NCBI GenBank assembly: GCA_043813445.1
Contig: JBDRLD010000028.1
Span: 1-39,667, forward strand
DNA length: 39,667 nt
Direction of reading: 5' to 3'
Source of the DNA: Candidatus Uhrbacteria bacterium
Lineage (GTDB): Bacteria > Patescibacteriota > Patescibacteriia > JACPHY01
The first letter of the stretch is position 1, and each line of letters begins with the position of its first letter. The notes under the pieces were generated by a model. It saw only the letters and a list, made by a program, of their open reading frames with translations. It was not told the DNA's origin and did not search any database. The position numbers and the translations under genes are program-made. Positions 1 to 39,667 of the stretch are shown in pieces.

Positions 1-1
1 G

Positions 2-622
2 GACGAAGAAGTGCTCGATGAAGATGAGGAAGTAGCCGATGAAGAGGTAACTGATGAGGAACAACCAATAGATGAGGATGTTACTAATGAGGAGCAACCG
101 GTTTCTGTGGAAGAGGAGGCAATTACCTGCACGCTTTCGAAGATTGAACGCGCGTGGCTCCAGCGATCGTTCCTCTACACGCAGAATCGACTGCCGTACA
201 ATGATCGAGATGAGCAGTACCTCTGCGCGATGACGGTCGATCCGAAAAAGCCATTTGATGTGTCTGATCGATTTAGTGAGTATCGGAATGAGATTGCCGA
301 GACGTTTGCAATACGCGACTTTGTGAACTTCTTTCGGCGTCCGCCGGGTAAGGATGCTTTGAATCGTGATCTTCCGTCGTCACAGGCGAATCGTGACTGG
401 CTCGTTGTCGAGTTCCTCGCGTACCGCCTCCGACTTGCCCCAACACTACGAAATGTTACGCATGAACGTGCGTGTCTCCGATTTTTCGGTTCGAGGCAAA
501 TCACGATGTACAAGGGTGGTGTGCAGATTGTGAAGCCAGCAGGTGTTGGTGCGAGGGATGATGAGGATTTCCGTTTCATCCGTGCATGTGAGTACGGCGA
601 GGCGTCATTCGCAGAAGGGTAG
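2..622 (+). CDS. Hypothetical protein, 5'-truncated by the window edge; acidic low-complexity repeats followed by a globular C-terminal domain
   Basis: The frame is open from base 2 to TAG 622. EEV(A/T)DEE and VT(D/N)EEQP repeats are present, and a terminator follows. Confidence 0.75.
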   Translation, partial: DEEVLDEDEEVADEEVTDEEQPIDEDVTNEEQPVSVEEEAITCTLSKIERAWLQRSFLYTQNRLPYNDRDEQYLCAMTVDPKKPFDVSDRFSEYRNEIAETFAIRDFVNFFRRPPGKDALNRDLPSSQANRDWLVVEFLAYRLRLAPTLRNVTHERACLRFFGSRQITMYKGGVQIVKPAGVGARDDEDFRFIRACEYGEASFAEG

Positions 623-647
623 ATGGTGGAATAGCAGCTCAGATTGA

Positions 648-686
648 AAAAGACTCGGTGTCCTTTCTTGTGACACCGAGTCTTTT
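648..686. terminator. Intrinsic terminator (possibly bidirectional)
   Basis: AAAAGACTCGGTGTC-loop-GACACCGAGTCTTTT perfect stem with A/T tracts. Confidence 0.8.
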
Positions 687-704
687 GTTGGACGGGATTA
701 GTTT

Positions 705-1047
705 CTCCCCCTCCATCTTGCTTCTGAGTCCGCCAGAGTGCGTGGAGGGGGAGGGGATGGCATGCGAAGCGCGTAGGCGTGGCAATCCCGCCCCCCGCCT
801 GTCATTGCGAGGCCGTCCGCGGCCGCCTGCCCGGCTTGCCCGGACTACGCCGGGGCTTCGCTGGGTGGCAATCCCATCCGCTCATGTACCGGATTGCCAT
901 GTCGCTCGATGACTCACTCCTCGCAATGACACGAAAGGTAGCAATCCCGCCCCCCCGCCTGTCATTGCGAGGCCGTCCGCGGCCGCGGCAATCCCGTTGC
1001 AAGTGTACCGGATTGCCACGCTCGGCTCCGCCTCGCTCGCAATGACA
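705..1047. repeat. Cluster of palindromic elements: two TGTCATTGCGAG...GCAATCC / GGATTGCC...CTCGCAATGACA units plus a CTCCCCCTCCA/TGGAGGGGGAG hairpin
   Basis: The same arms recur at 21134-21501, 23883, 28094, 29615, 30489 and 38110-38423. Confidence 0.85.
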
Positions 1048-1134
1048 TTACGTTTGGAGTTTTTCGGCACTCTTGGGTTTTGCCTTGACCACATGCGAGA
1101 AGTGTGGGAACATGACGCGATACAATAAGAATGT

Positions 1135-2166
1135 ATGGCGAAGCAACGAAAGCGAGTACGAGGGCATATGCGACTCCCGATTGATGCGGTGATCGCAGTG
1201 ACGTACATTTGCAATTCGCGATGTACGATGTGTGATTTCTGGAAAGAGACGCGTCAGCCAACCATGACGCTTAATGATTATCGTAAGCTTCCAAAGACAC
1301 TTCGGGATATCAACTTGAGTGGGGGAGAGCCGTTTTTGCATAAGGATATTGTAGAAATCGTCCGCGTGATTCGCGAGGCATGTCCGAAAGCGCAGATTAC
1401 CATTTCGACAAATGGGTTTCTCACCGATCAAATTGTGGAGCGAGTGCAAGCGATCCGTTGTTTCTATGCCGATATCGGCATCCGCATTTCAATCGATGGT
1501 GTCGGCGCGATGCATGAGCGAATCCGACGTATTCCAAATGCGTTCGACCGCTGTCGCACAACACTCCGCGCACTGAAGGAGACGGGAGTGAAGAATCTCG
1601 GTGTCGCGTATACTATGTCTTCGGAGAACATCGATCATGCGACACAGGTGTACGAATTCGCGCAAACCGAGGGCGTTCAATTCACCGATGCGGTCGTGCA
1701 TAATTCCGAAGCGTTTTTTGGTGGGAAGGAGAATCTCCGCATTGGCTCGAGCTCAGTAGTTGAGAGTGAGCTCGATATTATTTCCGATGCGGAGATCCGT
1801 AGTTGGCATCCGAAGCGATGGGCGCGTGCATATTTTACATGGGGCCTGAAGCGGTTTGCGGTCGATGGTGTGCAGGTGTGTCCATCGCGTGCCGGTGAGG
1901 ATTTCTTCTTCCTCGATCCATTCGGAAATGTAATGCCATCGGTTATGCACCCCAATAGCATGGGGAACCTCACAGAAGTGTCGAGCTTTGAGGAGCTCTG
2001 GCAGGGTGAACGTGCGCAACGTGCTCGTTTTGCGGCTGTCGCGTTTGCTAGGCCGTACTGGATGGTTTGTACTGCACGTACTGCCATGCGGCGCCATGCG
2101 CTACGGGTAATTGCCTGGATTCTTTCTCACAAGATAGCGACGCTTTTCACGAAGCGACGCCGATGA
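1135..2166 (+). CDS. Radical SAM protein with a degenerate SPASM-like C-terminal domain
   Basis: CxxxCxxC (CNSRCTMC), SGGEP, STNG and ISIDG motifs; SPASM-like AG..FFFLDPFGNV.P...MGNL. Alternative start at 1168. Confidence 0.9.
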   Translation: MAKQRKRVRGHMRLPIDAVIAVTYICNSRCTMCDFWKETRQPTMTLNDYRKLPKTLRDINLSGGEPFLHKDIVEIVRVIREACPKAQITISTNGFLTDQIVERVQAIRCFYADIGIRISIDGVGAMHERIRRIPNAFDRCRTTLRALKETGVKNLGVAYTMSSENIDHATQVYEFAQTEGVQFTDAVVHNSEAFFGGKENLRIGSSSVVESELDIISDAEIRSWHPKRWARAYFTWGLKRFAVDGVQVCPSRAGEDFFFLDPFGNVMPSVMHPNSMGNLTEVSSFEELWQGERAQRARFAAVAFARPYWMVCTARTAMRRHALRVIAWILSHKIATLFTKRRR

Positions 2167-3557
2167 CTATGCGACAGCTGACACCACAGAACCGCGAGCG
2201 ACTGATATTTGGACTACCTGCCGTCATTGCTGGCGTAGCGGCGCTTTTTATTGGTCGTCCATCCGTACTCGGTATTATTGCACTCCTTCTCGCAATTGGT
2301 TTCACCGCATGGAAGCCCATGATCGGCTGGGTACTTACCGTGCTCGCGTATCCCTTCATCTATTTGCAGCTTTTCGTAGGTGGGTCAGTGAATGTCCCAT
2401 ACGTCGATCTCTTCGCGATGATTACGGCAGTCGGCCTCGCGGCGCACCTCGCGTGGCAGTGGAAATATGGGAGGCCGAGTAGCCTTGCGAAGGGAAAGCT
2501 CAACCTCCCCGGAATACTTCCGTTTGTACTCTTTATTGCGGCCGCCGCGCTTTCACTTATTCATGTCGCGGATCTCGGGGGCGGAGTGAAGTTTCTGTTT
2601 CGTCCGCTCACGTTTTTCTACCTCATGTTCATTGCGTTGCCTGCATTCGTTATCGATCGTCCGAAGCGACTTTTTACGACGCTTCGAGTGATGTTCGTCG
2701 TTGGATGTATTGCCGCTGCGATGGGTGCCTGGTCGCTCGTCTTCCCGCTCGATCCGGGTGGTTTACGACGAGCCGTTCCGATAATTGTGTACGGAATGAC
2801 TCCGCTCGGGACGAACCACAATTTGATCGCTGAGGTGCTTGTGAGTATTATTCCGATTGGTATGGTACTCGCGCTATTTGCTAGCGGAGCGGTGCGGCGG
2901 TGGTATGTTGTGGGTACGGTGTTATTTGGAGTAGTGACGCTACTTACTTTTTCAAGGAACGGGTGGCTTACGCTCGCCGTGGAGGGGGTGGTACTCCTCA
3001 TCGCCATTGCAAAATTATATGGCTGGTCATGGAAGCGAATTGCACGGTACGCAGTTCCGGCTGTGGCGGTGGTACTGATTGCTATTGGAGCGTTCTCGAT
3101 GACGAGCGTCGCGCGCAGTTCGAATACGAATCGAATGCGTCTGACTGAGATTGCTCTCGAACAGTTCTTGGATCATCCGTTTATTGGTGGAGGGGTTGGC
3201 ACATTCCGCGAGGTCGTCGGCCGTGATCGTTGGTATGTCGCGGATTTTGGGGAACCGCAGGAGGCACACGGGTTGATTCAGAAGCTCCTAGCGGAAACCG
3301 GAATTCTGGGACTCACTGCCTTCCTCGCGCTCCTCGCGGCGATTGTACGCTACATTATTCGAGTGTATCGGAGTACGGCCAGTACTCCACAGTGGCGAGT
3401 TATTTTGTTGGCACTTCTTTGCTCGACATTCGGCAGCATCGTCTTCCAGCTTTTCAATACGTCATACTTCGTTTCGAAGCTCTGGCTTCCGCTCGGTATA
3501 GCGGTGGCTGCCGCGCGACTTGCAGAACGCGGCATCGCACTACGGGAGGCGCCCTGA
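2163..3557 (+). CDS. O-antigen ligase / Wzy_C-family polytopic membrane protein
   Basis: Many TM segments; TFSRNGW, HPFIGGGVGTF and AH...KLLAETGILG motifs. The ATG at 2163 overlaps the upstream TGA (ATGA). Confidence 0.88.
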   Translation: MTMRQLTPQNRERLIFGLPAVIAGVAALFIGRPSVLGIIALLLAIGFTAWKPMIGWVLTVLAYPFIYLQLFVGGSVNVPYVDLFAMITAVGLAAHLAWQWKYGRPSSLAKGKLNLPGILPFVLFIAAAALSLIHVADLGGGVKFLFRPLTFFYLMFIALPAFVIDRPKRLFTTLRVMFVVGCIAAAMGAWSLVFPLDPGGLRRAVPIIVYGMTPLGTNHNLIAEVLVSIIPIGMVLALFASGAVRRWYVVGTVLFGVVTLLTFSRNGWLTLAVEGVVLLIAIAKLYGWSWKRIARYAVPAVAVVLIAIGAFSMTSVARSSNTNRMRLTEIALEQFLDHPFIGGGVGTFREVVGRDRWYVADFGEPQEAHGLIQKLLAETGILGLTAFLALLAAIVRYIIRVYRSTASTPQWRVILLALLCSTFGSIVFQLFNTSYFVSKLWLPLGIAVAAARLAERGIALREAP

Positions 3558-3568
3558 GATAGCTGTTC

Positions 3569-3609
3569 AATCAAACTCCCTCGAGCATAATGCTCGAGGG
3601 AGTTTGATT
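3569..3609. terminator. Intrinsic terminator
   Basis: AATCAAACTCCCTCGAGCA-TAA-TGCTCGAGGGAGTTTGATT perfect hairpin just after the stop. Confidence 0.8.
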
Positions 3610-3746
3610 TTCGTTACGGGTCGATCCCCATCAGCTTACTGCGTCTGCTCCCGATTTGACGTAGGGGCCACCGCGTAGCGGGGCAGGCGGTGGCATCGCA
3701 ATGCCACGCTCTGCCACGTCGAATGACTGTGGTCGAATGACCGGGG

Positions 3747-3825
3747 TCCGGACGGGCGACCATGGAAGACCGCCCCAACGAAGTCAATTCCTGACGTAGG
3801 GGCGGGGTTCAATCCCCGCCCGTCT
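3747..3825. repeat. GTAG-family REP doublet (REPIN-like), copy 1
   Basis: CGGGCG(A/G)CCATGGAAG(A/G)CCGCCCC(T/A)ACG-AAGTCAATTCCT(G/C)A-CGTAGGGGCGGGGTTCAATCCCCGCCCGTCT, near-identical at 28511 and 30605. Confidence 0.85.
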
Positions 3826-3947
3826 CGCTTCGCGTTCGTCCTACACCACACGCGGGCGACCTACGCGGATCCTTCGCAGACTCCCTCCAGAGGCGTGCAG
3901 GCAGGACAGGCTCTGGGATCGCCCATACGCAGAGAGAATGCTTCGTC

Positions 3948-4508
3948 TTAGTTCAAAATTATTGAACTCGCTATGAGGAGGTAGATGAGCAAACTGAGAA
4001 AGTCTTGAATGATCGTGGTTATTGGTCCTGATCCGAGCGCTGGATCGCTGTGCATTCGGTAGAGCGCGGCAGTGACAATTGTTGCTATCATCGGTGCGAG
4101 TGCGACCGTACAAAACATGGATATTCCGATGGTGATACCGACACTCATTGAGCCCAGCCAGAAATATGCGAATATTCCGACAATAAATCCAAACAAGATT
4201 CCGAGGCTGATGCCGAGTCCAATTTCTTTTGTTATCGAACGGATGAATTGCGAACTTGCAGCATGACGGAGGTGACGAACGTAAATAGCCCCGGTCTGTG
4301 CACTGATTGCGCCACTCATGTAAACGATGATCGGAATGAAAAAAGCGATTCGGACATCTCCGGAGAGAATTGTTTCAAATCGGGATACTACAAGCGAGGT
4401 ACAGATTCCACCGAGAAGTCCGAGGAGGAGCCATGGGACTCGTTTGCGCACAAGGTGTCCAACGTGTTCTCGCGTCTCGTCGTCTATGTATTGTTGCGAT
4501 GTGGGCAT
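3948..4508 (-). CDS. mgtE: MgtE-family magnesium transporter, membrane domain only
   Basis: RVPWLLLGLLGG, FFIPIIVYMSG and DPALGSGPITTIIQD motifs; no cytosolic N or CBS domains. Confidence 0.85.
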   Translation of the reverse strand: MPTSQQYIDDETREHVGHLVRKRVPWLLLGLLGGICTSLVVSRFETILSGDVRIAFFIPIIVYMSGAISAQTGAIYVRHLRHAASSQFIRSITKEIGLGISLGILFGFIVGIFAYFWLGSMSVGITIGISMFCTVALAPMIATIVTAALYRMHSDPALGSGPITTIIQDFLSLLIYLLIASSIILN

Positions 4509-4719
4509 AGTTGCTGCGTACTAAGTCTGGTCGCTCAATTGGCACCATTGCAATCAGTATAACGCATCCGCAGACATCGAGATAACAACGATTTCATCAC
4601 AACGACATGAGGACCTACATGTCGTGCACCTGTAGGTTATTAGGCGTATTCCATGATATTATGGCGATAGGATCTCTTTGTTTTTTGAGATGATGGGGGT
4701 AGGATGCTTGGATAGCTAT

Positions 4720-5835
4720 ATGATCCGACTGACGCACATCATGACATCGTTCGATATCGGTGGAGCTGAACAGCTCGTGCTGGATATTTGTCGACGGTTG
4801 GATCGCAAGCGGTTTGAAGTGACGGTTGTTGCCGTGGTTCGCGGCGGTCCGATGCGTGCCGAATTCCATGATGCGGGAGTGCACACTGAAGTGATTGGAA
4901 AGAGGACGAAGCTCGGATTGGATACGATCCGTAAGCTGAGCGCGTTTCTACGATCTCCGAAATCTGACATTGTGCATACACATCTTTTTGGTGGGGATAC
5001 ATGGGGAAGGATTGCGGCGCGACGAGTTGGCGTACAGCACATTGTTTCGACCGAACACAATGTGAACCTCGATGAGGGGTTTGTGAAGCGGTTTGTGAAG
5101 CGTCGTCTTGCGCGTCGAACCGATCGAATTATTGCGGTGTCCGATGCGGTACGGAGTTATAGTATTCGCTACGACCGCGTTCCGCTTGGGAAGATGCTCG
5201 TCATCCCGAACGGAGTTGATGCATCATATTTTCAATCTTCGGCAGCATTGCCGCGCTATGGTGTCCGTCTCCTCACGGTTGGCCGGCTCGTTCATCAGAA
5301 GGGGCATGCGGTGCTTATTGACGCGCTGTCACTTCTGCGTGCGCGTTGCCCGCAGGTATCACTCGACATCGTCGGTGATGGACCGCTGCGTGCGTCGCTT
5401 GAGCAGCAGGTGCGTGCATACCACTTGTCAGACATCGTGCGATTTCATGGTTTTCGTCGCGACGTACGTGATTTTTATCAACGGGCTGATATTGTTGTGC
5501 TCCCTTCGAGGTGGGAGGGGTTCGGTATCGCAGCGATTGAGGCGTCAGCGTGCAGTGTTCCCGTTGTTGCTTCGGCGGTCGGCGGGCTTCTTGAGGCGAT
5601 TATCGATCAGGAAACCGGAATCCTTGTGCCGGTAGGCGACGCGAAGCTTCTCGCGGAGGCACTATCCGATCTCGTAGCGGATCGCACGCAGCGTGTGCTG
5701 ATGGGGCATGCGGGGAGGCGACACGTCATTCGTAATTTTGATATTGTCCGTGTGGTCGAGCGCTACGCTGCGCTCTATGAGGAGCTGATGTCCATTTCAC
5801 ATCGGCGTGGCGAGCATGCTGAGGCGGCTGGGTAA
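4720..5835 (+). CDS. Glycosyltransferase family 4
   Basis: GGAE, STEHN, IPNGVD, VGRLVHQKG, VGDGP and EGFGIAAIEA (Ex7E) motifs. Confidence 0.93.
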   Translation: MIRLTHIMTSFDIGGAEQLVLDICRRLDRKRFEVTVVAVVRGGPMRAEFHDAGVHTEVIGKRTKLGLDTIRKLSAFLRSPKSDIVHTHLFGGDTWGRIAARRVGVQHIVSTEHNVNLDEGFVKRFVKRRLARRTDRIIAVSDAVRSYSIRYDRVPLGKMLVIPNGVDASYFQSSAALPRYGVRLLTVGRLVHQKGHAVLIDALSLLRARCPQVSLDIVGDGPLRASLEQQVRAYHLSDIVRFHGFRRDVRDFYQRADIVVLPSRWEGFGIAAIEASACSVPVVASAVGGLLEAIIDQETGILVPVGDAKLLAEALSDLVADRTQRVLMGHAGRRHVIRNFDIVRVVERYAALYEELMSISHRRGEHAEAAG

Positions 5836-5866
5836 TTTTGAGATTATTGATTTTATACTGAAAATG

Positions 5867-5902
5867 AAACCTGATACCCAGGCGATGGGTATCAGGTTTT
5901 TT
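5867..5902. terminator. Bidirectional terminator between convergent genes
   Basis: AAACCTGATACCCA-loop-TGGGTATCAGGTTTTTT. Confidence 0.82.
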
Positions 5903-5937
5903 GTGGGATCGTGTTACGTTTTCGTCTGGCACCCGCT

Positions 5938-6705
5938 TCAATGACAAATGCTTGCAATCATGTATTCCGGGAAGTTGTATGGTTCGAGATCGGCACACTT
6001 CACGTCTCCGTTTCCATCAAACACCAGATGCCAGTCGCCATCAATTTCCTGGGCGGCGAGGAAGTTGCCGCCATTTCCCGGCCCTCCCGGTAGGAATTCG
6101 ACACTCCCACGTGCATGGTGCTCTGATTGTTGGCTAATAATGATGAGTATTTCATCTTTGCTCTTGTGGTACTTTGCGGCGAATTCGTCCAGGATGCCCT
6201 CTTCCGGTGTGACGTGCGTGATTTTTCCAATATCGGCAGATCGTTCCGGAGCGATGGTGAATATCTCACTGTATGTCAGGAATCCGGTATCTGTAAAGAG
6301 TTTTATTTTGTATTGCCCGGGCTGATAATCTCTCGCAAGAGATACCGTCCATGGAAAATGTTGTACTCCAGCAGACTCGACAGATCCGATGAGTTGTACA
6401 ACACGTTCGCGTTCATCGACGAGAGCAATACGCATCGGTTGAGACTTCAGTGTGTTTCGGTTGATTTTCCATGAAATGTTTACGTCGGTCCCAAGTGAGA
6501 GCGAATTGAAGTCCTGCGGCCATGTCACCTCGGCATCAGTCGACGACCACCCTGTCGACGCGTCATCTGTAATCGCGCCCTCATCCAATGCACCCTGCTC
6601 CTGGGCATTTGGCGATTTGGGCTCATTCATCCGGATTTCAATGCATCCAGGCCCAAGTAGAACAATAAATGCGAGTGAGAGGAGGACGTATGGAGTGCGT
6701 TGCAT
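5938..6705 (-). CDS. Putative lipoprotein / secreted protein (Ig-like middle domain, Cys-pair C-terminal domain)
   Basis: The signal ends in a lipobox-like LLGPGC; the C-terminus has W.LVFDGNG...C...FP...C. Confidence 0.8.
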   Translation of the reverse strand: MQRTPYVLLSLAFIVLLGPGCIEIRMNEPKSPNAQEQGALDEGAITDDASTGWSSTDAEVTWPQDFNSLSLGTDVNISWKINRNTLKSQPMRIALVDERERVVQLIGSVESAGVQHFPWTVSLARDYQPGQYKIKLFTDTGFLTYSEIFTIAPERSADIGKITHVTPEEGILDEFAAKYHKSKDEILIIISQQSEHHARGSVEFLPGGPGNGGNFLAAQEIDGDWHLVFDGNGDVKCADLEPYNFPEYMIASICH

Positions 6706-6797
6706 ATGGTTCGTTACTCAATGGAGCAGGTCCTCAAGCATACTAGAAAAACCGTACACCAACAACGGCAGTGGTTTGGGTCACGGGATGTAATCAG

Positions 6798-6806
6798 TGG
6801 TACAAT
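6798..6806 (+). promoter_or_regulatory. Putative extended -10 promoter
   Basis: TG-G-TACAAT ends 22 nt before the ATG at 6829. Confidence 0.5.
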
Positions 6807-6828
6807 ACAAGTAAGCGATACTCCAAAT

Positions 6829-8088
6829 ATGCGTGTTTTGCTTGCGAATAAATTTTGGTATCCAAAGGGAGGGAGCGAGCGGTATACGTTCCTCCTGAAG
6901 GACCTCCTCGAGGCGCATGGGCACGAGGTGGTTCCGTTTGCGATGGATGACGAGCGGAACGTTGCGAGCGAGTGGGCCGAGTATTTTGTTCCACACGTCG
7001 ATTTTTGGGATGCGGAGGACGCGGTTCCGAATCAGACTGCTCTTTTGAAAAAGCTCTCGCGTGTCGTTTGGAGTCTCGATGCGCAAGATCGCATGCGCAC
7101 GTTGCTCGATGCGGTAAAGCCGGACATCGTGCACCTGCAGAATTTCGCACATCAGATTTCACCATCCATCCTTCCAGTTATAGCCGAGCGAGGGATTCCC
7201 ATTGTCTGGACACTCCATGACTACAAGATCATGTGTCCAAACTATCGAATGTACTCGAAGGGGATGCCGTGCGAGCGGTGTAAGCGAAGGAAGTATTGGA
7301 ATGCGCCATTGCGGAATTGTATGGGCAGTGTTGGGGCGAGCGCAGCGGTTGCGTTTGAGATGTTCGTCCACCATGCGGTACTCAATGTGTATGGGAAGCA
7401 CCTCGGCGCGGTGGTTGCCCCGAGTCGGTTCCTTGCGACGAAGCTTGCTGATTGGGGTTGGAAGGGAAGGGTGGAGATGATTCCTAATTTTATTACGCGA
7501 GACGCTGGATGCGAGACGCTGGATGCTGTTTCACTGTCGAATACGAATCAGTCGACGTCTGGCGCGCCGGTTCTTTTCGTGGGACGGTTGGCGGAGGAGA
7601 AGGGGGTGGAGGAATTCCTCGCGGCTGCGCGGCGACTGCGTGAAATATCCTTTGAGCTGATCGGTGATGGTCCGCTGCTCGAACACTGCAAAGATCAAGA
7701 AGAGCGCTGTACGAATTTGCGATGTTGGGGACGCCTGTCATCGGAGGAAGTATTGGAGCGGCTGGCGGAGGCATCCATACTTGTTGTTCCGTCGCGTTGG
7801 TACGAAAACGCGCCATACGTTGTGCTCGAGGCCATGCAGCTCGGCATCCCAGTTATCGCATCCAACATTGGTGGCCTTCCTGAGTTAGTCCGCGATAACG
7901 TCACTGGACGCTTGGTTGCACCCGGGGACGCGCGCGTGCTCGAGGATACGATCGCACAGCTGTATGGCAATTCCATACAGCGCCGCACGTTCGGTGAGCG
8001 GGCACGCGCGATTGTCGAGTCAGAGTATGGGCCAATTACTCACATTGAGCGACTTTCTTCGCTCTATGCATCACTGCTCAGCAAATAA
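6829..8088 (+). CDS. Glycosyltransferase family 4 (with Cys-rich insert)
   Basis: MRVLLANKF..KGGSE, WTLHDYKIMCP..C..C, FVGRLAEEKG and ENAPYVVLEA motifs. Confidence 0.93.
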   Translation: MRVLLANKFWYPKGGSERYTFLLKDLLEAHGHEVVPFAMDDERNVASEWAEYFVPHVDFWDAEDAVPNQTALLKKLSRVVWSLDAQDRMRTLLDAVKPDIVHLQNFAHQISPSILPVIAERGIPIVWTLHDYKIMCPNYRMYSKGMPCERCKRRKYWNAPLRNCMGSVGASAAVAFEMFVHHAVLNVYGKHLGAVVAPSRFLATKLADWGWKGRVEMIPNFITRDAGCETLDAVSLSNTNQSTSGAPVLFVGRLAEEKGVEEFLAAARRLREISFELIGDGPLLEHCKDQEERCTNLRCWGRLSSEEVLERLAEASILVVPSRWYENAPYVVLEAMQLGIPVIASNIGGLPELVRDNVTGRLVAPGDARVLEDTIAQLYGNSIQRRTFGERARAIVESEYGPITHIERLSSLYASLLSK

Positions 8089-10201
8089 TCAGCAGAAGGG
8101 GACATCGAGGCGATCGCTTATCGCCTCGGGGTTTGTGTTGGTGATGTTGCTTGCAGGGCTCCTCTCTCTGCCAATTGGGGCGCAGCGAGAACCAAATCAG
8201 CGTCCGCGACTCGCAAACCTTTTTCTCAAATGGCATCTTTCTGAAGAGGAGGCGCGTGACCTGGCGCGGTGGGATGTGGTAGTGCTCGGTATGGAGGTGG
8301 CGAAAAATACGCCGAAGCAATTTGCGCTCCTTAGGAAGCTCAATCCGGATGCGAAGCTCCTCGCGTACGTTACCGCACAGGAGATCCGACGTGACGCGGC
8401 CGTGCACCCACAGGCACCCCTTCGCCGTGTGCTCGCCGAACACATAGCACCGTCTTCGTATCTCCTTTCAACGACCGGTGAGCGTGTATTTTGGTGGCCG
8501 CAGACGTGGCTTCTCAACATGACGGATCCGGCGTGGACGGAGGCGCTCGCGTCTTTCGTCGCAACGGAAATCGCATCGGATGCGCGGTGGGACGGCGTGT
8601 ATTTCGATAATCTTTGGGGTGGTATTTCGTGGTTTGACCGAGCGGCAATCGATTTTGACAATAATGGTGCGGTGGAGTCTGCGGCGGAGCGGGATAAGCG
8701 ATGGGTGGCCGGAACGCGCACCCTGCTCGAGCGGACACGTGCGCTTGCTCGACCCGGGTTCCTCATCACTGGAAACGGGAGTCCCATCTACGCCGACCTC
8801 ACCAACGGTCTTCTTCTGGAGCACTTCCCAAACACGAATGAAGGCGGCTGGTCCGCATCCATGCGGGCATATAAATCTGTCCTTGAACGTGCGGTTGAGC
8901 CGGCACTTGCCATGTTGAATGTGAATACGGAAAACACCGGATCGTGGTGGGATTGGCGGCGCATGCGATTCGGCATCACCTCCGCGCTGCTCGGCGAAGG
9001 ATACTACAGTTTTGATTTTGGCGATCAGGAACACGCACAGCGATGGTGGTATGACGAATACAATGTCTCACTTGGTGAACCAAAGGGAGAACCGATGCGC
9101 GTCGATCTGATGCCGAGCGGAGAATATGACCCACTCTTTACGGTTGGCGTGTATAAGCGCGAGTATGAGCATGGCCTCGTTCTCGTTAATGCAACCGAAA
9201 CGGAACACCTCGTGACGTTTGATGAAGAATTCGAGCAGCTCCAGGGCACGCAGGATACAGCGAAGAATACCGGACGCATCGTATCTGAGGTGCTCATTGC
9301 GCCACAGGATGGTGCAATACTCCTTCGACCAATCGAGGGTGTTCGTGGGGCGCCGTTTGCGAATGGGGCATTCGCCCGCGTTTTCCATGGTGATGGAGTG
9401 GTTGCACGGAATGGTTTTTTCGCATACGACGGAGCATTCCAGGGCGGCGCAACCATCGAGTATAGTGATCTTGATCGCGATGGAGTAGAGGAATCGATCG
9501 TGGCGGATGGCGCGATGATTCGCGTCATCAGTGACGGACGAGAGGTGCGGAGTTTTGCGCCGTTCGGCGAAGAGTATCGTGGGGGACTCGACTTCGCGAT
9601 CGCTGATCTCGATGAGAATGGGACGTGGGAGATTGTGGTGGCTCAGCGCGATCGTGGGGGACTGATTGGTATTTTCAATCTCCTGGAGGGGCGCCTCCTC
9701 ACTCCGTTTATCGCACCGTTCGGTACTCGCTACGCGTCTGGGATGACTGTCGCCGTAGCCAGGAGAAGTGTGACCGGTCGGCCGAGCATCATTGTTGGCG
9801 CAGGCCGCGGCGCTCGTCCGGAGGTGCGAATGTTAGATTGGAGCGGTAAGGTAACTAAGGAGTCATTCCTCGCGTTCGATGCGAAGTTCTCTGGTGGTGT
9901 GCGTGTCGCCGCTGGAGATCTTGATCATGATTCCGTTGATGAAATTGTTGTCGGCGCAGGTCCCGGCGGTGGGCCACATGTTCGCGTTTTTGGAGGGACA
10001 CAGATGGCGGACGGATTGGATACCGATGGCACGGGGATCACGAACACCGGCTCGACATTTCGACTCCTCGGTCAGTTCTTCGCCTTTGACGCTGACCGTC
10101 GCGGAGGGGTTGATGTTGCCGTTGTGGATCTTGACGGCGATGGGCGAGGAGAAATACTAGGCATGAGCACATACGTTTTCACGGTCGCGTCGTCGCAGTA
10201 G
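8066..10201 (+). CDS. Secreted putative glycoside hydrolase (TIM-barrel, GHL15/GH114-like) with C-terminal FG-GAP-like repeats
   Basis: N-terminal hydrophobic segment; WDGVYFDN, D.DNNG and LLLEHFP; repeats such as GDLDHDSVDEIVVGAGPGGGPHVRVF. The start is uncertain (8066-8144). Confidence 0.78.
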   Translation: MHHCSANNQQKGTSRRSLIASGFVLVMLLAGLLSLPIGAQREPNQRPRLANLFLKWHLSEEEARDLARWDVVVLGMEVAKNTPKQFALLRKLNPDAKLLAYVTAQEIRRDAAVHPQAPLRRVLAEHIAPSSYLLSTTGERVFWWPQTWLLNMTDPAWTEALASFVATEIASDARWDGVYFDNLWGGISWFDRAAIDFDNNGAVESAAERDKRWVAGTRTLLERTRALARPGFLITGNGSPIYADLTNGLLLEHFPNTNEGGWSASMRAYKSVLERAVEPALAMLNVNTENTGSWWDWRRMRFGITSALLGEGYYSFDFGDQEHAQRWWYDEYNVSLGEPKGEPMRVDLMPSGEYDPLFTVGVYKREYEHGLVLVNATETEHLVTFDEEFEQLQGTQDTAKNTGRIVSEVLIAPQDGAILLRPIEGVRGAPFANGAFARVFHGDGVVARNGFFAYDGAFQGGATIEYSDLDRDGVEESIVADGAMIRVISDGREVRSFAPFGEEYRGGLDFAIADLDENGTWEIVVAQRDRGGLIGIFNLLEGRLLTPFIAPFGTRYASGMTVAVARRSVTGRPSIIVGAGRGARPEVRMLDWSGKVTKESFLAFDAKFSGGVRVAAGDLDHDSVDEIVVGAGPGGGPHVRVFGGTQMADGLDTDGTGITNTGSTFRLLGQFFAFDADRRGGVDVAVVDLDGDGRGEILGMSTYVFTVASSQ

Positions 10202-10207
10202 CGCATA

Positions 10208-12094
10208 ATGTATATGGAAGTACCACAACAAACTCCGGAAGAACAAGACGTCACACTGCGCAGCACAGGTTCTCGTAACCGACTTCCACCAATCGTTGCG
10301 AAGACGACGAATATTTTTGTCGGTGGCGCGAAGGGTGTGCATCGCACGGTCGCACATCCAATTCGACGTCGGTACGATCGGCACTATCATCCGCGCCGTC
10401 CGCACGGACGGAAACACCTCATTGCCGACCTTTGTTTTGTCGCGGCCATCGCTGCGCTTATTGGTTTGAACGCGTATTTACTCATTGCGCAACCAAATAT
10501 TTTCTCGAAGGTACAGCTGTCTTTGGAGGTGCCGAGCTCGGTTCAGCTCGGTGCGGCATTCGAGGTAAAGATTGCATATTCGTACGATGGAGATGAACTA
10601 TTAAGCGACGTCACTATCGCACTTCAAGCGGATCGGCTATCAATTCTTTCGGTTGAACCCGGAACGTTTGATAAACGAACGAATACGATTGCACTTCCGG
10701 GAACAATTGCACCGGGAGCATCCGGAACCGTTTCATTTCGCGCAGTGACGAATGCCCCAATGGAATCCGATGTGCAAATCCGAGGGACGTTTCACGGTGT
10801 TGGCGCGACGAGATCAGAGCGGCGCGTGATCGATACGAGTATTCGCGTACAGGGTATTGCGATGAGTCTCGTATTCGAAGCGCCGGATATTATTCCCGCA
10901 CACGGTTTCGCGAAGCTTGCGTATCAAGTCTCCTCACGGTTTGAGCAACCACTTTGGCCAATCACAATTGTCCCTGAAGCATCCGGAATGACACTCAGCA
11001 ATGCAGAGGCCGAAACGTACACGCACACCGAGGATTCAGTGAGTACGTGGCACGATATCCATGTACGTACATCCGATTCCGGCACGTTCCCGCTGCGGTT
11101 CCGCATTGAGCGTGGAGCGCGAGATGATTCGCCGCGTGAGCTGCTCGGCGTGCTCACTCATGACGTGATTGTGCGTGATGTGCCGATAACAGTCTCACTG
11201 GAAGTCGGAACACCGTCGGCACCGGTCGAGCATGTCGCACTTGGTGTTGAATTCCCAGTGACGGTACATGTTGGCATGAATGCAGGTTCGGCCGGTATTC
11301 TCATTGATCCTTTTGTTGATATTATGCTTGATGGTCCGTTAGCGGCATCATCTTTTTCACGCAACGGTGATGGGTTGATCAGTCCGAGAGGTCCTCGATG
11401 GCTTGCTCCATCCGGTGAGGTTGGAGGAGTGCTAAGCTACGAGGCAAGTATTATTGTTCCATCAACAGTGGATGTAGAGCGATTTTCGGATGATGTTGCG
11501 TTTCAATACGTGCTAACCCCGCGTTTCGTTATCGACGCGAATTCGGTGAGCGGAATCGAACATGCGGGGATCGTGGGAGAGTCGGTGGTTATTCCTATTG
11601 TTGGCGAGCTTCGACTCGTTTCGTATGCGCGGTACTTTACGCAGGAGGGTGACCAGATCGGTCGCGGGCCGCTTCCGCCGCGTGTTGGTGCCACGACGAG
11701 CTACTGGGTGACATGGGACGTGCGGAGTGTGCTACAGGATGCGCAGCAGATTGTTGTGCGCGCGCAGCTTCCGGAAGGCGTGGAGTGGACAGGACGGGTT
11801 GCCGCAACCGCGGGTCATCGTGTCGAGTTCAATCCTACGACGCGCTCAATTACGTGGGTGGTAGATACACTCGATCAAACGGTTGGTAAGACGTTCCCAT
11901 CTGCCAGTGCATCGTTTGAGCTTGCGCTTACGCCGAGCGCGGAGCAGGTTGGTGTCAGTGCACTACTTCTTGATCATGCACAGGCGCAATATTCCGATTC
12001 TGTCGGAGACCGTTCTACTGTTGAAGCCCCGGCGGTTACCACGAACCTCCTCCTTGATTCGCACGCTAGGGGAATGGGGAGTGTACGAGATTAG
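10208..12094 (+). CDS. Single-TM membrane-anchored protein with Ig-like (DUF11-like) extracellular domains
   Basis: TM near residues 72-95; beta-rich remainder with a GPLPPRVG.TTSYWVTW motif. Confidence 0.8.
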   Translation: MYMEVPQQTPEEQDVTLRSTGSRNRLPPIVAKTTNIFVGGAKGVHRTVAHPIRRRYDRHYHPRRPHGRKHLIADLCFVAAIAALIGLNAYLLIAQPNIFSKVQLSLEVPSSVQLGAAFEVKIAYSYDGDELLSDVTIALQADRLSILSVEPGTFDKRTNTIALPGTIAPGASGTVSFRAVTNAPMESDVQIRGTFHGVGATRSERRVIDTSIRVQGIAMSLVFEAPDIIPAHGFAKLAYQVSSRFEQPLWPITIVPEASGMTLSNAEAETYTHTEDSVSTWHDIHVRTSDSGTFPLRFRIERGARDDSPRELLGVLTHDVIVRDVPITVSLEVGTPSAPVEHVALGVEFPVTVHVGMNAGSAGILIDPFVDIMLDGPLAASSFSRNGDGLISPRGPRWLAPSGEVGGVLSYEASIIVPSTVDVERFSDDVAFQYVLTPRFVIDANSVSGIEHAGIVGESVVIPIVGELRLVSYARYFTQEGDQIGRGPLPPRVGATTSYWVTWDVRSVLQDAQQIVVRAQLPEGVEWTGRVAATAGHRVEFNPTTRSITWVVDTLDQTVGKTFPSASASFELALTPSAEQVGVSALLLDHAQAQYSDSVGDRSTVEAPAVTTNLLLDSHARGMGSVRD

Positions 12095-12107
12095 ATAAAA
12101 ATCACTT

Positions 12108-12246
12108 GAGACTGTAGCAAAAGGGGGTAAATCTTCCCCATCCTGTCATTTCGACGAGCCGCGAGGAGAAATCCCACACGTTTCACTGTATTGGAGCGGG
12201 TGAGATTTTTCCCTTCGGTCGAAATGACACATTTTGCTACAGTCTC
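12108..12246. mobile_element. 139-bp MITE with 15-bp perfect TIRs and a 5-bp target-site duplication
   Basis: GAGACTGTAGCAAAA (12108-12122) and TTTTGCTACAGTCTC (12232-12246); CACTT flanks both sides; internal GTCATTTCGAC palindrome. Confidence 0.85.
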
Positions 12247-12309
12247 CACTTAGAACATAAGCGGGTTCAATCGGCTCGCTTTTGTTTTTGTTAAGCGACT
12301 ATTTCACCC

Positions 12310-12338
12310 TTGACTTCTGGGCGTTTCTGTGCTAATGT
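12310..12338 (+). promoter_or_regulatory. Putative sigma70 promoter
   Basis: TTGACT-17 nt-TAATGT with a TG extension, upstream of the ATG at 12365. Confidence 0.55.
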
Positions 12339-12364
12339 GATACGAATACGATGAGAACAATGAT

Positions 12365-13570
12365 ATGCGTATCGCAATGATCGGAGGCAAGGGTGCGCCA
12401 GCCGCCATTGGCGGTGTTGAGCGACACATAGAGGAACTCGGTGCCCGCCTCGTGGCGGGTGGGTTCGATGTGCTTGTCTACGCGCGCCCGTGGTACGTAC
12501 AGCGTCGCGCTGGGACAGAGCGAAAGCATCGCGGTATGCGTGTGATCGTGCTTGCATCTATCGCCACGAAGCACCTTGACGCAATCACTCATACATTCCT
12601 CTCTACGCTTCACGCGATGCGTGAACGTGTTGATATCTATCATTTCCACGGCGTTGGACCATCGCTACTCGCATGGCTCCCGCGGTTGTTCCGTCCGCAC
12701 GCGCGGGTTATCGCAACATTCCATTGTGTCGATCGAAAGCACGCGAAGTGGGGATGGTTTGCACGCGAGGTACTCGCGTTTGGTGAATGGGCGGCGTGTC
12801 GGTTCCCACATGAGACGATTGCGGTTGGAATGACACTCCAGACATATTGTCTTAATCGTTATAAGCGGGAGACGACGTATATTCCGAACGGTATTCAACG
12901 CGTCCCTGATTCGGCGCGTAGCCCGGAGGCGGTTGCGGATCTTGCGCGATTTGGTCTCACGTCAAAGCGATATCTCCTGGTGGTCTCGCGGCTTGTCGAG
13001 CACAAGGAGGTGCACACGGTTATTGACGCGTTCCGCACGATGCAGTGTGAGTATCCGGAGTATGCCGACCTACAGCTCGCGATTGTTGGGTCGCCGGCAT
13101 TTACTGACGCGTACGGTGATGAGCTTCGCTTCTGCGCTGCTGGGAATTCGAATATTCGTTTCCTTGGCCAGCGATCCGGAGCGGTACTCGACGCACTCTT
13201 TGCAAACTGTCTCGCGTTTGTGCACGCTTCTCGAAGTGAGGGGCTTCCGATCGTTGTTTTGGAGGCGGGTGCGGCAGGTGTTGTACCTATTGTGTCCGAT
13301 ATTCCGGAACACCGAGAGGTGGTTGCGCAGACCGGTGGTATACTCTTCCAGACCGGAAATCCGTGGGACTGCGCGACGAAGCTCGCAGTGACACTTCGCA
13401 ATCCCGACGTGCTTAACCGTATCGGTGCGGAGATTCAGGCGGCGTGCGTACGTACCTATAACTGGGAAGGTGTGACTGCTCAAACCGCAGGGCGGTACCA
13501 GTCTCTAATCGCCGAAGTCCTAGTGCGCGAGCGGCCAACAGCTCGGCCATGGGCACGGGTTGTGGTGTAA
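12365..13570 (+). CDS. Glycosyltransferase family 4
   Basis: MRIAMIG.KG.PA..GGVE, YIPNG, VSRLV.HK and EGLPIVVLEA motifs. Confidence 0.93.
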   Translation: MRIAMIGGKGAPAAIGGVERHIEELGARLVAGGFDVLVYARPWYVQRRAGTERKHRGMRVIVLASIATKHLDAITHTFLSTLHAMRERVDIYHFHGVGPSLLAWLPRLFRPHARVIATFHCVDRKHAKWGWFAREVLAFGEWAACRFPHETIAVGMTLQTYCLNRYKRETTYIPNGIQRVPDSARSPEAVADLARFGLTSKRYLLVVSRLVEHKEVHTVIDAFRTMQCEYPEYADLQLAIVGSPAFTDAYGDELRFCAAGNSNIRFLGQRSGAVLDALFANCLAFVHASRSEGLPIVVLEAGAAGVVPIVSDIPEHREVVAQTGGILFQTGNPWDCATKLAVTLRNPDVLNRIGAEIQAACVRTYNWEGVTAQTAGRYQSLIAEVLVRERPTARPWARVVV

Positions 13571-13586
13571 TCACATACGAAGTAAT

Positions 13587-13624
13587 AATCCACCCACCTC
13601 GCAAGAGGTGGGTGGATTGATTTT
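13587..13624 (+). terminator. Intrinsic terminator
   Basis: AATCCACCCACCTC-GCAA-GAGGTGGGTGGATT followed by a T tract. Confidence 0.75.
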
Positions 13625-13650
13625 GTTCCGCTTACTCCGCCTCCACGCGG

Positions 13651-13748
13651 CGCGGGCGGCCATGGAAGACCGCCCCTACTTCGCACACCACCCCCTCCCT
13701 CTCCCCCTCCAAACAGGAGGGGGAGAGTCAGAGAAGGCCGCCCCTACG
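13651..13748. repeat. Partial GTAG-type REPs flanking a CCCCCTCC...GGAGGGGGAG palindrome
   Basis: CGGGCGGCCATGGAAGACCGCCCCTAC; CTCTCCCCCTCC-AAACA-GGAGGGGGAGAG; GAAGGCCGCCCCTACG. Confidence 0.7.
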
Positions 13749-13771
13749 TGAGGAGGGTCACAAGTAACACC

Positions 13772-13802
13772 AAACCCACCCCGCAGTGCGGGGTGGGTTT
13801 TT
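13772..13802. terminator. Terminator hairpin downstream of the 2345-aa gene
   Basis: AAACCCACCCCGCA-G-TGCGGGGTGGGTTT. Confidence 0.75.
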
Positions 13803-13815
13803 GTCGCGTGGCGCG

Positions 13816-16800
13816 TTAGTTTGACGCGAATCGGAGCATCGTTCCGGAGGTGAGCGCATCACCGTCCGTGTATCCGACGCTCGCAGGAGTGCGTACCCAT
13901 CGATCCTGGAAGTGCTGTGCCGTGAAGACGTCCGCGGTCACGAGTCGCTTCATACCATTCTCGACGTAGTATGTATTCCCGTTTGTCTTCACGAGGGTTC
14001 CGGACGGATGGACATTAAGTCCCAGCGGAGCGCCGCTCGTGTACGCTACCCAGAAGGAGACAGGAACATCCGTAATCTGCTTGTTCCAGGTAGATCCGTA
14101 CAGCGCAATCGCTCGGGCTTCGGTTTCCACCCAGCGGAGAGCGCCGCCCGGTTCCACCGCGTACACCTTCGGATCGGATTCGATCTTCACGAGCCATGTG
14201 CCCGGTCGGATTGTGACGATTCCACCAAGCGGGAGCGCTGCCAGCTCCGCGTCGCTGATCGACTTAGTACCGGTGAAGTCTGCGAACCAGCTCTTGTATG
14301 TCACTTCATTTGGATAGACATACCGTTTGCCATCCGCGCCCACCAGGTACATCGCAGTCGAGGTAGAGGACTTCACACGATCACCCGCAACCACATTGGC
14401 TGGAAGGGTTGTCGTCGTGGTCGTAGTAGTTGTTGAATCCGCTGGCGCGTCCACAGGAGTCGAGGATGGGGCACCTGCTGTTGGCGCCGCTCCCGCTGCC
14501 GGTGTCGTCACCGCTACCGCGTCTGAGTTCCTCGTATTCCCTGCATTGTCCTTGGAGCGGACGATATACGTGTACTGCGTGAGCGCACTCACGGTATTGT
14601 CCACGAATGTCTGTACTCCCTTCAGGATTGTCCCAATGGACGTACCTGACACCGCAGTGGATGGCGGGAGGTTGCGGAGAATCTCAACGAGCGTATAGCC
14701 CGCGCTGGTTGGATCGGTCCAAGACAGCGTTACCGCGCTCGACGTTGCCTCTGCGGTGAGACCCGATACCGGATCCACTGCACCACCGGCAACCGCAGAG
14801 CCGGAGGACACCGAAGCTCGGGAGTATGCGACGACGAAGCTCGTAAAGTGGTCCGTGAGACCGGTTACGGTGTTATTCTCGGTGTCAATACTGACACCGC
14901 CTTCACAAGGACGGATCTTACCGGTATCAGGGTCTACATACATGAGCTGCAGCTCAGACTCAGTTACACCAGATGGAAGCGTGGTTGGGTCGTACACTAC
15001 CGAAGTCTGAGCATTACCGCTCAGCTCCCTAATTGTTGTCGTGTTTCCGTTTGAGTCGATATCCGTCGCCAGTACCGTGTACGTTATCCCTTCCAGTGCC
15101 GCGAAGAATTCATCTTTCGGTGCTGTGTAGTCTTTCGTGAGCGCCACCTCCACGTTATTGCCGGTGGTGTTGAGCACGCCTGACTGCGCGGTCACTTTTA
15201 TGTCACTGTTCCCGGAATCATCAAAGCTCGCCGCTCCACCAGCATCCATGACTTTGCTCTTTGTCTTCGGCTGCTTGGTGGTTGATGATGCTGTGAGCGT
15301 GATATTTTTGCCTGTATCCGCAGTCCCGTCGGACGTATCCACGGTTGCGCTGTAGTCTGTCGCGTTGTGTCGTGGTCCTGCGGCGGTGATCGTCCACACA
15401 CCAGAGGTAACCGACAGCGTGTAGGCACCAGTTACTGGATCAACAGTAGTGCTAACGACTTGGCCTACACTATTCTCAGCGGAGACCGCCGCATTCGTCA
15501 TCGGCGTGGTGCCGTTAGACTCGTACACCGTACCGGTGATCGTCTTGCTGGATGCAGTTAGAGCACTTTGATCCGGATTGGCACCACCGAAGTCGTAGTC
15601 CGCCGTATTTGCTGCCAGTACTGCGGTCTGTGCCGCTTGACCTGGAACATATCCAGAACGTGCGACTCCAACTGTGTACGTGCCTGGACCCACATTGATG
15701 CTGTATGTACCGCCAGTCCCTGTCTTCACGGTGCGGTGAATGTTGAGCGTATCACTGTCAACGCTTACAACCGCGTTCGTCAGTGCCGTGTCCCCGCTAT
15801 CGTAGATTGTTCCGCTCAGTGTGATGAGCGATTTATCACTTAGGTCGATTGTCACCGTACTTCCGGTCGCAACCGAACCGTTGTACTTGCCGACACCGGG
15901 AATATCCACGAAGTAGTTATACGTCCCCTCAGGCACGCTCGCGGTAAGGTTATTCACGGTGTCGCTGAAGGTCTTGCTGCTACCAGTGAAGCGATCGTTG
16001 GATTTCTTCAAATCGTAGAATCCCTTCATGCTCGCCGAACCTCCGGTGAACGCAATAGTGATCGTGCCGAGCGTTCCGGAGTTAAGGTGCGCTGTTGTGT
16101 TGTTCGCACCATTCACCGTTGCGGTGGTGGTGATCTCTCCATAGTCCGGATGGAATGTATTCACTCGGTAGGTGCCATTGCCCATACTTACCGTGTACAG
16201 TCCACTGGAATTGGTCATTGCCTGGCGGAAGAAGCCACCTGCCGGCTGGTCGTTCACCGTGTCCCATTCCTCAACGAACACCGGAGTGCTTGACTGCGTG
16301 CTTCCACCGATTGTGACCGTACCGCTTAATGTGTAACACGTTGAGCTTGTCGGCGTGATATTTTGACTCGCCGAGCTAGCGGTAGTGATGGTCACGGTTT
16401 TCGTGAATGTCCCGCAGGTTGTGGTTTTATCCGGAGGGAGCGAGGCGGTGATTACCCATGTGCCAGCGTCAACCCAGAGCGTGTAGCTTCCATCACTCTC
16501 GGTCATGCCCCGCACTACCTGTCCGGTTGTGGATTCGCGGCCCCAGATTGACGTGTAGGCGACCGCGTTACCATTGGTGGTAGCATCGAGCACTTTTCCG
16601 GAAATGGAGTAAGACGGCTTGGAGAGTTTCATTGGTACGGTTGCTACCGTTGCTCCGGCGACAGTGATGCCACCCGATTGCACATCCGCCTGTTTGGATG
16701 TTTCTCCGACGCCCGGCTTAAATGCACCAATTTCGTACGAACCGTACGCCGCGACTCGAAGCGTACACGTCCCAAGCGCGTTCGTCCGGCAGTTTGATGG

Positions 16801-19800
16801 CATCCCGAATCCCTGTGCGTGAGCGAACACGTCGATCGCTGCGAGCGCGTTGGTTCCATCCGTAACCGACACCGGAATCGTGATGTTATTCGTCTGGAGT
16901 GTGAATGTGACGGTGTCTGTCGAATTGTTGAACGTGACATTTTGTGGCGATATGAATCCGCCAGCGCTAACCGACGCACCGCTCACGTTCACGTCAAGCT
17001 GAATCGGTGGTGGCGGTACGGCTCCGAATGTGTCCATGTCTGCCTTCCCCCCAGTCTTCGACATTGCGGGTCCGATTCCGACGTGCCACATTCCGCTGGC
17101 CGGAAGCTGGAGCGTTGCGGTGGAAGTCGGCGAGCTGATGGTTTTTCGGACAAAGCGACCAGGACCACCGGCGAAGACATCGAGATCACCAGTGTATGTA
17201 CCGGAGATTGCAATATTCACTGGAACGGATGCACCCTCAGCAGCCGAAGAGGTGAGTACAATATTCTGTGTCGCATTTGGTGCGCCACTATTCACGCAGA
17301 TCTGTTCCGGTCGGTCCTTTCCGAAGTAGTCAGTGCCACCGAGTGTGACTACGGGTTCGGTACCGACGAAGTAGCAGCCGTCTGGAAGACTGGAATAGAC
17401 GATACTCGAGGCGACGCTTCCATCAACCTGCGAGATGATACCTGAAGCGAGTGTCACATCACGATCCATCGGTCCGGCAGGCCCTCCGCCGAACACGTAG
17501 ATGCTACCGCCAACATCAGTTGGACTCACTTGGCTGCCTGCGAAGATGTTCACGGTAATGCTATTGCTCCCGCCCTCCATGATGTAGAACGGCATTGCCG
17601 TGAGGTTGGTCAGCACCGCTCCTGCGCGAATGTGCTTCACTCCGATCGTGTATCCGCCGGAACTTGGATCCTTTGGAACGTTCGGGTTCGTGATCTTACG
17701 AAGATCGATCGTGAAGAAGTCGTTCGTAGTTGGTGTACCTCCGGACACGGCAAGCTGTACTGTGACTGTCCGAGCGGCTGCATCCACTGCAATGCCGTCT
17801 CCACCATACGCAGTATCGAATGTCACTGTGCCGGCGCCCCGTTCGTTGAAGTCGCTGTAGAAAGGTGAGTAGGTATCCGGTACGGTGCTTGCGATCGTCA
17901 TGCCGTTCGGGAACGTGAGTTGGAATTGGTCGTCATTCTGTATCGCGTTTGCGCCCAACTGCGATCCCGGAATACGCACCTGGAATACGTTGACGTCTTG
18001 GCCGGCAGTGCTGCTGAACGGGAATGCCTGCACCGCACCACCGAAGGAGAAGTCATCAGCGGTAAAGTTGCCAAAGCCACCTGTTGAACCCATGTCCATA
18101 TGGCCGCCGGCAGCACCTCCGAATGCCGATCCGCCCTCCATGGCAAACATGCCTTGTTGTGGTGGAGGATACATGCCACCGCCACCAAAGTTGCCATACG
18201 TGGTTGCGCTGTCCTCGACGTAGCCGTCGTATTGACGCGCCGCTCCCGCACCAATGTTATTTCCGGAGAGATCGGTGACGTTTTTTGCGGTAGTGACCGC
18301 CACGCGGTAGTTGTCGCCTGCGGCAAGGCCCGCCACACCTTCGATCGTTACTGATCGGTCACTCACGTTGTAGCTTGCCTGCTTACCATCAATGTTCAAT
18401 ATGGTGCTCGGTAGTCTGGTAATAGTCCAAACGTTCGTGTCGGCTTCAAGATTCATGACGCTCGTTGCCCAGCTGGTGACTCCAGCGGTTTTCGCATCGT
18501 GGTTCATCGGCTCGTCGAAGAAGATGGTACATCGAGAGTCATCACATCGCGCTTCCCGAATTGCCGGTGCTGTGGAGTCCACCGAGCCCGTAGTGAAGGT
18601 GTATGTGGTAGCAGCGATCGGAACTCCGGCGAGGTCGGTAACACCCGTGCCGAATTGCGTGGTGTACTTCACGCCTGGAGCGAGAACTTGATTCGGGATG
18701 ATGAAGACACTATTTTCGCCCGGTTCGTACTTGATCGTTGCGGTCACTGTAGAGCTTCCGCGCTTCAGCTTGATATTCGTGCCTGTCACGGTAGCAGGAT
18801 CGATCTGTTCCGAGAAACCATACTCGAGGATTTCGTTGACAGCCACACCGGTCGCATCATTACTGATCATCGGGAAGATGCTCGGCGCCGTCGCGTCGTT
18901 GGAACCAGTAACAGTAAAGTCTACTGAAAATGCAGTTTCACCTTCGTAAGTGGTTGTGTTGCGCATTGGTACACCCCTACCGCTCGCGACAGCAGCAAGT
19001 ATATCAATACTATAGTTACCGGCAGTGAGGGTCGTTGATGGGGTGATCGTAACCGTTGTGCGATCGCTCGAGATGCTCAACGTTGTCTGCACTGCACTAT
19101 CTTTGGTGAGCAGAATATTCGACGTTGTGAGCGTGCTCGTATCCATCGCCTCGTTGAACACGACAAGCAATTTTCTATTTGGCAGCGTATTCGCGCCAGC
19201 TGCCGGTGTCGATGATATGACATACGGAGGCATATACTCACCTCCGGTACCAAAGTTTCCGCCGATATCATTTGCGAAGTTCGAGAAGTTTGCGCTGCTC
19301 GCGCCAAAGTTGAGCTCGAAGTTCCCGTTACCTCGATTACCCTGAATTGCCAAGCCGGTTGTGTTCGAGACAACCCCGCTCGTGATGACGAGCGTGTATT
19401 GAGTCCCGGCCGTAAGACTGGCGTTCGGGTTGAAGACGACAGCATTCGTTATGTCCCCCAATGACGAGCAGCCGGTTCCGCTTGAGGTTGCACACCATGT
19501 GACGCTTCCCGCGATCTTCGTGGTGCCGTCGTCGGTCGTAAGGTAGATTTTATCGGACGCACCGGTTGCATCACCATCATTCACGGTTCCCGGATTAAGC
19601 GCTTGACTAAAACCAACAACGATGTCATCAGTCAGTGGTGCTCGAGTATCTCCTTGATAGGGTATGGTGGGCCCTACCATCGGTCCATCGTTACCACCAC
19701 CACCGCCACACGACGACGCGAATCCCATGTCACCGGAAGTTGCTAATAGGGCACTCACTGTTTGATTTGCCCCGTTGATGGTCACCCTGCGTGACACTGG

Positions 19801-20853
19801 CATTAGGTGAGGATAGACCACGTTGAGATCGTAGGTTCCGTTTGGAATACTCGCGAGCGTGTACGTTCCGTTTGCTGCCGTTGTGGTTCCCGCAACCCCG
19901 TAACCATCAAGATAGACGTACGCGGCTTCGAGGGGGCCTGGTGTATATGTGACTGTCCCAGTGATACTTGACGATCCTGTCGCAACAGCCGATACACTGA
20001 ACGCAGCAGCAGCTGCCTGCACCGCGCCTGTGCCAGCCGCACAGTCCGTATCCGGGTTCGATGTGAAGTACCGTACATTCGTTCCATCGCTAGCGTAGAG
20101 GTAGTACTTCATCGTCCGCGATAGACTGGTGCCTGACGAGAATTTGAATAGGTCTGTACTTCCCTGGCGCACACCATCCACGCTGTCTGTAACCGCATTT
20201 AGTGTCGTGCCGTCAAAGTACATTTTCGTGGTGAGTGATTCTGCCGGAACCTCATCAACAATATTCGCATACACAATAAGCTCGCCTCCCGTTGCGAAGC
20301 TGTACGCGCTCATGTGCATGATCGTCGGACCCGTCGTGTCCTCACCAGCGGAGTCGCTCGTGGGAGTGTAGGCCGCAGAACAAGCGATGGTAGAGCTGGT
20401 CGCTATGGTGACCACGCACGCTTTATACGACACTGCAGCAAATGCTGCATTGGCGCTGTCTGTTATTTGATACTGCGGTAGCGGAAAGGACGAATCTGCA
20501 TGGTTGGAGTAGGTCATTACCGGAATGCACGGGCCACCGCTGCAACCGTTTGTGTTCACGTTTGGTTCCTCTCCTGCGGTTAGTCCGTCGGCGATAGCTT
20601 CGGATGTCAGATACACCAGCGTCGTCAAATATCCAGCTGGTGCTGTTCCCGGTGTCCAGGAAATTGAGAAGTCGCGACCGTCAATTCCGACTCCCGTGCT
20701 ATCGCTGTCAACCAACGTAACGCCACTCACCGCTTGCGCGGAAGGGACGCTAATAAGGAAGGCGAGGTTCAGCGTCCAGAGAATCGTGGCCGCTGCGGTC
20801 GTCCATGTGACGGCTCGTCGCCATGTGGGTTGCTTGTTCATAGGTGATGTCAT
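13816..20853 (-). CDS. Giant secreted surface protein: Big_5/SbsA-like Ig domains, carboxypeptidase-regulatory-like repeats, Fn3-like domain, Thr/Pro linker and C-terminal repeated domain
   Basis: 2345-aa ORF with a signal peptide ending AQA; FNEAMD/FSEQID/FDEPMN Ig motifs; ISGTV..G.Y.L repeats; the C-terminal ADGKRYVYPNE..Y.SW domain is shared with two other genes here. Confidence 0.9.
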   Translation of the reverse strand: MTSPMNKQPTWRRAVTWTTAAATILWTLNLAFLISVPSAQAVSGVTLVDSDSTGVGIDGRDFSISWTPGTAPAGYLTTLVYLTSEAIADGLTAGEEPNVNTNGCSGGPCIPVMTYSNHADSSFPLPQYQITDSANAAFAAVSYKACVVTIATSSTIACSAAYTPTSDSAGEDTTGPTIMHMSAYSFATGGELIVYANIVDEVPAESLTTKMYFDGTTLNAVTDSVDGVRQGSTDLFKFSSGTSLSRTMKYYLYASDGTNVRYFTSNPDTDCAAGTGAVQAAAAAFSVSAVATGSSSITGTVTYTPGPLEAAYVYLDGYGVAGTTTAANGTYTLASIPNGTYDLNVVYPHLMPVSRRVTINGANQTVSALLATSGDMGFASSCGGGGGNDGPMVGPTIPYQGDTRAPLTDDIVVGFSQALNPGTVNDGDATGASDKIYLTTDDGTTKIAGSVTWCATSSGTGCSSLGDITNAVVFNPNASLTAGTQYTLVITSGVVSNTTGLAIQGNRGNGNFELNFGASSANFSNFANDIGGNFGTGGEYMPPYVISSTPAAGANTLPNRKLLVVFNEAMDTSTLTTSNILLTKDSAVQTTLSISSDRTTVTITPSTTLTAGNYSIDILAAVASGRGVPMRNTTTYEGETAFSVDFTVTGSNDATAPSIFPMISNDATGVAVNEILEYGFSEQIDPATVTGTNIKLKRGSSTVTATIKYEPGENSVFIIPNQVLAPGVKYTTQFGTGVTDLAGVPIAATTYTFTTGSVDSTAPAIREARCDDSRCTIFFDEPMNHDAKTAGVTSWATSVMNLEADTNVWTITRLPSTILNIDGKQASYNVSDRSVTIEGVAGLAAGDNYRVAVTTAKNVTDLSGNNIGAGAARQYDGYVEDSATTYGNFGGGGMYPPPQQGMFAMEGGSAFGGAAGGHMDMGSTGGFGNFTADDFSFGGAVQAFPFSSTAGQDVNVFQVRIPGSQLGANAIQNDDQFQLTFPNGMTIASTVPDTYSPFYSDFNERGAGTVTFDTAYGGDGIAVDAAARTVTVQLAVSGGTPTTNDFFTIDLRKITNPNVPKDPSSGGYTIGVKHIRAGAVLTNLTAMPFYIMEGGSNSITVNIFAGSQVSPTDVGGSIYVFGGGPAGPMDRDVTLASGIISQVDGSVASSIVYSSLPDGCYFVGTEPVVTLGGTDYFGKDRPEQICVNSGAPNATQNIVLTSSAAEGASVPVNIAISGTYTGDLDVFAGGPGRFVRKTISSPTSTATLQLPASGMWHVGIGPAMSKTGGKADMDTFGAVPPPPIQLDVNVSGASVSAGGFISPQNVTFNNSTDTVTFTLQTNNITIPVSVTDGTNALAAIDVFAHAQGFGMPSNCRTNALGTCTLRVAAYGSYEIGAFKPGVGETSKQADVQSGGITVAGATVATVPMKLSKPSYSISGKVLDATTNGNAVAYTSIWGRESTTGQVVRGMTESDGSYTLWVDAGTWVITASLPPDKTTTCGTFTKTVTITTASSASQNITPTSSTCYTLSGTVTIGGSTQSSTPVFVEEWDTVNDQPAGGFFRQAMTNSSGLYTVSMGNGTYRVNTFHPDYGEITTTATVNGANNTTAHLNSGTLGTITIAFTGGSASMKGFYDLKKSNDRFTGSSKTFSDTVNNLTASVPEGTYNYFVDIPGVGKYNGSVATGSTVTIDLSDKSLITLSGTIYDSGDTALTNAVVSVDSDTLNIHRTVKTGTGGTYSINVGPGTYTVGVARSGYVPGQAAQTAVLAANTADYDFGGANPDQSALTASSKTITGTVYESNGTTPMTNAAVSAENSVGQVVSTTVDPVTGAYTLSVTSGVWTITAAGPRHNATDYSATVDTSDGTADTGKNITLTASSTTKQPKTKSKVMDAGGAASFDDSGNSDIKVTAQSGVLNTTGNNVEVALTKDYTAPKDEFFAALEGITYTVLATDIDSNGNTTTIRELSGNAQTSVVYDPTTLPSGVTESELQLMYVDPDTGKIRPCEGGVSIDTENNTVTGLTDHFTSFVVAYSRASVSSGSAVAGGAVDPVSGLTAEATSSAVTLSWTDPTSAGYTLVEILRNLPPSTAVSGTSIGTILKGVQTFVDNTVSALTQYTYIVRSKDNAGNTRNSDAVAVTTPAAGAAPTAGAPSSTPVDAPADSTTTTTTTTTLPANVVAGDRVKSSTSTAMYLVGADGKRYVYPNEVTYKSWFADFTGTKSISDAELAALPLGGIVTIRPGTWLVKIESDPKVYAVEPGGALRWVETEARAIALYGSTWNKQITDVPVSFWVAYTSGAPLGLNVHPSGTLVKTNGNTYYVENGMKRLVTADVFTAQHFQDRWVRTPASVGYTDGDALTSGTMLRFASN

Positions 20854-20913
20854 GAGTGTGTTGATTGGGATCGCTCGACAAGCAGTCCCGATTGTTTACT
20901 TATGAGAAAAAAC

Positions 20914-20953
20914 ATGAATGATGAATTATGAGATGAGTGATGAATATTATGAA
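20914..20953. repeat. Degenerate heptamer tandem repeat (ATGAAT[G/T])
   Basis: ATGAATG ATGAATT ATGAGAT GAGTG ATGAATATT ATGAA. Confidence 0.5.
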
Positions 20954-20971
20954 AGAGGACGAACGTTGCAA
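20944..20971 (-). promoter_or_regulatory. Possible sigma70 promoter of the 2345-aa gene
   Basis: Minus strand reads TTGCAA-16 nt-TAATAT. Confidence 0.35.
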
Positions 20972-20980
20972 CTCACTTCT

Positions 20981-21124
20981 TGTCATTTCGACCCCCGGGA
21001 GAGATCTCACAACACCGCGTACTGTAGGACACGTCCCCACTTCTTCCAGTTCTGCTCCATGAGTGTACCGTGTGAGATTCTTACCGCCTGGGGCGGACTA
21101 AGAAGCGCGTTGCTCAGAATGACA
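20981..21124. repeat. Hybrid GTCAT palindromic element, inverted copy of 23713-23857
   Basis: TGTCATTTCGAC..GGGAGAGATCTCACAAC..TACTGTAGGACACGTCCCC..GTGTGAGATTCTT..GCTCAGAATGACA. Confidence 0.8.
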
Positions 21125-21133
21125 CAATTTAGG

Positions 21134-21501
21134 TGTCATTGCGAGGCACGTCCTCGGGTGGGCCTCCACCTCTTCTAGAGGGGGAGTACGAGGGGGTGGC
21201 GTGCGAAGCGCGCAGGCGTGGCAATCCGGTACACACGCCTTCGATGTCATGGCGAGGAGCGTAGCGACGTGGCAATCCGGTTCACTCGCGTCAGGCGGCA
21301 CACGTGTCACGGGATTGCCACGGCCGCAGACGGCCTCGCAATGACAGGAAGGGGCGGTACTCTCTCTTTCCGTGTCATTGCGAGCCCGTCCTCGGGTGGG
21401 CCTCCCCCTCTTCTAGCTTCCGAGTCCGCCGCAGTGCGGAAGGGGGAGTACGAGGGGGTGGCGTGCGAAGCGCGCAGGCGTGGCAATCCGGTACACACGC
21501 C
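21134..21501. repeat. Nested GTCATTGCGAG palindrome cluster with a direct repeat (21134-21239 / 21373-21501)
   Basis: Two near-identical composite arms flank a complete unit; the second arm has a 24-nt insert at 21417-21440. Confidence 0.85.
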
Positions 21502-21543
21502 ATGGGACTTCCGCGCTCAAGTGTCACCACTGTCCACTCTCAC

Positions 21544-21852
21544 TCACTCCCGCTCAAGCATTCCCGGATTCGGGGAGTAGAGTTTGTTGCGTATTCTCCA
21601 GCGATCGACATACTGGCCGATACCCTTTTTTTGAAGTTTATTTTTTGTGGTTGTCTGTCGTTGCGACCATTCGAGAAGTGACTCAAACGCAATGCGGTAG
21701 CGGCCGCGAACGACGACGTATCGTATCGTGCCTTCTTTGATCGCGCGGCGGATGGTTTGTGGAGAGATTCCGAATAGTTTTGCTGCCTCAGATACGGAGA
21801 CACGGATCATGTCATTGCTCTGCGTATTTCCAGATGCCTTTTTCGCTGTCAT
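21544..21852 (-). CDS. Excisionase-like (HTH_17/MerR-like) DNA-binding protein
   Basis: VSVSEAAKLFGISPQTIRRAIKEG..RY.V.RGRYRI; alternative start at 21810. Confidence 0.85.
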   Translation of the reverse strand: MTAKKASGNTQSNDMIRVSVSEAAKLFGISPQTIRRAIKEGTIRYVVVRGRYRIAFESLLEWSQRQTTTKNKLQKKGIGQYVDRWRIRNKLYSPNPGMLERE

Positions 21853-22169
21853 AGGGATTGCCCTGTCCTCGATAGCGGTTCGACTTGATCACAAAAATCG
21901 CTCCATACTCGCCTCCGAAAGTAGGGAGGCGAGGCGACCGCTTGTGCGCTATGCTGTGCTAGCAATATCTATACTCATTGTACTCCAGTCGTTTGAGTAC
22001 GTATCTGTGGACAAATATCCTGCAACTAAGCGAAAATATTGGTGTTTAATAAGAGGGAGAATCGTTCTCATAGAAGTTTTCACCAGTCTGTTTTTAGAAG
22101 GATAGCGTTATCAAATCGAGAGATTGAGCCGTTTTCTTTTTCAGTTACACCAAAAAGGGGTGTTGGTTC

Positions 22170-22205
22170 AGTTATTTTGATAACACCAGTGTTACCAAAA
22201 TAACT
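22170..22205. promoter_or_regulatory. 36-bp AT-rich near-perfect palindrome, candidate operator
   Basis: AGTTATTTTGATAACAC-CA-GTGTTACCAAAATAACT (one mismatch) lies between the divergent HTH and ECF genes. Confidence 0.5.
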
Positions 22206-22314
22206 TTCTTTCACTCTCTGACACTTGAACTTTTCCTCATAATCTGTTACAGTGACTGATACTGAATCAGGCATTACTGCCTGTGACGAGATTGATTTTT
22301 TGGGACTGAACTAC

Positions 22315-22884
22315 ATGCAGGGACGCGAACGATATCCACAACTAGAGGAATTCGACTTTGAGCGATTCTTCTCAGAACAGCACCGCGACATTTCACGATT
22401 TGTGGCGATGCGAATATCTGATGCGCAGGATGCGCAGGATATTGTTGCGGAGGCGATGTGCCAGATGCTTGAGTACTGCAAGCGGCAGGAGAACAGCGTT
22501 CGGCAGCATCGAGCCCTCCTCTACACGATCACCAGACGGAGAATAGTCGATTACTACGAGGGTCGATCCGAACGCGTACGAGAGGTATCAATCGAAACTG
22601 CATCAGAGATACCGACACCCGGATCGCTCGCACAGAATGTAGAGGCCGCTGAAGATTTGCGCCGAGTACGAGAGGCAATCGCCGCACTGCGTGAGGATCA
22701 AAGAGAGCTGATTGTCCTCCATGCGGAAGTGGGACTATCGATCGAGGAAATGGCAGAACTCATGTCCTGCTCGCGAGGGGTCATTCGAACACGGTTGCAC
22801 CGCGCGCGTACAGAGCTAAAACGGGAACTTCGTCGGAATGAGGAGCGCGCTGAAAAAGAGCAAGAGACAAGAATGAGACTGTAG
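22315..22884 (+). CDS. ECF-family RNA polymerase sigma factor
   Basis: Region 2 DAQDIVAE..LYTITRRRIVDYY; region 4 L..DQRELIVL....GLSIEEMAELM..S.G.IRTRLHRAR. Alternative GTG start at 22252. Confidence 0.92.
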   Translation: MQGRERYPQLEEFDFERFFSEQHRDISRFVAMRISDAQDAQDIVAEAMCQMLEYCKRQENSVRQHRALLYTITRRRIVDYYEGRSERVREVSIETASEIPTPGSLAQNVEAAEDLRRVREAIAALREDQRELIVLHAEVGLSIEEMAELMSCSRGVIRTRLHRARTELKRELRRNEERAEKEQETRMRL

Positions 22885-22984
22885 AAGAGTGTGTCATTTC
22901 GACCGAAGGGAGAAATCTCACCCGCTCCAATACAGTGAAACGCGTGTGGGATTTCTCCTCGAGGACTCGTCGAAATGACAGGAT
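22875..22984. mobile_element. Decayed inverted copy of the 12108-12246 MITE
   Basis: Near-identical reverse complement of 12140-12246 including the loop; keeps GAGACTGTAG of one TIR and lacks the other. Confidence 0.75.
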
Positions 22985-23042
22985 AAGGACGAGGGAGAGG
23001 TATAGGAATTGAAGTTCGGAGCACCTGAATATTCGTACCTAT

Positions 23043-23681
23043 ATGGCAGTCAGGAAGTGGAACAATCGAGACATTGATCGCGTCTTCAGTTCGATGCGTG
23101 AACACGCGCAGAATGAGCCGGTGATTTCCAAGGAGTGGGAGCAGGCACTGGAGGCGCGAGTCCGTCGGGAAGTTATTTCCCGCTACGGCAGTTTTGCTAT
23201 GCCACTTCGCACGCGGATGGATGTCCACACGACGCCAGTTGCGGAACGCGGTATTCTTATTAACTTGAGGTCTGCGATGTCGACCTTCCAGTTTTCTCTC
23301 CGTCCGGCAATGGCACTCGCTTCGGTTGCCGTTGTTGTCGTTCTCGGGTCTGTCGCGCTTTTGGGCCGCTTGTCAAAGCAGGATGGAACGATAGTGCAGG
23401 GTGGTGAGCAACAGACATCAAGCGCAGTCGCGTCAGCGCCGCCCGCTCCGGTGACACCGGGCAGCGGATTTGCGGTAAGCGTGTTCGGTGGGTCGGTCGC
23501 GGTTATCCCCGTGATCGATACGAGCGGTACGACGCCTGCACCGAATGTATATCGTGCGTCACGTCAAACAACCATCAGTAATCCGGCAGGAGGAGTGTTT
23601 AATCGATGGGGGTACAGCGTGTTCTCCGAGGAACAGCTCATGCAATACCCGCGTGATGGGAAGAACGTGTTTAGTTCGTAG
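23043..23681 (+). CDS. Single-TM membrane protein, candidate anti-sigma factor
   Basis: Lies just downstream of the ECF sigma; charged helical N-terminus, TM ALASVAVVVVLGSVALLG, Pro/Ser-rich C-terminus. Confidence 0.65.
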   Translation: MAVRKWNNRDIDRVFSSMREHAQNEPVISKEWEQALEARVRREVISRYGSFAMPLRTRMDVHTTPVAERGILINLRSAMSTFQFSLRPAMALASVAVVVVLGSVALLGRLSKQDGTIVQGGEQQTSSAVASAPPAPVTPGSGFAVSVFGGSVAVIPVIDTSGTTPAPNVYRASRQTTISNPAGGVFNRWGYSVFSEEQLMQYPRDGKNVFSS

Positions 23682-23712
23682 TGCGTGGTTATTGCGTCGT
23701 GTCATTGCGCGG

Positions 23713-23922
23713 TGTCATTCTGAGCCCCGACGCTTTGGTCGGGATAGACTCCGCGAAGAATCTCACACGACACACCCACGGAGCAAGGTTCAAAGAAGCG
23801 GGGACGTGTCCTACAGTAAACGACGTTGTGAGATTTCTCCCGCTGGTCGAAATGACAAGAAGAAGGAGGAAGTAGGTAGGCCTGTCATTGCGAGTGAGGC
23901 GTAGCCGAGCGCGGCAATCCCG
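23713..23922. repeat. Hybrid GTCAT element (23713-23857) plus a GTCATTGCGAG half-element (23883-23922)
   Basis: The first part is the reverse-complement homolog of 20981-21124; the half arm reads TGTCATTGCGAGTGAGGCGTAGCCGAGCGCGGCAATCCC. Confidence 0.8.
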
Positions 23923-23952
23923 TCCACAATTGGAAACGACAGCAAACGCTCC

Positions 23953-24370
23953 TTAAACACATATATACGCTGGCGGATGGTGGTTGATCGGAAGGATGCC
24001 CGTGAAGGGCTCCCACGATCCATCGCCATCCCCTCGCGTATCGAGGGCCCGCATGGATACGTTGATGTGCGTGGGATGGGTTCGCGCGGTGGTTGTTCCC
24101 GGAGACGAAACGGTAACAGCGCGTCGCCCGACCTCATCCCACGGGATGTAGCCGTGTGGGTTTAAAAAATCGGATGCTCATAACAAAGGTCGATCCCGTG
24201 CCTTTGGCATCATAAGGATGATGTGAATGAGTCGCAAATGATGCGTACATGCGAAAGCGTTCCACAGGAACGTACCGCACAACGCAAAAGCGCGATTCTT
24301 CGCACCTCCAGTGATGACGAAGCGGGGAGTGGGCATCTATGACTTGGTTCTTAGAGACCAGATCACTTCT
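23953..24370 (+). ncRNA. Large structured 5' leader / candidate cis-regulatory RNA upstream of the S-layer-like gene
   Basis: Many nested helices found by eye: TTAAAC/GTTTAA, GGATGGTG/CGCCATCC, GTGGGATG/CATCCCAC, GATGCTCA/TGGGCATC, CAAAGG/CCTTTG and a GAAA-capped stem. No family recognised. Confidence 0.5.
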
Positions 24371-27300
24371 ATGGGTAGTGCAATAGCACTCGGGAAGCGA
24401 ACGTTCACCTGGTCGGTCGTTGTAGCAACCATCGCATGGTCCATGGGGCTTTCGCTGCTCGTTGCGCCGCTCGCGGCGTCGGCAGCAGACCTCACGGCCG
24501 GGACGCTCATCAAGGGCTCCCTTCCTGCGGTGTATTACTACGCGGCTGACGGGAAGCGCTATGTTTTCCCGAACGAGAAGACGTACAAGACATGGTACGC
24601 AGACTTCTCGACAGTTACGACAGTAACCGATGCGGAACTGGCAGCAGTTACGATCGGTGGAAACGCAACGTATAAGCCGGGTGTCCAGATGGTGAAGATC
24701 ACCACAGACCCCAAGGTATACGCAGTCGATGCTGGCGGAGCACTCCGTCACGTCGCAACCGAGGCAGTCGCCTCGGCTCTCTACGGTGCTGGTTGGGCCG
24801 CTTCGGTCCATGACGTGCCGGATGCATTCTTCGTGAACTACACAATCGGTAGTGCGGTGAATGCAGCAGCGGACTTCGACAAGGCAGCGGCTTCTGCCGC
24901 GGCGACGTCGATTGGTGTAGACAAGGGTATTGCTGGCGCGGTGGTAGCACCGCCGGCAGCAACAACGGTACTCACCGCTTCTGATGGTGGGTCGCCGGGT
25001 GCGGCAAGTGTTCCGTATCTCGCTTCTGACGCTGTCTTCGCAAAGGTGAAGCTCGTCGGCACGGGCACAATCAGCGCGTTCACAGTGACGCGCTCCGGCC
25101 TTGGTGCGGATGCGAACTTCAGCGGCGTGAAGCTCTACGATGGGACGACACAGCTCGGCACGACACAGACGCTGAACTCGTCGCACCAGGCGCGCTTCAA
25201 CAATCTTAATCTCGCGGTTAGTGGGGAGAAAGTACTTACGATTGCCGGTGACATCGCAGCGACAGGTACGGCCACTTCAGGTCACCTTGTCCAGCTCGGT
25301 GTTGTCGCAGCATCGGACATTGAGCTCGCAAGTGGCTCGGTGAGCGGTACATTCCCGATTCGCGGTGGTGAGATGACGATTGCAAACATTTCGATCGGTA
25401 GCGCAACACTGTATCGCGGTCCGAGCATGCCAACGTCGGATCAGAACATCAAGCCGGACGAGGTTGACTTCCTCTTCACAGAGGTAAAGATCTCGGCTGG
25501 TGGAGTGGAAGCGCTTACGGTAAAGCAGATCACCGCAGTTCAGGCCGGTACGGCAACTGTGTCCGATCTTAAGGACATCAAGCTCGTGAACTCGGCAACC
25601 GGTGAGACACTGAAGTCGGTTGCGTCGTTGAACGCGAACAGCCGCGTTATCTTTGACGGACTGAACATCAACGTCCCGAAGGGTGACTACGTGACGCTTG
25701 GTATCAAGGCGACAATGACTGGTGGTTCCAGCTCCAGCCGAACTATCGGCTTCGAGCTTCACGATGGCGTGTCCTACCTGATCAATGTCGTTGGTAACAC
25801 GTACGGCTTCGGCATCACGCCAGCCGCAAACGCGTCGAATGACTTCTGTGCGACAACTGGCGTCAGTGGGAACACTGCGTGTCAGACACAGACCGTCTCG
25901 ACAGGCACACTAGCGATCGCTCGCTCTGCATCTTCGCCGGCAACCGGCAAGATCGCACAGGGTGGCTCACAGGTCCCACTCCTTTCCGTGGACTACACGG
26001 TTAGCGGTGAGGATGTGAACATCAGTTCGCAGAACTGGGACTTCACGTTCAGCGGGATACTGTACTCAGAGCTCACGTCTGTGACGCTCTATGATGCAGC
26101 GGGGAAGGTTGTGGCTGGTCCGAGCGACCCAACATCGGGCAACACAATCACCTACACGGATGCAATGACCGTTCCGGTCGGAACGCACACATACACGCTC
26201 AAGGGTAATATTGCTTCCGCGACGAGCGCTAGCGATACAATCATCCCTGTGCTTGATGTGAGTGAATTCACCGTGAAGGGCTCGCAGTCCGGTAAGGCGA
26301 CGACCGTCAATACGACGACTGACATCACAGGCAACACGCTTACGGTGCAGGCCGGTTCGTTGAGCTCGGTGACGGGTGCAACGCCGATTGTCGGCAACGT
26401 CGTGGCGGGTGTGCAGGACTTCACGTTCGCGAACATCACGCTTGACGCAAGCGCAGGTGGCGAGGATGTGAAGGTAACCTCACTCGTCGTGGCAGACGCG
26501 ACCGGTTCTGCGGCGCTTCCTGGCGACCTCATCAACTGGGAGCTCTGGGGCGATCCGGATTCGTCAGACAGCAATGATGCAATCGTGCAGATTGTAACAA
26601 CGAATTCGACCGCTTCCGCGACATACTCGGCAAACACGGTCGGTATCGACAGCACGGTGACTTTCACCATGAAGAGTCCGATCCACGTGTCGAAGAACAA
26701 GAGCGTAAAGCTGCAGGTTCGTGCGGACGTGATTTCGTCCGCTGCGACAACTTCAACTGCGCTTTTGGCAACATACGCGCACGTCATTGATCTCAGCACG
26801 GTTACGGCATCTGGTTGGTCCACGGGTTCGACCGTCTCCTCGACGCCAGCAGGCGCAGGGCAGGCGCAGACCGTGCTCGCAACCGGTGCGCTCAAGGTGG
26901 AGCGCGCTGCGGATAGCGCAGTAGCCGGTCCGATTGTTGCAGGTTCAAAGGGTGTCGCGTTGGTGAAGTACAAGCTTACGGCTTCGTACGAGAACATCGA
27001 CGTCACCACGATTCCGTTCTACCTCGCAACTGAGGCAGCGGAGGCGGGGAACCTTCAGAACGTTGCAGCCTTCAAGCTCTACCTCAATGGCACGCTTATC
27101 GGCAATGCCGCAGGGTACGGGTTCACGAATGCTGCGGTGAAGAGCGTCGAGCTTGACACTGGCGTCCTGCGCTTGGTGAAGGACACTCCGACATACCTTG
27201 AGATCAAGGCGGACTTCAACGATAAGACCGAGGTAGACTCGGGTACCGCAGCCCGCATTGGTATCGGTGACTCGGATGGCGATGCTTCCACATGGAGCGC

Positions 27301-28078
27301 AGCCGGCAACTACAACATCACCGCGAACGGAAAGGATTCTGGCTCGTCAATCACCCTAGCGAACATCGACGACGTGGGTGATGGAACCGGTAGTGTCTAT
27401 GGTGGAAACATCATGGGTGTGTACGACGGCGTACTCACGATGGGCCCTGACGCAAGCGGACCATCTGGCGTGCAGACGGCAGGGACAAACAAGGAAGTAC
27501 TCCGATTCTGGCTCACCGCAACCGGTGACGAGATCACGGTGTACGATCTTGAGTTGCTCACGAGCGGTTCAGCAACCGATGGGAGCACGAACGCCTCAAC
27601 CGGTGGCGTGATCTCCGGTGCTTCGAACGCGTACCTCTATAACACCGATCGGTCCGTCACGTATGCGACGTGGACGACTGCGGAGATTGATGACACCGTG
27701 CTCAGCTCGACGGATGAGCCACTTGATGCAGGTGCAACAGGAATCCACGTACACGCGGGCGAGAATGCACTCAACGCAGCTGGTTGGGATACGACCCTTG
27801 TGATTGGTGCGGGTCAGACCAAGACGCTTATGCTCGTCGGTGATACGACGGGTGCGGGTGGTGCAAGCACATCGAAGTCATTCCAGGCGCAGATCACTGG
27901 AGCTGGCGCAACGGCTTCCGGTGTTCAGTGGTACGATGTGGAGCTGCAGGGTGATAACGGTACATGCGACAACACAACCACGCTCGTTGACCTGGCAACA
28001 GGTGCAGAGTGTGTTGTGGACAGCGCAACGTACACGAAGACCCTGCCGGTATCCGGCAACGGCCTCACGTACAACTAG
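24371..28078 (+). CDS. S-layer-like major surface protein with an N-terminal repeated domain and Ser/Thr/Ala/Gly-rich beta domains
   Basis: Signal peptide ...PLAASA; ADGKRYVFPNEKTYKTWY and VKITTDPKVYAV repeats; tandem ~130-aa beta modules; strong C-ending codon bias; structured UTRs. Confidence 0.85.
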   Translation: MGSAIALGKRTFTWSVVVATIAWSMGLSLLVAPLAASAADLTAGTLIKGSLPAVYYYAADGKRYVFPNEKTYKTWYADFSTVTTVTDAELAAVTIGGNATYKPGVQMVKITTDPKVYAVDAGGALRHVATEAVASALYGAGWAASVHDVPDAFFVNYTIGSAVNAAADFDKAAASAAATSIGVDKGIAGAVVAPPAATTVLTASDGGSPGAASVPYLASDAVFAKVKLVGTGTISAFTVTRSGLGADANFSGVKLYDGTTQLGTTQTLNSSHQARFNNLNLAVSGEKVLTIAGDIAATGTATSGHLVQLGVVAASDIELASGSVSGTFPIRGGEMTIANISIGSATLYRGPSMPTSDQNIKPDEVDFLFTEVKISAGGVEALTVKQITAVQAGTATVSDLKDIKLVNSATGETLKSVASLNANSRVIFDGLNINVPKGDYVTLGIKATMTGGSSSSRTIGFELHDGVSYLINVVGNTYGFGITPAANASNDFCATTGVSGNTACQTQTVSTGTLAIARSASSPATGKIAQGGSQVPLLSVDYTVSGEDVNISSQNWDFTFSGILYSELTSVTLYDAAGKVVAGPSDPTSGNTITYTDAMTVPVGTHTYTLKGNIASATSASDTIIPVLDVSEFTVKGSQSGKATTVNTTTDITGNTLTVQAGSLSSVTGATPIVGNVVAGVQDFTFANITLDASAGGEDVKVTSLVVADATGSAALPGDLINWELWGDPDSSDSNDAIVQIVTTNSTASATYSANTVGIDSTVTFTMKSPIHVSKNKSVKLQVRADVISSAATTSTALLATYAHVIDLSTVTASGWSTGSTVSSTPAGAGQAQTVLATGALKVERAADSAVAGPIVAGSKGVALVKYKLTASYENIDVTTIPFYLATEAAEAGNLQNVAAFKLYLNGTLIGNAAGYGFTNAAVKSVELDTGVLRLVKDTPTYLEIKADFNDKTEVDSGTAARIGIGDSDGDASTWSAAGNYNITANGKDSGSSITLANIDDVGDGTGSVYGGNIMGVYDGVLTMGPDASGPSGVQTAGTNKEVLRFWLTATGDEITVYDLELLTSGSATDGSTNASTGGVISGASNAYLYNTDRSVTYATWTTAEIDDTVLSSTDEPLDAGATGIHVHAGENALNAAGWDTTLVIGAGQTKTLMLVGDTTGAGGASTSKSFQAQITGAGATASGVQWYDVELQGDNGTCDNTTTLVDLATGAECVVDSATYTKTLPVSGNGLTYN

Positions 28079-28093
28079 TAGTTAACTCCAGCG

Positions 28094-28178
28094 TGTCATT
28101 GCGAGGACGTACTCGACCGAAGCAATCCCGTTCACTTGTGTACCGGATCGCCACGTCGCTACGCTCCTCGCGATGACA
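28094..28178. repeat. Complete GTCATTGCGAG palindromic element
   Basis: TGTCATTGCGAGG...GCAATCC...GGATCGCC...CCTCGCGATGACA. Confidence 0.85.
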
Positions 28179-28183
28179 CAGGA

Positions 28184-28241
28184 TCCACTCCTCCTCGTAT
28201 GAGCACGGGCTATGCCCTACTCATTTCGAGGGAGAGATGGA
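28184..28241 (+). terminator. Long imperfect 3' hairpin after the S-layer-like gene (terminator or stabiliser)
   Basis: TCCA..CTCCTCG.ATGAG..GGGC-TAT-GCCC..CTCAT..CGAGGGAG..TGGA; weak U tract. Confidence 0.4.
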
Positions 28242-28276
28242 GGAGATTTATCGGCTAGTTTAGTGAAGTATTTCTC

Positions 28277-28451
28277 GCTTGATCGCATGATGGTTGCATG
28301 AGCATGGTGTGGGCAGCGTGAAGGAAAATCGGAAGGCGCGGGCGTTCGGGATCCTTGAACCGCAATCAATGGTTCAACCCGAGCCCGCACATAGCCAGCT
28401 GATTCTCACAATCGCAGCCAACACCGGCGACTGCACCGAACGCGAACAAGC
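28277..28451 (+). ncRNA. 6S RNA-like rod-shaped ncRNA
   Basis: 175-nt end-to-end hairpin (GCTTG/CAAGC, TCGC/GCGA, TGCA/TGCA, GGTGT/ACACC, GCGGGC/GCCCGC, CGGG/CCCG, TTGAACC/GGTTCAA) with a weakly paired A-rich centre, followed directly by a terminator. Confidence 0.55.
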
Positions 28452-28490
28452 AACAAAGCCCCCCGATTCACCGGGGGGCTTTGTGTTGTT
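28452..28490 (+). terminator. Intrinsic terminator
   Basis: CAAAGCCCCCCG-ATTCAC-CGGGGGGCTTTG followed by TGTTGTT. Confidence 0.8.
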
Positions 28491-28510
28491 GGGCTGCGCC
28501 ATTACGGATG

Positions 28511-28583
28511 CGGGCGGCCATGGAAGACCGCCCCTACGAAGTCAATTCCTCACGTAGGGGCGGGGTTCAATCCCCGCCCGTCT
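28511..28583. repeat. GTAG-family REP doublet, copy 2
   Basis: Near-identical to 3753-3825 and 30611-30683. Confidence 0.85.
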
Positions 28584-28670
28584 TGTATGCGATAAGTAGC
28601 GCCAGTCCTTCATATTGGCTATACTCAAGGCAGGGCGGTTCGTCTGAAACCGCACTTATTAGTGCGTACT

Positions 28671-29585
28671 ATGCGTAAAACACTCCCACTTGGAATTGGA
28701 ACTGCGGTTGCGGTGCTTGCGATCGCGCTAGGTGCGGTTGCGTTCCGTGAGCAGGCGGTATCGGTGACGCTCAACATTGTCCCTGACAATACAGTGTACG
28801 GCGGTGATCCCGCAGCGCTCGCGCTCGACTTTGTTGTCAGTCCGGGACGCGCGGATGTTCTTGATGCGCTCGTCGTTGAGCATCGGGGAACCGCGGAATT
28901 GCTAACTGATATTACCGGTGCGACACTGTGGCGCGATGAGGGCGTTGCCGGATTTCAGGGTATTGGCATCGACCGCACACTCGCGAGCGGTTCATGGAAC
29001 GGAGCGGGACGCTCCTGGGTGTTTACTGATACGCGCGAACCGATTCCGGAAGATGGTGCACGATTTTTTGTGACGGTTGCCTCAACGCAGTCACCGACAC
29101 ATGGTCGCACCATTTTGCTCCGTCTGCCTCCGTATTCGGATAGCGGACACGCAATGGAATATTCGATAGGTGATCGCGGCATTTTCCTTCGGACCGGTCG
29201 CGCTGCACCGGAATTGCCATTAGAGAACTCTCGAGCGCAGGTTCTCACGCGATCATCGGCTGACGAGATTGCACCAACGTCGCGCATCCTCGCCGTGGGG
29301 AGCGGTACAGAAGTGGGAAGCAACTGGATCCTCGTGAACGGTGTTGCCGAGGACCGCGGTGGTTCAGTGGTGTCGAATGTTCGCATCGGTATCAATAGGC
29401 AGGGGAATGAAACAGAATGGTTTGACGCGTCGCTGGTGACGCCCGGATTTGCAACATGGGAAGCGCGGTTCTTCCAACTGACACCGGGCGCAACCTATGA
29501 ACTGCGCACGCAAGCATCGGATTGGGTGAACAACACGTCCGCAGTGAGCGATCCGATGATTGTAACGCTGAAGGGCGAGGAATAG
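28671..29585 (+). CDS. Secreted or membrane-anchored protein with Ig-like domains
   Basis: N-terminal hydrophobic helix; C-terminal AP.S.I...G.AED.GG..V..V.I...W...Y....QA.D..NN Ig motif. Confidence 0.8.
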   Translation: MRKTLPLGIGTAVAVLAIALGAVAFREQAVSVTLNIVPDNTVYGGDPAALALDFVVSPGRADVLDALVVEHRGTAELLTDITGATLWRDEGVAGFQGIGIDRTLASGSWNGAGRSWVFTDTREPIPEDGARFFVTVASTQSPTHGRTILLRLPPYSDSGHAMEYSIGDRGIFLRTGRAAPELPLENSRAQVLTRSSADEIAPTSRILAVGSGTEVGSNWILVNGVAEDRGGSVVSNVRIGINRQGNETEWFDASLVTPGFATWEARFFQLTPGATYELRTQASDWVNNTSAVSDPMIVTLKGEE

Positions 29586-29614
29586 ATACGTTATAGAAAT
29601 TGGTTGTATCCTTG

Positions 29615-29711
29615 TGTCATTGCGAGGAGCGCGTCTGCGCGCGACGCGGCAATCCCGTTACTAGTGAACCGGATCGCCACGTCGTTCGAGTACTCCCTCC
29701 TCGCGATGACA
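29615..29711. repeat. Complete GTCATTGCGAG palindromic element
   Basis: Same arms as 28094-28178 with different loop sequences. Confidence 0.85.
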
Positions 29712-29754
29712 CAAAGAATTCGTTATTGCGAGAAGAATTGACGAAAATGAGTAT

Positions 29755-30444
29755 ATGTCCACCATGAACAAACGAGATAAACGAGTTCTTGCAATCGGTA
29801 TCATCGTGCTCGTCGCGGTGATCGGATTGGTGGTGCGCGAAGTGACACTCCGTCGAGCAGTGCGCACACTCCCGCAGATTGAAGTCGATCTTACGGATGA
29901 GAAGCGTGCAGAACTTGATGCGAAGATTGTTGCATCGCAGGCGGCTATTGCGGCGGATAAATCGGATTTCAGCGCGTATACCGACCTCGCGTTGGCGAAA
30001 ACGAACCTCGGGTATCTTAATGATGCGGCCGAGGTGTATCGACACATGAATCAGCTCTTCCCGGGAAACTACCTCTCATTCCAGAACCTCGGACAGCTGT
30101 ACGAGCAGGAGGAGCGATTCGATCTCGCGGCGGAGCAGTACCTCCTCGCAATCGATAACGCGCCACGCATCCCGCACCTCTATCGCATGTATGTGAATCT
30201 CATCACCTACAAGATGCCGGAGCGCCACCAGGAAATCCCGCGCGTACTCACAAAGGGGCTCGAAATCGTCCCGGAGGGCGTGGACTTTATGTCCATGATG
30301 GCCGTGTACTATCGCGATCAAGGACAGCTTGAAGATGCGTTGCACTGGTTCGAGCTTCTGCTTGTTTTCGATCAGGAGAACGAAACGGCGAAGCGTGAAG
30401 CGATGGAGATCAAGGAGCAGCTGACCGGAATCAAGATGCAGTAG
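29755..30444 (+). CDS. Membrane-anchored tetratricopeptide-repeat protein
   Basis: N-terminal TM; TPR patterns such as SFQNLGQLYEQEERFDLAAEQYLLAIDNAP. Confidence 0.87.
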   Translation: MSTMNKRDKRVLAIGIIVLVAVIGLVVREVTLRRAVRTLPQIEVDLTDEKRAELDAKIVASQAAIAADKSDFSAYTDLALAKTNLGYLNDAAEVYRHMNQLFPGNYLSFQNLGQLYEQEERFDLAAEQYLLAIDNAPRIPHLYRMYVNLITYKMPERHQEIPRVLTKGLEIVPEGVDFMSMMAVYYRDQGQLEDALHWFELLLVFDQENETAKREAMEIKEQLTGIKMQ

Positions 30445-30488
30445 AAGTTGTCCATTCTCGGGTGGATCGAAGGAACCCCTGCAAAAGG

Positions 30489-30713
30489 TGTCATTGCGAG
30501 CGGAACGTAGTGGAGCGCGGCAATCCCGTAGCTGTATTGAGTGGGGTCACTATGTCACTTCCCGCCCTAGGCGGGCTCATGGGCGGTGGTGCTATCCCCG
30601 CCCATCCGGACGGGCGACCATGGAAGGCCGCCCCTACGAAGTCAATTCCTGACGTAGGGGCGGGGTTCAATCCCCGCCCGTCTGGACGCGACCACAATGG
30701 GATCGCCCCTACG
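30489..30713. repeat. GTCATTGCGAG half-element (30489-30528) and GTAG REP doublet copy 3 (30605-30683) with an extra REP
   Basis: Direct match to the other copies in the window. Confidence 0.82.
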
Positions 30714-30743
30714 AAGATGTGAATCGTGATGTCCATCGTTCTG

Positions 30744-30785
30744 ATCCGCACATCTGCATCATCAGTATTCTGTTCTGATCCGTAT
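30744..30785. repeat. Solo arm of the GxxExxY-associated inverted repeat
   Basis: ATCCGCACATCTGCATCATCAGT...ATCCGTAT is the reverse-complement homolog of 36867-36908. Confidence 0.75.
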
Positions 30786-30888
30786 TTACTCCTACGAAGA
30801 GAGGGCACCTCGTCATACTACTGCGGGGAGGGTGCCCATTTCCGAGATATTGTATATGCATAGCGAGAATCAACGGCATAACACATAC

Positions 30889-32949
30889 ATGATGTGGAAA
30901 CCTATGGGTTTCCGCTACGTTATTTTTGGACTACTCATCATACTGATGGGCTGTCCGCTTGCGGCACTCGCTCTTGTTCCATCCGATCCGCTTTTCAGTG
31001 AGCAGTGGTATCTACAGGATATTGGCGCGCCAACCGCATGGGACACGACGATTGGAAATCCGTCGTCGGTTATTGCGGTACTCGATATTGGTGTCGACAT
31101 TAATCATCCAGATCTTGCGGATGCAATGTGGATCAATCCTGATGAAGTGTCCGGGAATGGTATTGACGATGATGGGAATGGATATATCGATGACATGCAT
31201 GGTTGGGATTTTGTGGGTCATGATGCTGACCCGACGCCTGCGTATGATGTCCCCGGATCCAATCCGAACGACCTTCATCATGGAACCACCGTTGCTGGCA
31301 TTATCGCGGCGCGCGGGGATAACGGCGTCGGTATCGTTGGTATTGATTGGCTCGCGAAGATCATGCCGCTCCGCGTGCTGTCCAGCGATGGAACCGGTGA
31401 TGTGAGTGCGGTGCTGAAGGCGCTCGCATACGCCGAGCGTGAGGGTGCTACGATTGTGAACATGAGTTTTGTCGGTGCAGATCGATCGCCAGAGCTGGAT
31501 GCAATGGTGGATGAACTGGCGGCGCATGGAATTCTCATTGTCGCTGCCGGTGGAAATGAGGATAATTCCGGGCGGGGCAACCTCGACGTGTATCCGGCGT
31601 ATCCCATTTGTTCAGGAACCGACGGCGAAGATGTACTTGGTGTCGCCGCATCGGATCAGAATGGGCAGAAAGCGTCGTTCTCGAGCTACGGAAGTTGCGT
31701 GGATATCGTTGCGCCAGGGAGTCATATTGCCGGAGCGCTCTACCACGATCCCACCCATACCATCATTGCAATTGACAAAAACATCACGAAAACGACGTTC
31801 AGCGATCCGTTCGGTGGATATTTTTCCGGAACATCCTACGCAACGCCGATTGTCGCCGGTGCGGCCTCGCTGCTTCGTGGACTGCTTCCACTGGCGACAC
31901 CACATGAGATCGTGCACATCTTGAAGCAAACCGCAGTGCCGGTGGAGCGATTGCCTGCCGGACTGCAGAATCGACTCGGTGCCGGACGTCTCAATCTTGC
32001 GGCGGCGGTTGCAGAGGCGGCGAAGCGTGTGCAGCTCATACCGAGCACTTCGCGATCGACCATCGATGTCGACGCGGTACTCGCATCGCCGGGTGTCCCT
32101 GTTCCGGTGCGCGTGACCGTGCGTGATGCGAACGGGAATGGCTTGGCGGGTCGTGCGGTTGTGCTTGGATCATCACGTGTAAATGATAGTATCACGCCGA
32201 GTGAGGTGCTTACCGACGCGGGCGGAGTAGCGACGTTTGCGATCCTCGCAACCGAGGAGGGGATTGCGACGCTCGCAGCATCTGCAGGCGACCTCGTTAT
32301 TGCGAACGGTCGCGCCGTGTTTGCATCGGCAACCACGGCTCCGATCGGAGTTGGGTCGTTGCTTAAGGGTTCGACGAGTGCAGTGTACGTAATCGGGTCA
32401 GATGCGAAGCGGTATGCATTCCCGGATGCGCAGACGTATCGGTCGTGGTATGCGGATGACTTCAGTGTGCAGCGTGTCCCGGACACGGTGCTTGCCGCAT
32501 TTCCGCTCGGCGGACTTATCACCGTGCGGCCAGGGACATATCTCGTGAAGATTCAGTCCGATCCGAAGGTGTATGCGGTGGATGCTTCGAGAACGGGGCG
32601 GATCGGCGGTATGCTGCGGTGGGTGGAGAGTGAGACTGTAGCGACACAGCTGTTCGGGAGCGATTGGGCACAGCGAGTCATCGATGTGCCGGTTGAGTTC
32701 TTTACGACATATACGATCGGCGCGTCGCTTGATGGAACGACCTATCCGGATGGCGTCGTGCTCGAGGATGAACGTGACGGCGAACGATACTTGGCAGTGA
32801 ACGGTACACGTCGTCACATTATGTCCATGCTCTCCTTCCTCCAAAATGGCTTCCAGCTTAGGCATGTTATCCATATTCCTACCGTGAATCTCCCAGATGG
32901 AGCCCCAATCATCAAACGAGAGGCGAATATCGCGGCCCCTGTTTTGTGA
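30889..32949 (+). CDS. Secreted S8 (subtilisin-like) serine protease with a Big_1-like domain and the shared C-terminal repeated domain
   Basis: Triad motifs VIAVLDIGVD, HGTTVAG and SGTSYATP; oxyanion AAGGN; C-terminal SDAKRYAFPD..TYRSWY / VKIQSDPKVYAV. Start 30889 or 30904. Confidence 0.92.
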   Translation: MMWKPMGFRYVIFGLLIILMGCPLAALALVPSDPLFSEQWYLQDIGAPTAWDTTIGNPSSVIAVLDIGVDINHPDLADAMWINPDEVSGNGIDDDGNGYIDDMHGWDFVGHDADPTPAYDVPGSNPNDLHHGTTVAGIIAARGDNGVGIVGIDWLAKIMPLRVLSSDGTGDVSAVLKALAYAEREGATIVNMSFVGADRSPELDAMVDELAAHGILIVAAGGNEDNSGRGNLDVYPAYPICSGTDGEDVLGVAASDQNGQKASFSSYGSCVDIVAPGSHIAGALYHDPTHTIIAIDKNITKTTFSDPFGGYFSGTSYATPIVAGAASLLRGLLPLATPHEIVHILKQTAVPVERLPAGLQNRLGAGRLNLAAAVAEAAKRVQLIPSTSRSTIDVDAVLASPGVPVPVRVTVRDANGNGLAGRAVVLGSSRVNDSITPSEVLTDAGGVATFAILATEEGIATLAASAGDLVIANGRAVFASATTAPIGVGSLLKGSTSAVYVIGSDAKRYAFPDAQTYRSWYADDFSVQRVPDTVLAAFPLGGLITVRPGTYLVKIQSDPKVYAVDASRTGRIGGMLRWVESETVATQLFGSDWAQRVIDVPVEFFTTYTIGASLDGTTYPDGVVLEDERDGERYLAVNGTRRHIMSMLSFLQNGFQLRHVIHIPTVNLPDGAPIIKREANIAAPVL

Positions 32950-32955
32950 TATAAT
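32947..32955 (+). promoter_or_regulatory. Consensus extended -10 (TG-A-TATAAT) overlapping the protease stop codon
   Basis: TGATATAAT lies directly upstream of the GxxExxY gene. Confidence 0.5.
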
Positions 32956-33435
32956 ACGGATGATGCTGATTGAAAAAGCAGATGATGCGGATATGCGGAT
33001 GCACGATGATGGGCTCATTTATGCAGAGCTCACCTATCAATTAAACGGTGTCTGCTTTGCGGTTCAGAATGTTTTGGGACGGAATTGCTCGGAGAAGCAA
33101 TACGCAGATGCGATCGAAAAGTACCTAATAGAAAAAGAGTTGTCTTTTAGTAGAGAATATGTTCTTCCGCCAATGTTCGAGGGTGAACAGCCGGGACGAC
33201 ATCGCGTGGACTTCTTTATTGACGGACGTGTAGTGCTTGAATTGAAGGCTAAGAAAATGATCGAACGAGTCGATTATGATCAGCTTCTTCGGTATTTGAA
33301 TGTATTAAATTGCAAGTTGGGACTGTTGGTAAATTTTCGAGAACGAAATTTGAAACCAAGGCGTGTACTTAATTCACGGGCACCGGTAATCATATCGGCA
33401 TATCCGCATCATCGGCATCTTTGATTGATCCGTAT
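32954..33435. mobile_element. Inverted-repeat-bounded GxxExxY nuclease cassette (putative mobile element)
   Basis: Inner IR 32978-33000 / 33394-33416 matches at 21/23; outer ATACGGAT / ATCCGTAT; an empty homolog is at 36867-36974. Confidence 0.65.
32960..33424 (+). CDS. GxxExxY protein (PD-(D/E)XK nuclease superfamily)
   Basis: LIY.ELTY...G..F.V...LG....EKQY, R.DF.IDG.VVLELKA and QLL.YL......LGLLVNF. The start may be 32960, 32993 or 32999. Confidence 0.9.
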   Translation: MMLIEKADDADMRMHDDGLIYAELTYQLNGVCFAVQNVLGRNCSEKQYADAIEKYLIEKELSFSREYVLPPMFEGEQPGRHRVDFFIDGRVVLELKAKKMIERVDYDQLLRYLNVLNCKLGLLVNFRERNLKPRRVLNSRAPVIISAYPHHRHL

Positions 33436-33439
33436 ACGT

Positions 33440-34450
33440 ATGTTTGAAAAACCCATTTTTGATAGGCCGAACGTGCTCGTGACCGGTGGTGCGGGTTTTA
33501 TTGGTTCGCGACTTTGTGAGCGTCTTCTTGAACGGGCAAAGGTGATTTGCGCGGACAACTTCGTTTCTGGGACTGAGCGGAATATCCACCACCTGTTTCA
33601 GAATCCGAATTTCATTTTTCTCAAGCAGGACGTCGCTGTGCCATTCGATTTGACGACTTTTCCGGAGCTTGAACGGTTCAAGGTAAAGTTTCAGGGAGTG
33701 CAGGAGGTCTATCACTTTGCATGCCCGACTTCGCCGAAGGATTTTGAGAATTTGCGCATCCCGACACTCATCGCGAATGCGTATGGGACGGTGAACACGC
33801 TGCACATCGCGCAACAGTACGAAGCGAGATACATTCTCGGATCGTCATCGGTCGTCTATGGAGATGCGGCGAAAGAGGGTGAGTTCCAGCAGGAGGATCA
33901 CTACGGAGTTGTCGACCATCTCGGTCCACGCGCGTGTTACGACGAGGGGAAGCGGTTTGCTGAGACCGTGGTCGCTACGTATCGGCAGCAGTATGGTATT
34001 GACGCGAAGATCGCGCGCATCTTTCGAACGTACGGCCCGCGACAGCGGCTACGCATCGGCGAAATGCTCCCGGATTTTATCGTCAACGCACTCGAGGGGC
34101 GTGATCTCGTCGTTTATGGCGATGAGTCTTTTACAACATCGCTTGCGTACGTCGATGATGTTGTCGATGGTATTCTGAAGCTCATGGCGAGCGAGGAGGG
34201 CGGGCCGATGAATTTTGGTGGAAACGAGTCATATAAGATCGCCGATGTCGCACAGAAGGTTATCGAACTTACGAATTCGACGTCGAAGATCCGATTCGAA
34301 CAACCATTACTCTTCATGCGCGCGCAAGGAATTCCAGACATCGGGCGCGCACGCGAAGCACTCGGCTGGACACCGATCGTGCGACTTGAGGACGGCCTTA
34401 AACTCTCCATAGAATATGCCCAGGCCCATAAGGAGATGTTGGGATACTAG
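33440..34450 (+). CDS. NAD-dependent epimerase/dehydratase, UDP-glucuronate decarboxylase (UXS)-like
   Basis: TGGAGFIG, YHFACPTSP, GPRACYDEGKR (YxxxK) and RIF.TYGPR motifs. Confidence 0.9.
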   Translation: MFEKPIFDRPNVLVTGGAGFIGSRLCERLLERAKVICADNFVSGTERNIHHLFQNPNFIFLKQDVAVPFDLTTFPELERFKVKFQGVQEVYHFACPTSPKDFENLRIPTLIANAYGTVNTLHIAQQYEARYILGSSSVVYGDAAKEGEFQQEDHYGVVDHLGPRACYDEGKRFAETVVATYRQQYGIDAKIARIFRTYGPRQRLRIGEMLPDFIVNALEGRDLVVYGDESFTTSLAYVDDVVDGILKLMASEEGGPMNFGGNESYKIADVAQKVIELTNSTSKIRFEQPLLFMRAQGIPDIGRAREALGWTPIVRLEDGLKLSIEYAQAHKEMLGY

Positions 34451-34455
34451 GGGAA

Positions 34456-34505
34456 AATATCCAAGGTCCAAGCTCAAATGACCAATGAAGTTCCAATGAC
34501 ACAAT
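34456..34505. repeat. Heptamer-periodic arm (..CCAA...)n, left partner of 35275-35324
   Basis: 34/45 ungapped identity to the reverse complement of the 35275-35324 arm. Confidence 0.7.
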
Positions 34506-34547
34506 TCACGATCAATTCAATTAAATGGACTAAGTTCATTTAACGGT

Positions 34548-35207
34548 ATGCGCGTTGCGGTGATTCCTGCGTACAACGAAGAGCGCACCGTGGGAGATGT
34601 GGTGCGACGCGTGCGGGAGTTTATCCCGCACGTCGTTGTTGTTGACGATGGTTCGAGTGATGCAACGGCTGAGCGTGCGCGTGCAGCCGGTGCGTACGTG
34701 GTGTGTCATGTGGTGAATCGTGGGTTAGGTGGTGCGCTCGGGACGGGTATTCGCATTGCGTGCGATCTAGGAGCAGACTTCATAGTGACGCTCGACGCAG
34801 ATGGGCAGCACGACCCGGTGGACGCCCCTGCACTCATCGCACCCATTGAACGCGGAGACGCGGATGTGGTGATTGGCGTACGAGAACGGAGTGTTGATAT
34901 TCCAGTGTCGCGTCGCGTTGCGCATGCGGTGAGTAATATCTATACGCGACTGCTCTTCGGTGTATACTGTTCGGACACGCAGTCCGGTTTTCGTGCGATG
35001 AGCCGCTCTGCCGCAATGCGGATTGAGATTCGTACGAATCGTATGGAGGTTTCATCGGAGATTATCGGTGAGATCGGTCGACACAAGCTTCGTCTTGTGG
35101 AGGTGCCAATCAGAACTATTTACACCGACTACTCACTCTCGAAGGGGCAGAGCTTCACTGCCGGCCTCAAAACCGCGTGGTCGCTGCTACTTCGAAAACT
35201 GCTCTGA
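34548..35207 (+). CDS. Glycosyltransferase family 2, DPM1-like (polyprenol-phosphate glycosyltransferase)
   Basis: VIPAYNEE, VVDDGSSD, N.GLGGA..TG, TLDADGQH and DTQSGFRA motifs. Confidence 0.93.
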   Translation: MRVAVIPAYNEERTVGDVVRRVREFIPHVVVVDDGSSDATAERARAAGAYVVCHVVNRGLGGALGTGIRIACDLGADFIVTLDADGQHDPVDAPALIAPIERGDADVVIGVRERSVDIPVSRRVAHAVSNIYTRLLFGVYCSDTQSGFRAMSRSAAMRIEIRTNRMEVSSEIIGEIGRHKLRLVEVPIRTIYTDYSLSKGQSFTAGLKTAWSLLLRKLL

Positions 35208-35217
35208 GTCTCCCATT

Positions 35218-35238
35218 AAAAGACTCCCGGAGTCTTTT
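35218..35238. terminator. Short palindrome, possible terminator
   Basis: AAAAGACTCC-C-GGAGTCTTTT. Confidence 0.5.
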
Positions 35239-35274
35239 CACGTAGCATCATGGTAGAGCCCCTCGTGTGTTGAT

Positions 35275-35324
35275 CATTGGGCATTGGAATTTTGTTGGTC
35301 ATTTGAATTTGGGAATTGGTCATT
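35275..35324. repeat. Heptamer-periodic arm (..TTGG...)n, right partner of 34456-34505
   Basis: CATTGGG CATTGGA ATTTTG TTGGTCA TTTGAAT TTGGGAA TTGGTCA TT. Confidence 0.7.
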
Positions 35325-35343
35325 CTTTGCGAAGCAAAGCCGT

Positions 35344-35727
35344 ATGCTCATGCGTTTTCTCCTAATTATTGTTGCGGGGGCTGGACTCGTTTGGACGCTG
35401 TCACGTGTGCGGCGTCGTGATGTGCGACGACGTGAACTTATCGGTTGGGGGATCGTTTGGATCCTCGTCGCTGCGGTTGCGGTTGTTCCCGAGGGGACGA
35501 ATCGTCTCGCGGATCTCCTGGGAATCGGCCGTGGGGCCGATGTGGTGGTGTATAGTGCGCTTGTTGTTATGGTTGTGCTCCATATTCGCCAGTCGGTGCG
35601 TATGGAACGGATGGATCGTGATATTACGATCGTGACTCGGGAGATTGCCAGCCAGGATTTTCGACAGCGTGGAGATGCTGGTGGGCTTGCCGAGCGCGGC
35701 TTGAAGCGGCAGGATGGTGATATGTGA
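35344..35727 (+). CDS. DUF2304-family small membrane protein
   Basis: W...W......P......LA.LLGIGRGADVVVY and I....REIA; typical neighbour of DPM1-like GT2. Confidence 0.85.
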   Translation: MLMRFLLIIVAGAGLVWTLSRVRRRDVRRRELIGWGIVWILVAAVAVVPEGTNRLADLLGIGRGADVVVYSALVVMVVLHIRQSVRMERMDRDITIVTREIASQDFRQRGDAGGLAERGLKRQDGDM

Positions 35728-36866
35728 TCTACATCATCATTTTGTCTTACCAGAGCCCCGACGACGTTCGGCGCTGCGTAGAGAGTGTTCTTCGCACAAA
35801 TGAGCGACCCGAGCGATTTCGGGTCGTTGTTGTGGATAATGCTTCAACTGAGGACACCCGTGCCGCACTCTCAGAGTTCGACGGTCGCATTGATGTTATC
35901 CTTGAGTCGGAGAATACCGGGTACGCGGGTGGGATGAATGTTGGAATCCGACATGCCCTGCAGCATGGCGCAGAATACGTGGTATTACTCAATCAGGACA
36001 CCGAAGTGGATCCGACATGGCTCACACACCTCCGTGCAGCGATGGAATCAGATACACGAATCGCTGCGGCGCAGCCGCGGATTATGTATGGTGGGAGCGA
36101 TGCCCCGCACGATGATCTTGTAAACAGCGTCGGCAATGAGATCCATGTGCTCGGGTTTGGTTATGCGGGCGGCCACGGCGAGCGGTGGAGTGCAATTCGT
36201 TCACGATTACACGGGTATCCATATCCGGAGGTAACGTACTGCTCCGGCGCGGCGGTGATGTACCGAGCCAGAGCACTTATCGACGTGGCGTTGCAGAAGT
36301 TAGAAGTTAGAAGTGAGAAGTCAGAAGAAGATAACTCTCAAATCTCAACTCTCAACTCTCAATTTTTCGACGAGGATTATTTCCTTTACCACGAAGATCT
36401 CGATATCGGAGTGCGATTCTGGCTGCGCGATTGGAGTAGTGTGCTCGTACCAAACGCGGTCGTCACACATCATTATGAATTCTCACGGAGCATCGCAAAA
36501 CTCTATTGGATGGAGCGGAACCGCATGTTGTTCCTCTACCAGAATTTCCGTCTCCCAACATTACTCCTCCTCGCGCTCCCGCTGCTCGTAAGCGAGCTTG
36601 GAATGCTCATGATTGCTCGTCGGGGCGGATGGCTCAAAGAGAAGCTCCGCGCATGGCGATCGCTTGGCTCGGTAACGCGTTGGCATACGTACTATGCGCA
36701 CCGGCGAATGAAGCAGGCGAAGCGTATGCTTCCCGATCGCGCCATCATACGACGGCTATCACCGGTACTTGCGAATCAGGAGGTATCAAGTCCGTTGGTC
36801 GATCATATCGTTAATCCACTCGTCTCCCTCTGGTGGCGTTGTGTCCTCCCGTTTATTCGGTGGTAA
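35724..36866 (+). CDS. Glycosyltransferase family 2 (WbbL/rhamnosyltransferase-like)
   Basis: VVDNAS, N.GYAGG.N.G, LLNQD, CSGAA and FDEDYFLYHEDLD motifs; GTGA overlap with DUF2304. Confidence 0.92.
   Translation: MIYIIILSYQSPDDVRRCVESVLRTNERPERFRVVVVDNASTEDTRAALSEFDGRIDVILESENTGYAGGMNVGIRHALQHGAEYVVLLNQDTEVDPTWLTHLRAAMESDTRIAAAQPRIMYGGSDAPHDDLVNSVGNEIHVLGFGYAGGHGERWSAIRSRLHGYPYPEVTYCSGAAVMYRARALIDVALQKLEVRSEKSEEDNSQISTLNSQFFDEDYFLYHEDLDIGVRFWLRDWSSVLVPNAVVTHHYEFSRSIAKLYWMERNRMLFLYQNFRLPTLLLLALPLLVSELGMLMIARRGGWLKEKLRAWRSLGSVTRWHTYYAHRRMKQAKRMLPDRAIIRRLSPVLANQEVSSPLVDHIVNPLVSLWWRCVLPFIRW
36294..36361. repeat. In-frame heptamer tandem repeats inside the GT2
   Basis: (N)AGAAGT x5 followed by A(C/A)TCTCA x4; encodes QKLEVRSEKSEEDNSQISTLNSQ. 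Confidence 0.85.
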
Positions 36867-36974
36867 ATACAGATTAGATCGGAATACCGATGATGCTGAT
36901 ATACGGATAAGAAATACCGTTGTGGTATCCCATCAGCATATCCGCATCATCTGCATAGAGTTATACATCCGTAT
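36867..36974. mobile_element. Empty (non-autonomous) copy of the GxxExxY inverted-repeat element
   Basis: The right core 36932-36954 is the reverse complement of 32978-33000 at 22/23; outer ATACAGAT/ATCCGTAT; it fills the intergenic gap exactly from TAA to ATG. Confidence 0.72.
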
Positions 36975-38081
36975 ATGCGTGTTGCACACATTGTTTCGAC
37001 CTACCCTCCTTATCGCGGCGGCATGGGAAATGTTGCTCGTGAACTCGCACAACGCACCGTCGATGTTGGGTTTGAGGTGCGTGTGCTCACGCCGGCAGTA
37101 ACAGATCACGAGGAGACACGGCACGTCCGCGCGGGTTTGCGATACGGGAATGCGGCCTGGTGTCCATCTATCGGTCATCAGCTCATCGACGGACGATACA
37201 CGATTGCACACCTTCACTGGCCGTTTATTGGGACGCTCGGAATGGTCTTGCGCTGGCGGCGACGGTATCCGAATCGACGCCTTGTCGTGCAGTATCATAT
37301 GGACCTCGTTGCAACCGGTGCACGAGGTGCGGCATTCTCGTCCTACGTGAAGCGTGCGCTCCCGAATGTCGTATCCGTTGCCGACGCCATTGTCGCCACA
37401 TCGCGTGACTATGCAGAGCACGGTGCCCTTGCCGAGCACATCGAGACACTCGGGGATCGTTTCATGGAAATACCACTAGGTGTCGATGCGGAGCGTTTTA
37501 CTCCACAAGTCGGAAATCGTCAGCCGGGCCCGTTTCGATTATTGTTTGTTGGGGCGCTCGATGTCGCGCACGCATTTAAGGGATTGCCGCTTCTCCTCGA
37601 AGCGATCGAGCGTGTGCCGCGGGTGCAACTGTGTATTGTTGGAGATGGGCCACTACGCGAGAAATACGAAGCGCGTGCGCGGACGATCGGCATTGAGGAG
37701 CGTGTCACATTCCTTGGATCGGTCTCCGACGAGGACCTCCCACAGACGTATTTGAATTCGGATGTTGTGGTACTCCCATCGACGGCGCGATCCGAAGCGT
37801 TTGGCCTTGTACTTCTCGAGGGCATGGCATGCGGAAAGCCGGTGATTACATCAGAGCTTCCCGGTGTTCGTACGGTGGTATCGGATGGGGAGGCAGGACT
37901 CTTAATTGAGCCGGGTGATGTGCAGGCACTTGAGCGTTGCATTATTGCACTTCGTGATGATCTCGATCGTGTCGCGCGGATGGGTGCGGCGGCACGTGCG
38001 CGAGTGGTCAAGCAGTATACGTGGAAAAATGTTGCACACCAGTGGAGAGCGCTCTATGATCAAATCCTCAAAGCTCGTTGA
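36975..38081 (+). CDS. Glycosyltransferase family 4
   Basis: YPPYRGGM, YHMD, FVGALD.AH.FKG and EAFGLVLLEG motifs. Confidence 0.93.
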   Translation: MRVAHIVSTYPPYRGGMGNVARELAQRTVDVGFEVRVLTPAVTDHEETRHVRAGLRYGNAAWCPSIGHQLIDGRYTIAHLHWPFIGTLGMVLRWRRRYPNRRLVVQYHMDLVATGARGAAFSSYVKRALPNVVSVADAIVATSRDYAEHGALAEHIETLGDRFMEIPLGVDAERFTPQVGNRQPGPFRLLFVGALDVAHAFKGLPLLLEAIERVPRVQLCIVGDGPLREKYEARARTIGIEERVTFLGSVSDEDLPQTYLNSDVVVLPSTARSEAFGLVLLEGMACGKPVITSELPGVRTVVSDGEAGLLIEPGDVQALERCIIALRDDLDRVARMGAAARARVVKQYTWKNVAHQWRALYDQILKAR

Positions 38082-38109
38082 ATCGTGATTCCACTTGCGC
38101 TATATCCTC

Positions 38110-38423
38110 TGTCATTGCGATGCTTCCTAGTTCGTCTAGGGCGCCCGCGAACGACACGGCAATCCCGTCCACATCCCAGTCTGTCATTGCGAGTGAGGCG
38201 CAGCCGAGCGCGGCAATCCCGTTGCGAGTGAACCGGATCGCCACGTCGTTCTAGGAAGAACTCCTCGCGATGACACCTGTAGAGTGTGAGATTTCTCCCG
38301 TTTGTCGAAATGACTAGAAGAAATGTGGTGTGTCATTGCGAGTGAGGCGGAGCCGAGCGTGGCAATCCCGTTGCGAGTGAACCGGATCGCCACGCCGCAA
38401 GCTTCTCAAGATGGAGCGATGAC
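38110..38423. repeat. Tandem cluster of GTCATTGCGAG elements plus a GTCGAAATGAC half-element
   Basis: TGTCATTGCGA starts at 38110, 38182 and 38331; GAGATTTCTCCCG..GTCGAAATGAC at ~38288-38314. Confidence 0.85.
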
Positions 38424-38508
38424 GTGTATTCGTGGGCAGCCGCTGTATGGTTTTCAGCATCCTTGTGTCAGCGAACATTTAACCGCTGCCCGATTTCCCT
38501 AGCGATAC

Positions 38509-39636
38509 ATGAAAATACTCATCGTGCAGAATCGTTTTGGCGCGACCGCACGCGGTGGTGCAGAGCAGGTGATTGAGCGCCTCATCCATGCGCTCGATGC
38601 ACGCCACTGCGTGACGGTTGTGTATACGAAAACAATCACAGGGTTCTTCTCGCTCCATCGCATGCCGACGTGGCTGCGGGCGTTTTGGCACTGCTTCGAT
38701 GCACTGAATGTATTTGCGGCGTTTCGGTTTTCACAAGCGCTGAGGCGTGAACAGCCAGACGTGGTCCATACGCACAATATTGTCGGGTGTGGGGGATTGC
38801 TCCCATGGGTTATTCGGCGACGCAAAGTACCTTGGGTGCATACGCTTCACGATGTGCAGCTGATCACCCCGTCAGGGCTCTTCGTCCGTGGGGTACCGAG
38901 TACACGTATTGAGCGTTCCTTCCTTGGACGATGGTTTCGCTCGCTGCGTCGCCATCTTTTTGGATCCCCCGGCGTCGTTGTGTCGCCGACGAAGTGGCTG
39001 CTCGACGCACATCGCGATGTTGGGTTTTTCCCGAAAAGTGATTGTACTGTGATCGGCAATCCTGCGCCGAACCCCGTGCCTGCGCGGCGTGATGGGCCGG
39101 TGCGCACGCTTCTTTTTGTCGGTCAACTCGAGGGGCAGAAGGGTGTGGTGGTGTTGGTCGAAGCATTTCGGCAGATTCACGCGCTCTTCCCGGATGTGAT
39201 GTTGAATATCGTCGGCGACGGAAGCGCGTTCTCGCTATTGAAGCATATTGCGCGTGAGTCCCGTGGACTCGTCCTCCGTAAGCGGCTCGATGCGGATGGA
39301 GTCGCACGCACGTTGGCGCATGCGGATGTGCTCGTCGTTCCATCGCTTTGTGACGAGAATCAGCCGAGCGTGATTCTTGAGGCGTTCGCACACGGAGTTC
39401 CGGTGGTCGCGAGCCGCGTCGGCGGTGTTCCGGAGCTTGTTGATGACGGGCGGACGGGTATTCTTGTGGACCCAGGCAGCGTGGAAGACCTGGTCCGTGG
39501 GCTCCGTGCGTGTATCGAGGGAACACAGGCACTCCGAGAGATGCGATCTGCGTGCTTGGAGCGGGCGGAACGTCAGAGCAGTGGGGTGGTTGCGCGCGCC
39601 TACGAGCATGTCTATACTACCGTAGCAGCGCAGTAA
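38509..39636 (+). CDS. Glycosyltransferase family 4
   Basis: RGGAE, HTHN, HTLHD, FVGQLE.QKG and ENQPSVILEA motifs. Confidence 0.93.
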   Translation: MKILIVQNRFGATARGGAEQVIERLIHALDARHCVTVVYTKTITGFFSLHRMPTWLRAFWHCFDALNVFAAFRFSQALRREQPDVVHTHNIVGCGGLLPWVIRRRKVPWVHTLHDVQLITPSGLFVRGVPSTRIERSFLGRWFRSLRRHLFGSPGVVVSPTKWLLDAHRDVGFFPKSDCTVIGNPAPNPVPARRDGPVRTLLFVGQLEGQKGVVVLVEAFRQIHALFPDVMLNIVGDGSAFSLLKHIARESRGLVLRKRLDADGVARTLAHADVLVVPSLCDENQPSVILEAFAHGVPVVASRVGGVPELVDDGRTGILVDPGSVEDLVRGLRACIEGTQALREMRSACLERAERQSSGVVARAYEHVYTTVAAQ

Positions 39637-39667
39637 CCGACGATACTATGCCCCTCCAGGAGAGCCC

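Follow-up and report, generated by a model that had tools for sequence, protein, structure and literature searches.

The window, by which we mean the whole stretch of 39,667 nucleotides analysed from a Candidatus Uhrbacteria genome (G000), contains a small GxxExxY gene set between two inverted repeat arms in the gap between a subtilase gene and an epimerase gene (Table 1). The left arm consists of five phased words of the type nnGCnGAT / ATACGGAT and is arranged as an outer word (32954-32961), a non-repeated spacer and an inner 23-mer (32978-33000); the right arm mirrors this order. The outer words, ATACGGAT on the left and ATCCGTAT on the right (33428-33435), match at 8/8 positions in inverted orientation and the inner 23-mers (32978-33000 and 33394-33416) are complementary at 21/23 positions, as claimed in an earlier note on this DNA that had been made from the letters alone. 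A repeat-pair search extended the inner pair to 28 nt at 86%. The spacing to the host genes given in that note was also found exactly: the upstream TGA (32947-32949) is followed by 4 nt (32950-32953) and the gene-carrying unit (32954-33435), and another 4 nt (33436-33439) lead to the next ATG at 33440. The nuclease gene begins inside the left arm, the first two bases of its ATG (32999-33001) being the final two of that arm; its ORF crosses the right inner arm to a stop codon (33422-33424) placed between the inner and outer parts. The flanking-repeat score of the unit is 36 (100 shuffles: mean 15.3, maximum 23), i.e. the bracketing of the nuclease ORF by arms exceeds chance. Hairpins in the related genome G003 have a like two-module arm made of an outer module, a spacer of ~10 nt and an inner 20-mer.

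Table 1. Features of the gene-carrying unit, the gene-less unit, the solo arm and the adjoining host genes.
Feature	Position	Strand	Remarks
Solo right-type arm	30744..30785	-	23-mer with 4 mismatches and exact outer word
Subtilase with Big_1 domain (upstream host gene)	30832..32949	+	stop codon 4 nt before unit
Left arm of gene-carrying unit	32954..33000	+	from coordinates and repeat-pair search
GxxExxY / PDDEXK_3 gene, 141 aa	32999..33424	+	start in left-arm end; C-terminal tail and stop in right arm
Right arm of gene-carrying unit	33394..33435	-	inner 23-mer 33394-33416, spacer, outer word ATCCGTAT 33428-33435
NAD-dependent epimerase/dehydratase (downstream host gene)	33440..34450	+	ATG 4 nt after unit
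GT2 glycosyltransferase	35724..36866	+	stop codon adjoins gene-less unit
Gene-less unit, 108 nt	36867..36974	.	left arm 36867-36908, loop 36909-36931 (23 nt), right arm 36932-36974
GT1 glycosyltransferase	36975..38081	+	ATG adjoins gene-less unit

Further downstream, the same arms recur as a gene-less unit which occupies the whole gap from a TAA (36864-36866) to the ATG at 36975, exactly as had been described for an empty form with a spacer of ~23 nt. Its inner arms (36884-36908 and 36932-36956) are 80% complementary and separated by 23 nt, with 5/23 mismatches between the partner arms. The solo arm noticed earlier at 30744-30785 is present and agrees with the gene-carrying unit's right arm in 74% of positions across 42 nt; we refine its description, as it is a single module within a mosaic of several repeat families (~30560-30840). 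Scanning the 0.99-Mb genome for the inner 23-mer with up to 4 mismatches yielded 33 copies at 23 loci, and its 20-mer core, with no more than 2 mismatches allowed, gave 32 matches vs 0 for the reversed pattern. The 23 loci include four gene-less inverted pairs (C27, C28, C78 and C79) besides solo and tandem arms, so that gene-carrying unit, gene-less doublets and solo arms of one family coexist in this genome, the three forms which the earlier note had proposed to count across the genome. Most arm loci are solo or tandem direct, and the C27 hairpin has other repeat modules in its loop, with no trace of a former gene there. The 23 arm loci compare with two genes having nnGCnGAT-type arms; the third GxxExxY gene (C53) has arms built from a different word, CACnGAT, and arms flank 3/3 GxxExxY genes of the genome. 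Partner arms are not consistently nearer to each other than to other copies, which counts against the reading preferred below. Several abundant repeat families form mosaics that fill the intergenic gaps of this genome, repeats are tolerated in frame within genes, and another inverted array pair flanks an ordinary syntenic GT2 gene.

Judged by its profile matches and predicted structure, the product of the ORF is a GxxExxY / PF13366 protein with a restriction-endonuclease-like fold and a nuclease domain of ~115 residues. It scored 86.9 bits with the TIGR04256 profile (GxxExxY protein, cut-off 35) and 87.8 bits with PF13366 (PDDEXK_3, cut-off 22); the Pfam and NCBIfam search of the ORF returned nothing besides these two, and neither an HUH Y1 nor another transposase domain. 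G18, E23, D62, E72, K74, Q86 and Y90 are invariant in 15 aligned sequences and Y26 is found in at least 90% of them, with the GxxExxY motif present and the D...ExK triad (D62, E72, K74) intact. The AlphaFold2 model of the 141-aa protein has a pLDDT of 94.1, and its top structural neighbours are nearly all PD-(D/E)XK nucleases (BpuSI, Z 7.9; Cas4 SSO0001, Z 7.8; Hjc, Z 6.5), no PD-(D/E)XK subfamily being prominent among the top ones. Foldseek with this model gave no match at E <= 1e-3; weak fold matches were obtained to I-Bth0305I (Foldseek E 0.06; Z 5.2) and to tRNA-splicing endonucleases (Z 5.6-5.7). Profile scores, triad and model bear out the PD-(D/E)XK fold that the earlier note had given for GxxExxY proteins. 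Between G000 and G003 the protein is 70% identical (99/141 residues), with a dN of 0.228, saturated synonymous sites and a pN/pS of 0.24, compared with a dN of 0.204 and a dN/dS of 0.08 for the neighbouring epimerase. Purifying selection thus maintains the gene, with a dN close to that of the epimerase and catalytic residues that do not vary. The GxxExxY / PF13366 family is large (4036 representative clusters in a single-sequence search at E <= 1e-3), and two RecG proteins contain a GxxExxY domain at one common internal site. In our literature search the functional statement in print on GxxExxY / PF13366 was 'unknown' and no other was found, nor did we find a paper on the pairing of a GxxExxY gene with flanking repeat arms.

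Comparison of orthologous loci revealed the presence/absence variation asked about in the earlier note, for the full as well as for the empty form. At the subtilase-to-epimerase junction the gene-carrying unit is present in G000 and G003, which belong to two genera, and the two host genes lie 12 nt apart in G004 and 23 nt apart in contig L134. The epimerase orthologues of G001-G004 and L134 are 67-73% identical, and L134 is the nearest kin of G003 (epimerase 86.6% identical vs 71.4% for G000-G003). As L134 is without the unit although it is nearest to G003, the unit must have entered this junction twice or have been lost cleanly three times or more. The gene-less unit is absent from 3/3 orthologous GT2-to-GT1 junctions, where the genes overlap in G004 and are separated by 4 nt in G001 and by 17 nt in G002. 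Both units are insertions into an otherwise conserved sugar-synthesis operon. No target-site duplication was seen when filled and empty junctions were compared for either unit, an observation that counts against the preferred reading. The only public runs with this DNA are low-depth contigs, in which no joint across the unit was seen, and the listing of such runs includes no RNA run. The second GxxExxY paralogue lineage occupies non-syntenic locations in G000 and G003.

Among 41 related genomes, eight carry a GxxExxY gene. The 20-mer was matched 32 times in G000, 15 times in G003 and 0-1 times in the 39 other relatives; the sole two genomes abundant in it both carry a GxxExxY gene flanked by it. 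The GCTGAT variant makes up 10/32 matches in G000 and 0/15 in G003, the ACGCGGAT variant 4/15 in G003 and 0/32 in G000. That each genome has its own commonest arm variant fits amplification inside each genome. Farther afield, 73/79 other GxxExxY loci exceeded the 95th percentile of 422 shifted-window controls for flanking arms and 69/79 the 99th percentile, and 13/16 loci of relatives beat every shuffle in flanking-repeat score; most of the GxxExxY homologues examined have such inverted repeats, in line with the earlier note. Arm-flanked loci came from sampled records labelled Patescibacteria, Bacteroidia, DPANN archaea and others. The gene is co-oriented in 54/57 loci whose neighbours run one way. 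Two observations count against the preferred reading. Clear arms were present at 3/8 GxxExxY loci in plasmid or chromid records of cultured bacteria, with one borderline case and four loci without arms within 150 nt, and gene-less inverted word arrays exist in G019 (a 98%-complete assembly), in which a PF13366 profile search with E up to 1 found no gene. Confinement of the repeat family to genomes with the cognate gene was seen for the 20-mer in the 41 genomes, whereas the arrays of G019 consist of related words; carriers and non-carriers of a GxxExxY gene could not be told apart by a crude three-word pattern. Of the three outcomes that the earlier note had named as refuting its reading, none was observed outright.

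The arms are arrays of phased, non-palindromic words of 6-7 nt, with 3-5 words per arm and free spacers. Identity between partner arms is 0.90-0.99 at the words, compared with 0.71 at the middle base, which is free, and 0.66-0.71 for spacer positions; from this pattern the words look like putative recognition sites. They also track the protein, a co-variation which the earlier note had proposed to look for and which appeared in two tests that both still include host relatedness. When protein identity was compared with arm 5-mer similarity in a Mantel test, the result was r = 0.377 with host relatedness still included (reached by 0/1000 permutations) and r = 0.357, again including host relatedness, after removal of GC difference. 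The nearest protein neighbour in another genome had the same word class in 33/79 cases vs 9.8 expected (maximum 22 in 2000 shuffles; host relatedness still included). Within one genome, GxxExxY paralogues always differ in word class, G017 having 5 classes for 5 genes. The former description of the repeats as RNA-foldable fared poorly: a folding energy of -26.8 kcal/mol was obtained for the gene-less unit (z = -1.94; 10/200 shuffles equally good), pairing is weak and confined to the two arms, which agree at the words and far less in the spacers, and neither the spacers between words nor those between outer and inner modules are complementary. An Rfam search gave no family match.

Taken together, we consider it about an even chance that the unit and its repeats form a REPIN/RAYT-like system with an unrelated enzyme, of which 36867-36974 and 30744-30785 are gene-less derivatives. 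REPIN/RAYT systems comprise REP doublets and REP-associated tyrosine transposases (PMC3337134; PMC3116915; bioRxiv 10.1101/2022.05.22.493013). Both systems share an enzyme gene between inverted copies of a short genome repeat, gene-less inverted doublets and single repeats that far outnumber the gene in intergenic space, approximately one gene per repeat family per genome, an enzyme gene under purifying selection and repeat populations that vary between related genomes. They differ in the enzyme, which is PD-(D/E)XK (PF13366) here and an HUH Y1 (IS200/IS605-like) transposase in RAYT, in the arm, which is a phased array of 3-5 words here and a single palindromic hairpin in REP, and in that the GxxExxY system was found here in very small genomes and that its mobilisation is what we infer. 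The protein would bind the arm words sequence-specifically, in several copies per arm, bring two arms together and cut DNA at or near them; host repair or replication might then copy or remove arm pairs. The gene itself would remain at one locus or a few, and arm pairs would be spread by it in trans, the role that RAYT has for REPINs. There is no visible room for a separate promoter of the nuclease gene, which would be read with the host operon. To our knowledge, a hydrolytic nuclease of ~115 residues has no means of joining DNA, so the integration step lacks a candidate enzyme, a point against this mechanism. Layout, co-occurrence, junction variation, the arms of most homologues and co-variation support in part the autonomous/non-autonomous pair proposed earlier by analogy with RAYT and REPINs; weak folding, the arrays in G019 and arms at 3/8 cultured loci do not.

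Alternatively, the hairpins may be an independent repeat family, spread by other means, that a free-standing homing-type endonuclease gene cuts when gene-less, repair from a gene-carrying copy then placing the gene in the loop; the arms would be target and homology and not cargo. PD-(D/E)XK folds include homing endonucleases, and the weak match to I-Bth0305I, the gene position at the loop position of the gene-less form, the presence/absence at one junction among close kin expected of homing, the gene-free hairpins of G019 and the common internal site of the domain in the two RecG proteins are compatible with it. However, efficient homing would fill the many empty hairpins, which face one gene per arm type per genome; the repeat family is restricted to the two carriers of the cognate gene, and the C27 loop holds other modules in place of a gene remnant. 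We regard homing as unlikely. Somewhat less likely still is a domesticated host factor, i.e. a DNA-binding nuclease for which the word arrays serve as sites on the chromosome, e.g. in repair, the handling of replication forks or the organisation of the nucleoid, with neither gene nor arrays currently mobile. Purifying selection on par with a housekeeping neighbour, a gene at one and the same junction in both genera, a single gene for each word class in a genome, and conserved words between free spacers, resembling binding sites, would suit such a role, which is at odds with the patchy distribution (8/41 related genomes), the lack of the gene at that junction in the closest kin of G003, the non-syntenic second paralogue lineage, the lineage-specific gene-less unit and a dominant arm variant that differs by genome.

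We give a low probability to an element acting at the RNA level, transcribed with the operon, whose arms pair as in 23S rRNA intervening sequences and whose stem, processed by RNase III or by an action of the GxxExxY protein on RNA, sets the expression of the nuclease and keeps the flanking messages apart or makes them more stable. Because the gene starts in the left arm and stops in the right one, such a stem would mask its start and stop; the co-orientation with neighbours in 54/57 loci, the location next to stop and start codons of co-directional genes and the tRNA-splicing endonucleases among the weak fold matches agree with this proposal. The fold barely better than shuffled sequence, the non-complementary spacers, the predominance here of solo and tandem direct arms that are unable to pair and the missing Rfam match speak against it. 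Finally, in a genome whose repeat families fill intergenic gaps in mosaics, and where inverted arrays also flank an ordinary GT2 gene, a gene could fall between two arms by accident. We rejected coincidence as highly improbable: all three GxxExxY genes here have arms, and it is contradicted by the 73/79 arm-flanked loci elsewhere, set against shifted-window controls, and by the co-variation of words with protein.

Other known elements share single traits with the unit. 23S rRNA intervening sequences can carry an S23p / four-helix-bundle ORF (PF05635) and are likewise clean insertions in a transcribed host unit, with a small, co-oriented ORF enclosed by inverted repeats, whereas the unit described here lies between protein-coding genes, encodes PF13366 and not S23p / PF05635, and has arms that pair poorly outside the words. 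Free-standing homing endonuclease genes, which include PD-(D/E)XK types, are similarly single small nuclease genes without a transposase, present or absent at one site among close relatives, but the unit brings inverted word arrays of its own, has many gene-less copies and is not associated here with an intron or intein. With the BIME-type mosaic intergenic repeats of enterobacteria and with Rickettsia palindromic elements, the repeats described here share modules combined in mosaics at gene junctions and a tolerance of in-frame repeats in genes, whereas the sequence families differ and a dedicated nuclease gene is present here. Unlike IS elements or MITEs with terminal inverted repeats, the unit shows neither a transposase of a known family nor a target-site duplication. 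The REPIN/RAYT-like reading would apparently make this a repeat-and-enzyme partnership of a kind not described before. More tentatively, and with rather less than even confidence, the units may represent a new class of prokaryotic mobile DNA whose sole gene encodes a PD-(D/E)XK nuclease of ~115 residues reading words of 6-7 nt that are set in phase within the inverted ends of the element; such DNA would enter and leave gene junctions, and even sites in frame in essential genes such as recG, without target duplication, and would seed large populations of gene-less hairpins across many bacterial and archaeal phyla.

If the pairing of gene and arms reflects recognition and cutting, the GxxExxY / PF13366 family would gain a function, and there would be an explanation for a large part of the repeats found between genes in very small genomes. 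There would then be a second, mechanistically unrelated long-lived partnership of repeat and enzyme beside REPIN/RAYT, and the co-varying words and proteins would constitute a natural library of short-word DNA specificities on a minimal nuclease scaffold.

The GxxExxY gene, its inverted arms, the gene-less unit and the solo arm were located in the window, which is one (C28) of the 114 contigs of a 0.99 Mb assembly that is 88.75% complete (called G000). The nuclease ORF bracketed by a bipartite inverted repeat, the gene-less form filling the gap from a stop codon to the next ATG, the solo arm and both spacings to the flanking genes, as described in the earlier note, were all present exactly. 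The full unit lies 4 nt from the upstream TGA and 4 nt from the downstream ATG; the left arm shares its final two bases with the start codon of the GxxExxY ORF, which continues across the right inner arm to a stop codon between the inner and outer parts. Each arm is bipartite, with about 10 nt between the outer module and the inner 20-mer; this stretch lacks complementarity to its counterpart in the partner arm. The flanking-repeat score of the full unit was 36, compared with a mean of 15.3 and a maximum of 23 in 100 shuffles. The solo arm at 30744 belongs to a mosaic (30560-30840) in which several unrelated repeat modules are combined, among them GC-rich hairpins present in dozens of copies genome-wide.

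Coordinates of units, arms and related features, and state of the orthologous junctions
Feature	Position or genome	Description
GxxExxY ORF	32999-33424	141 aa; TIGR04256 and PF13366 profile matches
Inner 23-mer arms	32978-33000 / 33394-33416	inverted; complementary at 21/23 positions
Outer words	ATACGGAT 32954-32961; ATCCGTAT 33428-33435	inverted pair
Gene-less unit	36867-36974	base after TAA to base before ATG; 23-nt loop
Solo arm	30744-30785	repeat comparison within window
Second inverted array pair	34456-34498 / 35282-35324	CCAAT/CCAAG-type words; 43 nt; 77% complementary
Second GxxExxY gene	C81:4903-5244	closely related arm word type
Third GxxExxY gene	C53:5519-5869	arms of different word, CACnGAT
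Nested insertion at third gene	C53:5888-6165	~280 nt; own inverted ends
GC-rich hairpin module	C73:1729-1838; C30:2795-2904	at identical 23-mer point
Subtilase-to-epimerase junction	G000, G003	GxxExxY unit present
Subtilase-to-epimerase junction	G004	12-nt gap
Subtilase-to-epimerase junction	L134 (metagenome contig)	23-nt gap
Subtilase-to-epimerase junction	G002, G001	other repeats, ~230 and ~300 nt
GT2-to-GT1 junction	G000	108-nt gene-less unit
GT2-to-GT1 junction	G004	genes overlap
GT2-to-GT1 junction	G001, G002	4 nt and 17 nt apart

An arm consists of 3-5 short words repeating every 7-9 nt; ACGAAT is the most frequent word class, and in the window the class is GCGGAT. Partner arms had an identity of 0.90-0.99 at word positions, which fell to 0.71 at the free middle base and to 0.66-0.71 in the spacers. 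The fold of the gene-less unit (-26.8 kcal/mol, z = -1.94) was matched by 10 of 200 shuffles. Conserved words, free spacers and a marginal fold therefore favour recognition sites over a pairing stem: phased sites recognised by a protein would produce such a pattern, and selection on a stem for pairing would not. The description of the elements as RNA-foldable repeats in the earlier note is weak in view of the folding score and the variable spacers. The sole Rfam match was a sub-threshold miRNA model at 29616-29710.

A genome-wide count of the forms, foreseen in the earlier note, gave 33 copies of the 23-mer at 23 loci of G000 (up to four mismatches), the majority of them solo or tandem direct arms, and four gene-less inverted pairs, on C27, C28, C78 and C79. 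The copy number is probably a minimum, many of the loci being close to the end of a contig. With up to two mismatches allowed, the 20-mer core matched 32 times, compared with 0 for a reversed-pattern control. Mismatches between partner arms were mixed (0 in the C27 pair, which shares an atypical base, and 5/23 in the gene-less unit of the window), and partner arms did not match each other consistently more closely than they matched other copies in G000. The C27 hairpin has a 223-nt loop, in which other repeat modules but no gene remnant were found.

Further repeats were seen around these units. The CCAAT/CCAAG arrays bracket an ordinary GT2 gene (34548-35207) that is syntenic in the related genomes G001, G002 and G004; arrays at successive junctions therefore flank a host gene and not a cassette. 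Within the next GT2 gene (35724-36866), an in-frame patch of 7-nt words (36295-36365) is translated as a loop (EVRSEKSEEDNSQISTLNSQ) of which 19 residues are absent in G004, 5 in G002 and 6 in G001, and contig depth peaks and loose ends suggest that this patch is repeated elsewhere. The epimerase-GT2 spacer of G002 (~70 nt, locus L109) is filled by a hairpin without a gene, built from 7-nt words of the GAACGCA type.

Arms were found at all three GxxExxY genes of G000. The ATG of the C81 gene adjoins its left arm, and its right arm is followed by the ATG of the next gene; this gene (G000:C81) and G003:C19 form a second paralogue lineage without synteny. The C53 gene appeared armless in the first flanking-repeat test; its CACnGAT arms were then found, the left one displaced by the nested insertion. 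Hairpin modules sit inside arms at C73, C30 and the G003 unit (L111), the last of these having its right arm split by another kind of GC hairpin; repeats therefore nest within repeats.

Orthologous junctions varied in the presence of a unit at both sites (G000-G004 and L134), as the earlier note had anticipated, and these side-by-side comparisons indicate that the full unit and the gene-less unit of the window are insertions. The repeats at the subtilase-to-epimerase junctions of G002 and G001 are other inverted-repeat elements. No target-site duplication was visible when filled and empty junctions were compared for both units. A metagenome scan queried with the epimerase returned one locus. 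L134 is nearest to G003 in both flanking genes (epimerase 86.6%, subtilase C-terminus 77.2% identical; 71.4% and 57.8% between G000 and G003), yet it lacks the unit; judged from these pairwise identities and not from a rooted tree, the junction would therefore have had one of two histories, either two entries of related units or one old insertion cleanly lost at least three times. Parts of the stretch are covered by five public read runs, in each case by low-depth contigs, and none of the runs is listed as RNA. Their contigs end at arms, some span the left boundary and the gene-less unit, and they include 0 joints skipping the unit at a depth far too low to expect an excision signal.

The ORF exceeded both profile cut-offs (TIGR04256, 86.9 bits vs 35; PF13366 PDDEXK_3, 87.8 bits vs 22), and the catalytic D, E and K as well as the GxxExxY residues are conserved in 15 aligned sequences. 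Structural neighbours of the AlphaFold2 model (pLDDT 94.1, pTM 0.85) were nearly all PD-(D/E)XK nucleases, among them the BpuSI nuclease domain (Z 7.9), Cas4 SSO0001 (Z 7.8) and Hjc (Z 6.5), with no clear best match and every score below Z 8. Foldseek gave no match at E up to 1e-3, and the best PDB sequence-profile match, T7 endonuclease I (E 0.0023), was too weak to use. Substitution rates indicate that the gene is kept by selection, since its dN between G000 and G003 is 0.228, with synonymous sites saturated, as compared with 0.204 for the neighbouring epimerase (dN/dS 0.08). By crude ORF-based neighbour calls, the gene points the same way as the genes beside it at 54 of the 57 loci whose neighbours share one direction. 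In two divergent RecG proteins of ~900 aa (P0051 and P0077) a GxxExxY domain lies in frame at the identical site between helicase motifs, with peptides resembling arms on either side; other long matches are fused to a downstream pilin-like N_methyl protein or an upstream GT1 (P0017, P0022, P0040; P0034). The N_methyl and GT1 fusions probably represent read-through between closely packed units.

Among 41 related genomes the 20-mer was abundant in only two, G000 (32) and G003 (15), and the other 39 had 0 or 1. Of the relatives, G003 alone has a GxxExxY gene between arms of the type in the window (99/141 residues identical to the gene of the window), and the two genomes differ in their commonest 20-mer variant, which would fit multiplication of copies inside each genome. 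TIGR04256 was present in eight of the 41 genomes, G000 included, at 18 loci, two of them too near a contig end; a flanking inverted repeat above all 100 shuffles was found at 13 of the 16 testable loci. The second sample comprised 80 loci from species genomes (79 testable) and, being drawn with a narrow-alignment query, was mostly Patescibacteria and biased to Patescibacteria-like sequences, with few records labelled Bacteroidia, DPANN archaea or Gammaproteobacteria. Here 73/79 loci scored above the 95th percentile of 422 shifted-window controls and 69/79 above the 99th; the median score was 36 for the loci and 16 for the controls. In plasmid or chromid records of cultured bacteria (n = 8), arms were clear in three (Sphingomonas, Bacteroides finegoldii and Bernardetia), borderline in one and absent within 150 nt in four. 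Arms are thus not universal in the family, and the expectation of the earlier note that homologs carry such repeats held in both genome samples but not in most cultured records.

Co-variation was determined for the 79 of 95 loci with a score >24 and no stop codon in the translated match. Protein identity correlated with arm 5-mer similarity (Mantel r = 0.377, reached by 0/1000 permutations), and GC similarity contributed little (r = 0.07; partial correlation 0.357). The word class was shared with the nearest protein neighbour from another genome at 33/79 loci, compared with 9.8 expected and a maximum of 22 in 2000 shuffles. All six genomes with at least two copies have different word classes among their copies. 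These within-genome differences speak against base composition or host lineage as the sole cause, although the tests leave host relatedness in; to that extent the arm words co-vary with the GxxExxY protein, a check named in the earlier note.

We give roughly an even chance to a REPIN/RAYT-like partnership acting at the DNA level. The nuclease would bind the phased words of the arms, pair two arms and then cut; arm pairs would be copied or removed by host repair or replication, and the gene, transcribed as part of the host operon, would keep its place at a single junction or a small number of them. Directly shown are the anatomy of the units, their insertion, the co-occurrence of gene and repeat, the co-variation of protein and words and the selection on the gene. 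No candidate enzyme for the joining step is in view. The autonomous and non-autonomous pair proposed in the earlier note is partly supported: full, gene-less and solo forms of one family are present, and the nuclease may be what spreads them. Several observations count against the partnership. The 98% complete genome G019 carries gene-less inverted period-7 arrays of the TACnAAT type at several gene junctions (L115-L121), and PF13366 was not found there at E up to 1. A crude three-word pattern failed to separate carriers from non-carriers among the 41 genomes, with 0 matches to the words of G000 itself. Armless family members, partner arms that are no consistently closer pair than other copies, and public reads free of excision joints, at a depth that would hardly reveal them, weigh on the same side.

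Free-standing homing endonuclease genes resemble the GxxExxY unit, and the arrays of G019 could be read as hairpins that existed first and into which the gene homes; this reading is unlikely. A host factor that has been domesticated and no longer moves would agree with the selection on the gene and would sit less easily with the differing 20-mer variants of G000 and G003, and we consider it quite unlikely. ORF-bearing 23S rRNA intervening sequences also resemble the unit, but an RNA-level element of this kind is improbable given the marginal fold and variable spacers of otherwise inverted arms. Coincidence, to which the arrays around the ordinary GT2 gene might point, is very improbable beside the two genome samples and the co-variation of protein and words.

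REPIN/RAYT systems have a layout and population features like those of the GxxExxY units, but their enzyme is an HUH Y1 transposase and their repeat a palindromic REP; because these two defining features fail, the GxxExxY system is not a member. A PD-(D/E)XK survey lists the function of the family as unknown (PMC3424549), and one print mention of GxxExxY concerns CRISPR-linked reverse transcriptases and not the function of the gene. No description of the pairing was found in the literature searched, on REPIN/RAYT, intergenic repeats, Patescibacteria, and inverted repeats with nucleases. In Sphingomonas parapaucimobilis (NZ_CP155749.1, L128) an armed GxxExxY gene lies between fabD and fabG in the fatty-acid synthesis operon, and this locus could be a tractable model.
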